Of a DNA stretch of 64,000 bases, positions 1 to 64,000 are shown one piece after another (position 1 is the first letter of the stretch; each line of letters opens with the position of its first letter). The notes beneath the pieces are model-generated. The model was not told the DNA's origin. It did no database searches and saw nothing but the letters and a program-made list of their open reading frames with translations. The stretch is taken from assembly GCA_022396035.1 (NCBI GenBank), contig JAIOXO010000008.1:1830-65829 (forward strand). The letters run 5' to 3'. The position numbers and the translations under genes were made by a program. This DNA comes from Actinomycetes bacterium (GTDB lineage: Bacteria; Actinomycetota; Humimicrobiia; Humimicrobiales; Humimicrobiaceae).

Positions 1-663
1 GGGTTGCCTACCAGCCATAATTTGGGCCATTCAAATTCGATGACTTTGGATATGGCTGATGAGATCCTTAATGTGGTTAAAGGCACTCCGGTTATATGCG
101 GAATAGAGGCCTGTGATGCTTCCAGCTGGGACCTGGAGTATCTGGTTGATAAATTTATGGATGCCGGTTTTTCAGGTATTATAAATTTTCCCACCATTGG
201 CCTGTTTGAGAACAATACCCTGTGGAGAAATATGAAGGAATCGGTAGGGCTTGGCTTCAGCCGGGAAATTGAGCTGGTAAAAATCGCCAGAAGTAAGGAT
301 ATATTTACCATGGCTTATGTGTTTACTCCCCAGGAGGCTGAAGATATGGCTAATGCAGGCCTGGATTGTTTGGTACCCCATGCGGGTGGAACAGCAGGGG
401 GGCTTCAGGGATTTGCTACAGTAGATTATAATGAGGGAGCCAGGGTAATTCAGGATATGATTTCTGCTGCCCAAAAGATAAATCCCCAAATAATATGTCT
501 GGCCCATGGAGGACCTTTTGCCCAGCCTGAAGACACTGAACATCTTTACCGCCACACAGATGCTGCTGGATTTGTAGGAGCGTCCAGCATTGAAAGGATA
601 CCTATTGAAAATGCAGTAATAGAAGCGGTAAAGAACTTTAAGTCCTATAAGACCGGTAAATAA
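1..663 (+). CDS. Phosphoenolpyruvate hydrolase-like / TIM-barrel signal-transduction family protein (5'-truncated by window edge)
   Basis: Motifs GFSGIINFPTIGL, GxxREIELV, TMAYVFTP, CLAHGGP and GFVGASSIER are typical of this family. The frame is open from base 1. Confidence 0.8.
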   Translation, partial: GLPTSHNLGHSNSMTLDMADEILNVVKGTPVICGIEACDASSWDLEYLVDKFMDAGFSGIINFPTIGLFENNTLWRNMKESVGLGFSREIELVKIARSKDIFTMAYVFTPQEAEDMANAGLDCLVPHAGGTAGGLQGFATVDYNEGARVIQDMISAAQKINPQIICLAHGGPFAQPEDTEHLYRHTDAAGFVGASSIERIPIENAVIEAVKNFKSYKTGK

Positions 664-742
664 AGTTTTAGGTTTGACATACTGACTGTAATACAATATT
701 TTATAAGCAAAACTATTTTGTTAATTCAATTAATTAAGCAAC

Positions 743-1750
743 ATGAATCCTAGAGAAATAGCTCTGAACCAGCTGTGGGGCAATAAGACACCCCGAAAGG
801 CTGTATTTAATCCGGTGTCTTCGATTACTGTAGAACAGATGGAACAGATGGGCTCATTTTTCCCCCAGGCCCATACCCGGGCTAAAGACATGTTTGAACT
901 TTCCCGGGCAAGCTACGAAATCCTTGAGTATGATGCCATAATGCCTTTATTTTCAGTGGTTATTGAATCCTATGCAGTGGGCTGCAAGGTAGACTGGGGG
1001 CAGCTGGATAAGATGCCTACGGTGAAGGGAAAATTATGGAGTGGCTACGGGGATATAGAGTTTGATAAAAGCTTTTTAGACAATCATGCCGTAAAAGCAG
1101 TACTGGAGTGCATATCTATGCTTAAGGAAAAATATCCCCAGGTCCTTATAGTAGGTAAGGTATTCGGGCCCTGGACCTTGAGCTATCATTTTTTTGGTAT
1201 TGAAGATTTTCTTATAAAAACCATAACCGATCCCGGTGAGGTAAAGGATATACTCAATAAATTAACCGATATAACTCTCTGGTTTGCGCAAGCCCAGATA
1301 GAGGCAGGAGCAGATGCTGTTACCATTGCTGATCATGCAACCCGGGATTTATGCAGCCCCCAGTCATACCGGGATTTTTTGATTCCTGTGCACAGTTATC
1401 TGGCTAAAAATATAGAGGTTCCCACTATTCTTCATATTTGCGGAAATACCTCAGACCGCATTGAATATATATGCCAGACCGGTTTAAATTCTTTTCATTT
1501 TGAATCCAAAGTAGATGCCTGCCAGGCAGTAGACCTGGCCGGAGGCAGGATAGTCCTTATAGGTAATATCAATAATCCTCAGACACTGCTGTTTGGAACT
1601 CCCACAGATGTGGCGGAAAAAGTAGAATATGCCATAGGATGTGGTGTGGATATAATTGGGCCTGAATGTGCGGTGCCCCTAAGGACACCGCTGGAAAATC
1701 TAAAGCAAATAGCCAAAACTACCAAGAACCATAAATTAGACTCTAATTAA
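743..1750 (+). CDS. MtaA/CmuA-family methylcobamide:acceptor methyltransferase (uroporphyrinogen decarboxylase superfamily)
   Basis: 335 aa. VFGPWTL, AQIEAGADAVTIAD, zinc-binding LHICG, GNI and C-terminal GPECAVP motifs. Confidence 0.85.
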   Translation: MNPREIALNQLWGNKTPRKAVFNPVSSITVEQMEQMGSFFPQAHTRAKDMFELSRASYEILEYDAIMPLFSVVIESYAVGCKVDWGQLDKMPTVKGKLWSGYGDIEFDKSFLDNHAVKAVLECISMLKEKYPQVLIVGKVFGPWTLSYHFFGIEDFLIKTITDPGEVKDILNKLTDITLWFAQAQIEAGADAVTIADHATRDLCSPQSYRDFLIPVHSYLAKNIEVPTILHICGNTSDRIEYICQTGLNSFHFESKVDACQAVDLAGGRIVLIGNINNPQTLLFGTPTDVAEKVEYAIGCGVDIIGPECAVPLRTPLENLKQIAKTTKNHKLDSN

Positions 1751-3215
1751 AGTCCTGGGTAAAAGAAAGTATGTTTTCAATATTTACATCGCCAAAGTAT
1801 TTTCTAAACAAATTATAGAAATACATCTCTTCCTTATTTCTTAACCTGAACCCGTTATCCAGCTGGCGGTTTTTCTTAAAATCGGCATCACCAATATTTT
1901 CTTCAATCTTTTCAGTTAAGGAATCCTGGATTCCTGAACCCTCCCAAAATTTCTCTTTGCCCCTCCAGGCTATCTGATGGGGCAGATACCTTTCTGCTAC
2001 CTTGCGTAAAACATACTTGGATATGTTTTTAGAGGGCTTAATCTTTTGGTCGGTAGGTATGGTCAGGGCAAAATCTATAAGGCTCTCATCCAACAATGGA
2101 AGCCTTACGTTTACATTATGGGCATTGGCTAGCCGGTCTACCCTCTGCAGGGCAGTGTTATGAAGGCTGTTTATAGCCTTAACCAGCCCTTTCTGTATTT
2201 TATCTGAAGACTTGTAGTCCAAGAAATAATTATATCCGCCAAAGACTTCATCTCCTCCTTCTCCGGAAAATACAATTTCTGCTTCCGATGAAATCCTGGA
2301 GGCTATCATATTGCCCAGCGAGCTTCTGACCAGGGGAGCATCAAAAGATTCCAGATGATATATGACTTCGGGTATAGTATTATAAAGATCATCCAGGTTT
2401 AACTGATGTTCAATATGTTCTGTACCCAGAGCTTTGGCTACCACCCTGGAGGCTTCAAGGTCAGGGGAGCCTTCAAAACCTACGGAAAAGGTATATACCT
2501 TATCCGTAAATTTCTGTACCAGTGCTGCTACCAGACTGGAGTCCACTCCGCCACTTAACCAGACTCCGATTTCTCCCTTATATCCATCTATTCTTTTTTT
2601 TACTGCATCCTGCAGCATACTATCCAGCTTATCTACTATTTCTTTGGTATCAGTCCGGGATAGAAAGTCATAGTCAGCTACTTCTATGCTGTCATATTTC
2701 TGGGGCCTGGAATTATTCTTCATTAAGTGGCCAGGAGGAAATTCATTTATCTGGTCTCCGTATTCCAGCAAAGACTTAATTTCTGAAGCAAAAGTGACAC
2801 TCTGGTCATCATGGACATAATATAATGGTTTTATCCCTATGGTATCACGGGCCAGATAAGTATTATTATCTTCATCTGTAGCCACCAGCGAAAAAGCCCC
2901 TTGAAACTGTTTTATAACCGATGGACCCGTCTTGTTGATCAACTGGCTAATCTTTTCTGAATCCGAAAGACTGTTGCTGTTATCTGTACCATGTTTTCGA
3001 AACAGCTTATCGATATTGTAAATTCTACCGTCTATCAGCACCTGGGGGTTCTTCTGGGTGGAGTAATTGGATATCATACCCAGGCAATGGCCGTCCTGGG
3101 CCAGCAAGGTTTCTTTCCTGACACCCCGGTGGCTGATTTTCTTTAGTAGCTTTTTTACCTGTTCCTGTTGGGGCTTGTGGCCCTCTTTTTTTATTATTCC
3201 TGCTATACCGCTCAT
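1743..3215 (-). CDS. Asparagine synthase-like protein (Ntn domain + ATP pyrophosphatase domain); N-terminal Cys replaced by Ser
   Basis: Starts MSGIAGII. Contains LARDTIGIKPLYY, LSGGVDSS, SGEGGDEVFGGY and RLPLLD. Confidence 0.85.
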   Translation of the reverse strand: MSGIAGIIKKEGHKPQQEQVKKLLKKISHRGVRKETLLAQDGHCLGMISNYSTQKNPQVLIDGRIYNIDKLFRKHGTDNSNSLSDSEKISQLINKTGPSVIKQFQGAFSLVATDEDNNTYLARDTIGIKPLYYVHDDQSVTFASEIKSLLEYGDQINEFPPGHLMKNNSRPQKYDSIEVADYDFLSRTDTKEIVDKLDSMLQDAVKKRIDGYKGEIGVWLSGGVDSSLVAALVQKFTDKVYTFSVGFEGSPDLEASRVVAKALGTEHIEHQLNLDDLYNTIPEVIYHLESFDAPLVRSSLGNMIASRISSEAEIVFSGEGGDEVFGGYNYFLDYKSSDKIQKGLVKAINSLHNTALQRVDRLANAHNVNVRLPLLDESLIDFALTIPTDQKIKPSKNISKYVLRKVAERYLPHQIAWRGKEKFWEGSGIQDSLTEKIEENIGDADFKKNRQLDNGFRLRNKEEMYFYNLFRKYFGDVNIENILSFTQDFN

Positions 3216-3394
3216 TTTTTATTATCACCCTTTTATTTTTTAGGGGTTACCCCCTATATATAGACAAAACTATGTGGCAGTTTACCAAATATAGTGGTTT
3301 ATTACAATTAAGCCAGATTTTGGCCCGGTTTTGCCTTTTTGGATATTTACCCTATAATTCTTAGAAAGTATTGTTAGAGTTAAAATTACAGTTT

Positions 3395-4171
3395 ATGGTA
3401 GAAGTAATTGATTTGAAAAATTACCAGGAGTCAGTAACCCGGTTGCTGGGCCGGCTGGATTTTAGCCGGACCCTGGAACAGGTAGATAAAATCCTTATAA
3501 AACCCAATCTCCTGGAGGATGTCCCGCCTCCCTGTACCACCCACAAAGATTGCGTGGCCGCGATTATCGAGTACATAAGAAACTGCAGGCCGGGCGCAGA
3601 GATAGCGGTAATTGAGGGCTCAGGAGGGTGCGATACGCAAAAAGCATTCAAGGCCCTGGGATATGAGCTGCTTGCAGAAAAGTACGGAATCAGGCTGATA
3701 GATGTGGACCGTTGCCAGCTGGTTAAAAAATTTAATGATAATGCCCTGGCTTACCGGCAGATATACCTTCCCCGGATACTTTTTGAAAATTATTATTTTA
3801 TATCAGTTCCGGTGCTGAAAGCCCATACCATTACCCGGGTAACCTTAAGCTACAAGAATCTGGTAGGCCTGCTTGCCCAAAAACACTATGGGGGCTACTG
3901 GCATTACCGCCGAAGTGATGTTCACCGGGTAGGGGTAGAAAAAGCCATATATGATCTCAGCAATTATGTGCCTATAGACCTGGCAATAATTGATGCGGCT
4001 ACAGGACAGGCAGACAGCCATCTGCGGGGAGGCAAAGCCTGCAGCCCGCCCCACCGGAAGATTGTGGGCGGGCACAGCATTCTGGAAGTGGACCAAGCCG
4101 GCTGCCGGCTTTTGGGGGTAGACCCGGAAACAGTAAAGCACCTGTCCCTTATTGAAAAAACTTTAATATAA
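3395..4171 (+). CDS. DUF362 domain-containing protein
   Basis: ILIKPN, SVPVLKAH and TLSYKNLVG motifs. ATG at 3395 preferred over TTG at 3371. Confidence 0.8.
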   Translation: MVEVIDLKNYQESVTRLLGRLDFSRTLEQVDKILIKPNLLEDVPPPCTTHKDCVAAIIEYIRNCRPGAEIAVIEGSGGCDTQKAFKALGYELLAEKYGIRLIDVDRCQLVKKFNDNALAYRQIYLPRILFENYYFISVPVLKAHTITRVTLSYKNLVGLLAQKHYGGYWHYRRSDVHRVGVEKAIYDLSNYVPIDLAIIDAATGQADSHLRGGKACSPPHRKIVGGHSILEVDQAGCRLLGVDPETVKHLSLIEKTLI

Positions 4172-4266
4172 CTTACATATATTACATATACATGCTTTTT
4201 TAAGTACAGTATAATAACAGGAAATACCCTGGCGTTTATCTGAAAATAGCTGGAAAGAAAGATAAT

Positions 4267-5457
4267 ATGGCTACAGATTTTAAAAAAGTTAGTGCGGTAA
4301 AGTGTGACAGTTATCTAAAAACTGATACGGTGGAAGCTTTAAACAGGGTAGTTGGCATGGTGGGCGGGTTCAAAGACATAAGGCCGGATGACAGGGTCCT
4401 TATAAAGCCCAACCTGCTGCTGGCAGCCGGTCCGGAGAAGGCGGTAACCACACATCCCAAATTTTTAGAAGCTCTGATTGAGATCCTTGCATCATATACA
4501 GATATAAGCAGGATAACTATTGCTGATAGCCCCGGGGCAGGTATCCCTTTTAACCGGGACAACCTGGAGAAAGTGTACCGGATTACGGGGATGATGGAGG
4601 TAGCAAAAAACACAGGCTGCCTGCTTAACTTTGACACCAGTTACAGCAGCTGTACCCTGAAGGACGGAAAAGCTATTAAGAAAGTGGATATATTAAACCC
4701 GCTGCTTAAAGTGGATAAGATAATTAACCTGTGCAAGTTTAAAACCCATAACCTTACTTCTATGACCGGAGCGGTCAAAAACATGTTTGGAGCAGTGCCG
4801 GGCTATACCAAACTGGGCCATCATTTGAGGTTCACACAAATAAAAGCCTTCACCCAGATGCTGGTGGATATTGCCCAATTTTTAAAACCATCCATAAATA
4901 TAATGGACGGAGTTCTGGGAATGGAAGGCGAAGGCCCGGGGGCAAGGGGCACCCCAAGGCATATAGGCCTTATTCTGGCCAGCAGAGATGCAATGGCTCT
5001 GGATGTTATAGCAGCTGGATTTATGGGTCTGAGTCCCGAAACATTTCCCCTGCTCAAACTGGAAGGCATTCCTTCCATACAGGATATTGAAGTTGCAGGT
5101 GATGTCGGTGCAGACTACAGGATAGAGGATTTCAGGCTGCCTAAAAACATTGGCCGGCAACAGCTGGTAGACAGCAGTTTTGCCAACCGGCATCTTATGC
5201 CATTGGCCAGAAACCTGTTTAATCCCTTCCCGGTGACCAACCGGGAGAAATGCACCCTCTGCGAGGTCTGCCAGGATGTCTGTCCCAACAGTGCCATCAC
5301 CATAGCCAAAGGCAGGGTAAACTATGATTACAGTAAATGCATAAGGTGTTTCTGCTGCAGCGAGCTATGTCCAGAAGGAGCCATCGATATAAAATATAAA
5401 TGGCTGGCTGATATCTTAATAAATAAAATAGGCTGGTCAGGAAAATCTGAAAAATAA
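4267..5457 (+). CDS. DUF362 domain protein with C-terminal 2x[4Fe-4S] ferredoxin
   Basis: VLIKPNLL, KFKTH, GAVKNMFG and GMEGEGP, plus CTLCEVCQDVCP and CIRCFCCSELCP. Confidence 0.85.
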   Translation: MATDFKKVSAVKCDSYLKTDTVEALNRVVGMVGGFKDIRPDDRVLIKPNLLLAAGPEKAVTTHPKFLEALIEILASYTDISRITIADSPGAGIPFNRDNLEKVYRITGMMEVAKNTGCLLNFDTSYSSCTLKDGKAIKKVDILNPLLKVDKIINLCKFKTHNLTSMTGAVKNMFGAVPGYTKLGHHLRFTQIKAFTQMLVDIAQFLKPSINIMDGVLGMEGEGPGARGTPRHIGLILASRDAMALDVIAAGFMGLSPETFPLLKLEGIPSIQDIEVAGDVGADYRIEDFRLPKNIGRQQLVDSSFANRHLMPLARNLFNPFPVTNREKCTLCEVCQDVCPNSAITIAKGRVNYDYSKCIRCFCCSELCPEGAIDIKYKWLADILINKIGWSGKSEK

Positions 5458-5458
5458 C

Positions 5459-6436
5459 CTAGGATTTAAAGAAAGAAAATATTTTATTTATAACCCTGCT
5501 GTCGGTAAGAATCTTGCTGGAATGAAAATTGGCCATCCAGTGAATCTCCGGCTGACCTAATTCCTTATGAAGCATTAGGGTAGACTTTCTGGAAAAGTAG
5601 AAATCAAACCTGGCATTAATCATCAGTATCTGTTGGGGATCCAGGCGGTGGGCAAAAGCTAAGGGGTCGCATAAAAAACACATTTTGGCCAAATCAGGAG
5701 AATCCGACTTTAACTTTTCGGTATCAATATCACCATTGCCGGAGGCTTTAAATTGCTTGAGAAAAGCAGGGAAATGACTATAATAGCTGTGGCATTTACT
5801 TCTGTTTATTTTTCCATGATCGGCACAGTTTCCCTTTAGTACAAACCTTAAGATTCCATTCCAGTGAATTTGTTCCCAGTGGGCACCCCCTATCAGCAGA
5901 ACCCCTTTATCTATCCTGGGCTCGTGGGCCATGGTCAAAACCGATACTATACTTCCCATGCTCAGGCCGCATATATGTATTGTGGTAACCGGCCAGTTAT
6001 GCATTATGTCTATAAGGCGCCTGATGTCCACCACGCATTGGTGAAAGTACTCCATGGTGTCCAGGTCATCATAATATATTAACTCCTTTCCGCTTTGAGA
6101 ATCTTCGGGGGCCCGGTTAAGGTGAAGGGGTAGATTAGGAAAAGCGCAGGTGTAGCCATGGTTTACCGCCTGTTTTATAAAATGATAGTAATTATCCATC
6201 TTGTTTTTTCTGGTAGAAAAGCCATGAAGGAATATAAGCAGCCTGGAAGGCTGTTGCAGCCTATCCGGGGAATAGATCTCACAATATACCCTATCATTTA
6301 ATTTGTTTCCGGTCACGTAGGGGGACCGGTATTGTAATTTGTAGGTAAAGGCATCCGGAATACCCGGAGTTGGCCTGGTCTCTTTTAGATCAAAGGTCAG
6401 CCCGCTATCCTGTTGGTTGTAATCATAAAGTTTCAT
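5459..6436 (-). CDS. Alpha/beta hydrolase fold protein
   Basis: FLHGF oxyanion segment, GLSMG nucleophile elbow, later Asp (RFD) and His (NFH). ATG at 6436 preferred as start. Confidence 0.75.
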   Translation of the reverse strand: MKLYDYNQQDSGLTFDLKETRPTPGIPDAFTYKLQYRSPYVTGNKLNDRVYCEIYSPDRLQQPSRLLIFLHGFSTRKNKMDNYYHFIKQAVNHGYTCAFPNLPLHLNRAPEDSQSGKELIYYDDLDTMEYFHQCVVDIRRLIDIMHNWPVTTIHICGLSMGSIVSVLTMAHEPRIDKGVLLIGGAHWEQIHWNGILRFVLKGNCADHGKINRSKCHSYYSHFPAFLKQFKASGNGDIDTEKLKSDSPDLAKMCFLCDPLAFAHRLDPQQILMINARFDFYFSRKSTLMLHKELGQPEIHWMANFHSSKILTDSRVINKIFSFFKS

Positions 6437-6648
6437 AACATTATTAAATACACATACTACCAAAAAAGTGCCAGGGGCAGTATATCTTATTTTTTAGCCG
6501 GCTTAAATTTATAATAGTTTAAAAAATCCATAATTATTGATCCAGCTGCTGTACAGAGTAAAATTTCAAAACATTTATCATTTTAGCCATAGATGTTATT
6601 ATAAATATGCATTTAATATTAAACAAACAATAAATAGGGGATGTTTTT

Positions 6649-6969
6649 ATGAACAATAGCCATAATGATAATGGTGCTTTGACCACATTTTTAGGTTTTA
6701 TGTTAGGCTTTGCCGCCGGGGCGGTAACTGCCATGCTGCTAACCACCAAAACCGGAGAAGAGCTGCGGTCAGATATAAGGAAGATTGCTACAGATATCCG
6801 AGATCAGGTAGAAGATAAGACAGGAAAGGCAAAAAACCTTACCAAGAAAAAGTATGAAGAGATACAGAATAACGTTATTGCCAATTATAAGAAGATAAAA
6901 CAATTAACTGAAAAAGAAGTACAGTTTATTAAGAAACTGATTGCCGAACAGAAGGAAGCTACAAAATAA
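6649..6969 (+). CDS. YtxH domain-containing protein
   Basis: FLGFMLGFAAGAVTAMLLTTKTGEELR followed by a helical coiled-coil-like region. Confidence 0.75.
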   Translation: MNNSHNDNGALTTFLGFMLGFAAGAVTAMLLTTKTGEELRSDIRKIATDIRDQVEDKTGKAKNLTKKKYEEIQNNVIANYKKIKQLTEKEVQFIKKLIAEQKEATK

Positions 6970-6977
6970 TACCCTTT

Positions 6978-7004
6978 AAAAGCCCTGCCAGGCGGGGCTT
7001 TTTT
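6978..7004 (+). terminator. Intrinsic terminator
   Basis: GCCCTGC-CAG-GCGGGGC hairpin followed by T6 and preceded by A4, just after the YtxH stop. Confidence 0.8.
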
Positions 7005-7073
7005 CATGGTTGTAATATTAGATAGTTAATATATAATAATATCAAAATATGGCTGAAAATTAACAGGTACCAT

Positions 7074-7277
7074 ATGAATAAGAAAGTTGCTATTATAAAT
7101 TACTATAAGTGCAGACCGGAGGAATGCGGATCAGTTTGTAAGGCAGTAAAGGCCTGTACTAAAAAGAGTCTGAAGCAGGAACAGGCAGGGCAACCTCCCC
7201 TGATGTGGGGTCTCTGCGGCGGCTGCTTTAAGTGTATAGGTGCCTGCCTGCGGGGGGCTATTGAAAAAAGCAAATAA
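7074..7277 (+). CDS. Small 4Fe-4S ferredoxin-like protein (RLI/ABCE1 N-terminal-like cysteine spacing)
   Basis: 67 aa with 8 Cys: CRPEECGSVCKAVKAC and CGGCFKCIGAC. Confidence 0.7.
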   Translation: MNKKVAIINYYKCRPEECGSVCKAVKACTKKSLKQEQAGQPPLMWGLCGGCFKCIGACLRGAIEKSK

Positions 7278-7287
7278 GGGAGGAAAA

Positions 7288-7503
7288 ATGACAGTAAAAA
7301 AAGACAGTTATCCTTTATTGGGTGTGGAATGTGCATCTTGCGTAAAAAAAATTGAGACAGTATTAAAGAAGCAGGATGGAATCATAGAAGCGGTGGTTAA
7401 TCTGGCTACCGAGAATTTAACTATAGAATATGATGAAGACAAGATAGGCCTTGAAGAGATATCTGAAGTTATAAAAAAAATTGGCTATGAAATGATAACC
7501 TGA
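7288..7503 (+). CDS. Heavy-metal-associated (CopZ-like) chaperone
   Basis: GVECASCV metal-binding motif, 71 aa. SD GGGAGG precedes the ATG at 7288. Confidence 0.85.
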   Translation: MTVKKDSYPLLGVECASCVKKIETVLKKQDGIIEAVVNLATENLTIEYDEDKIGLEEISEVIKKIGYEMIT

Positions 7504-7516
7504 CAGGAGGATTATT

Positions 7517-9178
7517 TTGCCTAAAACCTATGTAATCATCGGGGCTATAGCAGCCGGCACTTCAGCAGCAGCTAAAATAAGGAGATCCGATGAAGATGCA
7601 GAAATTTTGATCTATGATATGGATAAATATATATCCTATGGAACCTGCGGGCTCCCTTATTTTGTATCCGGTACCATAAAGCATATGTCCAGCCTGCTGG
7701 TAAACACAGTAGAAAATTTTGAAAAACGGTTTAATCTGAAGGTCTTCAGCCGGCATAAAGTAACTGCTGTAGACACGGACAAGAAAATTGTAAAAGTAAG
7801 GGAATTAAGCAGCGGCAAGGAATTTGTTCAAAACTGGGACAAGCTCATTATAACTACCGGCTCCAAGCCTGTCACTCTTAATATGCCGGGGATGGATGCT
7901 GAGAATGTCTTTGGATTAAAGACCATTGCAGACAGTCTCAGCTTAAAGAAATACATGGAAAACCTTGATAAGAAAAATCCCCATGCGGTGATAATAGGGG
8001 GTGGATTTATTGGACTGGAACTCTTAGAGGCGTTTTTAAAAAGGCAGATGAAGGTAACTATAGTGGAAAAAACAGAGCAGCTTCTGCCCATGTTTGATAA
8101 ACAGATAATAGAATATCTGCATAATTATCTGGCTGACAGGGGGGTCCGGCTGCTGACTGGTGAGCAGGTGGCAGGGGTGGCCACTAAAGAAGATAAAATT
8201 ATTTCTGTGGATACCGTTAGCGGCAAGAAATTGCCGGCAGACCTTGTGTTTATGGGAATAGGTACCAGGCCCGAGGTTGGTCTGGCCAAACAGGCGGGCA
8301 TAGCCCTGGGAAACAGCGGAGCTGTTGCAGTGAATAAGTATATGCAGACCAATGTGGCAGATGTGTATGCAGCCGGTGACTGCTGTGAATGCCTTAATGA
8401 AATAACCGGGCAGTGGCACCCATATAATTTGGCCTCCATAGCCAACAGGCAGGGCAGGGTGGCCGGATATAATGCAGCAGGCGGAAAAGATACCTTTAAT
8501 GGCAGCAATATAACCTCGATTATAAAAGTACTGGATATAGCTATAGCCAAAACTGGCATCAGCTTAAGCGAAGCAAAATCTGAGGGCATAAATGCCGGTA
8601 ATATAGAGCTGCATTATCTAAACCATGCCGGTTATTACCCGGGAGCCGAGATAATGCATATGATGCTGATCTATGACCGAGACAGCGGCCGTGTGCTGGG
8701 AATGGAAGCTATTGGCAGACAGGGAGTGGACAAGAGGGCAGATGTAGTTTCTGTAGCAATAAAAAATGGTATGAAAGCTTGGGAACTGGATAATCTGGAC
8801 CTGTGCTATCAGCCTGAATACGGTTCAGCCAAGGATCCGATAAATATACTGGGAATGATTGGGGATAATATCAGAAAGAAAGAAGTAGGTTTTATCGACA
8901 GCAGTGAGCTTGAGCAACTGAAAAGCCAGGGGCAGGATTTTATACTGCTGGATGTGCGTACCCCAAAGGAATACGGGAAGGAAAATATAGAGGGATCCGT
9001 AAATATTTATGTAGACCAGCTGCGGGATAATCTGGACAAATTAGACCGGAACAAGCTGATTATCATTTATTGTCTTACCGGATACCGGGCTTATATTGCT
9101 TACCGGATCCTGTACAACAGGGGTTACAGGGTGAAACTGCTGAATGGATCAATTTTAAGCTGGTATAGGAAGATTTAA
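7517..9178 (+). CDS. CoA-disulfide/persulfide reductase with C-terminal rhodanese domain
   Basis: FAD-binding GAIAAG, redox-active SYGTCGLPY, NADH-binding GGGFIGLE, YAAGD, and rhodanese LLDVRTPKEY...YCLTGYRA. TTG start with SD AGGGAGG. Confidence 0.85.
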   Translation: MPKTYVIIGAIAAGTSAAAKIRRSDEDAEILIYDMDKYISYGTCGLPYFVSGTIKHMSSLLVNTVENFEKRFNLKVFSRHKVTAVDTDKKIVKVRELSSGKEFVQNWDKLIITTGSKPVTLNMPGMDAENVFGLKTIADSLSLKKYMENLDKKNPHAVIIGGGFIGLELLEAFLKRQMKVTIVEKTEQLLPMFDKQIIEYLHNYLADRGVRLLTGEQVAGVATKEDKIISVDTVSGKKLPADLVFMGIGTRPEVGLAKQAGIALGNSGAVAVNKYMQTNVADVYAAGDCCECLNEITGQWHPYNLASIANRQGRVAGYNAAGGKDTFNGSNITSIIKVLDIAIAKTGISLSEAKSEGINAGNIELHYLNHAGYYPGAEIMHMMLIYDRDSGRVLGMEAIGRQGVDKRADVVSVAIKNGMKAWELDNLDLCYQPEYGSAKDPINILGMIGDNIRKKEVGFIDSSELEQLKSQGQDFILLDVRTPKEYGKENIEGSVNIYVDQLRDNLDKLDRNKLIIIYCLTGYRAYIAYRILYNRGYRVKLLNGSILSWYRKI

Positions 9179-9195
9179 GAAGGGGTTTTTAACTG

Positions 9196-9873
9196 ATGGT
9201 GGAAATTAATGACAAAAAGGTGGCATTTATTGCCTGTGATGTTGTTTATGACGAAGTAAAGGACAGGATACCGGCGGACTGGAATGTGGTTAACCTGGAA
9301 AAAAAGCTGCATGAGAGAAGTGATGAGCTCAGGAACAGGTTGCAGCAGGAAATAAATAAATTTCAAAAACATGATGTAATAATCCTGGGTTACGGCTTAT
9401 GCGGGAAAGGTGTGGAAGGCCTTACTTCGGAAAATACACACCTAGTAGTTTCCAGGTGTGATGACTGCATAGCCATGCTTCTGGGCTCCATAGAAGAGTA
9501 CAAAAAACAGCATATGCAGGAACCGGGCACCTATTATCTTACCCGCGGCTATTTGGGGGATTCAGATGATTTTTCCATGGAAGGATTCCAGCAGCTCAGA
9601 GAAAAGTATGACCAGCAAACCTGGGATTGGATCAGAGGCCAGCTTTTAAAGAATTATAAAAGACTGGTATTTATAAATACCGGAAATTATAAGCCGGACT
9701 GTTACCGGGATATAGCTAAGAAGGAAGCCGGGAAACTGGGATTAAGGTTTGAAGAAATAAAGGGAAGCAACCATTATTTTAATAAGTTGGTTAAAGGTGA
9801 ATTTGACAGTAATTTTTTAGTGCTTGAGCCAGGCCAGAGGTTAAGTCTGGATATGTTTCTTAATGATAATTAG
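9196..9873 (+). CDS. DUF1638 domain-containing protein
   Basis: IAC, LH, ILGYGLCG, DDCIAMLLGS and GTYYLT motifs. Confidence 0.8.
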   Translation: MVEINDKKVAFIACDVVYDEVKDRIPADWNVVNLEKKLHERSDELRNRLQQEINKFQKHDVIILGYGLCGKGVEGLTSENTHLVVSRCDDCIAMLLGSIEEYKKQHMQEPGTYYLTRGYLGDSDDFSMEGFQQLREKYDQQTWDWIRGQLLKNYKRLVFINTGNYKPDCYRDIAKKEAGKLGLRFEEIKGSNHYFNKLVKGEFDSNFLVLEPGQRLSLDMFLNDN

Positions 9874-10489
9874 AGAAATTATGAAGAAGACAATAGTTGC
9901 TATTTACGGCAGCCCCAGAAAAAGGGGTAATACAGAAAAATTAATGGATAGTTTTTTAGCCGGCACAAAGTCAGGACCGGCAGGGAATAATCTGCATATT
10001 GAAAAGGTGGCTGCAGCCAGGCTTAATATTTCTCCCTGCAGGGGTTGCAGGAACTGCAGCCGTACCGGACAGTGCATAATAGAGGATGATATGCAGGATG
10101 TATACGGTCTATTGGAGAAAGCGGATTTGGTAGCGGTGGCCAGCCCTATTTTTTTTACTACCGTTTCCGGCTATCTTAAGGCAGTAGTAGACCGGTGCCA
10201 GAGGTACTGGTCCTTAAAATATGAACTCAAGCGTCGAATAATACACAAAGAAAGGCAGGGTATATTTTTTTCCTGCGCCGGGTCAGATTCCGATTCAATT
10301 TTTGATTGTGCCAGAAAGGTGATCAGATCCTTTTTTGATGTGCTCTATATAAATTATCACTCGGATTATGTTTTTAATCAGATTGACGAGCTGGGAGATA
10401 TAGACAAACACCCCCGGGCCTTAAACCAGGTCTATGAATGGGGAAAAAGCAAGCAATTTTATGATCTATTAAAGGTTGGTGAAAAATAA
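9863..10489 (+). CDS. Iron-sulfur flavoprotein / NADPH-dependent FMN reductase family
   Basis: GSPRKRGNT, CRGCRNC...C, DDM, SPIFF and LKAVVDR. Confidence 0.85.
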   Translation: MIIREIMKKTIVAIYGSPRKRGNTEKLMDSFLAGTKSGPAGNNLHIEKVAAARLNISPCRGCRNCSRTGQCIIEDDMQDVYGLLEKADLVAVASPIFFTTVSGYLKAVVDRCQRYWSLKYELKRRIIHKERQGIFFSCAGSDSDSIFDCARKVIRSFFDVLYINYHSDYVFNQIDELGDIDKHPRALNQVYEWGKSKQFYDLLKVGEK

Positions 10490-10490
10490 G

Positions 10491-11006
10491 ATGAAAAGAA
10501 TTTTTATGTTATTGGCAATAATATCCATTATGGTACTGGTAGTTGCAGGCTGCAGCAGCCAGCAGGAAACTCAGGCTGAGGCAAGTACCGGTTCCGAAGG
10601 TGGTTATAAGAATAATTTTACTCTCCTCAATCTTGAAGGTGAGGAGGTTTCATTATCGGACTATGAAGGAAAATTAGTAGTCCTTAATTTCTGGGCTACC
10701 TGGTGCCCTCCCTGTAAAGCTGAAATTCCTGATTTTATAGAAGTTTACAGCCAGTATCAGGATAAGGGGGTCCAGTTCGTGGGAGTATCTAATGAGAGCA
10801 AGAGCGAGCTGGTTCCCTTCGTTGAAGACTATGGTATAAATTACCCTATACTCATAGACGGCAGTGTAGATACTATTATGGGAGCATGGGGAATAAGAGC
10901 CATCCCTACAACTTATATTCTGGATACTGACGGGACTGTTCTGGCTGATTTTACAGGGCTGCTAACCAAGCAAAAACTAATTGATGAGATAGAAAAGCGG
11001 CTATAA
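10491..11006 (+). CDS. TlpA/ResA-family thiol-disulfide oxidoreductase lipoprotein
   Basis: Lipobox VVAGC, NFWATWCPPC and cis-Pro motif AIPT. Confidence 0.9.
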   Translation: MKRIFMLLAIISIMVLVVAGCSSQQETQAEASTGSEGGYKNNFTLLNLEGEEVSLSDYEGKLVVLNFWATWCPPCKAEIPDFIEVYSQYQDKGVQFVGVSNESKSELVPFVEDYGINYPILIDGSVDTIMGAWGIRAIPTTYILDTDGTVLADFTGLLTKQKLIDEIEKRL

Positions 11007-11740
11007 TGTTACAGATAAGTATAGTATCAGCATTTGTGGCGGGTATCCTGGCTTTTGTTTCTCCCTGTGTGTTGCCCCTGGTACCTGTTTATATCAGTAT
11101 GATGTCTAATAAGGCAATATATAAGAATAAGAATATAAAGGTATCAGAAAGATTGTACCTGTTTATTAACAGCCTTTTATTTGTAGCCGGGTTCTCGTTG
11201 ATATTTATATTATTGGGATCCACTGCTACTTTCATCGGTCAGGTCCTGAGGGAGTATTCCAGTATTATAGCTAGAGTGGGCGGAGTTTTTCTTATAATAT
11301 TCGGCCTGCATTACATGGGGGTATTTAAATTAAAATTCTTGAATATTGAAAAAAGGATTGAACTGCCAACAAGCCTAAAAAGCGGATACCTTTCCTCTTT
11401 TCTAATAGGCCTGGTATTCTCTTTTGGCTGGGTACCCTGTGTGGGCTTAATATTATCAGGCATACTTCTGTTGGCCAGCCAGCTGGAAACCCTGCTTCAG
11501 GGGATAAGCCTGCTGGCTGCTTTTTCAATAGGGTTGGGTCTCCCCTTTATTTTGGCCTCAATATTTATTGGTTTCTTTTCCCGGATACTTAAAAGGCTTA
11601 ACCGGCATCTAAACCTGGTATCTATAATAAGTGGTGTATTTTTAATTGCTCTGGGGATAGTTCTTGTAGCTGATGCCATGACTTTAGTAATGGGATGGGT
11701 AACCAGGGTATTTCCCTTCTTGAATAGAATTAATTTTTAA
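11006..11740 (+). CDS. ccdA: Cytochrome c biogenesis CcdA / DsbD-like membrane protein
   Basis: FVSPCVLPLVP and GWVPCVG, about 6 TM segments. Start overlaps the TlpA stop. Confidence 0.9.
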   Translation: MLQISIVSAFVAGILAFVSPCVLPLVPVYISMMSNKAIYKNKNIKVSERLYLFINSLLFVAGFSLIFILLGSTATFIGQVLREYSSIIARVGGVFLIIFGLHYMGVFKLKFLNIEKRIELPTSLKSGYLSSFLIGLVFSFGWVPCVGLILSGILLLASQLETLLQGISLLAAFSIGLGLPFILASIFIGFFSRILKRLNRHLNLVSIISGVFLIALGIVLVADAMTLVMGWVTRVFPFLNRINF

Positions 11741-11794
11741 CGGTTTTTATGGTATTATTTCCCAGAAATAAAAATTTATCAGAGGGAGGGCAAA

Positions 11795-12595
11795 GTGTCT
11801 GTTGATCCGGTGGCTTTTTATATAGGAAATCTTCAAATACGCTGGTATGGCATTATAATTGCAGTAGGCCTTTTACTGGGCATACTGGCTGCTTATATGG
11901 TAGCCAGATACCGTAACCGCAAGGAGGAAGAGATTATAAATTTTGCTCCCTTTGCGGTAATTGCTGGAATTATTGGAGCAAGAGTGCTGCATGTGGTTGT
12001 AAATTGGTCCTATTATGCTTCCAACCCCAGCTATATTTTTGCTTTCCGGAGAGGCGGATTGGCTATTCAGGGAGTTATGCTGGGGGGGCTGATAGCCCTG
12101 GCTATTTTCTGCAGGGTTAGGAAGCTAAGTTTCTGGACCTGGGCAGATATTATAGCTCCTGCCCTGGTACTGGGCCAGGCTATAGGCAGATGGGGAAATT
12201 TTTTCAATCAGGAAGCCTTTGGCTTGCCCACCGACCTGCCCTGGGCAATTTATATTGACCCTGCCTACCGTCCTGCCGCATATGCAAGTTCTGAATATTT
12301 CCATCCTACATTTTTATATGAGTCCATTGCCAACTTTATACTTTTTGGCATATTGTTACTGCTGCACCGATACTACAAGAAGAGACCCAACCGTTTACCG
12401 GACGGCTTAATCATATGTGCTTACTTGGCAATTTATGCCCTGTACCGGACCTTCATTGAGGCCTACAGGGTAGACAGTACTTATTTTGGGCCCATAAAGG
12501 TAGTGTATGTATTGAACTTTTTAGCTATTATCGCTGCCATAATAATTGCTAATTACCTGATTACCAGATTTAAGGATAAACAAAAGCAGGAATAG
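11795..12595 (+). CDS. lgt: Prolipoprotein diacylglyceryl transferase
   Basis: IRWYG, GAR, GGLAIQG, LGQAIGRWGNFFNQEAFG and HPTFLYES. Confidence 0.95.
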   Translation: MSVDPVAFYIGNLQIRWYGIIIAVGLLLGILAAYMVARYRNRKEEEIINFAPFAVIAGIIGARVLHVVVNWSYYASNPSYIFAFRRGGLAIQGVMLGGLIALAIFCRVRKLSFWTWADIIAPALVLGQAIGRWGNFFNQEAFGLPTDLPWAIYIDPAYRPAAYASSEYFHPTFLYESIANFILFGILLLLHRYYKKRPNRLPDGLIICAYLAIYALYRTFIEAYRVDSTYFGPIKVVYVLNFLAIIAAIIIANYLITRFKDKQKQE

Positions 12596-12599
12596 AAAT

Positions 12600-13139
12600 T
12601 TATTTCTGGCTGTACAGGCAGCCGCAGTAGTTCTGGCGGTATAAGTTTATTTGCTTGGATAAAAGGATGGTTTTTTTAAAGCCATCCTTTTTTTTAAAGT
12701 CTGCTGTATAGAAATCAATATCAAAAGACCTTGCTTCAGCCTTGCCTAGGTTATTTATGGCTTCAGCATTTTTATGGGGACTTACACTTAAGGTAGTTCC
12801 ATAGATGGTAAAACCAAGCTCCTTTGCTCTACGGGCAGATTCTTTTAACCTCAGCCGGAAACATCTTAGGCACCGGGCCCCACCTTCCGGTTCGTCTTCC
12901 AGGCCTTTAGCCGCTTCAAACCAGCGTTCAGGATCATATTTTCCTATAATCAGCGGTATATCATATTTCTGGCTGATAAACTTTATCCCATCCAGTCGTC
13001 TTTCATACTCTTCTTCCGGGTGAATATTGGGGTTATAATAGTAAAGAGTCAAATCATAATGGGCCGACAAAAACTGAAAGGGATGCATGGCGCATACGGC
13101 GCAGCAAGCATGCATAAGTATTGTTGGTTTGGTAGGCAT
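12600..13139 (-). CDS. queH: Epoxyqueuosine reductase QueH
   Basis: HACCAVC, YNPNIHP, EPEGGARCLRC, TTLSVSPHK and YRQNYCGC. Confidence 0.9.
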   Translation of the reverse strand: MPTKPTILMHACCAVCAMHPFQFLSAHYDLTLYYYNPNIHPEEEYERRLDGIKFISQKYDIPLIIGKYDPERWFEAAKGLEDEPEGGARCLRCFRLRLKESARRAKELGFTIYGTTLSVSPHKNAEAINNLGKAEARSFDIDFYTADFKKKDGFKKTILLSKQINLYRQNYCGCLYSQK

Positions 13140-13209
13140 CTTAATTTATCTTGTATAAATTAACTTTTTTTACTATATTAACAAGAACAAGTTATAAAGG
13201 AAATAGCCC

Positions 13210-14541
13210 ATGGATTTAAGTTTTTTAAAGGTTGAAAGTCTGCAGGACCTGGCTTCTGACAAGGAACCCAAACCCACAGCAGGAATACCATTAGCGGTAG
13301 AGGAAACGGTGAGAAATATTCTTTCCAGCATAAGAAAGAAAGGCCAGGAAGCAATAATTGACTATGTGGGCAAGCTGGATGGATACCAGCCAAGTAAGTG
13401 GTCTGATTTAAAGGTAAACCCTTCCGAAATTGAAGAAGGTTACAAATACACTCAGCAGTATTATCCGGATTTGGTTAAAGCCATGTCAACAGCTGTAGAC
13501 AATATTACTTATTACCACCGTCAACAGCTTAAAAGGGAGCCCAGTACCTGGTTTATCACCCCCGAAGAAGGAAAGAAGCTGGGACAGCTGGTTAAACCTC
13601 TGCGCCGGATAGGCATTTATGTTCCCGGAGGCAGGTACCCTTATCCTTCCTCGGTATTAATGGCGGCCATTCCGGCAAAAATTGCCGGGGTACAGGAAAT
13701 GGTTGTAGCCAGTCCTCCTTCACCCGGCGGGGCGGCCAATCCGGCCTTACTGTATCTTTGCCGTAAACTGGGTATTGATGAAATTTATAAAATAGGAGGT
13801 GCCCAGGCTATTGGACTGTTTGCCTATGGATGTGAAGAGACAGCCAGGGTGGATAAGGTGGTAGGTCCGGGAAATATTTATGTAACCTGCGCCAAGAAAG
13901 AGGTATTTGGAGAGGTAGGCATAGACAGTTTGGCCGGTCCCAGTGAAGTAATCATAATTGCAGATGAAAGTGCAGACCACAGGTTTGTGGCTGCTGATTT
14001 GTTGTCCCAGGCCGAGCATGATCCCCGGGCAGTTTCCATATTACTTACAACCAGCAGAAAACTGGCAAATTCTGTGATAGATTCTCTGGGGGTTCAGATG
14101 GGGCTACTTTCCGAGTATAAGCAGAATTTGGAGACGGCCCATAGTTCACTTAAAAACAACTGTAAAGTTATATTCCACCCGGACATGGACCAACTGATAC
14201 AGGCATCCAACCAGATTGGTCCGGAACATTTAGAGATAATGTGTAAAAAGCCGGAGGATATCCTTAAACAGATAAGTAATGCCGGAGCAATTTTTCTGGG
14301 GAATTATACCCCGGTTGCGGTAGGGGATTATATGGGGGGAACCAATCATATAATACCCACTTCTGCCAATGTCAGGTTTGCTTCTCCCCTGGGAGTTTAT
14401 GATTTTTTAAAAAAGAGCAGTGTACTTTATTATGACCAACATATGCTGGGCAAAGAAGGAAAGTACATACAGGATTTCTCTGCATTTGAGGGACTGTATG
14501 CCCATAACCATTCAGTTAAAATAAGGTTTGAAAAGGATTGA
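13210..14541 (+). CDS. hisD: Histidinol dehydrogenase
   Basis: GIYVPGG, GGAQAI, GPGNIYV, AGPSEV, SQAEH, PEHLE and GDY..GTNH. Confidence 0.95.
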   Translation: MDLSFLKVESLQDLASDKEPKPTAGIPLAVEETVRNILSSIRKKGQEAIIDYVGKLDGYQPSKWSDLKVNPSEIEEGYKYTQQYYPDLVKAMSTAVDNITYYHRQQLKREPSTWFITPEEGKKLGQLVKPLRRIGIYVPGGRYPYPSSVLMAAIPAKIAGVQEMVVASPPSPGGAANPALLYLCRKLGIDEIYKIGGAQAIGLFAYGCEETARVDKVVGPGNIYVTCAKKEVFGEVGIDSLAGPSEVIIIADESADHRFVAADLLSQAEHDPRAVSILLTTSRKLANSVIDSLGVQMGLLSEYKQNLETAHSSLKNNCKVIFHPDMDQLIQASNQIGPEHLEIMCKKPEDILKQISNAGAIFLGNYTPVAVGDYMGGTNHIIPTSANVRFASPLGVYDFLKKSSVLYYDQHMLGKEGKYIQDFSAFEGLYAHNHSVKIRFEKD

Positions 14542-15640
14542 GATGGAAATAAAAAAATGGTTAAAAGATATACCTGATTATGTACCGGGAAGGACCCTGG
14601 AAGAGATAAAGAGCAAATATAATTTAGAGCAAGTGTATAAGCTGGCATCCAATGAAAATATGGAAGGCCCCTCCCAAGAAGTTGTGGAGGCTATATGCCA
14701 GGCTGCCAGCAGGGTTAATTATTATCCTGATGCAAACTGCACCCGGCTGAGAGAAGAGTTGTCCAAAGTACTGAAGGTGGGTAAAGACAACCTTGTTGTG
14801 GGTAACGGCACCGACCAGATAATTGAGATGCTGTGTGATTGCTTTGTGGGTAATGGTGATAATATAGTTATTGCAGACCCTACTTTTTTAATTTATGAAA
14901 AAGCCAGTTTGAAATGCGGGTGCAGGGTAAAAAAAATACCCCTGATCGAGTACCGGCAGGATATACAGGGTATGGTATCTGCCATGAACAGCCATACAAA
15001 AATATTATTTTTAACCAGTCCCCATAATCCAACCGGATCCAATATCAGCAGAGAAGATTTTGAGTATGCGCTTACAGAAGCTTCCAGCCAGACCCTGGTG
15101 GTCATAGATGAAGCCTATTTTGAATATGTGCCGGAACAATTAAGGCTGGATAGTGTTAGTTACCTTGACCGTTTCCCTAATTTGGTGGTACTTAGGACCT
15201 TTTCCAAAATATTTGGGTTAGCCGGGCTGAGGGTGGGCTATGGAGTTGCGAACGAAAATATAATTTCCAGTATGAATAAAATAAGGTTACCTTTTAATGT
15301 AAATTCGCTGGGCCAGGCGGCAGCCATAGCTGCATTGAGAAACTGGGAATCCATAAGCAGCGTAAGAGAACGGGTAGACAAGGAGAAAAACAAGTTTTAT
15401 AAAAGGCTGGGCCAGAATAAAATAAGATATATAGAATCCTGCGCAAATTTTTTACTGATTGAAACTGGCAGCCAGACTTCACAGATTATAGAAGATCTGC
15501 TTGGCAAGGGGTTTATAGTAAGGCCGGGTTATAATTTAGGAGTTGACGGCTACCTAAGAGTAACCATATCGGTTCCCGATATAAATGATAAATTTTTAGA
15601 TCAATTTATTAAAATATATAAAAAATATAATAATCAATAA
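14528..15640 (+). CDS. hisC: Histidinol-phosphate aminotransferase
   Basis: KLASNEN, YPD, PHNPTG, DEAYFEY and the PLP-lysine motif RTFSKIFGLAGLRVGY. Confidence 0.92.
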   Translation: MKRIEMEIKKWLKDIPDYVPGRTLEEIKSKYNLEQVYKLASNENMEGPSQEVVEAICQAASRVNYYPDANCTRLREELSKVLKVGKDNLVVGNGTDQIIEMLCDCFVGNGDNIVIADPTFLIYEKASLKCGCRVKKIPLIEYRQDIQGMVSAMNSHTKILFLTSPHNPTGSNISREDFEYALTEASSQTLVVIDEAYFEYVPEQLRLDSVSYLDRFPNLVVLRTFSKIFGLAGLRVGYGVANENIISSMNKIRLPFNVNSLGQAAAIAALRNWESISSVRERVDKEKNKFYKRLGQNKIRYIESCANFLLIETGSQTSQIIEDLLGKGFIVRPGYNLGVDGYLRVTISVPDINDKFLDQFIKIYKKYNNQ

Positions 15641-15645
15641 ACAAG

Positions 15646-16494
15646 GTGGTGGATATGGAAACCGTTTTAACTGGAAATAAGTGTGAGGTTAAATTTGGGT
15701 TGGATTTGCCTACGATAATAATTGCTGAAAGAATAAACCCTACAGGTAGAAAAGCATTAGCCCAGCAGTTAAAAGAAGGCAAGCTGGATATGGTAAAAGA
15801 GGATGCCAGACAACAAACAGAAGCGGGGGCAGAGGTTATAGATATCAATGTGGGAGCGGTAGGAGTGGATGAAGTTGAGCTTCTTCCCAAAGCGGTAAAG
15901 GCAGTTATGGAAGTAACTGACCGGCCTGTATGCATTGATTCTTCAAATCCCCAGGCCCTTAAGGCAGCCCTGGAGGTATGTCCTTATAAGCTGCTCATAA
16001 ACTCGGTAACCGGAGAAGAAAAATCCATGGAGGAAATATTACCGGTAGTAAAAGAAAGCGGCAGTGCCGTAGTTTGCCTTACCTGTGACGAGAAAGGTAT
16101 ACCAAAGGATACGGAAACCAGATTCAATATAGCAAAGCGGATACTGGAAAAGGCAGAGTCATTAAAGATACCCAGGGAAAACCTGGTTTTTGATTGTCTG
16201 GTTATGACCAATTCTACTGACTCAAATTCAGCCAGAATAACTTTGGAAACTATGAGAAAGGTAACCAGAGAGTTTGGGGTTTCAACTACCATGGGCGCTT
16301 CCAATATAAGTTACGGGATGCCCAACCGGAACCTGTTAAATATTCATTTTATAACCATGTCCATCCTGAACGGCCTTTGTGCTCCTATTGCGGATCCTTT
16401 AACAGAAGGCTTGAAAACAGCAATGAAAGCTGCGGATTTTCTGTCGGGAAGGGATCCCTATGGCATGAATTACATAGCTGATTATAGAAAATAG
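15646..16494 (+). CDS. Methyltetrahydrofolate:corrinoid methyltransferase (pterin-binding MeTr/AcsE-like TIM barrel)
   Basis: IIAERINPTGRK, GAEVIDINVG, CIDSSNP, LINSV and GASNISYGMP. Confidence 0.8.
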   Translation: MVDMETVLTGNKCEVKFGLDLPTIIIAERINPTGRKALAQQLKEGKLDMVKEDARQQTEAGAEVIDINVGAVGVDEVELLPKAVKAVMEVTDRPVCIDSSNPQALKAALEVCPYKLLINSVTGEEKSMEEILPVVKESGSAVVCLTCDEKGIPKDTETRFNIAKRILEKAESLKIPRENLVFDCLVMTNSTDSNSARITLETMRKVTREFGVSTTMGASNISYGMPNRNLLNIHFITMSILNGLCAPIADPLTEGLKTAMKAADFLSGRDPYGMNYIADYRK

Positions 16495-16550
16495 CTTCAT
16501 TTTGGTATATAATCTTTTAGTAATTACTATTCTTTATAAAGGAGACCAAA

Positions 16551-17648
16551 ATGGCCAAGGTTACTCTGAAAAACCTAACCAAGAAATTCGATGATGTAGT
16601 TGCAGTCAACGAAATGAATACAATGGTTGAAGATCAGGAGTTTGTGGTTCTGGTAGGACCTTCTGGATGTGGGAAGACTACCACTCTCCGCATGGTAGCG
16701 GGACTGGAGGAAATAACGGGAGGGGAAATATATATCGGAGACAGATTGGTCAACGATGTCCCTCCCAAAGACCGGGACATCGCCATGGTTTTCCAGAATT
16801 ATGCTCTTTATCCCCATATGAATGTTTATGACAACATGGCCTTTGGGCTAAAACTGAGGAAAACCCCCAAGGCTGAAATAGTCCGGAGAGTTCAGGAGGC
16901 AGCAAATATTTTAAAAATAGAGGAGCTGCTTAAAAGAAAGCCCAAGCAACTATCTGGAGGCCAAAGGCAGAGGGTTGCTCTGGGAAGAGCAATAGTAAGG
17001 AATCCCAAGGTGTTTTTAATGGATGAGCCCCTGTCTAACCTGGATGCCAAATTAAGGGTTCAGATGAGAACAGAGATTGCCAAGCTTCACCAGAGACTCA
17101 GTGCCACCATCATATATGTAACTCACGATCAAACTGAAGCCATGACTATGGCTGACAAGATTATTATCATGAAGGATGGCCTGGTACATCAGATAGGTCC
17201 TCCACAGGAGGTATATGATCATCCCAACAATATGTTTGTTGCTGGATTTATTGGAAGTCCTGCTATGAATTTTGTAGATGTAAAGGTGACCGATGATTTA
17301 AAATTATTCAATAAGAATTTTACTCTGGATACTTCTGAAAAAATAAAGAAGGTCATAAAGAATAATGATCTGGTAGGAAAAGATGTGGTTTTAGGTATAA
17401 GACCTGAAGATCTTGAAGACAGTAACTTTATTTCGGAAGCCGGAGAGGGCAACACCCTGATATCCAGGGTGGAAGTTACGGAGCCCATGGGCGCAGAGAT
17501 CTATGTATATATAGATATTGAAGGGGTATTGATGACTGCCAGGGTATCCCCCAGGTCAAAAGTGAAAGATGGAGAAGATATAAAGTTGTTTGTGGAGATG
17601 AACCAGGTACATTTGTTTGATAGAAAGACTGAAGCAGCATATATATAA
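16551..17648 (+). CDS. MalK/MsmX-type carbohydrate ABC ATPase (stand-alone)
   Basis: GPSGCGKTT, LSGGQRQR, LMDEP, YVTHDQ and C-terminal OB/TOBE domain. No adjacent permeases. Confidence 0.92.
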   Translation: MAKVTLKNLTKKFDDVVAVNEMNTMVEDQEFVVLVGPSGCGKTTTLRMVAGLEEITGGEIYIGDRLVNDVPPKDRDIAMVFQNYALYPHMNVYDNMAFGLKLRKTPKAEIVRRVQEAANILKIEELLKRKPKQLSGGQRQRVALGRAIVRNPKVFLMDEPLSNLDAKLRVQMRTEIAKLHQRLSATIIYVTHDQTEAMTMADKIIIMKDGLVHQIGPPQEVYDHPNNMFVAGFIGSPAMNFVDVKVTDDLKLFNKNFTLDTSEKIKKVIKNNDLVGKDVVLGIRPEDLEDSNFISEAGEGNTLISRVEVTEPMGAEIYVYIDIEGVLMTARVSPRSKVKDGEDIKLFVEMNQVHLFDRKTEAAYI

Positions 17649-17729
17649 TAGAATAAAATAGCCAAATGGAAAGTAAAGCACAATATTTTAATATATTGTG
17701 CTTTACTATATTTTAAGTAAAATAATTAT

Positions 17730-18860
17730 ATGAGCCTTAAATATGATGTAATAATTTCAGGGGCCGGACCTTCTGGAAGTTTGCTTGCCTTCCTGCTGTC
17801 TTCAATCAATATTAAAACCCTGGTGCTGGAGAAAAAATCTTTCCCACGTCCCAAGATCTGTGCCGGGGGTCTGCAGCACAGGGCTGCAAGATTATTGCCC
17901 TTTAGTATTGACCCGGTGGTTGAAAAGATAATTTACGGCGTTTACTTTTCCTATAGATCCAAGCATATCTTTGATAGAACTTACCATGTTCCACTGATAT
18001 ATATGCTGGACCGGGCAAAATTCGACCAATTTTTGGCAGAAAAAGCCAGGCAGGCAGGAAGTGATTACCACTATGAATGTCCGGCTACAGATTACGAAGT
18101 AAGCAATAATTATATTACAGTAAAAACCCCGAAAAAAGTTTTTACCAGCAGGCTGCTGGTGGGAGCTGATGGCGCAAGAGGTATGGTACATAGAAAATTA
18201 GTGTCCAATAAACAGCTGTTTAAGATAATCGGCTACGAGTTTGAGCTAGGCAGAAATAAGGTGAACGGCCATCTGAACCTAAACAGGAATATTGCCATTG
18301 ATATTGGAGGAGTAAAAGGGGGTTATGCGTGGGTATTTCCAAAAAACAAGAATTTATCCATAGGTATTGGAGGGCCACATTATGATGCCAGGCACATAAA
18401 AAAATATTTTAAGAAGTTTCTTTCCCGATACGTCTTGTTTGAAGACATTATTAGCGATGTCAAAATTTATGGCCAATGCATACCAGTTAGAAAAGCAGAT
18501 ACGCCTATTTGTGATTACCGGGTGCTGGCCATAGGGGATGCTGCCGGGCTGGGAGATGCATTTACCGGCGAAGGACTCTTCAATTGTTTTAAGAGTGCTC
18601 TTTTAGCCAGTGAAAGCATAAACAGGGCTTTGACCCAGGGAAATTTTACTTTTGAAGACTATGGCAGAAAAATTGCTGATATAGTTTATGAAGATATAAG
18701 GATCTCCATGCTGTTTTCCAAGCTTTTTTTCCTATTTCCCTTTCTAATATATAATATACTCAAAAAAAATGATAAGATATTTGACGTATGCTGCCAGGTA
18801 CTCCGGGGAGATAAAAGTTATAAACATCTGGCACAAAAATTAAAAATTTTTAAATACTGA
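17730..18860 (+). CDS. Geranylgeranyl reductase family FAD oxidoreductase
   Basis: GAGPSG, KICAGG, DRAKFD, GADG, GYAWVFPK and GDAAG..DAFTGEG. Confidence 0.85.
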   Translation: MSLKYDVIISGAGPSGSLLAFLLSSINIKTLVLEKKSFPRPKICAGGLQHRAARLLPFSIDPVVEKIIYGVYFSYRSKHIFDRTYHVPLIYMLDRAKFDQFLAEKARQAGSDYHYECPATDYEVSNNYITVKTPKKVFTSRLLVGADGARGMVHRKLVSNKQLFKIIGYEFELGRNKVNGHLNLNRNIAIDIGGVKGGYAWVFPKNKNLSIGIGGPHYDARHIKKYFKKFLSRYVLFEDIISDVKIYGQCIPVRKADTPICDYRVLAIGDAAGLGDAFTGEGLFNCFKSALLASESINRALTQGNFTFEDYGRKIADIVYEDIRISMLFSKLFFLFPFLIYNILKKNDKIFDVCCQVLRGDKSYKHLAQKLKIFKY

Positions 18861-18895
18861 GAGGTTGTTTTTAGATATTTTGGAAAGGAAAAGTT

Positions 18896-19702
18896 ATGGA
18901 TGATAAAAATACCGAAACTACCATTATCCAGATTTCGGACCTGCATGTAGGAGAATCTCAATTTGTTCCCAGTCTTCTAACCAGGGCTATTGACGAGATA
19001 AATGAAGTAGACCCTGACATGGTGATAATTACCGGGGACCTTACCGGCAATGGCTTTAGAAGAGAGTATGACACAGTTAAAAACTACCTGGCACCCATAA
19101 AATGCGCCAATATAATAATACAGCCCGGCAACCATGATTCCAGGAATGTTGGCTATATGCATTTTGAGGATATATATGGGGAAAGGTACTTAAGTTTCAG
19201 AGATAGGGGAGTAACTGTGGTAGCTGCTGATTCCAGTGAACCGGATTTGGATAATGGACAGATAGGAAGAGAATATTATAAGTTTATAAGAAATGAATTC
19301 AGTAAATGCCAGCAAAAGGAATATAAAATTTTCAGCATGCACCATCATCTCATACCTATACCCAAGACCGGAAGGGAAAGGAATATCGTAACTGATGCCG
19401 GAGATGTTCTAGAGGTTTTGGCTGAATGCGAGGTTGACCTGGTACTTTGCGGCCACAAGCATGTTCCTTATATCTGGAGCGTGGAGGATATGTATATTCT
19501 TACTGCCGGCACTGTTTCCTGTTTGCGGTTAAGGGGTAGAATTGAACCAAGCTATAATATTATAAAAATAAGAGATGAAGCCATAGACATCTACAGAAGA
19601 TTTCCTTTTGACAAAGTGGAGAAAGTCCTGGGTTTAAAGAGAAGGACTGAAAAGAAAAAAATTAATGATAGATTTGTTAAAGAGAAAAAAGAACTTAAAT
19701 AA
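18896..19702 (+). CDS. Calcineurin-like metallophosphoesterase (CpdA/Icc-like)
   Basis: SDLH, TGDLT, PGNHD, MHHH and GHKH metal-ligand motifs. Confidence 0.9.
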   Translation: MDDKNTETTIIQISDLHVGESQFVPSLLTRAIDEINEVDPDMVIITGDLTGNGFRREYDTVKNYLAPIKCANIIIQPGNHDSRNVGYMHFEDIYGERYLSFRDRGVTVVAADSSEPDLDNGQIGREYYKFIRNEFSKCQQKEYKIFSMHHHLIPIPKTGRERNIVTDAGDVLEVLAECEVDLVLCGHKHVPYIWSVEDMYILTAGTVSCLRLRGRIEPSYNIIKIRDEAIDIYRRFPFDKVEKVLGLKRRTEKKKINDRFVKEKKELK

Positions 19703-21023
19703 GCGTCTGGTAGCGCTTATAGATGGCGAGCATTATCCCGACGTAACTCACGATGCCATACAGAAACTCAGGGACTTATTCCCTGGTGAGGTAGTGGGCA
19801 TTATTTTTCTGGGAGGAACAGAAAAGCTGATTATGGATGACCCGGAAAAATATTTCGGGGAGAAATTATTCGTTATAAAAGATCTTGATTCTGATTTCCG
19901 CAAGGCCCTAAATGTGTTCCACCCGGATATAGCCTATGATCTGAGTGATGAACCGGTAGTAAATTACAGGATTAGAATGAAAATAGCTTCCTACTGTATG
20001 GCTGCTGGTTGCAGTTATATGGGTCCTGATTTCTTGTTTGAATATAGCCCTAAATCATTAAGTATAAGCAAGCCATCTATTTCCATTATCGGCACCGGCA
20101 AAAGGCTGGGCAAAACAGCTATAAGTGGTTATATATCCAAACAGATGGTTAAAAACAATATAGATGTTTGCGTCCTGGCTATGGGAAGGGGCGGCCCGGC
20201 CCAGCCCCAGGTAATTAAGGGAGGCGATGTTAAGATAACCCCGGAATTCCTTTTAGATTTGAGCCACAAGGGGCTCCATGCCAGTTCTGACTATCTTGAA
20301 GATGCTTTAATGAGCAGTATTACTACTGTAGGTTGCAGAAGATGTGGAGGGGGATTTGGCGGTAAGATATTTTTGACCAATATAAAACAGGGTATTAAGA
20401 AAGTGGAACAGATAGATCCTCATCTGGCAATAGTGGAGGGAAGCGGGGCTTCAATACCTGATGTAAAGACCGATGCTGCTATCTGTGTTATGGGGGCTTA
20501 CCAGGACTGGGATAGTATAATTGGATACTTGGGCCTTTATAGAATAATGGTATCGGATATGGTGGTGATAACCATGTGTGAATCACCTTTGGCAGACCAG
20601 AACAAAATAGATTTTCTCAAACAGCAGGTGGCCTTATTAAACCCTTCGGCAAAAGTATTTACTTCTGTGTTCAGGCCCCAGCCCTTACAGGATATAAAGG
20701 GTAGGCAGGTTTTTGTAGCCATGACTGCAAAACATAATATCGAGAAGGAAATTAAAACCTATATAGAAAAACAATTTAGCTGCAGGGTAAAATATATTTC
20801 ATTTAATCTTTCTAACCGAAAACGGCTGAGAAGGGATTTGGAGACTGCTGAGGGGTATGATACTATACTAACTGAACTTAAAGCAGCATCCGTAGATGTA
20901 CTTACTGATTTTGCTTTCAGTAATGAAAAACTTATTGTTTATATGAATAATATCCCCATTATGAATGACTCTATCCAGTTTGAGCAGGAATTGTTAAATA
21001 TTTATGGAAGGATAAACAAATAA
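19665..21023 (+). CDS. cpgS: Cyclic 2,3-diphosphoglycerate synthetase
   Basis: 452 aa. ALIDGEHYP, DLSDEPV, GTGKRLGKT, AMGRGGP, HASSDYLED, GCRRCGGG and TELKAASVD motifs as in archaeal cDPGS. Confidence 0.88.
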   Translation: MIDLLKRKKNLNKRLVALIDGEHYPDVTHDAIQKLRDLFPGEVVGIIFLGGTEKLIMDDPEKYFGEKLFVIKDLDSDFRKALNVFHPDIAYDLSDEPVVNYRIRMKIASYCMAAGCSYMGPDFLFEYSPKSLSISKPSISIIGTGKRLGKTAISGYISKQMVKNNIDVCVLAMGRGGPAQPQVIKGGDVKITPEFLLDLSHKGLHASSDYLEDALMSSITTVGCRRCGGGFGGKIFLTNIKQGIKKVEQIDPHLAIVEGSGASIPDVKTDAAICVMGAYQDWDSIIGYLGLYRIMVSDMVVITMCESPLADQNKIDFLKQQVALLNPSAKVFTSVFRPQPLQDIKGRQVFVAMTAKHNIEKEIKTYIEKQFSCRVKYISFNLSNRKRLRRDLETAEGYDTILTELKAASVDVLTDFAFSNEKLIVYMNNIPIMNDSIQFEQELLNIYGRINK

Positions 21024-21956
21024 ATGCAAAAAAGGTATCCACCGGAACCCAATGTAATAGTAATATCGGACAAAAAAAGCGGTTTGCCTTTTTCCAAGGG
21101 CATACTGGCTTCTTCCATAGCAGTAGCTGGCCTGGATTATGCTACTTCCCACCGGATTGCTTTAGATATTCAGGAATATTTTATAGACAATAAAATAAAT
21201 TCAGTCTCGCTGGAAGAACTTAGATCCCTGGCTTTCAGGTTTATAAAAGAGGAAGTGGGGCTGGAGCAGGCTGAAAAATATCTGTTGTGGCAGTCGGTAG
21301 GCAAACTCAAAAAACCTACCATAATTTTAATAGGCGGAGCCACAGGGGTAGGCAAATCAACTATTGCTACCCTTATTGCCAGCAGGCTCAATATAACCAG
21401 GATTGTATCCACTGACGCTATCAGGGAAGTTATGAGGGCTTCGGTTTCGGATAAATTGATCCGGCCGCTGAGAGGGTCTTCTTATAATGCATATAAAAAC
21501 CTTACTCTGCCGCCTTCAGGAGTGGAACCGGTAATCCTTGGTTTCAGGGAGCAGGTAATGGCTGTAGCGGTGGGAGTAGAGGCAATTATAAGGAGGAGCG
21601 TAGAAGAGAAATCTGACATTGTGATAGAGGGAGCCCATGTAGTCCCTGGTTATTTAGATATTGAGGAGTTTGCCTCCAAAGCCCTTATAATCGAGATTGT
21701 AATTTCAGTTCCAGATAAGGAAGTACATAAGGAGCATTTTACCAAGCGAACCTATGAAACTCAGGGCTCCAGGCCAATGCAAAGGTATATTAAGCATCTG
21801 GACAAGATTCAAAAAATACAGGCATACATTGAAGAATTAGCTTCAAAAAACAGGGTCAAGAAAATTGTTAATTACGACCTGGACAGCACTGTATCTGAGG
21901 TGCTGGAAGTTATATTTGCTATGGTAAAAAAAGAGTTCAGCAAGGTAGGAAATTAG
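21024..21956 (+). CDS. pgk2: 2-phosphoglycerate kinase (ATP-cone + P-loop)
   Basis: N-terminal PFSKGILA ATP-cone, LIGGATGVGKST, STDAIREVMR and IEGAHVVPG. Abuts cpgS. Confidence 0.88.
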   Translation: MQKRYPPEPNVIVISDKKSGLPFSKGILASSIAVAGLDYATSHRIALDIQEYFIDNKINSVSLEELRSLAFRFIKEEVGLEQAEKYLLWQSVGKLKKPTIILIGGATGVGKSTIATLIASRLNITRIVSTDAIREVMRASVSDKLIRPLRGSSYNAYKNLTLPPSGVEPVILGFREQVMAVAVGVEAIIRRSVEEKSDIVIEGAHVVPGYLDIEEFASKALIIEIVISVPDKEVHKEHFTKRTYETQGSRPMQRYIKHLDKIQKIQAYIEELASKNRVKKIVNYDLDSTVSEVLEVIFAMVKKEFSKVGN

Positions 21957-21959
21957 TAT

Positions 21960-22379
21960 TTATTCTATCTCAAATTCAGTGGTTAGGACAGGGTGGTTTA
22001 CAAGGTTGACCGAAACCCTGTATTTTCCCTCCGGCACCAGACCGTTTCTCTTTACCATGGTTATGGTTATTATTCCCGAACCGCTATTTTCTGGATATAT
22101 GGTATCATGCTGCACAGCTATGTAGTCGCCATCTTCATATTTTTTCCAGCTGACCTCTATCATGTTATCTAGTTTCAGGTTTTCTGCTTCGATCAACAGG
22201 AATATATCGGTTATAGAATCAGAAGAGAATAGGGGATCAAGGATGCTGTTTTCAGGCATATTGTTCTGACTGGAAACATAGATGCCTTTAATTTTGGGCT
22301 CTTTGTAGACGGTAGTAACAGAGATGGCAATGAGAATAAATGTACAAACAATAATTATTATGATACTTTTCTTGGTCAT
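21960..22379 (-). CDS. Hypothetical membrane-anchored protein with probable beta-sandwich domain
   Basis: 139 aa. N-terminal TM helix, then a beta-rich segment ending GKYRVSVNL. Confidence 0.55.
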   Translation of the reverse strand: MTKKSIIIIIVCTFILIAISVTTVYKEPKIKGIYVSSQNNMPENSILDPLFSSDSITDIFLLIEAENLKLDNMIEVSWKKYEDGDYIAVQHDTIYPENSGSGIITITMVKRNGLVPEGKYRVSVNLVNHPVLTTEFEIE

Positions 22380-22475
22380 AATTTCCTAGTCTAATTTTTA
22401 GGTTATTATAAGTGGTATTAGTTAATTTTTCTAATGGTGAAATAAAAACTCTATAACAGGCTTATCCTTTTCTAT

Positions 22476-22504
22476 TTGACTTAAACTTTTTTATGGGCTA
22501 TATT
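22476..22504 (+). promoter_or_regulatory. Putative sigma70 promoter
   Basis: TTGACT-17-TATATT upstream of 22531. Confidence 0.5.
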
Positions 22505-22530
22505 TTCTAAATAATTCTTAAGGAGGAATA

Positions 22531-22830
22531 ATGCCCATATATAGTTATAAGTGTACCAGTTGCGGAAAAGTTTTTGATAAATTACAGAAACCTGGTGGAA
22601 ACGGCAAAACTGAATGTGAATTTTGCGAAGGAGAAGCAATTAAGATATTTTCTCCTGTGGGAATAATATTTAAAGGTTCAGGTTTTTATAAAACTGATTA
22701 TGGTTCAAAGTCAAAGACTTCTGCTACCAGCAGCGCCAAGCCTGAAACTGAAACAAAAAGCAAAGATACAAAAAAAGACACTGAAGCTTCTAAAAAAGAA
22801 GCAACCAAATCAGCCAAGTCTTCTGCTTAA
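22531..22830 (+). CDS. FmdB-family zinc-ribbon protein
   Basis: MPIYSYKCTSCG...CEFCEG...IFKGSGFYKTDY with a low-complexity Lys/Ser/Thr tail. Strong SD. Confidence 0.85.
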   Translation: MPIYSYKCTSCGKVFDKLQKPGGNGKTECEFCEGEAIKIFSPVGIIFKGSGFYKTDYGSKSKTSATSSAKPETETKSKDTKKDTEASKKEATKSAKSSA

Positions 22831-22875
22831 GTCTGCTTTTGTAAAAAATTTTTATTCTATTTATAATTACTTCAA

Positions 22876-23343
22876 ATGATTTTTTTATTAATCTTATCCT
22901 TTATATTAATATGGGTTCAGCTGTCCAGCCTGAGATTTCTGGTAGCGGCAAAAAATAATAGCGCAATTCTTGATAATGCTGAAAAGCTTGAACAGGAGAT
23001 GCCTGAGAAGAAGGATATTTCATTAAAGTCATTGCCGGTATTATTTTCCCTGGGAACAGTAATCTCTCTAAACCTAATAGAAATCGCCTATTTTGTGGTA
23101 TGTGTATATGTGTTTGCAGACCTTATTACCAAAATTGGAAGTTCCATAATGGTAGGCTATTCCATTTATTCTCTGATAAAATTTATACCCAGGGTAAAAA
23201 AATTCTTCCAGAAACCGGCCCAATACTTAAGGCAGAAAACACAGGGTTTTGAAAGGAAGCTCAACCTGGTTATGGCTTCTATTGAAATTGTTTTTTGTTC
23301 ATATATACTTATAAAGACATTAATTAAATACAAGGTCTTTTAA
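22876..23343 (+). CDS. Hypothetical membrane protein (about 4 TM)
   Basis: 155-aa hydrophobic ORF with no recognised motif. Confidence 0.55.
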   Translation: MIFLLILSFILIWVQLSSLRFLVAAKNNSAILDNAEKLEQEMPEKKDISLKSLPVLFSLGTVISLNLIEIAYFVVCVYVFADLITKIGSSIMVGYSIYSLIKFIPRVKKFFQKPAQYLRQKTQGFERKLNLVMASIEIVFCSYILIKTLIKYKVF

Positions 23344-23346
23344 CCA

Positions 23347-23907
23347 GTGGCAGAAAAGAAGACAACTAAAAAGCTTCCAGTGATAATAGGGACAGTAATT
23401 AGCGTTGCCTTTATTGTATTACTGATAATATTTATCCCTCAGATACTGGGTAATTTAAATAATCAGGGCGCAACCAGCCAGATTATCGTGCCCGAGAAAC
23501 AGGAAAAAGAAGAAGAGGACGATAACCAGTTATATGACCAGCTGGAGGGCAACCAGGATCTTATTGATACTTTCTCCTGCTTCTATTACCCTGATTCAGA
23601 AATTAAGGCTTTTGAAGTTATTGAACAGGACGAGGACTTGCTGTATTTACAGTTAGAAACTGATGAAGATTTTGGAACAGTTCAGGACTTTTATAAAAGT
23701 AAAAAAGTACAGTCTGTATGGTCCCAGTCCGATATTTTTGAAAGCAGCACACTTTCTTTGGAACAACAATTCTTGGATGGCGAGGCTTCCAGCCTAAGCG
23801 CAAAGTTTACTTATAACAGCAATCAGAGAGATAGAGTGGTAAATATTTTGATTAATTCCATGGCTGAGAACAAAACAGATATTATGATTATCTACTGGAA
23901 TCTTTAG
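23347..23907 (+). CDS. Hypothetical membrane-anchored protein
   Basis: 186 aa. Single N-terminal TM followed by an acidic domain; coupled to its neighbours. Confidence 0.55.
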   Translation: MAEKKTTKKLPVIIGTVISVAFIVLLIIFIPQILGNLNNQGATSQIIVPEKQEKEEEDDNQLYDQLEGNQDLIDTFSCFYYPDSEIKAFEVIEQDEDLLYLQLETDEDFGTVQDFYKSKKVQSVWSQSDIFESSTLSLEQQFLDGEASSLSAKFTYNSNQRDRVVNILINSMAENKTDIMIIYWNL

Positions 23908-23913
23908 GTACCA

Positions 23914-25272
23914 ATGGAAGAAAACAGTATATCCAGGCCCAGAATTTATTCGGTTAGTGAATTAAACTCCAATATAAAAAAATCACTGGAACAATCCTTC
24001 AACAATATATGGGTGGAAGGGGAGGTAAGCAACTTCTATTTCCACAATAACCGTCACATGTATTTTGATTTAAAAGATGAATATTCCAAGATAAAAGTGG
24101 TAATGTTTTATCAGCAAAATAAGAATCTTTTATTTGATATTGCTGATGGATTACATATCCTGGTTAACGGGTATGTTTCCCTTTATGAAAAAAGAGGTGA
24201 ATACCAGGTAATTGCAACTGATGTAAAACCGGTAGGCAAGGGTGCGCTTATTCTGGCTTTTGAGCAACTTAAGGAGAAACTGGAAAAAGGGGGATACTTT
24301 GATCCCGAAATAAAGAAACAGATACCGCTGCTTCCCCAAAAAATAGGATTGGCCACTTCTACCGGCGGGGCAGTTATAAGGGATATAATTTCGGTCCTTA
24401 ACCGCAGATCAGGTAAATATCGCCTGATAATAAGAAATGTAAATGTACAAGGCCCTGCTTCCGCAGAAGATGTATGTGAAGCTATTGACGATTTATCCAA
24501 TTATGGGGTAGATGTAATTATAATTGCCAGGGGTGGGGGATCCCTGGAGGATCTGTGGGGGTTTAATACCGAGATTCTGGCAGATAAGATAATAAGCTGT
24601 AATACCCCCATTATTTCTGCGATTGGACATGAGACTGATTATACTATTTCTGATTTTGTAGCCGATATAAGGGCTGCCACCCCTTCGGTGGCAGCGGAGA
24701 TGGTTACCCTGGATAAAACCAAAGCTATAGAAGATATAGAAAAATTGAAGGCTAAGCTAAACGATATTGCTGGTTCCATAATAAAACAAAATATGAGGGA
24801 ATTACATTACCTTGTAGACCGGAAGGTATTTAGGCAGCCACAATCAATTCTGTCTCAAAGCTGGCAGCTGGTGGACGATTATCACCTGAAGCTGATTACC
24901 CGTACCAGAGAAGTGACAGGTTCCAAGAGCCATAAATTATCAATAGCTGCGGGCAGATTGAGCTATAGGAGTTTGACACAAAAGATTGATAACCTGAATT
25001 TAATTCTAAAAGGTTATCATAACCGTTTAGAATCTTCTATTTCCAGGATAGTCAAAAAGAAAAGAAATCAGGTTGAGCTATTTTTAAAAAGTCTTCAGCA
25101 TAACAGTCCAGCGTATATACTTGGCAAAGGTTTTGGTATAGTATACGATGAAAAGAAAAGAGTTATAAGAAGCATAAATCAGGTGCAGATTGGCCAGAGG
25201 ATTAAAGTTACGCTTAGCGATGGGTCTCTTATATCCAATGTATTGAAAAAACTGAGTGAAGGGCAAGGTTGA
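23914..25272 (+). CDS. xseA: Exodeoxyribonuclease VII large subunit
   Basis: WVEGEVSN, HMYFDLKD, IIARGGGSLEDL, SAIGHETD and AATPS. Confidence 0.95.
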   Translation: MEENSISRPRIYSVSELNSNIKKSLEQSFNNIWVEGEVSNFYFHNNRHMYFDLKDEYSKIKVVMFYQQNKNLLFDIADGLHILVNGYVSLYEKRGEYQVIATDVKPVGKGALILAFEQLKEKLEKGGYFDPEIKKQIPLLPQKIGLATSTGGAVIRDIISVLNRRSGKYRLIIRNVNVQGPASAEDVCEAIDDLSNYGVDVIIIARGGGSLEDLWGFNTEILADKIISCNTPIISAIGHETDYTISDFVADIRAATPSVAAEMVTLDKTKAIEDIEKLKAKLNDIAGSIIKQNMRELHYLVDRKVFRQPQSILSQSWQLVDDYHLKLITRTREVTGSKSHKLSIAAGRLSYRSLTQKIDNLNLILKGYHNRLESSISRIVKKKRNQVELFLKSLQHNSPAYILGKGFGIVYDEKKRVIRSINQVQIGQRIKVTLSDGSLISNVLKKLSEGQG

Positions 25273-25273
25273 T

Positions 25274-25513
25274 ATGGATAAAAAATTTGAAAACATGGAT
25301 TTTGAAAAAGCATTAAAGGAATTAGAAAAAACCGTAAAAGAGCTGGAAGATGAAAACATTTCTTTGGAAAGCGCCATGGAAAAGTTTGAAACAGGCATAA
25401 AACTGTCCTCTCTCTGCTTAAACAAATTAAACCAGGCAGAAAAGAAAATAGAAGAACTCTCCAAATCCGATGACGGAAAGCTGATAACCAGGGAACTCCA
25501 GATAGAGGAATAA
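25274..25513 (+). CDS. xseB: Exodeoxyribonuclease VII small subunit
   Basis: FEKALKELE...LESAMEKFETG. ATG at 25274 follows the xseA stop. Confidence 0.92.
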   Translation: MDKKFENMDFEKALKELEKTVKELEDENISLESAMEKFETGIKLSSLCLNKLNQAEKKIEELSKSDDGKLITRELQIEE

Positions 25514-25587
25514 ATCCTGCACACCAAAAGTAGGAAAAAGTAATAATACTTTCACCACAATAATCTTAAAAAGAAAATAAAAAAAAG

Positions 25588-25643
25588 TAGACAAATATGT
25601 AGTAATGTGGTATCTTTATGGTGTGATGTGGAGGAAAGTGGAG
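25588..25643 (+). promoter_or_regulatory. dcw promoter with MraZ-binding direct repeats
   Basis: TAGACA-17-(TG)TATCTT overlapped by about 10-bp-periodic hexamers: GTGGTA (25607), ATGGTG (25618), GTGGAG (25628) and GTGGAG (25638). Confidence 0.75.
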
Positions 25644-25695
25644 GAAAAGTACATAGAAAAACCTCTATTTAACAAAAAAATGGTGAGGCTGGCCA

Positions 25696-26130
25696 ATGTT
25701 CCTGGGAGAATATAAGAGGGTTATAGATAAAAAAGGAAGAATATTTATCCCTTCCAAGTTCAGGGAAGATTTGTTTAGTGGGGTTATTATTTCAAAAGGC
25801 TTTGATGAGAGATGCCTTTTTTTGTTTTCCAGGGAAGGCTGGACCAAGCTTCGAGATAGAATTATATCCATGCCGGTAACCAAAAAAAATACCCAGAAGT
25901 TTTCAAGATGGTTTTTCTCTTCAGCTACTGAGGAAGGAATGGATCAGCAGGGAAGAGTAAAAATTCCTCAGAGTTTAATAGAATATTCACAGATAAAAAA
26001 AGATATTGTACTGGTCGGGGTTTCAGACAGGGCCGAAATATGGGCAAAAGAGGTATGGGATGAGTACTACAGGCAGGCAGATGACCAGTTTATGGGTAAA
26101 GATACAACTTTTGAAGATTTAGGTTTTTAA
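25696..26130 (+). CDS. mraZ: Division/cell-wall cluster repressor MraZ
   Basis: MFLGEY..IDKKGRIFIP, DQQGRVKIP and GVSDRAEIW. Confidence 0.95.
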   Translation: MFLGEYKRVIDKKGRIFIPSKFREDLFSGVIISKGFDERCLFLFSREGWTKLRDRIISMPVTKKNTQKFSRWFFSSATEEGMDQQGRVKIPQSLIEYSQIKKDIVLVGVSDRAEIWAKEVWDEYYRQADDQFMGKDTTFEDLGF

Positions 26131-26136
26131 AAGGAC

Positions 26137-27075
26137 ATGATAATAAATGAATATCATGAACCGGTTCTTTTACAGGAGGTTTTAAGTTATCTAGATTTAA
26201 AACAAGGCGATACTGTTTTTGATGGAACACTTGGCGGTGCTGGCCATACTATAGCAATAATTAAAGAAATTGCCCCCACAGGCAAAGTAATTGGAGTAGA
26301 TCTAAGTAGCCAGGCCATAAGCACCGCCACCAGAAAACTTGAAAGATTTAAGGACAAAGTAATATTGGTTAATGATAATTTTGCCAATATTAAAAGTATT
26401 CTGGAGGAGCTTGGATTTATCACAGTGGACAAGATATTGCTTGATTTGGGGTTATCTTCCTATCAGATTGAAAAATCAGGCAAAGGTTTTAGTTATATCA
26501 GAGATGAGAAACTGGATATGAGATTCGGATCCCGGGGATTAAGTGCTTATGAAGTGGTAAATCATTACCGGGAAGAAGACCTGAAGAAGATATTTTACCA
26601 GTATGGGGAAGAGAAGTGGGCTAAGATGATAGCAGCTAACATTGTCAGCAAAAGAGAGAAAGAAGAAATCCGGACTACTGGCAGGCTGGCTGAAATTGTA
26701 GCTGAATCGATACCGCGCAGCAGAAAACCAAGAAAGGGTCACCCGGCCAAAAGGGTTTTTCAGGCCATACGTATTGAAGTAAATGAAGAGCTGAAGAACC
26801 TTAGTACTGCAATTGATGATGGATTTGAAGTATTATCCGAAGGCGGAAGAATGGCTATTATATCTTATCATTCATTGGAAGACAGGATAGTCAAGAATAA
26901 GTTTCTGGATTTTAAAGGCAAGTGCACTTGCCCCCCAGATTTTCCTGTATGCAGGTGTGGGGCAGTAAAGAAAGCGAACCTGTTAACTAAAAAAGCGGTA
27001 AAAGCCACCCTACAAGAGGTTGAGAAAAATCCCAGGGCTAGTAGTGCAAAATTAAGGGTAATAGAAAAGATATAG
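26137..27075 (+). CDS. rsmH: 16S rRNA m4C1402 methyltransferase
   Basis: HEPVLL, DGTLGGAGH, DLGLSS, LDMR, FQAIRIEVN, SYHSLEDR and NPRASSAKLR. Confidence 0.95.
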   Translation: MIINEYHEPVLLQEVLSYLDLKQGDTVFDGTLGGAGHTIAIIKEIAPTGKVIGVDLSSQAISTATRKLERFKDKVILVNDNFANIKSILEELGFITVDKILLDLGLSSYQIEKSGKGFSYIRDEKLDMRFGSRGLSAYEVVNHYREEDLKKIFYQYGEEKWAKMIAANIVSKREKEEIRTTGRLAEIVAESIPRSRKPRKGHPAKRVFQAIRIEVNEELKNLSTAIDDGFEVLSEGGRMAIISYHSLEDRIVKNKFLDFKGKCTCPPDFPVCRCGAVKKANLLTKKAVKATLQEVEKNPRASSAKLRVIEKI

Positions 27076-27079
27076 GAAC

Positions 27080-27610
27080 ATGGGTTTAAAATTAGCACAA
27101 AAAGAAAATGTGTACTCTAGGAGGTCTTATCCTCTGCTTTATCTGGTGGATAAAAGCCAGAAAGGTAAGCAAAAAATTGTGTATTCCAACAGCAGTCTGT
27201 TTTATTTGATAGTGGCTGCAGTTATAATGGTTTGTATGGGAGCATTGTTTAATGTTGGTTTAAAAATACAGAACATAAACTACCAGGAAGAGATTCTGAA
27301 TTTAAACCAGATGATCTCCGTCGAAGAAGAAAGACAGGACAGATTACTGCTTAGAGTATCTGAACTCAAGTCTCCAAAAAGAATACTGGATGTAGCTTCC
27401 CAGAGTCTGGGTATGGAAATATCCGAGAATATGGAAGTAATCGAGGTTGCCCAGGCAGATATTGAGACCAATGAACAGATGCAGCAGTATCTGGCTAAGG
27501 GGCCATCGGATGCAGCCGAGCAATACAATAATTTTATGGGCACTATTTATTATGTGCAGGATATAGTAATGGTGGTATCTGAAAGCGTTTTAACATTTTT
27601 TATACCCTGA
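27080..27610 (+). CDS. ftsL: Cell division protein FtsL-like (with C-terminal extension)
   Basis: Lies between rsmH and the PBP gene. One TM, a coiled coil, and the LKSPKRI...LGM motif. Confidence 0.7.
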   Translation: MGLKLAQKENVYSRRSYPLLYLVDKSQKGKQKIVYSNSSLFYLIVAAVIMVCMGALFNVGLKIQNINYQEEILNLNQMISVEEERQDRLLLRVSELKSPKRILDVASQSLGMEISENMEVIEVAQADIETNEQMQQYLAKGPSDAAEQYNNFMGTIYYVQDIVMVVSESVLTFFIP

Positions 27611-27618
27611 TATAAGAT

Positions 27619-29337
27619 GTGAAAAACAAGCAAATGAGAAGGCAAAAGGACCATAAAGTAAGCAGGAAAAGAATTTATTTCCTGTTTATTTTGTTTTTAC
27701 TGGGTTTTTTTATTCTTGCCTATAAACTGGTGGATATACAATATATTAATGCTTCAAAGTACAAGAGTTATGCTGATTACCAGCATACCGATGAATCTAT
27801 TCTAAGTGCCAAAAGAGGCAAGATACTGGATAGAAACGGGATAGAACTGGCAGTAAGTTTGATTGAAAAAACGGTATATGCCAATCCAAAACGGGTAGCA
27901 GATACAGTAACTGAAGCTGCCATTTTATCTGATATTTTGGATTTGGACCAGGAAGAAATTATTCAAAAACTAAGCCAGGATGATCTGGGGTTTGTGTATG
28001 TGCAAAGAAAAGTAGGTACAGAGGTTGCCGAGGAGATAGAACAATTGAATTTACCGGGAATCTATATACAGAATGAAGCTAAAAGATTTTATCCCCAGGA
28101 TACCCTGGGGGCGGCTATAATTGGTTTTACGGGTATTGATAATAACGGTTTATCCGGAATTGAACTTCAATATGAGAAGAATCTCAGGGGCGTGGATGGT
28201 AAATTTATTGCCGAGAAAGATGTATTTGGCAATATTATTCCAGGGGACAAGCAAACCTATATAGAACCCATTAACGGAGACGATATTATGCTTACCATTG
28301 ATTCCCAGATCCAATATTTTGCCGAACAGGAACTTCAAAAAGTAGTAGAAGATTATAGTGCGTTAAGGGGCATGGTAGTTATAATGAATCCGGATAACGG
28401 TGAAGTATATGCTATGGCCAATTATCCGGTTTTTGACCCCAATGATTATGAAGACTATGATCCGGAAACCTATAAACTGCTGGGGACCTCTTATACTTAT
28501 GAGCCCGGCTCTACTTTTAAAATTATAAATATTGCGTCTGCTCTGCAGAATGGGCGCGTGGGAAGTGAGCAGTTATTTAATCTTCCTGCCCAGATACAGG
28601 TTGGAGACAGATTTATTAAAGAAATATTCAGGACAGCTCCTATCGATTACAGCACCAAGGATATAATTAAAAATTCCAGTAATGTAGGGGCAGTAAAAGT
28701 CGCTCTTGCTATGGGCAGACAGTTGTTCTGGGAAAGCGTGAAAGAATTTGGCTTTGGGCAAAAGACAGGAATCGATTATCCCGGGGAAGAATCAGGGTAT
28801 ATGTATGACTACCGTACCTGGCCGGAATCAACCATAGGGGCCATGGCTATTGGTCAGAGTATTACAGTTACCCCTATACAGCTGCTGAGGGCTGCCAGTG
28901 CCATTGCTAATGGTGGTTATCTGGTAACCCCCAACCTGGTGAAAGAAATAAGTAAGAAAGAGGATTTACTGAAAATTGACAATGAAAAAGGTAAGGTAAG
29001 AATTCTTGACCAGGATACCTCCAATCGGGTAAAGGACATGATGCTGGCAGTAGTTGAAGGGGGGACGGGGCAAAATGCAGGGGTGGAAGGAGTAAAGGTA
29101 TGCGGTAAAACCGGTACTGCGGAAAAAGCTAATAAAAATGGAGCAGGTTATGATGAGGGAAGGGTTATAACTTCATTTATAGGGTATGCTCCTTATGAAC
29201 ATCCCCAGGCAGCAATTCTTATAGTAATAGATGAACCCCAGGGAGGAGAAAATGAGATCTGGGGTGGAACGGTTGCAGCACCCCTTTTCAGCAAATTAAT
29301 GAAGTTTTCTCTACAGAGACTAAGCATGATAAATTAG
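27619..29337 (+). CDS. ftsI: Class B penicillin-binding protein (FtsI/PBP3-like)
   Basis: RGKILDRNG, GIELQY, SxxK in EPGSTFK, SSN and KTGTA. Confidence 0.9.
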   Translation: MKNKQMRRQKDHKVSRKRIYFLFILFLLGFFILAYKLVDIQYINASKYKSYADYQHTDESILSAKRGKILDRNGIELAVSLIEKTVYANPKRVADTVTEAAILSDILDLDQEEIIQKLSQDDLGFVYVQRKVGTEVAEEIEQLNLPGIYIQNEAKRFYPQDTLGAAIIGFTGIDNNGLSGIELQYEKNLRGVDGKFIAEKDVFGNIIPGDKQTYIEPINGDDIMLTIDSQIQYFAEQELQKVVEDYSALRGMVVIMNPDNGEVYAMANYPVFDPNDYEDYDPETYKLLGTSYTYEPGSTFKIINIASALQNGRVGSEQLFNLPAQIQVGDRFIKEIFRTAPIDYSTKDIIKNSSNVGAVKVALAMGRQLFWESVKEFGFGQKTGIDYPGEESGYMYDYRTWPESTIGAMAIGQSITVTPIQLLRAASAIANGGYLVTPNLVKEISKKEDLLKIDNEKGKVRILDQDTSNRVKDMMLAVVEGGTGQNAGVEGVKVCGKTGTAEKANKNGAGYDEGRVITSFIGYAPYEHPQAAILIVIDEPQGGENEIWGGTVAAPLFSKLMKFSLQRLSMIN

Positions 29338-29393
29338 GGTTTGGATATTTTGATTTTTATGTTAAACCAAATTATTATAAGTTCAGGAACAAT

Positions 29394-30860
29394 ATGAAGT
29401 TAAAAAAGATACTAGAGGGATTAGATTACCGGCTGCTGAAGGGAAGTTTGGACCAGGATATAAAGGATGTATGTATTAACTCCAAACAGGTTAAAAGCGG
29501 AAGCCTGTTTGTGGCAATCCAGGGATTTAAAACCGACGGGCATAATTTTATAGGACAGGCTGCTGATAATGGGGCTGAAGCTGTGGTTTTGCAGAGAAAA
29601 CCCGCGCAGGATTTACCCCTGTTCCAGGTTTTAGTAAAGGACAGCAGGGCTAGCCTGGCCGGCATAGCTGCTAATTTTTTTAATCACCCCAGCAACAAAA
29701 TGAAGCTGGTGGGAATAACCGGCACTAATGGCAAAACTACTACCTGTTTTTTAATAAATTCAATATTCAGACAGGCTGGCAAAAATTCATCTATGATAAC
29801 TACGGTTAAGTCCTTTATAAAGGATAAAGAAATAAAGTTTGACCGAACCACCCCTGATGCCCTGGAGCTCAACCGTTTTTTTGATGATAGTGTAAAGCAG
29901 GGGGCAGAAGCAGCGGTTATGGAAGTGTCTTCACATTCCCTGGATTTAAAAAGGGTAAATCATATATGCTTTGAAGGTTTTGTATTTACTAATTTATCCC
30001 AGGATCATCTGGATTATCATCACACTATGGATAATTATTTTGAGGCAAAACAAAAATTGTTCAAACCTTTGAATCGAAAACTTTATGGGGGAAAATTTGC
30101 GGTTATAAATATTGACGATGATTACGGTCAAAAGTTATATCAGGCAACTGATTTAGAAACCACCGGTTATTCCCTAAACAATGAATCAGCTGAGCTGAAG
30201 GCAGAAAATATAGAAAACAGCATAGAAGGCTTAAAGTTTGATTTGTATTATAAAGGTAAGAAGTTTCTGGCCATAAATTCCAGGCTTTCCGGCCGGTTTA
30301 ATGTTTACAATATTATGGCGGCAGTAGGGGTTGTTAACAATATGGGAATTGACCGCCAAGTTATAAGACAGGGAGTGGAAGCACTGTCAGGGGTGCCGGG
30401 AAGGTTTGAGAAGATAGATACAGATATGGATTTTACAGTGATTGTTGATTATGCCCATACACCGGATGGCCTTCAGAATGTATTGTCTACCATCCAGCAA
30501 TTAAAAAAGAAAAATAGCCGGGTAATAACTATTTTTGGCTGTGGCGGAGACAGGGATCAGAAAAAAAGGAAAATAATGGGTGCTGCTGCCGGTAAGTATT
30601 CTGATATAAGCATAATTACCTCCGATAACCCACGGTCCGAGGACCCCATGGCTATAATAGCCATGATAGAAAAAGGTTTTACCGGCAGCAATGATTATTT
30701 AGTTATTCCCGACCGGAAAGAAGCGATAGGGGAAGCCCTCCATCTGGCCAAAACCGATGATATAGTCTTAATAGCAGGGAAGGGGCATGAAGATTATCAG
30801 GAATTTGCAGATTACCGGATACATTTTAGTGACCAGGAAATAGTAAGAAATATTTTATAG
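29394..30860 (+). CDS. murE: UDP-MurNAc-dipeptide:meso-DAP ligase
   Basis: GITGTNGKTT, TTPD, MEVSSH, TNLSQDHLDYH, DYAHTPD and the DNPR meso-DAP specificity motif. Confidence 0.95.
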   Translation: MKLKKILEGLDYRLLKGSLDQDIKDVCINSKQVKSGSLFVAIQGFKTDGHNFIGQAADNGAEAVVLQRKPAQDLPLFQVLVKDSRASLAGIAANFFNHPSNKMKLVGITGTNGKTTTCFLINSIFRQAGKNSSMITTVKSFIKDKEIKFDRTTPDALELNRFFDDSVKQGAEAAVMEVSSHSLDLKRVNHICFEGFVFTNLSQDHLDYHHTMDNYFEAKQKLFKPLNRKLYGGKFAVINIDDDYGQKLYQATDLETTGYSLNNESAELKAENIENSIEGLKFDLYYKGKKFLAINSRLSGRFNVYNIMAAVGVVNNMGIDRQVIRQGVEALSGVPGRFEKIDTDMDFTVIVDYAHTPDGLQNVLSTIQQLKKKNSRVITIFGCGGDRDQKKRKIMGAAAGKYSDISIITSDNPRSEDPMAIIAMIEKGFTGSNDYLVIPDRKEAIGEALHLAKTDDIVLIAGKGHEDYQEFADYRIHFSDQEIVRNIL

Positions 30861-30867
30861 TGGTAAT

Positions 30868-32247
30868 ATGGAAAAGATTGAGTTAAACCAGATAATAAAG
30901 TGGACTGGATCCAGGAAATTGGCCGGTGGCGGTAGTGAATTCATTGGTTCAATTTCCACTGACAGCCGAAGCGTTGGAGCCGGTGATTTTTTTATCCCCT
31001 TAAAAGGCCCTAATTTTGATGGCCATAAATTTATACCGGAAGCCATAAAAAAAGGTGCCACTGGATTCGTTATTGAAAACTCATATGCAGCTGGTATAGA
31101 TATTGATTCATATGCCCATAAAATAGTACTGTCGGTGAAAGATACCCTGAAGTTTATGCAGGATGTGGCCTACCATTATATCAGGATGATCAATCCTGTG
31201 GTTATAGGTATTACCGGCAGTGCAGGAAAAACTACTACCAAGGATATGCTGGCAAGCATTCTGGGTGAGAGCCATGATATAGGATTTACTCCTAAAAACT
31301 ATAATAATGAAATAGGTGTGCCTAAAGCTATTTTGAATTTAGGGCAGCATACCGATTTTTTCATAGCGGAAATTGCCATGAGAAAAAAGGGTCAGATAAA
31401 ACAGCTGTCCCGGCTCATAGGGCCGGATATCGGGATTATTACCTCTGTTGGCGAGTCTCATTTGCAATTCTTTGAAAGTGTAGAGGAAATTGCCAGAACC
31501 AAGGCAGAAATTGCTTCTGAGCTATCCGGCAATAAGGGGGTACTGTTCTTAAATCACGATAATCCATGGACTGGCCTGATTAAAGATATATGCGGCTGTA
31601 GAACTAAACAATTCGGCCGCAACCATGACCTGGATTATAATTTTAAGAATGAGAGCATGGATAGCGGAGGTTGCTTTGGTTTTGATTTCTGCAACCGGAA
31701 AAACAGGCTGGCTACAGTACACTTAACCATTGCCGGCTACCATAATATTTATAATGCTTGTGCAGCGGCGGGAGTAAGCCATTATCTCCAGGTTTCTGTA
31801 GAGGATATCCGGAAGGGCCTGGCTGCAGCTGTAATTGAGAAAGACAGGATGCAGGTTTTAAAAAAGGGCAGCATTACTGTTATAGATGACTGCTATAACG
31901 CAAATCCCCTGTCGGTTGCCTGTGCCCTGGAGAGTTTAAGGCAAATTGCTGATATGAAGAAGGCAAGATCAGTAGCCGTACTTGCGGAAATGCTTGAGCT
32001 TGGCCCGGATTCAGACCAACTTCATTATGAAATGGGCAAAAAAATTGCGGAAAACAATATTGACCTGCTTATAACTTTTGGTAAGATAGCCAGAAACATC
32101 AACCAGGGTTACGGGAAGGACAGTTATTATTTTGAAAATAAGCAGGATTGCCTGGAGGCCATAAGAGGCTTGATTAAAGCTGGTGATGTGGTTTTAATTA
32201 AAGGCTCCCGGGCAAACCGGATGGAAGATATCATAGACAAAATTTAG
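30868..32247 (+). CDS. murF: UDP-MurNAc-tripeptide:D-Ala-D-Ala ligase
   Basis: GITGSAGKTTTK, NYNNEIGVP, DDCYNANP and IKGSR. Confidence 0.95.
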   Translation: MEKIELNQIIKWTGSRKLAGGGSEFIGSISTDSRSVGAGDFFIPLKGPNFDGHKFIPEAIKKGATGFVIENSYAAGIDIDSYAHKIVLSVKDTLKFMQDVAYHYIRMINPVVIGITGSAGKTTTKDMLASILGESHDIGFTPKNYNNEIGVPKAILNLGQHTDFFIAEIAMRKKGQIKQLSRLIGPDIGIITSVGESHLQFFESVEEIARTKAEIASELSGNKGVLFLNHDNPWTGLIKDICGCRTKQFGRNHDLDYNFKNESMDSGGCFGFDFCNRKNRLATVHLTIAGYHNIYNACAAAGVSHYLQVSVEDIRKGLAAAVIEKDRMQVLKKGSITVIDDCYNANPLSVACALESLRQIADMKKARSVAVLAEMLELGPDSDQLHYEMGKKIAENNIDLLITFGKIARNINQGYGKDSYYFENKQDCLEAIRGLIKAGDVVLIKGSRANRMEDIIDKI

Positions 32248-32259
32248 ATGGGAACATAG

Positions 32260-33273
32260 ATGAACTGGATTTTTTTATCAATAATAATTGGCGGGCTTAT
32301 ATCGCTGGTGGCAACACCGGTATTCATAAAGTTTCAAAAAAGCAAACAGATTGGTGAAAGTATAAGGGTTGATGGCCCTAAAACCCATTCGGCAAAGGTT
32401 GGCACTCCCACCATGGGAGGGATGGTATTTGTGTTGTCTTCTCTTATCGCTTTTGCTGCAGCCAGCCTTATAAAGTATTTCAGGTACCAGGAGTTCAGTT
32501 ATGAAGGTATCTTTGTGTTTTCAGTATTTATAATGTGTTCACTGATAGGTTTTATTGATGATTATATTTCTCTGAAAAAAAAGAGATCACTGGGCTTGCG
32601 GGGCTGGGTTAAGATATTTTTGCTGGTCCTGGTCTGCCTCTATTTTGTGATTGTCGGGATATGGGTACTGAACTTGGACACTACTATTGGTCTGCCTTCG
32701 ACCTCTATAGTATGGGATATGGGAAACTGGTACTATGTCCTGGTGGTAATTATCATAATAAGTGCTACCAATGCAGTAAATTTAACCGATGGCCTGGACG
32801 GACTGGCTGCAGGAACTTCTTCTATTGTGTTAGGTATGTTTTTATTTATAGCTTTTCTGGAATGGTCCATCTTTGATATAAGTTACGGAATCGATATTGC
32901 GGTCATTTGCGGGGGCACTATTGCTGCCTGTATCGGGTTTTTATGGTGGAATACTGCGCCGGCAGAGATATTTATGGGTGATACTGGTTCCTTTGGGCTG
33001 GGAGGGTTGATAGCTGCTGTGGCTATTATCTTAAAACAGGAATTATTGCTGCTGGTTATAGGAGGAATTTTTGTAATAGAAACCCTTTCGGTAATTATAC
33101 AGGTGCTCTGGTTTAAAATGTTTAAAAAGAGGGTATTCAAAATGGCTCCCATACACCATCATTTTGAGGTAATGGGCTGGCCGGAAATAAAGGTGATCAT
33201 AAGGTTCTGGATAGTGGGAGCTCTGCTAGCAGGGCTGGGATTCTTTATGTATTATGTAAAATTTATAGACTAG
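32260..33273 (+). CDS. mraY: Phospho-N-acetylmuramoyl-pentapeptide transferase
   Basis: KVGTPTMGG, GFIDDY, NAVNLTDGLDGLA, FMGDTGS and MAPIHHHFE. Confidence 0.96.
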   Translation: MNWIFLSIIIGGLISLVATPVFIKFQKSKQIGESIRVDGPKTHSAKVGTPTMGGMVFVLSSLIAFAAASLIKYFRYQEFSYEGIFVFSVFIMCSLIGFIDDYISLKKKRSLGLRGWVKIFLLVLVCLYFVIVGIWVLNLDTTIGLPSTSIVWDMGNWYYVLVVIIIISATNAVNLTDGLDGLAAGTSSIVLGMFLFIAFLEWSIFDISYGIDIAVICGGTIAACIGFLWWNTAPAEIFMGDTGSFGLGGLIAAVAIILKQELLLLVIGGIFVIETLSVIIQVLWFKMFKKRVFKMAPIHHHFEVMGWPEIKVIIRFWIVGALLAGLGFFMYYVKFID

Positions 33274-33282
33274 CAGGCATTT

Positions 33283-34656
33283 ATGTTTTTAGAAGGCAAA
33301 AATTTGCTGGTGTTGGGCCTGGGTAAAACCGGCCTTGCGGTAATAGATAGAATGCACAAGTTGGCAGATACCATAATTGCTGTTGATGACAATCCCATGG
33401 CTGAAACTGGAAACATAAAAGAGAAGGGTATAAGGATTGTGCTGGGCAATGATGCAAGTAATAAAGAGGTCTTGGATGATGTCGATATCATTATTACCAG
33501 CCCGGGGATCCCGGGGAGCCATCCCCTAATACAATATGCCCAGGAAATAAATATTCCCATTTGGAGTGAGCTGGAGCTGGGCTGGAGCTTGCTACCTCTG
33601 CAAGAAAAAAAGAAGGCCATAGCGGTAACTGGTACCAATGGTAAAACTACGGCTGTAAATCTTCTGGGACGTATGCTGTCAGTAAATAACTTGAAGGTTA
33701 AGGTATGTGGAAATGTTGGTGATCCGATTATTAATACAGTGGATGAAAAGGGAATTTTTAGGGTAATAGAGGTTAGCAGTTTTCAACTGGAACGGTCAAA
33801 CAGCTTTGCTCCTTTTGTTGGCATTCTGCTTAATATCAGCAGCGATCATATAGACAGGCATGGAACTATAGAACAATATGCTGAAACCAAGTTTAAATTA
33901 TTTTCGCATCAGACTAGGTCAGATTTTTCTATTTTAAACAGAGATGATCCCATAATTACCCAGACAGTATCCGGAATTAACCTTAGATCCAGAGTTATAA
34001 CCTATGGGCTCAAGCAAGATAAGAGTCTTAACCTACGGTATGACCGGCCTTATGTAGTTTATAAAATTGGCCAGAAACAAGGACGTATCAGCATAGAGAA
34101 GGCCAATCTGGGGGGCAAACATAATATTTTAAATATTATGTCCTGCGTAGCGGCAGCAGTAATTCTTGGGATTGAAGATAATATAATAGAAAAAGCTGTC
34201 AGTGATTTTATGCCCCTCAAGCATCGTTTGGAGTACCTGGGAAATTGCCGGGGGATTGATTGCTATAATGATTCTAAAGCAACCAATCCTCATGCCACAA
34301 TTGCTGCTCTTGATAATTTCAGCAAACCCCTGACCCTTATTCTGGGAGGCAAAGACAAGGGAATGGATTTAGATGATTTGTTTGAGGCTATAGATAAAAA
34401 GGTTTCCCATCTTATTCTTTTGGGGGAGTCCAGAAAGAAAATACAGCAAGTTTTAGATAAAAGACAAAGCACTTTTAATGTGCATATGGCAAAATCTCTG
34501 AAGCAGGCGGTGGATACAGGCCTGTCACTAACGCCAAGCGGCGGAATATTGCTATTGTCCCCGGCATTTGCAAGTATGGATATGTTTAAAGATTATAAAG
34601 ATAGGGGAAATCAGTACAGGGCCATGATAGAGGAAAGAATAAATGACCGTAGATAG
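33283..34656 (+). CDS. murD: UDP-MurNAc-L-Ala:D-Glu ligase
   Basis: GLGKTG, SPG, TGTNGKTT, EVSSFQL, DHIDRH, NDSKATN and SPAFASMDMF. Confidence 0.95.
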   Translation: MFLEGKNLLVLGLGKTGLAVIDRMHKLADTIIAVDDNPMAETGNIKEKGIRIVLGNDASNKEVLDDVDIIITSPGIPGSHPLIQYAQEINIPIWSELELGWSLLPLQEKKKAIAVTGTNGKTTAVNLLGRMLSVNNLKVKVCGNVGDPIINTVDEKGIFRVIEVSSFQLERSNSFAPFVGILLNISSDHIDRHGTIEQYAETKFKLFSHQTRSDFSILNRDDPIITQTVSGINLRSRVITYGLKQDKSLNLRYDRPYVVYKIGQKQGRISIEKANLGGKHNILNIMSCVAAAVILGIEDNIIEKAVSDFMPLKHRLEYLGNCRGIDCYNDSKATNPHATIAALDNFSKPLTLILGGKDKGMDLDDLFEAIDKKVSHLILLGESRKKIQQVLDKRQSTFNVHMAKSLKQAVDTGLSLTPSGGILLLSPAFASMDMFKDYKDRGNQYRAMIEERINDRR

Positions 34657-35797
34657 AAGAAATATACTAAAGATAAATGTAGATTTTTATATACTGTTTG
34701 TGCTGGTATTTATGCTTTCAGTACTGGGAATAATTATGATATCCAGTGCTTCCACGGTTATTGCTGAGAGGTATTTTGGTGATCCCTACTGGTATTTCAG
34801 GCGACAGATTATGTGGTGGGTTCTTTCCATGATTGCCATGATAATAGTGTCCAAAATAAACTACAGGATTTACAGCAGGATATCGGGGCTATTGGTTCTT
34901 ATTTCCATAGCCTTACTGGCCCTGGTGCTGATACCCGGTGTAGGGGAAGAAATAGGGGGTGCCAAGAGATGGATAAATTTATGGTTTTTTAATATCCAGC
35001 CATCGGAGATTGCCAAGGTTGCCCTGGTATTGTTTTTTGCAGATACCTTGAGCCGAAAATATATAAAGACTTTCAGGGCGAAACACTTGTTCTTGCCGGG
35101 GTTTCTGGTTTTACTGGTTATCACCTTTTTGATATTTTTGGAGCCGGACCTGGGAACGGTAGTGGTTATATGGATTCTGGTATTTACGGTGTTGTTTGTA
35201 GGCGGGGTTAAATTTGGTCATCTTGTAGGCATAACTTTTACCGGCGCCCTGCTTACTGTGGGGTATATGTTTTTAGAGGAGTACCGGAGGGAGAGGTTGT
35301 TTGCATTTCTTAACCGTTCCAGTGAATTGGATGCCGCCAATTTTCAGGTAAACCAGTCCCTTATTGCCCTTGGTTCGGGCAACATAATTGGTCTGGGGCT
35401 GGGTAACAGCGTACAGAAATATTCATATCTGCCGGAAGCCCATACCGATTTCATATTTGCTATTATTGGCGAAGAACTGGGTCTGATGGGTACATTACTG
35501 GTTATAGCTATGTTTATATTGTTTACTTTTTTTGGAATCAGGGTTTGTGTAAGAACCAGGGATTATTTTGGCAGGACTCTGGCTGCCGGTTTGACCGCTA
35601 TTATATCTATTCCTGCCCTTATAAATATTGGAGTGGTGGTAGGAGTATTGCCGGTAACCGGATTGACTCTTCCCTTTATAAGTTCAGGCGGTTCTTCATT
35701 GTTGATATCCATGGTCAGTGTAGGAGTTTTACTTAATATTTCCAGACAAAATATGATAGTAGGAGAGACAGAGGATGAAGAGCAGCCAGACCAGTAA
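34643..35797 (+). CDS. ftsW: Lipid II polymerase FtsW (SEDS)
   Basis: GAKRWI, QPSEIAK, EPDLG, LPEAHTDFIF..IGEELG and LPFISSGGSS. Confidence 0.93.
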   Translation: MTVDRRNILKINVDFYILFVLVFMLSVLGIIMISSASTVIAERYFGDPYWYFRRQIMWWVLSMIAMIIVSKINYRIYSRISGLLVLISIALLALVLIPGVGEEIGGAKRWINLWFFNIQPSEIAKVALVLFFADTLSRKYIKTFRAKHLFLPGFLVLLVITFLIFLEPDLGTVVVIWILVFTVLFVGGVKFGHLVGITFTGALLTVGYMFLEEYRRERLFAFLNRSSELDAANFQVNQSLIALGSGNIIGLGLGNSVQKYSYLPEAHTDFIFAIIGEELGLMGTLLVIAMFILFTFFGIRVCVRTRDYFGRTLAAGLTAIISIPALINIGVVVGVLPVTGLTLPFISSGGSSLLISMVSVGVLLNISRQNMIVGETEDEEQPDQ

Positions 35798-36917
35798 AAG
35801 ATTAATTATTTGCGGGGGAGGAACTGCAGGCCATGTGTATCCGGCTATAGCAGTAATTGAGGAAATAAAAGAGAGCTACCCCCGGACAGAGATGCTTTTT
35901 GTGGGCACCAGTAAAGGAATGGAGAAAAAGTTTATACCGCCTCTGGGTATAAATTTTAAGAGTGTAAGAGCCAGCGGCCTTTCTGCGGCTGATAATTATT
36001 TTAAAAAGGTATTGGTGATAACCAGATTTCTGGTTTCTACATTTATAGGTTTTTTTGCCAGCTTAAGACTACTGATGGAGTTTAAGCCCCACATAATTTT
36101 GGGCATGGGCGGATATGTGTGTGCCCCGGTATTGTTGGCAGCCATGGTGTTGAGAAAAAAATTTATGCTTCATGAACAAAATTATATACCGGGGAGGCTA
36201 AACCGGTTTTTTTCCAGATATGCCCGAAAGGTTTTTATCAGTTTCAGGGATACTAAAAAATACTTTCCTTCCTCATGCAGCACAGTTTATAGTGGTAATC
36301 CGGTAAGAAAAATGATTAGAAACTGTGACAGGATAGAAGAAAATTACAGTAAATGGGGACTAAGGGAAGGCAGGTTTACCATTGTTGCTTTCGGGGGAAG
36401 CCTGGGCGCCGGTAAATTAAACAGCATAATAATAGATTTATATAATTATTTTAAGGACCATGATGGCCTGCAAATCCTTTTGATAACCGGCAAAAGATTC
36501 TATGAGGACTTTGGCAAGGTAAGAGAAAAATCGGCAAAAAATGGCCATAAGATAGTATTAAGTATTCTTCCATACATACAGCAGATGGACCAGATTTATC
36601 GAATTGCGGATCTGGTTATATCCAGGGCAGGAGCCAATACCATTGCTGAGCTTATTACTACCGGTATACCGGCAATACTGATCCCGTATCCTTATGCAGT
36701 GGAAAACCATCAGTATTTCAATGCAAAATTTATGGCAGACAATGGAAAAGCAATACTTATAACTGAAAAGGAGTTAAGTTCTGATTTATTGATTGACAAT
36801 ATCCGCGGTTTGATTGAACATAATAAACAAAATTATAATCAGCTGTTGTCCAGGAGAATAAACATAGACAGGATTGATAGCCATAAAGTTATAGCAGAAG
36901 GTTTGGTGGGAAGTTAA
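35775..36917 (+). CDS. murG: Lipid I N-acetylglucosaminyl transferase
   Basis: GGGTAGHVYP, GMGGYV, HEQNYIPG, GNPVR, GGSLGA and SRAGA. Confidence 0.95.
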   Translation: MKSSQTSKRLIICGGGTAGHVYPAIAVIEEIKESYPRTEMLFVGTSKGMEKKFIPPLGINFKSVRASGLSAADNYFKKVLVITRFLVSTFIGFFASLRLLMEFKPHIILGMGGYVCAPVLLAAMVLRKKFMLHEQNYIPGRLNRFFSRYARKVFISFRDTKKYFPSSCSTVYSGNPVRKMIRNCDRIEENYSKWGLREGRFTIVAFGGSLGAGKLNSIIIDLYNYFKDHDGLQILLITGKRFYEDFGKVREKSAKNGHKIVLSILPYIQQMDQIYRIADLVISRAGANTIAELITTGIPAILIPYPYAVENHQYFNAKFMADNGKAILITEKELSSDLLIDNIRGLIEHNKQNYNQLLSRRINIDRIDSHKVIAEGLVGS

Positions 36918-36918
36918 A

Positions 36919-38292
36919 TTGGATAGAAAAAAATATTTTTTAATTGGAATAGGAGGGGCAGGCATGAGTGCCATTGCCCTGGTCCTTAAAGGGACGGGCC
37001 ATCAGGTCAGGGGTTCAGATATGAAAGAATCAAGGTATACCCATCTTTTAAGGAATGAAGGGGTAGAAGTAATAATAGGTCATAAAAGCAGTAACCTAAA
37101 GCAAGATGAAATAGTGGTCTATTCTGCAGCAATACCTGAGGATAATGTGGAACTGGCTGAAGCCAGGAAAGAAAAGTTTGAGGTGATTGCCCGTTCAGAT
37201 GCATTGGCCCAGATACTTAACAGCAAAAACGGTATTGCCATAAGCGGAACTCATGGTAAAACCACTACTACTTCCATGGTGGGCCTGCTGCTCAGGGGTC
37301 TAAGTCTTGATCCTACCATAATTATAGGGGGAGAGTTAAATGAGCTGGGGTCCAATGCCAGATATGGTGAGGGCAAGTATGTAGTGGCAGAAGCATGTGA
37401 GAGTGATGGCTCTTTTTTAAAGTATAACCCTTATATATCTGTAGTAACCAATATAGAGGATGATCATATAGACCATTACAAAAATTACAAAGCTCTTGAG
37501 GACAGTTTTTACCGATTTATGAAAAACACCCATAAGGATGGTTTTATCATAGCTGACGGTGACTGCCTGGAACTAAAGGATAGGAAATTAGGAAAAAATA
37601 TCTGGCTGTATGGCATCAGCAAAGAGAATGATATGTATGCAGAAAATATAAAATACAAGAATTTTGGAAGCTCTTACCAGCTGGTGTTCAAACGGGATGG
37701 AAATTTACAGAGGTTGAATGTAAAACTGAGTGTACCCGGGATACATAATGTCAGAAACAGCCTTGCGGCCCTTTCTGTCTGCTGCTGTCTGGGCCTGGAT
37801 ATGGGCAAGTCGGTGGAGATATTGCAGTACTTTACCGGTGCTAAAAGACGGTTTGAAAAGAAAGGTGAAAAGAGGGGAGCATTAATCTTTGATGATTATG
37901 CTCATCATCCTTCAGAGGTTTCCGCTACGCTGGAAGCTGCTTTCCAGGATAAAAAAAACAGGATGATAACCGTTTTTCAGCCTCACCGCTACAGCAGGCT
38001 TTCCAATTTGCTGGGTAAATTTGGAACCTGTTTTAAGCACAGTGATATTTTAATAATAACTGATGTATATGGGGCCGGTGAGCAGCCATTACCGGGAATT
38101 ACCGGCAAAGCTTTGGTGGATGAAATAATAGAGTCCGGTTATGCCAAACGTTTAGCTTATTTTCCCCAGCTGGACCAGATAAGTGCATATCTTGATATAA
38201 ATATTGAAAAGGATGACATGGTTTTACTCATGGGTGCAGGGGATATAACCAGAGTTACCGAAGATCTGCTGAAAGGCAGTAAAATTGAATAG
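36919..38292 (+). CDS. murC: UDP-MurNAc:L-Ala ligase
   Basis: GIGGAGMS, GTHGKTTT, EACESD and DDYAHHP. Confidence 0.95.
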   Translation: MDRKKYFLIGIGGAGMSAIALVLKGTGHQVRGSDMKESRYTHLLRNEGVEVIIGHKSSNLKQDEIVVYSAAIPEDNVELAEARKEKFEVIARSDALAQILNSKNGIAISGTHGKTTTTSMVGLLLRGLSLDPTIIIGGELNELGSNARYGEGKYVVAEACESDGSFLKYNPYISVVTNIEDDHIDHYKNYKALEDSFYRFMKNTHKDGFIIADGDCLELKDRKLGKNIWLYGISKENDMYAENIKYKNFGSSYQLVFKRDGNLQRLNVKLSVPGIHNVRNSLAALSVCCCLGLDMGKSVEILQYFTGAKRRFEKKGEKRGALIFDDYAHHPSEVSATLEAAFQDKKNRMITVFQPHRYSRLSNLLGKFGTCFKHSDILIITDVYGAGEQPLPGITGKALVDEIIESGYAKRLAYFPQLDQISAYLDINIEKDDMVLLMGAGDITRVTEDLLKGSKIE

Positions 38293-39160
38293 TACTACTG
38301 TTGAGAAGAGAACTGAAGACATAATGTTTAATTATGACCTGTCGGAACAATGTTCGTTTAAAGCGGGAGGCAGGGTTTTTGCTTTTACTGTAGCAGACAG
38401 TATGGACAGGTTAATGGAAGCATATGATTTTTTTACCAGCCACCAGACAGAGATGATGTTTCTGGGAGATGGAACCAATATTCTTTTTAAGCAGAATTTT
38501 ACTAATGCGGCAGTTATCAAGCTGGGCAGGGATTTTAAATATATTAATCTGGATAACAGCAGAGTAGTGACAGGAGCAGCTACCAGATTGAATACGGTGG
38601 TGGTGAAATGCGCAAAACATGGATTGGATTTATCAGATTTGGCGGGCATACCTGGAACCATGGGCGGCGCTCTGTGGGGTAACAGCGGCGATATCTGTAA
38701 GTTTGTTGACAGTATCCAGTATCTATCTAAAGATGGACAGGTAGATAGTTTAAAATTGGACCCGGCCAGTTATGGGTACCGGCAGTTTAATACTGACAGG
38801 GTGCTTGCTGTTTTATCTCTGGAGCTTAGGCTTCCCGGGACTGATAAAGGCGAGGTTATGGAAAAAATCAGGAATACAATAAAGCAAAAAAAACAAACTC
38901 AACCTGTGGGCACTAAAAATGCAGGATGTTTTTTTAAGAATCCTGCAGGTTATTCGGCGGGCAAGCTTATTGAGGATGCGGGTCTCAAGGGAGTAAGATA
39001 CGGGGATGCGATGGTCTCTACCAAACATGCCAATTTTTTAATAAATCAGAACCAGGCTACTGCAGAGGATATTTATGTTTTATCCAGGATAGTAAGTGAA
39101 ATAGTATTCTTGAAATATGATATAAGATTGGAAAACGAAGTAAAGGTAATAGGGTTCTAG
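38285..39160 (+). CDS. murB: UDP-N-acetylenolpyruvoylglucosamine reductase
   Basis: GIPGTMGG, YRQ, AGCFFKNP (Cys-type proton donor), HANF and C-terminal ENE. Confidence 0.9.
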   Translation: MNSTTVEKRTEDIMFNYDLSEQCSFKAGGRVFAFTVADSMDRLMEAYDFFTSHQTEMMFLGDGTNILFKQNFTNAAVIKLGRDFKYINLDNSRVVTGAATRLNTVVVKCAKHGLDLSDLAGIPGTMGGALWGNSGDICKFVDSIQYLSKDGQVDSLKLDPASYGYRQFNTDRVLAVLSLELRLPGTDKGEVMEKIRNTIKQKKQTQPVGTKNAGCFFKNPAGYSAGKLIEDAGLKGVRYGDAMVSTKHANFLINQNQATAEDIYVLSRIVSEIVFLKYDIRLENEVKVIGF

Positions 39161-39161
39161 C

Positions 39162-40136
39162 ATGAAACCATTAGATCATTTCAAGCATCTGACTATTGAA
39201 GAGAAAAAAGGCCATATAACCGTGGGAGTAATTGCCGGGGGAGTTTCTGCAGAGAGAGAAGTTTCACTGAAAACCGGAACCAAAATATTTGAAGCTCTTA
39301 AAAAAATGGGTTACCGGTCCGTATTTATAGATTTTAAAAATGATTTTACCCGTCAACTGGACCATATAGATATTGCATTTCTGGCCCTTCACGGAAGATA
39401 TGGAGAAGATGGAACGGTACAGGGGGCACTGGAGCTTCTGGGTATCCCTTATACTGGATCAGGCGTGCTTTCCAGTGCAATAGTTATCGATAAGGTGTTA
39501 ACTAAAAGATTATTGCAGTGTGAAAATATTCCAACTCCGCCCTATATTGCGGTGGACCGTTCCGGCCTTGAGCATATGGATCAGATAGATACAACCATCA
39601 AATCCAGAATAGGTTATCCGGTGGTAATCAAGCCTAACCGTGAGGGTTCAACCATAGGTATTACCATAGCTGAAGACCGGAAGGGGGCAGCTATGGGTAT
39701 AAAAGAAGCAGCAAAACATGATAAGGTTGTGCTGATAGAAAAATTTATATCTGGCAGGGAGCTTACGGTCAGTATACTGGGTGATCAGCCGGTTGCTTTG
39801 CCCATAATAGAGATAAAACCTAAAAGCGGGTTTTATGATTACCAGTCAAAATATACGGTTAATATGACCGAGTATCTGGTTCCTGCACGGCTGGAGGATA
39901 GTTTAACTGAAGGAATAAATGAGTATGCCTTAAAAAGCCATCGATTGCTGGGGTGCACCGGAATATCCCGGGTAGATTTTATACTGGACGATCAGAACAT
40001 CCCTTATATTCTTGAAGTTAATACTATGCCGGGCATGACGCCCACCAGCCTGGTTCCCAAGGCAGCTGCAGCAGCCGGCATTAGTTTTGAGAGACTGGTG
40101 GAAATTATCCTAAACTTTGCTGATTTGAAAATATAA
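39162..40136 (+). CDS. ddl: D-alanine:D-alanine ligase
   Basis: GGVSAEREVS, LHGRYGEDG, omega-loop YDYQSKY (Tyr, D-Ala-D-Ala type) and LEVNTMPGMT. Confidence 0.93.
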   Translation: MKPLDHFKHLTIEEKKGHITVGVIAGGVSAEREVSLKTGTKIFEALKKMGYRSVFIDFKNDFTRQLDHIDIAFLALHGRYGEDGTVQGALELLGIPYTGSGVLSSAIVIDKVLTKRLLQCENIPTPPYIAVDRSGLEHMDQIDTTIKSRIGYPVVIKPNREGSTIGITIAEDRKGAAMGIKEAAKHDKVVLIEKFISGRELTVSILGDQPVALPIIEIKPKSGFYDYQSKYTVNMTEYLVPARLEDSLTEGINEYALKSHRLLGCTGISRVDFILDDQNIPYILEVNTMPGMTPTSLVPKAAAAAGISFERLVEIILNFADLKI

Positions 40137-40913
40137 ATGCCTAATAGCAGGAAAGAAAACAAAAAAATAGCAGCACGCAGAAGGAAAGTTGTATTAAGAC
40201 GATTCTGGTATTTTTTTAGATTTTTTCTATTACTGGTTTTTTTGGCAGCAGCTGTATATGGATTGAATTATTTTTATAACAGTGAATATTTTAAATTAAA
40301 AGAAATAGAAATTGAGGGGTATCAGCATTACAGCCAGGAAGAATTGAGGTCTTACTTGAATGAATTTAAGGGCAAAAATATTTTTGAAATAGATAAAAAA
40401 ATGGTAGAACAGGTTTTATTTCAAAACTGCAGCTGGATAAAGGAGGTTGATTTCAGTAAGGTGTTTCCGGATAAAATGAAAGTGTTAGTTGTTGAAAGAA
40501 AACCATTTATCTTAACTAAATACCGGAGTAACTTTTTTTTACTGGATAGTGAGGGAATAGTTCTCGAACATTTCCAGAACGAAAAACCCGAACAGCATGA
40601 TAACCTGATTCTGGTAACCAATGCCCTGGACTTCAAACCGGAAATAGGGGATAAGGTGGCAAAAAAGAATGCTTTAAGCTGTGGTGATATATTCATGAGC
40701 ATGGATAATGAACTAAAATCAATATTCAGGCAGGCCCAGCTGGGAGATAATTTTGGGGAAATAGTTTTTATAACTACCGAAGACAAACGGATTGTCTTTG
40801 GCAGCAGCGACGATACTGCTCAAAAATTAAGCATATTAAAAGAATTATTAAAAGATGATGTAAATTATAATATAATAGATTTAACTAATTTTGAGAATCC
40901 GGTAATAAACTGA
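40137..40913 (+). CDS. ftsQ: Cell division protein FtsQ/DivIB
   Basis: Basic N-terminus, one TM, POTRA domain ending VERKP; lies before ftsA. Confidence 0.8.
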   Translation: MPNSRKENKKIAARRRKVVLRRFWYFFRFFLLLVFLAAAVYGLNYFYNSEYFKLKEIEIEGYQHYSQEELRSYLNEFKGKNIFEIDKKMVEQVLFQNCSWIKEVDFSKVFPDKMKVLVVERKPFILTKYRSNFFLLDSEGIVLEHFQNEKPEQHDNLILVTNALDFKPEIGDKVAKKNALSCGDIFMSMDNELKSIFRQAQLGDNFGEIVFITTEDKRIVFGSSDDTAQKLSILKELLKDDVNYNIIDLTNFENPVIN

Positions 40914-40927
40914 TTTGGAGGTTTGAT

Positions 40928-42172
40928 TTGCCTGTTAAGGACGATTATATTGCGGCTATAGATATAGGTACCACCAAGGTGGTTACTCTGATAGGAAGGT
41001 TGAGGAAGAATAATATACTTGAGATAAAAGGTTACGGGACTTCGGCCTGTAAGGGAATTAAAAAAGGGATAGTTGTAGATATTACTGAAGCTACTAAATC
41101 TATTCTGAATTCAATCGAGGCGGCTGAAAAAAATACTAAATTATTTATAGATGCTGCTTATATAGGAGTTACCGGAAAACACATCTCTGTGGTCAACAAC
41201 TGGAGTGAAACCAATATCAATTCGCCCAATAAGATAGTAAGAAAATCAGACCTGGATCGTTTGCTGGGCCATGCTAATAAAATCAGTCTTCCTTCACAGA
41301 ACGAGATCATCCACACCCTTATTAAGCAGTTTGTGGTAGATGATGAAAAAGGAATAGTGGATCCGGTGGGGCTGGCTACTGACAAGCTGGCAGTTGAGCT
41401 CCTGGTAGTATATGGTTCCGGGACCCTTATAAAGAATACGGTAAACAGTATCAGGGCAGCCAATATTGAGGTAGAGGACATAATACTGGAAGCACTGGCT
41501 TCCAGTGAAGCAGTATTGACTGCCGATGAAAAGGAAAGTGGGGCAATACTTCTGGACATAGGTGGGGGAACCACCGATGTGGCGGTATACAAAGACAATA
41601 AGATGGTGTTTACCTATTGCCTGCCGGTAGGAGGAGACCTCATAACTAATGATATATCCATAGGGCTTAACATACCTTTTTCCAAGGCTGAAGAGATAAA
41701 GAAAAAATTTGCTAATGTTGATTATAATTTCTATGAATCTTTAAATCGGGTAAATATGAGTGATATAAAAATTGACAGGAACAAGGCAACCCTGAATATA
41801 AGGTTATACACCATTGTAAATTCAAGGGTAAAAGAGTTGCTCCGGCTGATTAAAGAAAAAATTGAAAGCTACGGATTTATGTATTCCATACCTTGCGGGG
41901 TGATTATTACCGGCGGTGTCTCCCAGATGAAAGGAATAGCTGCTATGGCTAATTCAGTATTTAATCTTCCGGTAAGGGTGGGGATACCCTGTGATGTTGA
42001 GGGTCCTTCAAATATTGTAAATGATCCAATATATTCTACCAGTGTGGGGCTGCTGAAATATGCCTTTCAGTTAAAGAATTTTGCCAGCGCAGAATCTTTT
42101 GATGACAGAAGGTCCAATGGCAATTTTCTTTCCAGGTTCAGGGAATTTATATATAAGATATTAAAAAGCTGA
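40928..42172 (+). CDS. ftsA: Cell division protein FtsA
   Basis: AIDIGTTKV, GIKKG.VVD, LDIGGGTTD, GGDLITND and ITGG. Confidence 0.93.
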   Translation: MPVKDDYIAAIDIGTTKVVTLIGRLRKNNILEIKGYGTSACKGIKKGIVVDITEATKSILNSIEAAEKNTKLFIDAAYIGVTGKHISVVNNWSETNINSPNKIVRKSDLDRLLGHANKISLPSQNEIIHTLIKQFVVDDEKGIVDPVGLATDKLAVELLVVYGSGTLIKNTVNSIRAANIEVEDIILEALASSEAVLTADEKESGAILLDIGGGTTDVAVYKDNKMVFTYCLPVGGDLITNDISIGLNIPFSKAEEIKKKFANVDYNFYESLNRVNMSDIKIDRNKATLNIRLYTIVNSRVKELLRLIKEKIESYGFMYSIPCGVIITGGVSQMKGIAAMANSVFNLPVRVGIPCDVEGPSNIVNDPIYSTSVGLLKYAFQLKNFASAESFDDRRSNGNFLSRFREFIYKILKS

Positions 42173-42189
42173 TTTTAGGAGGGAATAAG

Positions 42190-43338
42190 GTGAATCTTGA
42201 GTTCGATAAGAATTACTATGCAGTTATAAGAGTAATCGGTATCGGTGGTGGAGGAAGTAATGCAGTTAACCGAATGATGGAGGATAACATAAATGGTTGT
42301 GAATTTATTGCTATAAATACTGATGCCCAGGCATTGATGATGTCTAATGCTGATAAAAAGATACTTATAGGAGGTTCCGGTCTGGGGGCTGGTTCAAATC
42401 CGGAAATAGGAAGAGTATCGGCAGAAAAATCCATAGACTCTATAAAAGAGGCGGTAAAGGATGCGGATATGGTATTTATAACCTGCGGAGAAGGTGGGGG
42501 AACAGGTACCGGAGCAGCACCGGTTATCGCTTCTGTAGCTAAGGAGATGGGATGCCTGACCGTAGCAGTAGTAACCAAGCCTTTTACTTTTGAAGGCGGC
42601 AAGAGAATGGTTACTGCTGAAGAGGGAATCAAGGAATTAAGCGGCAAGGTGGATACCCTGATAATCATCCCTAACGACAAGCTGCTGGAGATATCTGATG
42701 AAAATACTACTTTGCTAAATGCTTTTAAGCTGGCTGATGATGTCCTTAAAGCAGGTATAAGGGGAGTTACTGACCTGATAACTCTGCCCGGCCTTATAAA
42801 TCTGGATTTTGCGGATGTGAAAGCAGTCATAAAGGATGCTGGAAATGCATTGCTGGGCGATGGTGTGGCATCCGGTGAGAACAGGGCAATAAAAGCTGCA
42901 CAGAAAGCGATAAACAGTCCCCTGATAGAGGCTTCCATAGAAGGTGCCAAGGGCATATTGCTAAATATTTCTGGTGGCCCGGACCTTAAGCTGTTTGAAG
43001 TAAATGAAGCTGCTGAGATTATCAGGAATGCTTCCAGTTCGGATTCCAATATCATTTTTGGAGCGGTTATTGATGAAAACATGAATGAACAGATAAAGGT
43101 AACCATTATCGCTACCGGTTTCAGTGACAAAATAATTGAAACTGTGGGTAAGGGAAAGAAGGAAAAGGAAGAGAAAGAAAAGGAAGATACGGAAAAGGCT
43201 TTTGAAAAGGAATTTGTTTCTGAAGAGAAGAAACCCAGAGAGGAGAAAGAGGAGAAACCGGAAGCTGATGAATTTGAATCACTGAGTGATGATTATCTGG
43301 ATATACCAACATTTTTAAGAAAAGAAAAAGAAAAATAG
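42190..43338 (+). CDS. ftsZ: Cell division protein FtsZ
   Basis: GGGGSNA, NTD, GGGTGTG, NLDFAD and C-terminal LDIPTFLR. Confidence 0.98.
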   Translation: MNLEFDKNYYAVIRVIGIGGGGSNAVNRMMEDNINGCEFIAINTDAQALMMSNADKKILIGGSGLGAGSNPEIGRVSAEKSIDSIKEAVKDADMVFITCGEGGGTGTGAAPVIASVAKEMGCLTVAVVTKPFTFEGGKRMVTAEEGIKELSGKVDTLIIIPNDKLLEISDENTTLLNAFKLADDVLKAGIRGVTDLITLPGLINLDFADVKAVIKDAGNALLGDGVASGENRAIKAAQKAINSPLIEASIEGAKGILLNISGGPDLKLFEVNEAAEIIRNASSSDSNIIFGAVIDENMNEQIKVTIIATGFSDKIIETVGKGKKEKEEKEKEDTEKAFEKEFVSEEKKPREEKEEKPEADEFESLSDDYLDIPTFLRKEKEK

Positions 43339-43339
43339 A

Positions 43340-44134
43340 ATGTGCCATATCCGGGAGATAAAATTTGGAGATATGTTGATGTACAGTCCATTCAGACTAA
43401 AAGAAAAATATGGTATTGACCTGTATTTTACTTCCAGGCTGGGAGGCACCAGCAGCAGCCCGTACCACTCTTTAAATCTTGCCTATCATGTGGGAGATGA
43501 TTATGGCGATGTGTCCGCAAACCGCCGGACGGTTTTAGAAGAGCTGAAATTAGGCCAGCAGATTTATGATATAAAGCAGGTCCATTCAGATAAAATAGTA
43601 GATCTGGGCCGGGAGAATTATCAGCATGCTGGGCAGTCAAAGATACAGGCAGATGCCCTGGTTACCGGTCTTGATCAGAGAGCGGTTATGGTTATGGGCG
43701 CTGATTGTAATTTAATGATGGTAGTTGATACCAAAAATAGAGTTATTGCTGCTGTTCATTCTGGTTGGAAGGGTACCTTAAAAAAAATACTGCAAAAAAC
43801 TATTGGTCATCTAGAACAGTCATATGACAGTTTTGCCGGGAATCTATTGCTATACCTGGGCCCCAGCATAAGAAAATGCTGTTATCAAGTTAAAGAAGAT
43901 CTGGTGGAAAGGTTTGTCAAGAATTTCGGGGAAGGCAATTATTATTACCGGAAAAACAATAATATTTATCTGGATTTAACGGGATTAAATATTCAGCAGG
44001 CCCGGGATGCAGGTCTGATAGATAATAATATATTTGATTCAGGGATATGTACGTTTTGTGATGAAAGATTTTTTTCTTACCGGAGGAATAAAGTTACCGG
44101 CAGGCAGGCTGCAATAGGGATGATAAGGGGATAG
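43340..44134 (+). CDS. pgeF: Purine nucleoside phosphorylase / peptidoglycan editing factor PgeF (YfiH/YlmD)
   Basis: SLNL, QVHS, ADC, HSGWKG, LGPSI..CCY and FFSYRR. Confidence 0.9.
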   Translation: MCHIREIKFGDMLMYSPFRLKEKYGIDLYFTSRLGGTSSSPYHSLNLAYHVGDDYGDVSANRRTVLEELKLGQQIYDIKQVHSDKIVDLGRENYQHAGQSKIQADALVTGLDQRAVMVMGADCNLMMVVDTKNRVIAAVHSGWKGTLKKILQKTIGHLEQSYDSFAGNLLLYLGPSIRKCCYQVKEDLVERFVKNFGEGNYYYRKNNNIYLDLTGLNIQQARDAGLIDNNIFDSGICTFCDERFFSYRRNKVTGRQAAIGMIRG

Positions 44135-44136
44135 CA

Positions 44137-44811
44137 ATGGATTATAAACTCAGGGTAACTCAGCTCAAACAGAAGGTTGAAGAAGCCTGTCTGAGAGCGG
44201 GCAGAAAACCCGGGGAAGTAACTATTATTGCTGCTGCCAAATATGCACCTGCAGAAATAGTACAGAAGGTGGTAGATTGCGGAATTACACATCTGGGTGA
44301 AAACAGGGCACAGGACCTGATGGAAAAGAAAAATAAGGTAAAAAATAATCTAACCTGGCATTTTATCGGCCATCTGCAAAGCAGGAAAGCAAAAACAGTA
44401 GTTCCGGCAGTAGAGTATATACATTCAATTGATAAATTAAGCACTCTGCAGAAAGTGAATAAAGTTGCAGACAAAATAAATAAAAAACAGAAGGTTCTCA
44501 TTGAAGTAAATGTTTCAGGAGAAGAATCAAAGTATGGTATGGATTGCAAACAGCTAGAGGATTTTTTAATTCAATCGACTACTCTGGAGCATGTGGATAT
44601 AAGGGGCTTTATGACTATGGCTCCATTAACTAAAGATTGGGAAATGATAAGGGCTATTTTTAAAAAATTAAGGGACGTAAGAGATGATTTAAATGAAAGG
44701 TTTAAGCAGTATTCCTTAACTGAGTTATCTATGGGCATGAGCAATGATTATAGCATAGCTGTAGAAGAAGGGGCCACCATGATAAGGGTGGGCTCTGTAT
44801 TATTTAAGTAG
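44137..44811 (+). CDS. yggS: PLP homeostasis protein YggS/PipY
   Basis: GENRAQ, WHFIGHLQS, EESKYG, GFMTM, LSMGMSND and RVG. Confidence 0.93.
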   Translation: MDYKLRVTQLKQKVEEACLRAGRKPGEVTIIAAAKYAPAEIVQKVVDCGITHLGENRAQDLMEKKNKVKNNLTWHFIGHLQSRKAKTVVPAVEYIHSIDKLSTLQKVNKVADKINKKQKVLIEVNVSGEESKYGMDCKQLEDFLIQSTTLEHVDIRGFMTMAPLTKDWEMIRAIFKKLRDVRDDLNERFKQYSLTELSMGMSNDYSIAVEEGATMIRVGSVLFK

Positions 44812-44824
44812 CAAAGGAGTAATA

Positions 44825-45295
44825 ATGAGTGGTATATTAAGAAAAACATTTGCTTTCTTGGGTTTTTCTGATCCGGACGAGTATGAAGGGGAACATAGCC
44901 TAGACGAAGAAAATAACGATGAATATGATGTAAAAGAGAAGTACTATGGCAGCCGTATTGGTTCCAGCAGGGCCAAAAGAAAAGTATCCTTTTTAACCGG
45001 TGTGAAGCCGGAACCAAAGTCCAGGGTATTTATTGCCGAACCCCATAATTTTGAAGATATGCAGGTTATTGGACAGAATTTTAAATCCACTATTCCGGTT
45101 ATTATTAATTTACAGAATACCAATACAGAACTGTCCAAAAGAATTATTGATTTTTGCAGCGGACTGTCTTTTGCCCTGGAGGGAAACATTCAAAAGGTTG
45201 CAGATCGGGTATTCCTTATAACTCCCTACAATGTAGAGGTTACCTCGGAGGACAGGGAGCTGCTAAAAGAAAAAGGGTTGTTTAATCAATTTTAG
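44825..45295 (+). CDS. sepF: Cell division protein SepF
   Basis: EP..FED, VIINL, KRIIDFCSG and VFLITP. Confidence 0.9.
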   Translation: MSGILRKTFAFLGFSDPDEYEGEHSLDEENNDEYDVKEKYYGSRIGSSRAKRKVSFLTGVKPEPKSRVFIAEPHNFEDMQVIGQNFKSTIPVIINLQNTNTELSKRIIDFCSGLSFALEGNIQKVADRVFLITPYNVEVTSEDRELLKEKGLFNQF

Positions 45296-45310
45296 GAGGA
45301 TTTTTTAGTT

Positions 45311-46129
45311 GTGACTTATAGACTGGGAATAATTGGCTGTGGAAATATGGGGGAAGCCCTGTTAAAAGGAATTATTGACTCGGATGCAGTTGGTTTAGAA
45401 GAAATTATAATTTATGACAAAGACTCAGACAGGCGAAGTTATTTAAAATCCCAATACTCTATTAACCTATCAGATAATTTAAAGGATACTTTGGACTCTG
45501 AGAATATACTTCTGGCTATCAAGCCCCAGAACTTGCATGAATTTATAGAGCAGGTTAAAGAGATTAAGCTGGAGGGGAAAAATATTATAAGTATCCTGGC
45601 GGGCATACCTACCGGATACTTTGAAAAAAAGCTTGGCCGGCTTTCAGTTATTAGGATTATGCCCAATACGCCAGCTCTGGTTAAACAAGGTATGCTGGTT
45701 ATCAGCAGGGGCGAGTATGCTTCTCAACGGGATCTTGATTTTGCTAGGATGATAACTTCCAATCTGGGAGAGGCAGTGGTGGTAGAAGAAAAATTTCAAA
45801 ATCTGGCTACAGCCTTAAGCGGCAGTGGTCCGGCTTACTATTTCCTTTTTTGTAAATGTTTAATAGATGCCGCCGAAAAAAAGGGCATGGACAGGCAGGT
45901 AGCCAAAAAGTTAGTGGTGGAAACCATGGCTGGTTCTGCAGCTTTGATTAAAGAAAGCGGCCGGGAACTGGACCAGCTGATAGACATGGTAACTTCACCG
46001 GGGGGCACAACAGAGAAAGCGCTGGAGCAATTTAGGGCATGGAATATTGAAGAAATGGTAAGAAGCGCTATAGAGAGCGCTATTGGCAGAGCACATGAAT
46101 TGGAAAGATTACAGGACAGTGAGGAGTAA
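45311..46129 (+). CDS. proC: Pyrroline-5-carboxylate reductase
   Basis: GCGNMG, AIKPQ, SILAG, RIMPNTP, SGSGPAY and VTSPGGTT. Confidence 0.95.
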   Translation: MTYRLGIIGCGNMGEALLKGIIDSDAVGLEEIIIYDKDSDRRSYLKSQYSINLSDNLKDTLDSENILLAIKPQNLHEFIEQVKEIKLEGKNIISILAGIPTGYFEKKLGRLSVIRIMPNTPALVKQGMLVISRGEYASQRDLDFARMITSNLGEAVVVEEKFQNLATALSGSGPAYYFLFCKCLIDAAEKKGMDRQVAKKLVVETMAGSAALIKESGRELDQLIDMVTSPGGTTEKALEQFRAWNIEEMVRSAIESAIGRAHELERLQDSEE

Positions 46130-46132
46130 AGT

Positions 46133-46420
46133 ATGAGGCTTGCCTTTGATTTGGTGATTTATTTTTTGCAAATCTATGTATGGATTATTATATTAAGAGC
46201 TATACTTAGCTGGTTTAATATCAGACCCAGGGGTGTATGGCTTACTGTGTATAGATTTATTGCAGAAATAACCGATCCTTTTTTGAAGATTTTTAAAAGA
46301 ATAATTCCATCTATAAGGGTAGGAAGGGCTTATCTGGATTTATCTTTTATAGTAGCAGTTTTAGCCATACAGTTTATAATATTTTTATTGAGAATAATTA
46401 TGTATAGGGTAATAATTTGA
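46133..46420 (+). CDS. yggT: YggT/YlmG family membrane protein
   Basis: RAILSWF, TDPFL and LDLS. Confidence 0.9.
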   Translation: MRLAFDLVIYFLQIYVWIIILRAILSWFNIRPRGVWLTVYRFIAEITDPFLKIFKRIIPSIRVGRAYLDLSFIVAVLAIQFIIFLLRIIMYRVII

Positions 46421-46434
46421 CAGGAGGAAATGCT

Positions 46435-47193
46435 ATGCCAATAAGTTCAGGAGATATTCAAAAGAAAGAATTTCATATTGCATTCAAAGGTTATAAGCCG
46501 GAAGAAGTAGATAAGTTTTTAGACATGATATCTATAGAATTTGACCGAATGGCCAAGAAGAATGAGGAATTACAGGAATCTATAGATAAGCTCAAGTATG
46601 AAAGAACCAATGAGTCTGACGAGATGAAGCAGGTTTTGCAGGACGCTCTGGTATCTGCGCATAAGGTTGCAGAGGATATCAAACAAAAAGCCAAGGCAGA
46701 GGCTGAAAATATTTATAATCAGCGTAAAGTAGAAGCAGAAGATAAATTGAAAGAACTGGAATTAAAGAAGCAAAATATAGAACAGGGTATGTTGAGAGTA
46801 AAAGAAAAATACCTGAACCTGAAGAAGTACTTGCAGGATGCACTGCAAAACATAGAGGGGTTTGAGGAGAAAAGTGAAAACCAGTCCCCACCAGAACCAA
46901 TGCAGGAAGAGGTAGTATCAGAAACCGAAAGCCAGGAACAAACAATAGATGATGAAAAGAATTTGCAACAAGATAATATGCAGGACCAGGAAAAGAGTGA
47001 AGGCAGCCAAAACTCTCAGCCCGGCCAGGAAGAAAAAGAAGAAGAACCTGAAAAAGAGGATCATGATGAGGCAGAACAAGAGGAAGAAGAGGAAGATGAC
47101 GAAGATGAAGATTTTAATATCGGGAAGAAGGGCAAGGGCCTTGATATAGCTAATCCTGATATAATTGATGACTTTTTCAAGACGGATGAATGA
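46435..47193 (+). CDS. divIVA: DivIVA domain protein with long acidic C-terminal tail
   Basis: KEFHIAFKGYKPEEVDKFLD then coiled coils. SD AGGAGG precedes the ATG at 46435. Confidence 0.88.
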   Translation: MPISSGDIQKKEFHIAFKGYKPEEVDKFLDMISIEFDRMAKKNEELQESIDKLKYERTNESDEMKQVLQDALVSAHKVAEDIKQKAKAEAENIYNQRKVEAEDKLKELELKKQNIEQGMLRVKEKYLNLKKYLQDALQNIEGFEEKSENQSPPEPMQEEVVSETESQEQTIDDEKNLQQDNMQDQEKSEGSQNSQPGQEEKEEEPEKEDHDEAEQEEEEEDDEDEDFNIGKKGKGLDIANPDIIDDFFKTDE

Positions 47194-47455
47194 CCAAGTT
47201 ATTAAAGTTTATGTCCGGCCCGGTTCCTCCGTAGACTGTGTTGATGGATGGTATGGGGAACATATAAAAATAAGATTATCTAAACCACCACAAAAAGGTA
47301 AGGCCAATCAGGCATTAATAGGCCTTATTGCTTCAAAATTAAATTTACCTACCCAGAATGTTGCCATAATATCTGGTAATAAATCAAATTATAAAAAGAT
47401 ACTGATTAAAACCCCCCATAGATCTGACATTATAAGTAAATTACTTAATAGTTAG
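47186..47455 (+). CDS. DUF167 (YggU-like) protein
   Basis: VYVRPGSS, PPQKGKAN and SGNKSNYK. Confidence 0.85.
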   Translation: MNDQVIKVYVRPGSSVDCVDGWYGEHIKIRLSKPPQKGKANQALIGLIASKLNLPTQNVAIISGNKSNYKKILIKTPHRSDIISKLLNS

Positions 47456-47592
47456 TTCAAAAATTTAATGAATTTCTAATTTTATTCAATCTTTGTATCT
47501 TTAAACCATATTATAGCTGATATTATAGTAATAAAAATATATTATAATATATAAAACCAAAAATATATAATAATATAAAAAATTAATCAAAA

Positions 47593-47621
47593 TTGACAAA
47601 TATTAGCTAACTATATATTAT
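47593..47621 (+). promoter_or_regulatory. Putative sigma70 promoter of the accessory islet
   Basis: TTGACA-17-TATTAT in an extremely AT-rich spacer. Confidence 0.55.
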
Positions 47622-47688
47622 AATAACAATAAACTAGTATTAAAAAGTAAGAATTAAATCAATATAAACCATAATATACTATAATAAA

Positions 47689-48717
47689 ATGTACTTTATT
47701 TTATTAATAACCAAAAATAAAGAAGTAGCAAAGAAAGCTAAAAATAGGCATATAAAAAACTTTAATATAATTATTAAAACAGATCAAAACAACATTGAAG
47801 CAATAATACAGGAATATATGCCGAAATATATTATAATAGCTGAAGATTTGCAGAATTTAGATGATTTAAGAGATTATATATCCGATAATACAGATAGTGA
47901 ATTAATAATTGCCGGGAAGAACAAAACACGGTCCGGCTGTATTCAGGTCCAAGAGTTACAGTGTATAGAAGATCTGGACCAGATATTGAATATAATAAGC
48001 AAGCTGGAACAAGAAAAATCGGAATATAAGGTAATTAACCAGCAGGTAACTTCATTATTTTCTGTTCAGGGCGGGGTAGGCAGAACCAATATTGCTTTTA
48101 ATATGGCATACTATCTGGGCAAAGCAAAAAAGCTTGATGTTTTACTGATTGATTTAAATTGCTGCGAAGGTCAAACAGATCTAGCCTATGATTTAAATAT
48201 ACCCAAATACCCCAATATGGGTAAATTTTTACAGGAAACAGAAAATAGTCCACAATCATTATGGGATTCCATAATACCGGTAAAGAAGTTAGGCACAGAT
48301 ATACTTCAGGCGCCTCTAACTATCGAGCAGAGTGACAATATTTCCATAGATATAATTGATGAAATTATTTATAGTGCCAGAAAAAGATATGATTATATAC
48401 TGGTAGATCTACCCCATAATTACCAAAATTATGTATTTGAAATGCTAAATCTTTCCACCAAGATTATCTTCATCTTTACTCCAACCATGGTGGCAACTCA
48501 TAGAATAAATAAATTTTTAAAATTTCTATCCGGACACCAGGATAGAGAGGCTTTATTGAATCAAGCCAATGAGGATGAGGAACAAATAGAATTATTCCAA
48601 CAGCAACTTAATATAAATCTGGCAGGATCAATTCCTAGTATGGAAAAAAGCCATAAGATTAATGGTTTTTTGGATATGCAGCCTCAGTTATCCTGCTTAG
48701 AAAAGATGATTATTTAA
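47689..48717 (+). CDS. CpaE/TadZ/MinD-like ATPase with degenerate Walker A and a receiver-like N-terminus
   Basis: FSVQGGVGRT..AFNMA, VLLIDLN and YDYILVDLP. Confidence 0.7.
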   Translation: MYFILLITKNKEVAKKAKNRHIKNFNIIIKTDQNNIEAIIQEYMPKYIIIAEDLQNLDDLRDYISDNTDSELIIAGKNKTRSGCIQVQELQCIEDLDQILNIISKLEQEKSEYKVINQQVTSLFSVQGGVGRTNIAFNMAYYLGKAKKLDVLLIDLNCCEGQTDLAYDLNIPKYPNMGKFLQETENSPQSLWDSIIPVKKLGTDILQAPLTIEQSDNISIDIIDEIIYSARKRYDYILVDLPHNYQNYVFEMLNLSTKIIFIFTPTMVATHRINKFLKFLSGHQDREALLNQANEDEEQIELFQQQLNINLAGSIPSMEKSHKINGFLDMQPQLSCLEKMII

Positions 48718-48718
48718 T

Positions 48719-49111
48719 ATGGAACAGGAAAAAAAATTATACACCATTAAGGAAGTTTCAGAACTGGTGGGTATAAGTGAATCCGAGATAATAAGGATGG
48801 TAATGTTAAAAAAATTACCAGCTATAAGGCTGGGTAAGGCAATAAGAATAAATGAAAATGATCTGGAGGAGTTCTTAAATAATTTTATAGGCAAAGAGGA
48901 GCTTGCCGGTAAATCTGAAGAGGAGGCTCCAGTACTATATACTGCAGAACAGGTAGCAAAAATATTGAAATTGTCGGTGGATAATATATGGAATCTTTTA
49001 AAAACCGGAGAATTAAAGGGATTTAAAATCAGAGAAGGAAGAAGCTCCTGGAGGATTCCACAGGGCAGTATTGAAGAGTTCATTGAGAGAAGAACCCAGA
49101 AGAGCGTATAG
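48719..49111 (+). CDS. Tandem HTH_17 (excisionase/BldC-like) DNA-binding protein
   Basis: Two repeats: LYTIKEVSELVGIS...LPAIRLGKAIRI and LYTAEQVAKILKLS...LKGFKI...WRIP. Confidence 0.8.
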   Translation: MEQEKKLYTIKEVSELVGISESEIIRMVMLKKLPAIRLGKAIRINENDLEEFLNNFIGKEELAGKSEEEAPVLYTAEQVAKILKLSVDNIWNLLKTGELKGFKIREGRSSWRIPQGSIEEFIERRTQKSV

Positions 49112-49118
49112 GGGAAAA

Positions 49119-49277
49119 ATGAAGGGGGAAGGACAGAAAAAAAAGAGCCTTACTTTTTGGGAGAAGGCATCAATTCTAATAATAATTTTTTTAATAATTG
49201 TGATACTGGTACTGATTTTTTACCAACAATTAATGGAGTATCTTGAAATTTTAAAAGCCTGGTATGAGAGTGGTTAG
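49119..49277 (+). CDS. 52-aa single-TM protein with type IV/Flp prepilin-like N-terminus
   Basis: SD GGGG/AGGGG. Basic leader MKGEGQKKKS, then LTFWE (Glu at +5) and a long hydrophobic helix. Confidence 0.55.
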   Translation: MKGEGQKKKSLTFWEKASILIIIFLIIVILVLIFYQQLMEYLEILKAWYESG

Positions 49278-49313
49278 CAAGAAGATAAAGTTTTTAAGAG
49301 GAGGTGAAATAAA

Positions 49314-49385
49314 GTGAAAAAGTTAATGAGAGTATTGATCGCGCTAGGTTCATTAGTAGGTATTTGCTCTACAGTAAGATGGTAG
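49314..49385 (+). CDS. 23-aa peptide MKKLMRVLIALGSLVGICSTVRW (copy 1)
   Basis: SD GGAGGTG 7 nt before the GTG start; TAG stop. Basic-hydrophobic-Trp architecture. Below the ORF-track cutoff. Confidence 0.65.
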   Translation: MKKLMRVLIALGSLVGICSTVRW

Positions 49386-49427
49386 AAAAAAGAAGAAAGT
49401 TCTATTAAGAAAGGAAGGTGAAATAAA

Positions 49428-49499
49428 GTGAAAAAGTTAATGAGAGTATTGATCGCGCTAGGTTCATTAGTAGGTATTTGCTCTACAGTAAGATGGTAG
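49428..49499 (+). CDS. 23-aa peptide MKKLMRVLIALGSLVGICSTVRW (copy 2)
   Basis: Own SD (AAGGAAGGTG) and a coding sequence identical to copy 1. Confidence 0.65.
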   Translation: MKKLMRVLIALGSLVGICSTVRW

Positions 49500-49525
49500 A
49501 AAAATTATATTAAATCGCCTTGTTT

Positions 49526-49534
49526 TGGTATAAT
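49526..49534 (+). promoter_or_regulatory. Extended -10 promoter (TGgTATAAT) upstream of the HD-GYP gene
   Basis: Perfect TGnTATAAT about 30 nt before the GTG at 49564. Confidence 0.55.
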
Positions 49535-49563
49535 TTTTTATATTTGAACTAAAAGGGAAATTA

Positions 49564-50802
49564 GTGAGCAATACTAAAAAGTTGATTTTACAGGTTTATG
49601 TTCATGCTGTCTTTATAATTGGCATATTCTTGCTATCATTGGTGATTATAAAGTATAGCAATGTTTCCTTGGTGGGAGTGGTGCTGTTCGGGTTTCTGGT
49701 ATTTGCATCAGACAATCTATCATCACCACTCCCCAAAACTGGCAGTGTATCAGTTAATTTTGGTATAACTATGGCCAGCTTAATTCTATTTGGTCCAGCT
49801 ACTGCCAGTATAGTTACCATAATATCTGTGTTCAATATTAAGGAATTTTTAAAGAAGGTTCCCTACTATAAACATCTCTTCAATGCGGGTCAGTACCTTA
49901 TATCCATAGGGGTGGCCAGCATAGTTTTTGAAGCTTTATTCAACCGGTCTGTTGGTAATTTTCTTTCTTTAAATAATATTGGAGTAATTTTTCTTTCTGC
50001 CATTATTTTCTTTTTTTTAAATACTACTTTGACTACAGGTGCTATAACCCTGAGTGAATCGGCAGGATTTTTAAATATCTGGGTTTTCAATTTTGCCTGG
50101 CTTACTCCTTTTCATATATTCTTAACTCTAATGGCGGTTGCCATATCTTTCCTATATTCTACTTATGGGCCTTTTACCCTGCTTTTTACATCATTGCCCT
50201 TGATAATAGCCCAGTATACTTATCTTTTAAGGATAAAAGAGAGAAAAGCCCTGTTAAGCAGTATTTTACAGATAGTAAAGATAATGGAGGCCAAAGATGT
50301 TTATACTGCCAGCCATTCCATGAGAGTGGCTACTTATAGTGAAGAGATAGCCAGGGAAATGAAATTAAATGAATACGATGTTGAAATAATTAGAAACCTC
50401 GCCAATCTGCATGATATAGGAAAGATTCAGGTTGATTTGTCTATATTAAATAAACCAGCTGAATTAAGCCGGCAGGATTGGGAAGAGGTTAAAAAACATC
50501 CAGAAGTGGGTTATGAGATAGTAAAAGAGATAACCTTTTTAAAAGATGCTGCTTCTGGAATACTTTATCACCATGAAAAAGTTGACGGCAGTGGGTATCC
50601 GAGAGGATTAACGGGAGACCAGATACCTTTATTTGCTAAAATTTTGTGTGTAGCAGATTCCTATGATGCTATGACTACTGACCGGCCCTATACCAGGGCA
50701 TTGACCAAACAAGAGGCCATAGGGGAATTAAGGAGAAACTCGGGGACTCAGTTTGATGGAGAAGTTACCGAGGCTATGGTAAAGGTATTAGCCAGGCAAT
50801 AA
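49564..50802 (+). CDS. Membrane-integral HD-GYP domain protein (putative c-di-GMP phosphodiesterase with a multi-TM sensor)
   Basis: About 7 TM helices in the first ~220 aa, then HSMRV, LHDIGKI, HPEVG, HHEKVDGSGYP and ADSYDAMTTDRPY. Confidence 0.88.
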   Translation: MSNTKKLILQVYVHAVFIIGIFLLSLVIIKYSNVSLVGVVLFGFLVFASDNLSSPLPKTGSVSVNFGITMASLILFGPATASIVTIISVFNIKEFLKKVPYYKHLFNAGQYLISIGVASIVFEALFNRSVGNFLSLNNIGVIFLSAIIFFFLNTTLTTGAITLSESAGFLNIWVFNFAWLTPFHIFLTLMAVAISFLYSTYGPFTLLFTSLPLIIAQYTYLLRIKERKALLSSILQIVKIMEAKDVYTASHSMRVATYSEEIAREMKLNEYDVEIIRNLANLHDIGKIQVDLSILNKPAELSRQDWEEVKKHPEVGYEIVKEITFLKDAASGILYHHEKVDGSGYPRGLTGDQIPLFAKILCVADSYDAMTTDRPYTRALTKQEAIGELRRNSGTQFDGEVTEAMVKVLARQ

Positions 50803-50804
50803 GC

Positions 50805-51326
50805 ATGGATAGAGGTTACTATAAAATATTAGGTTTAACCATTGCCCTGCTGGCAGCAGGAGCTGTTGTGGGTTATCTGTTCTTTTATTTTTTAAAAGAA
50901 CCTTCTGTGTTTATTATTGATAAATTTAAAGTATTGCAGGGCTTCTTCGGTATCCGGGAATATGATCAGGACATGACTCTGGTTTATACACTGATTATTA
51001 TTTTTTTTGGAAACCTTTTGTCTACTCTTGGCTACCTGGGTTTGGGTTACCTGAAAGCCAGCCTTCCCCTAGCTTTTATTACCGGATTCTTTATTATAAT
51101 ATTTCTGTTCTCTGGTACAATCCGGCATGCACAGAGCATTCCTGCAGATGTTATTTTGCTGGTTTCAGTAGAAACTGTTTACAGAATGCTTATGCTAAGT
51201 TATGGAGAGTACTGGGCAACCTATAAAAATAGAAATAAACCGCTGGCTTATGCTTTAATATCCATTACAGCGGTTTTATTTCTATTTGGAATTGGTTTCG
51301 AGGTTTACTCTATTTTTTACTTATAA
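50805..51326 (+). CDS. Membrane protein, distantly SpoIIM/DUF95-like
   Basis: 173 aa, 4-5 TM. IIIFFGNL and a Glu inside a TM helix (SVETVY). Starts 2 nt after the HD-GYP stop. Confidence 0.55.
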   Translation: MDRGYYKILGLTIALLAAGAVVGYLFFYFLKEPSVFIIDKFKVLQGFFGIREYDQDMTLVYTLIIIFFGNLLSTLGYLGLGYLKASLPLAFITGFFIIIFLFSGTIRHAQSIPADVILLVSVETVYRMLMLSYGEYWATYKNRNKPLAYALISITAVLFLFGIGFEVYSIFYL

Positions 51327-51330
51327 TATA

Positions 51331-51359
51331 ACAGGCCACTAGTAATATTAGCGGCCTGT
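51331..51359. terminator. Hairpin between convergent genes (probable bidirectional terminator)
   Basis: ACAGGCCACTA-GTAATAT-TAGCGGCCTGT: 11-bp stem, fully paired with a G-U on the minus strand. Confidence 0.75.
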
Positions 51360-51367
51360 CTGAGTAT

Positions 51368-52909
51368 TTATATTTCAGCCAACTTATCAAAAGTTGGTTT
51401 AAGGGTCGGGTACAGGCTCTTGTAAACCTCAAATAACCCTTCATAGATTTTTTTATTGGATTTGTCGGGAAGAAGTTCGGTTTCTGTTTTTATGACTTCA
51501 GTAGCCTGTTCAACAGTGTCCCAGATACCACATCCGGTTCCGGCAACCAGGGCTGCACCATAAGCACCGCCTTCCTTGCTTCCGCTAACTGTTTTTACCG
51601 GGAGCTGGAATATGTCTGCCAGCATCTGTCTCCACAGCTTGCTTGACGATCCTCCCCCGGATACCCTGATTTCTTTAGCTTTTAAATTGGTATCCATTTC
51701 TGTCATCAGTTCATAAATCTGCTTCTGGCTGAAAGTAACTCCTTCCATAACGCTCCTGGCAAAATCTTCATGGTTATGTCTAAGGGTAACTCCAATGAAC
51801 ACTCCTGAAGCATTAGGATCAGGGTAGGGACATCTTTCACCTATAAGGTAGGGCAGGAAAACCAATCCTTTACTACCAGGTTCAGATTCTTTTTCCACCG
51901 CTTCATCAATTATTTTGTAAACATCCTGATCTGTTTCTTGGGCAATTTTATTTTCAAATCTACACAACTTATTCTTAAACCACTGGAATGATCCTCCTGC
52001 AGCCAGGGTTACGCCCATAATATTCCACTTATTAGGAGCATTACTGCAGAACACCTGGAAATTACCGGTATGGTTAAAAGTATAATTATTAAGCCCCATG
52101 GAAGTGACCCCGGCTGTACCCAGGGTAATTCCCAGTATACCTTCAATTATCAGGCCGGTACCTGTAGTCTGGATAACCGCATCTCCTCCGCCACCGGCGA
52201 CCGGTACTGATTTGGGGAGGCCGGTCTGTTCAGAGGCTTCTCCGGTTAAGTGTCCGGTAATTTCGGGAGATTCATAAGCCTGGGGGAGCAGCTCCAGCGG
52301 TATATCCAGTATCTCTAACAGTTCCTGGCTCCACTTTCTGTTCTTAACATCAAATAAGCCGGTTCCAGAAGCATCAGATACTTCGGTGGCAAATTCGCCG
52401 GTAAGCCTGAATCTGATATAATCTTTAGGATTTAAGAATATTACTGATTGTTTGTAGTGCTGGGGCTCTTCTTGCTTCAGCCATAAGATTTTCCCCCCGG
52501 TATATCCAGGCAGCATGCTATTGTTAGTGTATTTCAGCAGCTCCTTTTTGCCCCCTACTGCTTTATAGATATCCTGGCATTGCTTATGTGATCGTTGATC
52601 ATTCCACAGGTAAGCGGGCCTTACTACCTGATGGCCTTTGTCCAGGGCTACCAGGCCATGCATTTGGCCGGATAAACCAATGCCCTTTACTGCCTGGGGG
52701 TTTACCCCGCTTTTTTCCATTATTATTCGTATGGTTTTTGCAGTAGCTTTCCACCAGTCATCCGGGTTTTGCTCTGCCCATCCCGGCTTGGGGGTATAAA
52801 GGGGATATTCTTCCATAGCCGAGGCAATAACCTTTCCGGTGCTGTCTATTAAAATAGACTTACAGCCTGAGGTCCCGATATCGGTACCGATAATATATTG
52901 TTCTTGCAT
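51368..52909 (-). CDS. xylB: Xylulokinase-type FGGY carbohydrate kinase
   Basis: GTDIGTSG, GWAEQNP, GLSGQMHG, LWND, DASGT, GGGD, PYLIGERCP and SGGG. Confidence 0.8.
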   Translation of the reverse strand: MQEQYIIGTDIGTSGCKSILIDSTGKVIASAMEEYPLYTPKPGWAEQNPDDWWKATAKTIRIIMEKSGVNPQAVKGIGLSGQMHGLVALDKGHQVVRPAYLWNDQRSHKQCQDIYKAVGGKKELLKYTNNSMLPGYTGGKILWLKQEEPQHYKQSVIFLNPKDYIRFRLTGEFATEVSDASGTGLFDVKNRKWSQELLEILDIPLELLPQAYESPEITGHLTGEASEQTGLPKSVPVAGGGGDAVIQTTGTGLIIEGILGITLGTAGVTSMGLNNYTFNHTGNFQVFCSNAPNKWNIMGVTLAAGGSFQWFKNKLCRFENKIAQETDQDVYKIIDEAVEKESEPGSKGLVFLPYLIGERCPYPDPNASGVFIGVTLRHNHEDFARSVMEGVTFSQKQIYELMTEMDTNLKAKEIRVSGGGSSSKLWRQMLADIFQLPVKTVSGSKEGGAYGAALVAGTGCGIWDTVEQATEVIKTETELLPDKSNKKIYEGLFEVYKSLYPTLKPTFDKLAEI

Positions 52910-52923
52910 TTTTCTCCCCTCGT

Positions 52924-54366
52924 TTAAAGGTATTTTACTCTTATATGTTTAATTAAAAGATATTCGTATAAGCCTTCAGGTCCATGTTCATGTCCGAAAC
53001 CACTGTCTTTCCAGCCGCCGTAGGGAGCATAAAGAACTCCAGCGTCTACATTGTTTATGGCTACATTTCCGGAATCAATTTCTTTGGATAACTTATTGGC
53101 CAGGCTCAGGCTTTCCGTAAATACTATTGCTGCCAGCCCATAAACCGAATCATTTGCCAGCTTCACTGCTTCTTCAACAGATTTAAATGGCATTACACCA
53201 ACTACCGGCCCGAAGGTTTCTTCCTGCATAACCAGCATGCCGTGGTTAACGTCACGCAATATGGTGGGTTCAAAATAGTAGCCTTTCTGATATTTTTCAC
53301 CTTCAGGTTTATTACCGCCGCAGGCCAGCTTAGCTCCCTTGGATAAAGCATCTTCTATATGCTGTCTGGCCGTATCAATTCCGCCCAGCGTACACATGGG
53401 ACCTAAGTTGATATCTTCTTTTAGGCCATCTCCTATACTCAACTTCCTGGTTTCTTCTACAAATTTCTCTAAAAATTGTTCATAGATACTTTCATCAACA
53501 TATATTCGGTTAATTGCAATACAGATCTGGCCCATATTCCTAAACGATCTTCTTACTGCTCCTTTTACTGCCTGATCAAGATTGCAGTCCTTGCATATCA
53601 CTGTAGGAAGGCTTCCGCCCAACTCCAGGGATACTTTTTTAAAAGTATCAATGCATCCTTTTAAAACCTGCCTGCCGGTACTGGTGGATCCGGTAAAGGC
53701 AACTTTTTTAACTATCTTGCTGTCGAATAGAACTGGTCCCACTTCTGAACCGGAACCGGTTATGGCATTTATCACTCCGGTGGGAACCCCTGCGTCCTGA
53801 ACGCATTTTACAAAAGCAAGCGGGGATAAAGGGGTTTCGGAAGGCAATTTAGCAATAATGGTGCAACCTGAAGCCAGGGCACCTCCAACTTTCCATGCCA
53901 GAAGTTCGATAGGATAGTTCCAGGGAGATATGGCCGCAGCTACTCCTATAGGCTGATAGATAACCCTGCTTTCCATATCCTGTTCCTCATTAGGCACAAT
54001 TCTTCCATAAACCCTTTCTCCTTCTTCGGCGTAGTAGCTTAATATGTTGACGCCTTTTTCCACTTCACCAAGGGCTTCTTTAAAAGGTTTTCCCTGTTCC
54101 TGAGTCATAAGTCTGGCAATTTCCTCTTTTCTCTCTTCTACCAGCTTGCTTGCTTTTCTCAGATATCTACCTCTGGTAAAAGGCGATAAAGAAGACCAGC
54201 CTTTAAATGCGGAATTTGCAGCTTCTATAGCCTTTTCAACATCTGGTTTATGAGCTTTAGGAACCTGAGCAAAGACTTCACCTGTAGCTGGATTGGTAAC
54301 TTCTATTTTGTCTCCATCCAGGGAATCAACCCATTCGCCTCCGATTAACATTTGTTTTTTTAGCAT
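52924..54366 (-). CDS. NAD(P)-dependent aldehyde dehydrogenase (succinate-semialdehyde dehydrogenase-like)
   Basis: SPWNYP, FTGST, SLELGG, catalytic GQICIA, EETFGP and PYGGWKDSG. Confidence 0.9.
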   Translation of the reverse strand: MLKKQMLIGGEWVDSLDGDKIEVTNPATGEVFAQVPKAHKPDVEKAIEAANSAFKGWSSLSPFTRGRYLRKASKLVEERKEEIARLMTQEQGKPFKEALGEVEKGVNILSYYAEEGERVYGRIVPNEEQDMESRVIYQPIGVAAAISPWNYPIELLAWKVGGALASGCTIIAKLPSETPLSPLAFVKCVQDAGVPTGVINAITGSGSEVGPVLFDSKIVKKVAFTGSTSTGRQVLKGCIDTFKKVSLELGGSLPTVICKDCNLDQAVKGAVRRSFRNMGQICIAINRIYVDESIYEQFLEKFVEETRKLSIGDGLKEDINLGPMCTLGGIDTARQHIEDALSKGAKLACGGNKPEGEKYQKGYYFEPTILRDVNHGMLVMQEETFGPVVGVMPFKSVEEAVKLANDSVYGLAAIVFTESLSLANKLSKEIDSGNVAINNVDAGVLYAPYGGWKDSGFGHEHGPEGLYEYLLIKHIRVKYL

Positions 54367-54401
54367 ATTACTATACTCCCTATAGATATTTTAAATTTAA
54401 C

Positions 54402-54797
54402 TTATTGTTCTGAGGGATCAATTTTGCAGGTTACCCATACTACTATCAGTGGTAAGTTACCTGACTGTTTGGTGGTATGAAAAACTCCAGGTGGAACATA
54501 CAGAGCGTCACCCTGTTCTACTTCATATTCGTCTTCGCCTACTACCATGGTTCCTTTTCCCATAACTACATAATATACTTCTTCCATGTCATCATGGGAA
54601 TGTCCGGTAGTAGTTCCAGTAGGGTAGATAGTGGTGTGGCCAAGGGTTAATCTTCTGGATTGGCAACCTTCGTCTTGGGGATTGATTAAATAATAGGTGT
54701 CTCTTAGAACTACCTTGTCCCGGTTTTTTACTCTGTCTCTTAACGATCTGGGATCAATATCAGCAGCTGCATCCTGGATATTTTTTACATATTTCAT
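54402..54797 (-). CDS. Cupin domain protein
   Basis: GHSHDDMEEVYYV and GDALYVPPGVFH metal-binding motifs. SD GGGAGG precedes the ATG at 54797. Confidence 0.85.
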   Translation of the reverse strand: MKYVKNIQDAAADIDPRSLRDRVKNRDKVVLRDTYYLINPQDEGCQSRRLTLGHTTIYPTGTTTGHSHDDMEEVYYVVMGKGTMVVGEDEYEVEQGDALYVPPGVFHTTKQSGNLPLIVVWVTCKIDPSEQ

Positions 54798-55456
54798 TAC
54801 TTTTCCTCCCTGACAAGTCATATAATTATTAAAAGGTCCGGCAACTGTATTATACTAATAACCCAAGTTATTTTTAAGCTGCCTGGTTCAGAATAAGATT
54901 TTACACAAATTTTGTCTGATATCAATTGGTTTATTTGATTTATTGGAGTTCTTTGCCTGAAACCAAGATTCCATATATCCTAAACCTTTCCTAAATTGGC
55001 ATTATTATAGCAGTATATTTTTCATATTCAAATTAACAAAATATTCTGACCATAGCGCATGTTTAGCCAGTATACATGGGTCAGTAAGCGGTTGCAATGT
55101 TGTTATGTAGGGTAATTGAGTCCATTTATTGGTAAGAATTATGCATTAGTGCAATAAAATTTGATTTATTCTTTTAATGTTTTCCAAAAGGGCTTATAAT
55201 ATTCATGTATTTATCAGCACCGGGCAGCGCTCCTGTTTTGGTATAGCTTGATGGTTTTGAGGCCAAATGGGGTTGAGTAGTAGAAGCTCATTAAAGGTTG
55301 CAGGTTAGAAATTAATTTTGACTATATTCAAAAAATATGGTAAAAGTTATGAGTCATAAAGTTTGCTGCAGGGTTGACTTGGTAAAGGTCAGGTAGCCTA
55401 TGAAAGATTTTGCAGAGCATGGTCAGAATCAAGGGAAATTGGGTCTGAAATAAAAA

Positions 55457-55486
55457 TTGACAAATAATTAAAATTTGGATTAGAAT
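55457..55486 (+). promoter_or_regulatory. Putative sigma70 promoter immediately left of the IS
   Basis: TTGACA-18-TAGAAT; the predicted start site falls near the IS left end. Confidence 0.45.
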
Positions 55487-55541
55487 TATTAAACCTTTCT
55501 TTCCGCAGGTTAAAAACCCATTTTTTCCGAATTAATTTCAG

Positions 55542-57218
55542 CTACATCTCACTGAAAACCCTCCCCCAATACTGGTCCTCATCCATATCAAGAAGCCCAA
55601 GTATCATCTTCTGAATAGAGGAGAGGCTGTCTTTAAACTCTTTTACAACTTTACCATTTTTTAAGATTTTATACGAAGATATGCCGTCAAAATTATAGAA
55701 TATCCTGGAGGTAGTAGGATAGAATGATTTACGGTATTCAGGATAGATGGGCAAGGACTTAATGCCTTTTTCCTTCATGGCCATCCTTACCTTTCTCTCA
55801 ATTATACCCTGGATTATCAGTGCTACAAAGAACAGAAACATTATCCCTTCAACCCTTTCAATGTTTTTAAACAGTACGGGAGCAGCCTCATGCACACTTT
55901 TAAACTGGTTAAACCTTTTTTCCAGCCGGGGCTGGTATTTGTAGTAGTTTAGCACCTCCCTGGGGCCAATTGAGGTATCAGTAGATAGCAGGGGAAATAT
56001 CCCGTCAACCCTCCTCTGGCGGGCCAGCCTTTCTTTATCCTGCTCCCAGTATAGGGAGTAGTGGGTTAATGTCTCTATCCTGTATTCTGCAGCCGGCCCA
56101 GGCCTGCCCCTGCCCACCTTTTTGCTTTTCTTTTTTATCTTCCTTATGATATCTACATTGATAAAATCCCTGCACCTGTACCTTTTTAGGATGCTTTCTA
56201 CTGCTTTTCTTATCTGCTCTTTTTCTTTAAGCTCTCTTTTGTTCAGTCTGGGAGAAAGGCGGGTAAGTTCTTTTTCTGCCTTTTTTATCCTTTCCTGTCT
56301 CAGGACCCGGTCAAGTTTTCTCTTCTGGCTGGACAGGTACCAGTAGATCCTGTAGCCGCCCTCTTTAGTCCTATAGTCTCCTAAAAGAAGGCTGTAATAC
56401 TCATAACTGCCGGCAATTTGTTTCCTTAGGATCTGCTTCTTTTCCACCTTTTCTGCCAGCAGTTTTTCTTTAAAGGCCTTTGCCTCATTCCATGTATCGG
56501 GCATGGTGGTAATCACCCTGCCTCCGCCTGAGACTATGGCCGATAGATTCTTTTGGGTGCATACCTTGCAGTCTGCCACATAGATAAAGTCAGCCCTTCC
56601 AATAATACTCCTCAGGCACCTCCAGGTCTCTATGTGGGTAGTGTCATCAGTACGGTTTCCGGGGTATGTCTTGTAGTGAACCGGTACCGCCCCGTCTGAG
56701 GAGACAGTCAGGCTAAATACCAGCTGGGCTAAGTCAGGCCTATGGTCCTTGCTTACCCCCCTGGCCATCTTCAGCCCTGTCTTTGTTGTCCCCGGTATCT
56801 TTCCATAAGCCTTTACCGTGGTGGAATCATTGTGGACCCTTCCCGTATCCAGACCCACTTTTTTTATCATCCCTACCACAATCTCGGTCATAAGGGTTGC
56901 CCGGTCTGCGCTATACAGCTTATCCAGGGCTCTTGCGAACCTGTCGTCATTGAAGGCTCCTACCGTATCCTTATCCATACCGTGGCAGCCGGGGTCTATG
57001 TCTTTGACCCACCCGCCAAGCTCATATAAGGGTTGTCTTCCCAGGGTTATGTTCCATACCAGGAGCATAAGTGCATCTTCTGCAGAAGCTTTTTCATTTC
57101 CGTAAGAAGGGATGTGCTTTCCAAAAAGAAACTTAAGCCCTAAGAGATCCGAGGCCTGCTTGACGAGAGGAATACCGGATATATTATATCTTTTTAACTT
57201 TTCGGCATCCCTTGACAT
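55542..57218 (-). CDS. IS1634-family DDE transposase (intact)
   Basis: 558 aa. FNDDRFARALDKL, HNDSTT, GVSKDHRPDL.Q, YPGNRTD, VADCK and YKYQPRLEKRF. Confidence 0.92.
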   Translation of the reverse strand: MSRDAEKLKRYNISGIPLVKQASDLLGLKFLFGKHIPSYGNEKASAEDALMLLVWNITLGRQPLYELGGWVKDIDPGCHGMDKDTVGAFNDDRFARALDKLYSADRATLMTEIVVGMIKKVGLDTGRVHNDSTTVKAYGKIPGTTKTGLKMARGVSKDHRPDLAQLVFSLTVSSDGAVPVHYKTYPGNRTDDTTHIETWRCLRSIIGRADFIYVADCKVCTQKNLSAIVSGGGRVITTMPDTWNEAKAFKEKLLAEKVEKKQILRKQIAGSYEYYSLLLGDYRTKEGGYRIYWYLSSQKRKLDRVLRQERIKKAEKELTRLSPRLNKRELKEKEQIRKAVESILKRYRCRDFINVDIIRKIKKKSKKVGRGRPGPAAEYRIETLTHYSLYWEQDKERLARQRRVDGIFPLLSTDTSIGPREVLNYYKYQPRLEKRFNQFKSVHEAAPVLFKNIERVEGIMFLFFVALIIQGIIERKVRMAMKEKGIKSLPIYPEYRKSFYPTTSRIFYNFDGISSYKILKNGKVVKEFKDSLSSIQKMILGLLDMDEDQYWGRVFSEM

Positions 57219-57256
57219 CTTAACCTATATTATATATTATTGCGTTAAGATGTCAA
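57212..57256. promoter_or_regulatory. 13-bp perfect inverted repeat forming two overlapping divergent sigma70 promoters
   Basis: TTGACATCTTAAC-19-GTTAAGATGTCAA. Plus strand reads TTGACA-17-TATTAT; minus strand reads TTGACA-16-TATAAT. Confidence 0.8.
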
Positions 57257-57624
57257 CCTTAGATGAGATCAAAAAATTAGAAGATAAAAGGTCCAGGGCT
57301 TTGGACAGGATTCTCTCCATAAAGCTTATGGTGCCCGGCTCATATAATGAGGTGTACTGCAGGTGCGGTAAGAAAAACTGCTGGTGCAGTAGCGGCAAGG
57401 GGCACCCCTTTAGGCGCATAACCTTTTCTGAGGACGGAAAGCCCAAAACTAAGTCCATCTGTAAGGAAAATGTAGGATGGATAAAAAAAGTTACCCACAA
57501 TTACCGTCAGTTCAGAAAAGGCCAAAGAAAGATCAGGGAATATGAGAAGCGCTTAGCAAAGCTTTTGGATAAGTATTTAAAGGAAATTATAGTAAAAACC
57601 AGGAAGAAAAAAGAGTATAATTAA
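57250..57624 (+). CDS. DUF6788-like IS accessory protein (Cys/His zinc-binding)
   Basis: PGSYNEVYCRCGKKNCWC...GHP with a basic helical tail. Lies inside the TIRs; ATG at 57250. Confidence 0.75.
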   Translation: MSTLDEIKKLEDKRSRALDRILSIKLMVPGSYNEVYCRCGKKNCWCSSGKGHPFRRITFSEDGKPKTKSICKENVGWIKKVTHNYRQFRKGQRKIREYEKRLAKLLDKYLKEIIVKTRKKKEYN

Positions 57625-58080
57625 TTCAAGATTTTTGTGTTTTTAACCTGCGGAATGAAAGATAAACTATAAATTTAACAGTTAATTAGCAAATCTACAT
57701 TCTGTTTAGAAAGATATAAAACACTTGTAAAACAATTTTAAATTCTGTGTATCATAAAATTAGAGAAGTTCATTTTTATTTATTTGGTTGTTTCCTTTTA
57801 GTTCTTTGAAAAAATTATTATTTGCTATCAAAAATTAGCTTTTATAATAGCTTTATATATTTATTTCCCTCCAGGGGAAATATAAATAAAAAATTTATTT
57901 ATAACCTAGGCTATTAGGAGGTGGGTTTTAAAAGGTGTAGATTATCAAGTTGCAGTTGTAAAAGGAGGTGATCCGGCAAATAAATTATAGAGTTGTAATT
58001 TATAAATACCAATATATAGATATTATTTAACTGATGTTAATGATTTATTATTGTAAAAAGTAAGAAAGAGGTAATGAGCT

Positions 58081-59667
58081 ATGAAGAGATTTCTAATTCT
58101 CTTACTTGTAGTTGCAATAGCAATTACATTCTCATTCGTAGGCTGTGCTGCTGAAGAGCCTGCTGCTGAAGAACCAGCAGAAGAAGCTCCAGCTGAAGAG
58201 CCCGCTGAAGAAGCTGCTGAAGAGCCTGCTGCTGAAGAACCAGCAGAAGAAGCTCCAGCTGAAGAAGCAGCTGAAGGTGAAGTTTTCAGTCTTGAGGATA
58301 TACCAGAGATTGAAAACAAGTCTACTTTAAACACTATTGTAGAAACTGGATCCATTTTTGACGAAACACTTCCATATATAGAGAAGTTCACCGAAAAAAC
58401 AGGGGTAGAGGTTAATATAGAAAGAATCGCTACTCCAGTAGTCTACTCTAAAGAAAACGTAGAGCTAGTTGCAGGTACAGGTGTATATGATGTAGTTTAT
58501 GTTGAAACTGCCTGGACCGATGAATGGGCTAAGTATATGGTACCTTTAGCAGACTTAGCTGCTGAATATGGTTCAGTAGAAGAGTTTGAGATGGATGCTG
58601 CTTATCATTCACCAGTAATAATGGAAACCTGTAAAACTGATGGGGCAATAATGACCCTTCCATTTTACAGCTATCACACTGGCATGTTCTTAAGGGATGA
58701 CATTTATGAGGATCCTACAGAGCAGGCTAACTTTTTGGAAGAGTATGGCTATGAGCTGGCTCCTCCTGTAAATAACGAGCAGCTTACTGACCAGGCTGAA
58801 TTCTTTACCAGATCAGCTGGTGAAGAACTGAAAGGCGTGCCATTAGAGAAAGATATGAATGGTATAACCATGCAGGCCAGTGCATATCAGGCGAATGATG
58901 AGTTCTCAACCTACCTCTGGGGTAATGGTGGAGACTATGTAGATGTAATAAAAGATGATTCTGGTGCTGTAACTGAGTATGTTATCACCAAAGAAAATAC
59001 TGACCTGATGGTTCAAACCATGGAAGAATATGTAGGCAGGGTACAGTATGCTTCACCCGGTGTTTTAACTGCTAACTTTGACTTTGTTATAGCTGCTGTT
59101 AGCCAGGGCGATACACCTATAGTTGGTATGATGTATGGTAACTGTTTCGCCTGGGCCGTAGATGAGCTAAACCAGAACGTAGTACCCAATGATCCTGATG
59201 CCAGATTAGGAATCTATCCTCCCATCGGTAAAGGTCCCTATACCGGGGCTTGGTCATTTGGTGTAGCTGCAGCATCTGATAATCAGGAAGCTGCTTACTG
59301 GCTGGTAAGATACCTTGCTTCTCTGGAAGCACAGACTGCAGTTATGAAAGAAGCAGGACAGTTGGCTACCAGGTCTGACGTATTAGATGACCCTATCTGG
59401 TATACAGAAGAAAACCAGTATCCGTTGGGAATGTTGGTTGATTACCTGAATGACATCTGGAACAACCAGGACTATATTGATACTATAGCTAATGCTTACT
59501 ACTTTAATTCAGAATCAGCTGGTAAAGTAACTGAAATGCACATGAACACTCTGTCCAAAGGATTCAGCGGCGAGCTGTCACCAGAGGCTTGTATTGAATC
59601 TGTAAACAGACAGATGCTTGATTTGGTTGAAAGACATGACTCTATACCAATTAGAGTTGAAGAATAG
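58081..59667 (+). CDS. Carbohydrate/polyol ABC transporter solute-binding lipoprotein with acidic AEEP-repeat linker
   Basis: Lipobox FVGC, AEEP repeats, then a class-1 SBP fold (FTEKTGVEV, YDVV, GAWSFGV). Confidence 0.88.
   Translation: MKRFLILLLVVAIAITFSFVGCAAEEPAAEEPAEEAPAEEPAEEAAEEPAAEEPAEEAPAEEAAEGEVFSLEDIPEIENKSTLNTIVETGSIFDETLPYIEKFTEKTGVEVNIERIATPVVYSKENVELVAGTGVYDVVYVETAWTDEWAKYMVPLADLAAEYGSVEEFEMDAAYHSPVIMETCKTDGAIMTLPFYSYHTGMFLRDDIYEDPTEQANFLEEYGYELAPPVNNEQLTDQAEFFTRSAGEELKGVPLEKDMNGITMQASAYQANDEFSTYLWGNGGDYVDVIKDDSGAVTEYVITKENTDLMVQTMEEYVGRVQYASPGVLTANFDFVIAAVSQGDTPIVGMMYGNCFAWAVDELNQNVVPNDPDARLGIYPPIGKGPYTGAWSFGVAAASDNQEAAYWLVRYLASLEAQTAVMKEAGQLATRSDVLDDPIWYTEENQYPLGMLVDYLNDIWNNQDYIDTIANAYYFNSESAGKVTEMHMNTLSKGFSGELSPEACIESVNRQMLDLVERHDSIPIRVEE
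58147..58265 (+). repeat. Two identical 53-bp direct repeats (58147-58199 and 58213-58265) encoding the AEEP linker
   Basis: Direct sequence comparison; period 66 bp. Confidence 0.9.
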
Positions 59668-59721
59668 TAATACAGGCTCTATGGAACAAAATTATACCTA
59701 GTGTGATTTAATCTTTAGAGT

Positions 59722-59759
59722 AAGGGGAGGGGATGAGATAAATCTTATTCCTTCCCCTT
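59722..59759 (+). terminator. 17-bp stem-loop after the SBP gene (partial terminator or 3' mRNA stabiliser)
   Basis: AAGGGGAGGGGATGAGA-TAAA-TCTTATTCCTTCCCCTT with G-U pairs. Confidence 0.75.
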
Positions 59760-59827
59760 TGCAAGTACTAATTTTAATATGAAAGAATGATGTTTAGGAT
59801 TAGGAAAAGAGGGAGGAAGTAGATAAT

Positions 59828-60760
59828 ATGTCGACTACAAAAAATGATGATGTTACCATTAATAATGTGGATTTAGGAAGGAAGCCCTCAGTCTGGGAAG
59901 TTCTTTCAAGTGAGAAATATTTTAAATGGATGTTAATTATACCGCTTCTGCTAGTACTTCTGGTATTCATGATATACCCGTTAATCTACAGTATTTTTAA
60001 TTCTTTTTTTGATGCTGATTTATCAGGCAGAGTCGCAGTTGGATTAAAGAACTACAAAGATATGTTAAGAGATACCGATTTCTGGATACCTCTGAGGAGA
60101 ACCGCAGTAGTGACAGTGGTTTGTATCGTAAGCGAAATTCTTATAGGACTGGGTATAGCAACTTTATGGAATAGAAACTTTAAAGGAGAAAATGTTATTC
60201 GTGGCCTTATACTCTTACCACTGCTGGTTGCACCTCTAATTTTGTCCATTGTTTGGAATTTCTTGCTTGAGTATGATATTGGTTTTATTAACCAGTTCCT
60301 GGCCGCAATAGGCATAGGAAGGGTAAAATGGTGGGCTCCCAGCGGAGCTTTATTTACAATCTGTGGTATTACTGTATGGCAATGGTTCCCGTTTTCAGCC
60401 TCAGTATTACTGGCTGGTTTGAAGAGTCTTCCCAAAGATACATTTGAAGCTGCCCAGGTTGATGGAGCAAAAGGCTGGCAGGTATTTCGAAAATTAACTC
60501 TGCCCATGTTAACTCCTTTGATTATGATCATAGTGTTATTGAGGACTATGTGGCTTATAAGGTTGTTTGATCCTCTATACGGTACAACTCGTGGAGCCGT
60601 AAACACAGAGCTATTAGACTGGATGGTATACAGGACTTCTTTTGTATATTTTGATGTCGGTTATGGTTCAACACTGGCAATAATGAGCTTATACTTAACT
60701 ATTATTATTGCCGCACTTATGTATAGACAATTGATTAAAGCGTTAGACGCGTCAAAATAA
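59828..60760 (+). CDS. Carbohydrate ABC permease
   Basis: VGLKNY, WQWFPF, the EAA loop EAAQVDGA and PML.P. Confidence 0.92.
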   Translation: MSTTKNDDVTINNVDLGRKPSVWEVLSSEKYFKWMLIIPLLLVLLVFMIYPLIYSIFNSFFDADLSGRVAVGLKNYKDMLRDTDFWIPLRRTAVVTVVCIVSEILIGLGIATLWNRNFKGENVIRGLILLPLLVAPLILSIVWNFLLEYDIGFINQFLAAIGIGRVKWWAPSGALFTICGITVWQWFPFSASVLLAGLKSLPKDTFEAAQVDGAKGWQVFRKLTLPMLTPLIMIIVLLRTMWLIRLFDPLYGTTRGAVNTELLDWMVYRTSFVYFDVGYGSTLAIMSLYLTIIIAALMYRQLIKALDASK

Positions 60761-60778
60761 TGATAAGGATGGTGTGTA

Positions 60779-61612
60779 ATGTATAATAAAGATTCAATAG
60801 GGAAAAGAATAGCTTTTTGGATAATTACGGCGATTATATTATTGGTAGTATTGGGTCCTCTACTATGGGTTTATTTAACTGCATTTAAGCCGGCCCAAGA
60901 TATTTTTACTGGCCAATTAAGCCAACAATTTATGTTTACTCCTACTTTGGAAAATTTTGATAGGCTATTCAATCAGTTTCCATTTTTTCAAAATTTACTA
61001 AATACACTTATTGTTAGTGTGGTCAGCACTATATTTGTAATGATTATTGCCGTACCTGCGGCGTACAGTTTTGCACGTTGGAATACTGGAGGCGGACATT
61101 TGCTGTTTGTTACCATTTCCACCAGGATGTTTCCAGCCGTAGTTGCAGCATTGCCATTTTTTATCGTATTCCGTAATTTAGGTTTATTAGATACCCGAAC
61201 AGCATTAGTTTTACTATATATGTACTTTAATGTTTCATTTGCCACTTTCTTGCTGTATGGATTCTTTAGAGATGTACCGGCAGAGCTGGAGCAGGCAGCC
61301 TTGATAGATGGCTATGGACGATTTAATATCTTTAGAAGGATAGTTATCCCGTTAATACTTCCAGGTATTGCTACCACTTCTGTTTTTTGTCTGATCTGGT
61401 CCTGGAACGAATTCTTATTCGCTTTCTTGTTTACAAGGAATGCAGCAAAGACAGTTACTGTTCTCATATCCTCTTTCTGGGGATCTATAGATATACAATA
61501 TGGAACTATGGCTGCTGGCGCAGCAATAAGCATACTGCCTACATTGATAGCAGCCTGGTTTATGCAGAGGTATATTGTTAGAGGCCTAACCTTTGGTGCA
61601 GTAAAAGGATAA
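60779..61612 (+). CDS. Carbohydrate ABC permease
   Basis: PTLENF, PAAYSFAR, ELEQAALIDG and WNEFLFA. Confidence 0.92.
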   Translation: MYNKDSIGKRIAFWIITAIILLVVLGPLLWVYLTAFKPAQDIFTGQLSQQFMFTPTLENFDRLFNQFPFFQNLLNTLIVSVVSTIFVMIIAVPAAYSFARWNTGGGHLLFVTISTRMFPAVVAALPFFIVFRNLGLLDTRTALVLLYMYFNVSFATFLLYGFFRDVPAELEQAALIDGYGRFNIFRRIVIPLILPGIATTSVFCLIWSWNEFLFAFLFTRNAAKTVTVLISSFWGSIDIQYGTMAAGAAISILPTLIAAWFMQRYIVRGLTFGAVKG

Positions 61613-61676
61613 AGTTAAAAATAAAAAATAAGACTAATAAAATAGTTATAGACGCTAGTTGGGGGGTTTGTAATAA

Positions 61677-61868
61677 ATGAAATTAAGAATGACGATGGGG
61701 AACTGGATATTCTGGTCAGTGCTGGTATGGATTGGTGTTATGTTTCTGTGGATGGGAATTTTTCCTGAAATATCAGCCTGGTTTGGGTTCATTATAGCTA
61801 CAATACTGGCAGCTATAGTATTTAAATTTGGTCCTCGACCTAAATATGAGGAAGATGAGGAGGAGTAA
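61677..61868 (+). CDS. Small 2-TM ABC accessory protein (DUF2160/GlpU-like)
   Basis: 63 aa, two Trp-rich helices, located between the permeases and the ATPases. Confidence 0.55.
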   Translation: MKLRMTMGNWIFWSVLVWIGVMFLWMGIFPEISAWFGFIIATILAAIVFKFGPRPKYEEDEEE

Positions 61869-61871
61869 AAA

Positions 61872-62999
61872 ATGGCAGAAGTAAAATTTGAAAATGTGAC
61901 CAAATATTATGGAAAGAAATTGGCTATAGAAAATTTGAGTTTTACATGTAAAGAGGGTGAATTTGTTTCCATTTTAGGCCCAACCGGTGCAGGTAAGAGC
62001 ACCATTCTAAAAATGGTTGCCGGAATCGAAACTATTACCTCAGGTACAATATATTTTAATGGCCACCCGGTAAATAAATTACCGCCTCATGCCAGAAATG
62101 TATCTATGGCTTTTGAGACCTATAATCTATACCCGCATTTCAAAGTATATGATAATATTGCCTTTCCTTTGAGGGCGCCAAAATGGAATTATAGGTTAAC
62201 CAAGGAACAGGAAAAGGAAAAGGTAGTAGAAATTGCTAAATTCCTGGGTATAGATGTTTTGCTGGATAGAAAGCCACAGGCGCTTAGTGGCGGACAAAAA
62301 CAGAGGGTTTCATTGGCCAGAGCTTTGGTCAGAAAGCCCGAGGTTTATCTCTTGGATGAACCTATAGCCCACCTTGATGCTAAGCTGAAGTTTTCAACCC
62401 AAACCCTGTTAAGGGAATTTGCGGTGGAGTACGGCAGTACCATTATTTATGTTACTCATGACTACAGAGAGGCTTTAGCTTTATCTGACAGGATGATAGT
62501 TCTAAGGCAGGGTAAGATAGAACAGATGGATACTCCAGAGGAGATCTATGAAAATCCATTGACAGATTTTGTAGGGATTTCAGTAGGTGAGCCTCCAATG
62601 AATCTGGTAGATGGAAATTTAGTAGATAGGGATGGAAAAACTTTCTTTAAAGCGGGAGAATCCTTTGATCTAGAACTGTCGGGAGATGCTGCGGTTGAAG
62701 CCAAAAAAACAGCTAAGACTGTAAGCCAGGAACTAGATATAAGAATAGGTATAAGAAGTGAATACATAAAGCTTAGCAAGGAAAAACAATCCGATAGAGC
62801 CTTCCAGTTACCGGTTTATGCAGTAACCCATGAAGCTGAAAGTACTTTGGTTTACTTTGAACTGGAAAACACTTTTCTCCACGCAAGAATTAGAGGCGGC
62901 AAGGAAAGTAAACAGTTTAGAATTGGAGATAAGGTATGGATTGAGCTTCCTATAGAGCATACTTTCTTTTATGTACCAACTGTAAAATTGACTAAGTAA
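61872..62999 (+). CDS. Carbohydrate ABC ATPase
   Basis: GPTGAGKST, LSGGQKQR, LLDEP and YVTHD. Confidence 0.92.
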   Translation: MAEVKFENVTKYYGKKLAIENLSFTCKEGEFVSILGPTGAGKSTILKMVAGIETITSGTIYFNGHPVNKLPPHARNVSMAFETYNLYPHFKVYDNIAFPLRAPKWNYRLTKEQEKEKVVEIAKFLGIDVLLDRKPQALSGGQKQRVSLARALVRKPEVYLLDEPIAHLDAKLKFSTQTLLREFAVEYGSTIIYVTHDYREALALSDRMIVLRQGKIEQMDTPEEIYENPLTDFVGISVGEPPMNLVDGNLVDRDGKTFFKAGESFDLELSGDAAVEAKKTAKTVSQELDIRIGIRSEYIKLSKEKQSDRAFQLPVYAVTHEAESTLVYFELENTFLHARIRGGKESKQFRIGDKVWIELPIEHTFFYVPTVKLTK

Positions 63000-63013
63000 T
63001 AGGTGAGGTGAAA

Positions 63014-64000
63014 ATGAGTAGGATAGATTGCAAAAATGTTTGGAAGATTTATCAAGGAGATGTAGTAGGAGTTAAGGACTTAAATTTTACCTGTAATGAT
63101 AAAGAATTCCTTGCAATACTGGGTCCCTCAGGAAGTGGTAAAAGCTCTACATTACGAATGCTGGCAGGACTGGAGGAAATCAGTAAAGGTGATGTACTGT
63201 TTGATGGAGAGAGGGTAAATGAAAAAGGTCCCGCTGATAGAAATATAGCACTGGCTTTTGAGTCTTATGCTCTTTATTATTCCATGAATGTTTATGAGAA
63301 TATAGCATTCCCGCTGAGGGCAAAGGGCATAAAAGGTAAGCAACTTGACGATATGGTTATGGAAATTACTGAAGCTCTCAACCTTAAAACCATCCTGAAA
63401 AAGAAACCTGGATCATTGGCAGGGGGTTATCAGCAGAGAGTTTCTCTGGCCAGAGCCCTGGTTAGAAAACCCAAGCTTACACTTTTAGATGAGCCCCTAT
63501 CACATATGGATCAGCGTATAAGAGGTGAAATAAGGGCCCAGATCAGCAGGATACATGAAGAGTTGAGCAATACCACCATTTACGTCACCCATGACCAGGC
63601 AGAAGCTATTGCCCTTTGTGACAGGATGCTGGTAATGCATGAGGCTAAAAAGCAGCAAATTGGTACTGTGGATGAAATTTACAATCAGCCAACCAATAAA
63701 TTTGTGGCTAACTTCATTGGCCAGCCCGGTATGAATTTCGTTAATTGTACTGTTGAATCTACCAACAAAGTATTTATAAAAACCGAAAAAGGCAAACAAG
63801 TATTTGCCATCAAGGATTCAATTGATGAAAAGTATGTAGGCAAACAGGTAGTTATGGGGGTTAGGCCTCAGCAGATAAAATTGGTTGATAAAGACGACAG
63901 GGAATCAGTAATAGGTGGAACTGTAAGGATAGTAGAGTTCCAGGGTGACAGTACAGTTATAACTGTAGAGATAAGCGATGAGGACAAATCACAAATACAG
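63014..64000 (+). CDS. Second carbohydrate ABC ATPase (3'-truncated by window edge)
   Basis: Hand-translated: MSRIDCKNVWK...GPSGSGKSS...LAGGYQQR...LLDEP...YVTHDQ. SD GAGGTG. Missing from the ORF track because there is no stop in the window. Confidence 0.9.
   Translation, partial: MSRIDCKNVWKIYQGDVVGVKDLNFTCNDKEFLAILGPSGSGKSSTLRMLAGLEEISKGDVLFDGERVNEKGPADRNIALAFESYALYYSMNVYENIAFPLRAKGIKGKQLDDMVMEITEALNLKTILKKKPGSLAGGYQQRVSLARALVRKPKLTLLDEPLSHMDQRIRGEIRAQISRIHEELSNTTIYVTHDQAEAIALCDRMLVMHEAKKQQIGTVDEIYNQPTNKFVANFIGQPGMNFVNCTVESTNKVFIKTEKGKQVFAIKDSIDEKYVGKQVVMGVRPQQIKLVDKDDRESVIGGTVRIVEFQGDSTVITVEISDEDKSQIQ

Follow-up and report, generated by a model that had tools for sequence, protein, structure and literature searches.

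A 45-bp split palindrome carrying both start codons and predicted overlapping divergent promoters is a candidate DUF6788 operator in an IS1634-family insertion sequence

In Tn3/gamma-delta the tnpA-res-tnpR region pairs a transposase gene with a small, divergently oriented accessory gene, and the accessory protein represses both from intergenic sites. The locus described here is arranged alike, with a transposase gene and a small accessory gene diverging from a short intergenic region that contains both predicted promoters and a candidate site for a regulator. TnpR, however, is a serine recombinase with an HTH, and res is made up of three subsites that also serve resolution, whereas the accessory protein here has 124 aa, is of the Cys3-His type and resembles no known fold, and its candidate site is a single 45-bp split palindrome that has both start codons inside it and no evident role in recombination. 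A different kind of precedent comes from IS10 and IS50, in which transposase start signals are sequestered in read-through transcripts; the 5' arm of an inverted repeat lies upstream of the native transcription start site (TSS), the 3' arm lies over the transposase start, and only read-through transcripts fold. Our locus likewise has a stable predicted stem, with a 3' arm over a start codon and a 5' arm upstream of the predicted TSS. The IS10 and IS50 hairpins, however, sequester the Shine-Dalgarno sequence (SD) and AUG of a single gene, whereas here one palindrome would serve two divergent SD-less genes and double as both of their promoters.

In the tetR-tetA region of Tn10/Tn1721 a repressor controls itself and its neighbour, and the Tn1721 tetR mRNA is leaderless. 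The locus resembles this region in combining, on a mobile element, overlapping divergent promoters that lie under a palindrome. TetR has an HTH, responds to an inducer and acts at two 19-bp operators; in our element, by contrast, near-leaderless transcripts are predicted for both genes, each -35 hexamer is made of the other gene's first two codons, and the half-sites lie ~32 bp apart, centre to centre. A leaderless mRNA is one with an RTG start codon at the transcript's 5' end, and a list of the few E. coli genes known to be leaderless names Tn1721 as one of their sources in mobile DNA (PMC4633059). Warman, Grainger and colleagues have described bacterial bidirectional promoters in which a pseudo-symmetric A+T-rich -10 region supports divergent transcription by one RNA polymerase at a time, with competition mattering when the promoters are strong (PMC12825309). 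The classes they describe share a -10 element and have TSSs 18, 10 or 23 bp apart (PMC12825309), whereas in our case the -10 hexamers adjoin each other, a distance of ~25-27 bp is predicted between the TSSs, neither -35 hexamer departs from consensus and the symmetry runs 13 bp into both coding regions.

Both genes lie within one 2.17-kb insertion sequence (55495-57661; Table 1), which is present in one copy in the window, by which we mean the whole 64-kb stretch of DNA that was analysed; variant copies are found in contigs of the source sample. The transposase matches the IS1634 model NF033559 (240 bits against a cut-off of 100, E 5.5e-71) and its N-terminus is a DUF4277 domain. The conserved core of the terminal repeats is also found at the ends of related elements. 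The right copy of the probable target-site duplication lies one base beyond the right repeat as called, and the exact ends of the element are uncertain by 1-2 nt. A further match to the right repeat, at 42474, falls inside an FtsZ-like ORF and was set aside as chance.

Table 1. Features of the insertion sequence and its intergenic palindrome (positions are those of the window; tnp, transposase gene)
Feature	Position	Strand	Remarks
IRL (left terminal inverted repeat)	55495-55537		43-nt arm, 79% complementary to 57619-57661; conserved core TTTCCGC
IS1634-family DDE transposase, 558 aa	55542-57218	-	ATG (57218-57216) in left palindrome arm
Left palindrome arm, TTGACATCTTAAC	57212-57224	+	-35 hexamer (57212-57217) of predicted DUF6788 promoter
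Left palindrome arm, TTGACATCTTAAC		-	tnp start ATGTCAA and 6 nt upstream of tnp ATG
A+T-rich spacer, 19 nt, CTATATTATATATTATTGC	57225-57243		Between the arms; carries both -10 hexamers
Right palindrome arm, GTTAAGATGTCAA	57244-57256	-	-35 hexamer (57256-57251) of predicted tnp promoter
Right palindrome arm, GTTAAGATGTCAA		+	6 nt upstream and DUF6788 start ATGTCAA
DUF6788 gene, 124 aa	57250-57624	+	ATG in right palindrome arm
IRR (right terminal inverted repeat)	57619-57661		Overlaps DUF6788 stop codon
Probable target-site duplication, TAAAC	55490-55494 (left), 57663-57667 (right)		Read from flanks

The arms form a perfect 13-bp inverted repeat (100% complementary in a repeat search) that holds both ATGs, that of the transposase at 57218 on the minus strand and that of the DUF6788 gene at 57250 on the plus strand, with 31 nt between them. 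Both genes start with ATGTCAA and, TTGACA being the complement of their first two codons (ATG TCA), each arm is at the same time a consensus -35 hexamer for the opposite gene. A promoter scan returned TTGACA-16-TATAAT in the transposase direction (12/12) and TTGACA-17-TATTAT in the DUF6788 direction (11/12) as the two top-scoring sites within the element; the -10 hexamers, at 57234-57229 and 57235-57240 respectively, abut without overlapping. Sequence inspection, repeat search and promoter scan thus bear out the anatomy given by an earlier, sequence-only reading of the locus, from the palindrome and the positions of the ATGs to the gap, the shared starts and the promoter spacings. A pattern search allowing up to 3 mismatches found the palindrome once in the 64 kb of the window and never in 100 shuffles, and neither the window nor 103 loci contained an orphan copy of an arm. 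There is a second promoter-like site on the plus strand (57160-57187), from which the leader would be 56 nt long; it was rejected as a conserved feature because its -35 hexamer is not kept in relatives.

The sequence-only reading also held that neither gene has an SD and that both are leaderless. The former stands: no GGAGG-type SD was found before either ATG, and the 3-nt AGG that lies 5 nt ahead of the transposase ATG is peculiar to this copy, its relatives being without it. The latter would hold only in a weaker form, as near-leaderless; the ATG lies 9-12 nt past the best -10 hexamer in all arm classes, and a leader of 2-5 nt is more likely in the predicted transcripts than a 5'-terminal AUG. 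The element itself was absent from the RNA runs searched; two metatranscriptomes contained short contigs of relatives, none of which spans 57116-57304. Transcripts that are leaderless or nearly so, and SD-free, would have two consequences, namely that only the element's own promoters would give well-translated mRNA and that expression would be independent of the host's anti-SD.

The same palindrome, sought in other IS1634 elements with a DUF6788 gene, was recovered at 89 related loci from Actinomycetota, Planctomycetes and CPR MAGs whose proteins are down to 39% identical; tblastn alignments of the relatives' transposases start at residue 1, inside the arm. It is perfect (13/13) in 72 of the 89 copies, and 14 copies have one mismatch. 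In 55 distinct sequences the palindrome and spacer make up the most conserved 45 bp within +/-330 nt, with a majority fraction of 0.93-0.95 as against 0.55-0.90 in the flanking coding sequence. The two-way promoter geometry is kept across phyla, with TANNNT hexamers 16-18 nt from each TTGACA; in the first 79 loci, -35/-10 pairs at this spacing were present in 79/79 cases in the transposase direction and in 75/79 in the DUF6788 direction. The transposase-direction promoter is a perfect consensus in most copies, as is typical of promoters under tight repression. Divergent orientation with a DUF4277 transposase gene is also seen for more distant DUF6788 genes (profile E 1e-13 to 1e-18), where other palindromes take up the corresponding position. 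One locus that had looked like a DUF6788 cassette beside a different, rve-like transposase (L060) proved to be a remnant in which the IS1634 transposase gene is cut to 20 codons. Searches of plasmids with DUF6788 proteins (tblastn) and one scan of viral contigs (query A3) gave no match.

The arms fall into five perfect classes, CTTAAC/GTTAAG, CTGTAC/GTACAG, CTGAAC/GTTCAG, CTGCAC/GTGCAG and CCTTAC/GTAAGG, which differ by compensatory double changes affecting 3 of the 13 arm pairs. The covariation score between arms is 0.149, compared with 0.071 when shuffled, and 0/500 shuffles reach the observed value. Changes of this kind can also arise without selection on the arms, through arm-to-arm DNA events such as spacer inversion. 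Arm spacing varies from 17 to 20 nt and differs by clade, and at loci L087-89 one arm is interrupted by an extra nucleotide although the elements are apparently intact; both the variable spacing and the insertion sit awkwardly with a rigid dimeric operator, and the lack of orphan arms is a further point against an operator.

DUF6788 is a plausible candidate for a protein that acts at this site. The gene product matches PF20586 (54.4 bits against a cut-off of 27.2) and is small and very basic (pI 10.05, with 35 K/R in 124 aa). Across 146 sequences C39, C44 and H52 never vary, and conservation of C46 is at least 90%. The predicted fold, from a model with a pLDDT of 92, consists of a helix, three strands and a 48-residue helix. 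Foldseek comparison of the model with PDB and viral (BFVD) structures gave no significant match (best E 0.2 and 0.056), and sequence searches of PDB, PHROGs and PADLOC gave none either; weak structural matches to dsRBD, SRP9/14 and prefoldin (TM 0.2-0.3) have only the alpha-beta3-alpha layout in common and were not relied on. By Pfam and Foldseek the protein has no HTH or other DNA-binding domain and no recognised DNA-binding fold. This absence of a structural or sequence match to solved proteins counts against the operator proposal below, in which DNA binding by DUF6788 is hypothetical. The DUF6788 profile matches 1,482 clusters at 50% identity, and the family is not mentioned in any paper of the literature searched.

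As to the role of the palindrome, we regard the chances as about even that the region consists of overlapping, near-leaderless bidirectional promoters and that the palindrome is an operator bound by DUF6788. Under this proposal the 45 bp from 57212 to 57256 would be the entire control region of a compact two-gene element, with two fully overlapping, back-to-back sigma-70-type promoters that may compete for RNA polymerase. Contacts by RNA polymerase would not account for the inner 6 bp of the arms (CTTAAC/GTTAAG); these would owe their symmetry to the use of the entire split palindrome, most likely by DUF6788, as an operator. A protein of this kind, bound to both arms about three helical turns apart, would cover both -35 hexamers and both start sites and would thereby repress its own gene as well as the transposase gene. 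The transposase itself was considered as a reader of the palindrome, in that the terminal inverted repeats contain GGTTAAAAAC, which is like the arm GTTAAG; we rejected this possibility because the repeats do not change to match in elements with GTACAG or GTTCAG arms. The repeats thus do not covary with the arms and the transposase is not the obvious reader.

Two further observations connect DUF6788 with the palindrome. First, residue 37 of the protein is Cys in 56/56 unique proteins whose element has T:A at arm pair 10, Arg in 9/9 proteins with G:C at this pair, and Leu in the one CCTTAC element; the contact of arginine with guanine is a classic one. In the transposase tree a single clade of Arg-type elements was rejected (p-AU 0.00017), and in the tree of the short DUF6788 protein a single origin of Arg37 with G:C was not rejected (p-AU 0.53). 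The association could reflect one event followed by tight physical linkage, since a single origin was not rejected and the residue 37 codon lies ~110 nt from the arm. Second, comparison of two related elements, L069 and L095, shows a mosaic: nucleotide identity is 82-95% over the transposase gene and drops to 60-77% from ~40 nt left of the palindrome through DUF6788, so that the palindrome travels with DUF6788, the two being exchanged as a unit apart from the transposase.

The idea that the palindrome is an operator for the accessory protein, already present in the sequence-only reading, thus gains circumstantial support from the compensatory arm changes, the residue 37 association and the cassette swap, while the confidently modelled protein shows no known DNA-binding fold. 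That reading went too far in describing a switch with mutually exclusive transcription, which was inferred from geometry; with a repressor on both arms, the two promoters would be shut together and not in turn. The zinc binding that it ascribes to the accessory protein is putative. A more ambitious form of the operator proposal, which we put forward tentatively and hold to be somewhat doubtful, is that with DUF6788 we have a new class of repressor, one that depends on zinc and binds DNA sequence-specifically. The protein and the 45-bp split palindrome would make up a portable, host-independent cassette of consensus promoters, near-leaderless starts and an autoregulator that passes whole from one transposon to another and has spread through bacterial phyla, and residue 37, beside the putative zinc knuckle, would read arm pair 10 (Cys with T:A, Arg with G:C). 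If this were true, specificity would be reprogrammable by one residue and one base pair.

The symmetry could instead act at the level of RNA, as a hairpin that insulates both genes against read-through; this would replace only the operator part of our proposal and can coexist with the promoter reading. Transcripts from the native promoters would start inside the 3' arm and could not fold, whereas transcripts that come in from beyond the element or from its other half would contain both arms, and the 13-bp stem would bury the start codon such that external promoters could not turn on the transposase or DUF6788. Our reasons for taking this seriously are that: (i) the predicted hairpin has a free energy of -17.2 kcal/mol on the plus strand (z -7.0) and -16.4 kcal/mol on the minus strand (z -4.6), with 0/200 shuffles as stable, and variants of other arm classes fold at -20.4 and -28.2; (ii) each ATG lies in the 3' arm of its own sense transcript, the 5' arm being upstream of the predicted native TSS; (iii) compensatory changes keep the pairing, and a stem would tolerate both the 1-nt bulge of L087-89 and a loop of 17-20 nt; (iv) a host promoter-like site, found by promoter scan of the window, adjoins the left terminal repeat and is directed into the element; and (v) IS10 and IS50 provide precedent. 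A hairpin masking the start codons explains the symmetry about as well as an operator does. Nevertheless, across phyla 10 of the 13 pairs lack any double change, which a simple stem would permit; sequence-specific reading fits this better. Non-wobble mismatches (A.A, G.A, U.U) occur in abundant, intact elements (the L098-100 protein is found on 23 contigs). Analysis of single-mismatch variants and wobble pairs revealed no strand bias favouring an RNA stem. Moreover, an internal AUG without an SD is already translated poorly, making the need for a hairpin less obvious, and the association of residue 37 with pair 10 is not predicted. On balance we consider the hairpin unlikely, if still a serious contender.

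It is less probable again, in our view, that the symmetry has no function of its own and that one compact promoter/start module is simply present twice, back to back, each arm being constrained by its own promoter and start codon. The arms would stay identical through gene conversion or template switching within the molecule (quasi-palindrome correction) and DUF6788 would do something else, for example serve as a transposition cofactor. The dual coding of the -35 hexamer and ATG TCA does fully explain the outer 7 bp of each arm, single mismatches are tolerated at 14 loci, and there is direct evidence of an arm-to-arm event: L096 differs from L095 and L097 solely by an exact inversion of the 19-bp spacer, with arms and flanks identical. 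One-step conversion of this sort would produce the seemingly compensatory classes. The inner 6 bp, however, are as conserved as the hexamers and have no known contact with RNA polymerase, the palindrome is perfect at most loci despite widely diverged coding DNA, the position is occupied by a palindrome in distant subfamilies too, with arms of quite another sequence, and neither the residue 37 association nor the cassette swap would be expected. That the spacer flips in vivo as an invertible promoter switch, swapping the -10 hexamers and so changing the balance of transposase and DUF6788, is highly improbable, as the exact inversion between otherwise identical copies from different samples is a single case, leaves similar -10 hexamers at 17 nt spacing in either orientation (TATATT versus TATACT), has no known recombinase to bring it about, and is not accompanied by mixed orientations of the window's element in contigs of the source runs.

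Our analysis provides the large DUF6788 family with a concrete candidate function that can be put to the test and with a defined target of 45 bp, along with a built-in prediction of specificity, namely residue 37 of the protein versus position 10 of the arm. It also describes a module in which an insertion sequence has packed two predicted promoters, two translation starts and a candidate regulatory site into 45 bp, and this arrangement should be functional in hosts as unlike as Actinomycetota, Planctomycetes and CPR bacteria. If confirmed, the operator proposal would extend the known repressors by a family and show transposons insulating the expression of their transposase in a new way, and the module would constitute a very compact bidirectional expression part.

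The two start codons lie in one two-gene insertion sequence (IS) of 2.17 kb, since the terminal inverted repeats enclose both genes. The minus-strand protein is an IS1634-family transposase (NF033559, 240 bits) with a DUF4277 domain at its N-terminus and the plus-strand protein is a member of the DUF6788 family (PF20586, 54.4 bits), the two ATGs having 31 nt between them. The transposase stop codon is 4 nt from the left repeat (IRL) and that of DUF6788 falls within the right repeat (IRR). As hardly any non-coding DNA is present in the IS, the 45-bp palindrome region, made up of two 13-bp arms and a spacer, is the sole room for regulation. The composite palindrome/promoter pattern occurs once in the window and in none of 100 shuffles.

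Features of the insertion sequence and its borders, in window coordinates
Feature	Position	Strand	Remarks
Terminal inverted repeats, imperfect, 43-nt	55495-55537 and 57619-57661		Flank both genes
IS1634-family transposase ORF, 558 aa	55542-57218	minus	ATG at 57218; starts ATGTCAA
DUF6788 ORF, 124 aa	57250-57624	plus	ATG at 57250; starts ATGTCAA
Left arm TTGACATCTTAAC	57212-57224		Exact reverse complement of right arm
Right arm GTTAAGATGTCAA	57244-57256		Exact reverse complement of left arm
19-nt spacer CTATATTATATATTATTGC			Between the arms
Promoter TTGACA-16-TATAAT	57256 to 57229	minus	12/12, promoter scan
Promoter TTGACA-17-TATTAT	57212 to 57240	plus	11/12, promoter scan
Upstream extension of DUF6788 frame	57112-57249	plus	Open to ATG at 57112; 170-aa ORF
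Promoter-like site TTGACA-18-TAGAAT	55457-55486	plus	11/12, near-consensus; ends 8 nt before IRL, directed into IS

The sequence TAAAC at both flanks is probably a 5-bp target duplication with a one-base offset, and the neighbours are a cupin/aldehyde dehydrogenase operon on one side and an ABC-transporter binding-protein gene on the other. The near-consensus site outside IRL may be the promoter of the ABC-transporter operon that lies downstream (from 58081), with the IS inserted at the start site of this promoter; host transcription would then run through the IS, antisense to the transposase gene and sense to DUF6788. Upstream starts in the extended DUF6788 frame are used by some public gene calls in relatives (MVKMS..., ...LDILT.IIYY.VKMS); the latter string, from overshooting gene callers, is the palindrome in translation. 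Both conservation and the predicted N-terminal helix favour 57250 as the real start.

The palindrome, the position of its arms, the paired ATGTCAA starts and both promoter motifs, all described in the sequence-only reading, were borne out by the sequence and the promoter scan, in which the two palindrome promoters are the best two sites within the IS. Among 79 loci of relatives, a TANNNT hexamer stands 16-18 nt beyond TTGACA in the transposase direction in every case, mostly as a perfect TATAAT, and in 75 of them such a pair is also present in the DUF6788 direction. On these sequence grounds the case for reading the sites as promoters is strong. The RNA runs that were found contain short contigs of relatives, none of which reaches the palindrome region. 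From the -10 hexamer to the A of each ATG there are 9-12 nt and, since transcription usually starts at the 7th or 8th nt after this hexamer, the transcripts would carry a leader of 2-5 nt rather than a 5'-terminal AUG. In mycobacteria it is an RTG at the transcription start site itself that directs leaderless initiation (PMC4633059). For the leaderless transcription first proposed, "leaderless or 2-5 nt leader" is the better description. The -10 hexamers of the two directions abut without overlap and the predicted transcription starts are about 25-27 bp apart, a distance close to those of the described classes of bidirectional promoters (18, 10 and 23 bp; PMC12825309) but not among them. RNA polymerase competition at bidirectional promoters matters only under strong activity (PMC12825309), a condition that two promoters this near to consensus would satisfy. 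A switch between the two promoters, as first proposed, is conjectural.

The DUF6788 protein has 76 close relatives, or 449 at E <= 0.001 with a profile of divergent members, and 1,482 clusters match the profile in a search of 1.84 billion representatives; the few named relatives come from Actinomycetota, Planctomycetes and Peribacteraceae (CPR) MAGs. Nearly all of the 103 loci of relatives that made up the comparison set (L numbers below) contain a divergently oriented IS1634 transposase gene, with called gene starts typically 31 nt apart. Conservation of the palindrome in other IS1634+DUF6788 elements was confirmed: 89 loci carry it, perfect (13/13) in 72, with one mismatch in 14 and decayed in 3. 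Across 55 distinct sequences the 45 bp form the most conserved stretch within +/-330 nt, with a majority fraction of 0.93-0.95 and an entropy of 0.24-0.30 bits, compared with 0.55-0.90 and 0.47-1.50 bits in flanking coding DNA. Family proteins begin with MS in 151 of 188 cases and, the start being called upstream, with MVKMS in a further 22; the third residue nearly always has a codon beginning with A, as ATGTCAA demands.

Some copies show local changes. In the clade of L073:2148-2192 and L075:1841-1884 the left arm reads TTGACTT and its transposase ATG is gone (AAG); the transposase alignment begins 7 nt further downstream in the reading direction of that gene, and the right arm and DUF6788 start are retained. 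A Planctomycetes copy (L082:23-1732) has its IS1634 transposase interrupted by a second, unrelated DDE_Tnp_1 transposase gene, a nested IS insertion, and its left arm has decayed to TTGTCAT. An apparently intact element on three contigs from different samples (L087:2463-2507, L088 and L089) carries a 1-nt insertion within the right arm (GTTCAGAATGTCAA), which puts a bulge in the palindrome immediately ahead of the DUF6788 ATG.

Dual coding accounts for the outer 7 bp of each arm, which read as a -35 hexamer on one strand and as ATG TCA on the opposite one. It does not account for the inner 6 bp, and these vary symmetrically between clades, perfect loci having CTTAAC/GTTAAG (59), CTGTAC/GTACAG (8), CTGAAC/GTTCAG (3), CTGCAC/GTGCAG (1) or CCTTAC/GTAAGG (1). 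The CTGTAC-N18-GTACAG type is seen in L084-86 and L093-97. For the 15 distinct arm pairs, double changes were found at 3 of 13 arm positions, and the covariation score was 0.149 versus 0.071 in shuffles, none of 500 shuffles reaching the observed score. More distant DUF6788 genes are likewise oriented divergently to DUF4277 transposases, with different palindromes in the equivalent position (TTCTTATATGA/TCATATAAGAA in L101, TTGACATGTAACCTAT / ATAGGTTA..CATGTCAA in L102 and TGCCTG/CAGGCA in L103).

The best-supported mechanism for this symmetry is that the palindrome is an operator, as originally suggested, and we rate this as about an even call. The transposase is not an obvious reader, given that the terminal inverted repeats, with a TTTCCGC core common to all, do not change with arm class. 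The DUF6788 protein is strongly basic (pI 10.05), C39, C44 and H52 are invariant and C46 is near-invariant. Its confidently predicted structure (pLDDT 92) consists of a helix (3-22), three strands (31-37, 52-61 and 64-69) and a 48-residue helix (72-119), and neither model nor sequence matched known folds or solved sequences. Next to the Cys cluster, residue 37 is Cys in 56/56 unique proteins whose tenth arm pair is T:A, Arg in 9/9 with G:C, and Leu in the single CCTTAC element. The DUF6788 tree requires 4 changes to account for this association but does not reject one common origin (p-AU 0.53). Monophyly of the Arg-type elements is clearly rejected on the transposase tree (p-AU 0.00017). This lack of monophyly is explained by the exchange seen in two related elements, L069:1962-3387 and L095:809-2233, which are 82-95% identical in the transposase gene and 60-77% identical from ~40 nt left of the palindrome through DUF6788. 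This drop indicates that the palindrome, including the arm holding the transposase start codon, was exchanged together with DUF6788 between IS1634-family elements. These observations give circumstantial support to DUF6788 and the arms as a putative cognate protein-site pair. The residue 37 association stops short of proof, as only ~110 nt separate its codon from the arms, a distance at which linkage by itself could hold them together.

A serious alternative is that the palindrome forms a hairpin in read-through transcripts from outside promoters, native transcripts starting inside the 3' arm and being unable to fold. IS10 and IS50 are protected against outside promoters in this way. A stable stem is predicted for either strand (-17.2 and -16.4 kcal/mol; z -7.0 and -4.6), each ATG is in the 3' arm of its own sense RNA, and a hairpin would tolerate both the L087-89 bulge and spacers of 17-20 nt. 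However, across phyla 10 of 13 arm positions lack any double change, abundant elements retain mismatches that are not wobble pairs, and a hairpin would not predict the residue 37 association. Hairpin and operator are not mutually exclusive and can coexist. It may also be that the symmetry has no separate function and that the arms are homogenised by template switching. L095:1809-1853, L096 and L097, three copies of one element, encode an identical DUF6788 protein (P0106); the flanks of L096 and L097 are identical and those of L095 differ at two bases, and otherwise L096 alone stands out, its 19-bp spacer (TATAATATATTATACTGAA) being the exact inverse of that in L095 and L097 (TTCAGTATAATATATTATA). 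The inversion arose by template switching at the palindrome or else by a flip of the -10 region; it implies that arm-to-arm events occur, making a one-step origin of the "compensatory" classes possible. The spacer could conceivably be flipped in a regulated way, but L096 is the single case.

The DUF6788/palindrome module is similar in logic to the Tn3 tnpA-res-tnpR module and to the overlapping divergent tetR-tetA promoters of Tn10/Tn1721, Tn1721 being listed as one source of the known leaderless genes of E. coli (PMC4633059). The bidirectional promoters of Warman and Grainger (PMC12825309) offer a further parallel. The module is distinct in that: (i) the protein family has no recognised DNA-binding fold; (ii) it has one split palindrome, whose half-sites are spaced by about three helical turns; and (iii) each -35 hexamer is the first two codons of the opposite gene. 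No mention of DUF6788 was found in the literature searched. The palindrome and its two genes are a real, deeply conserved control module, and apparently an undescribed one.
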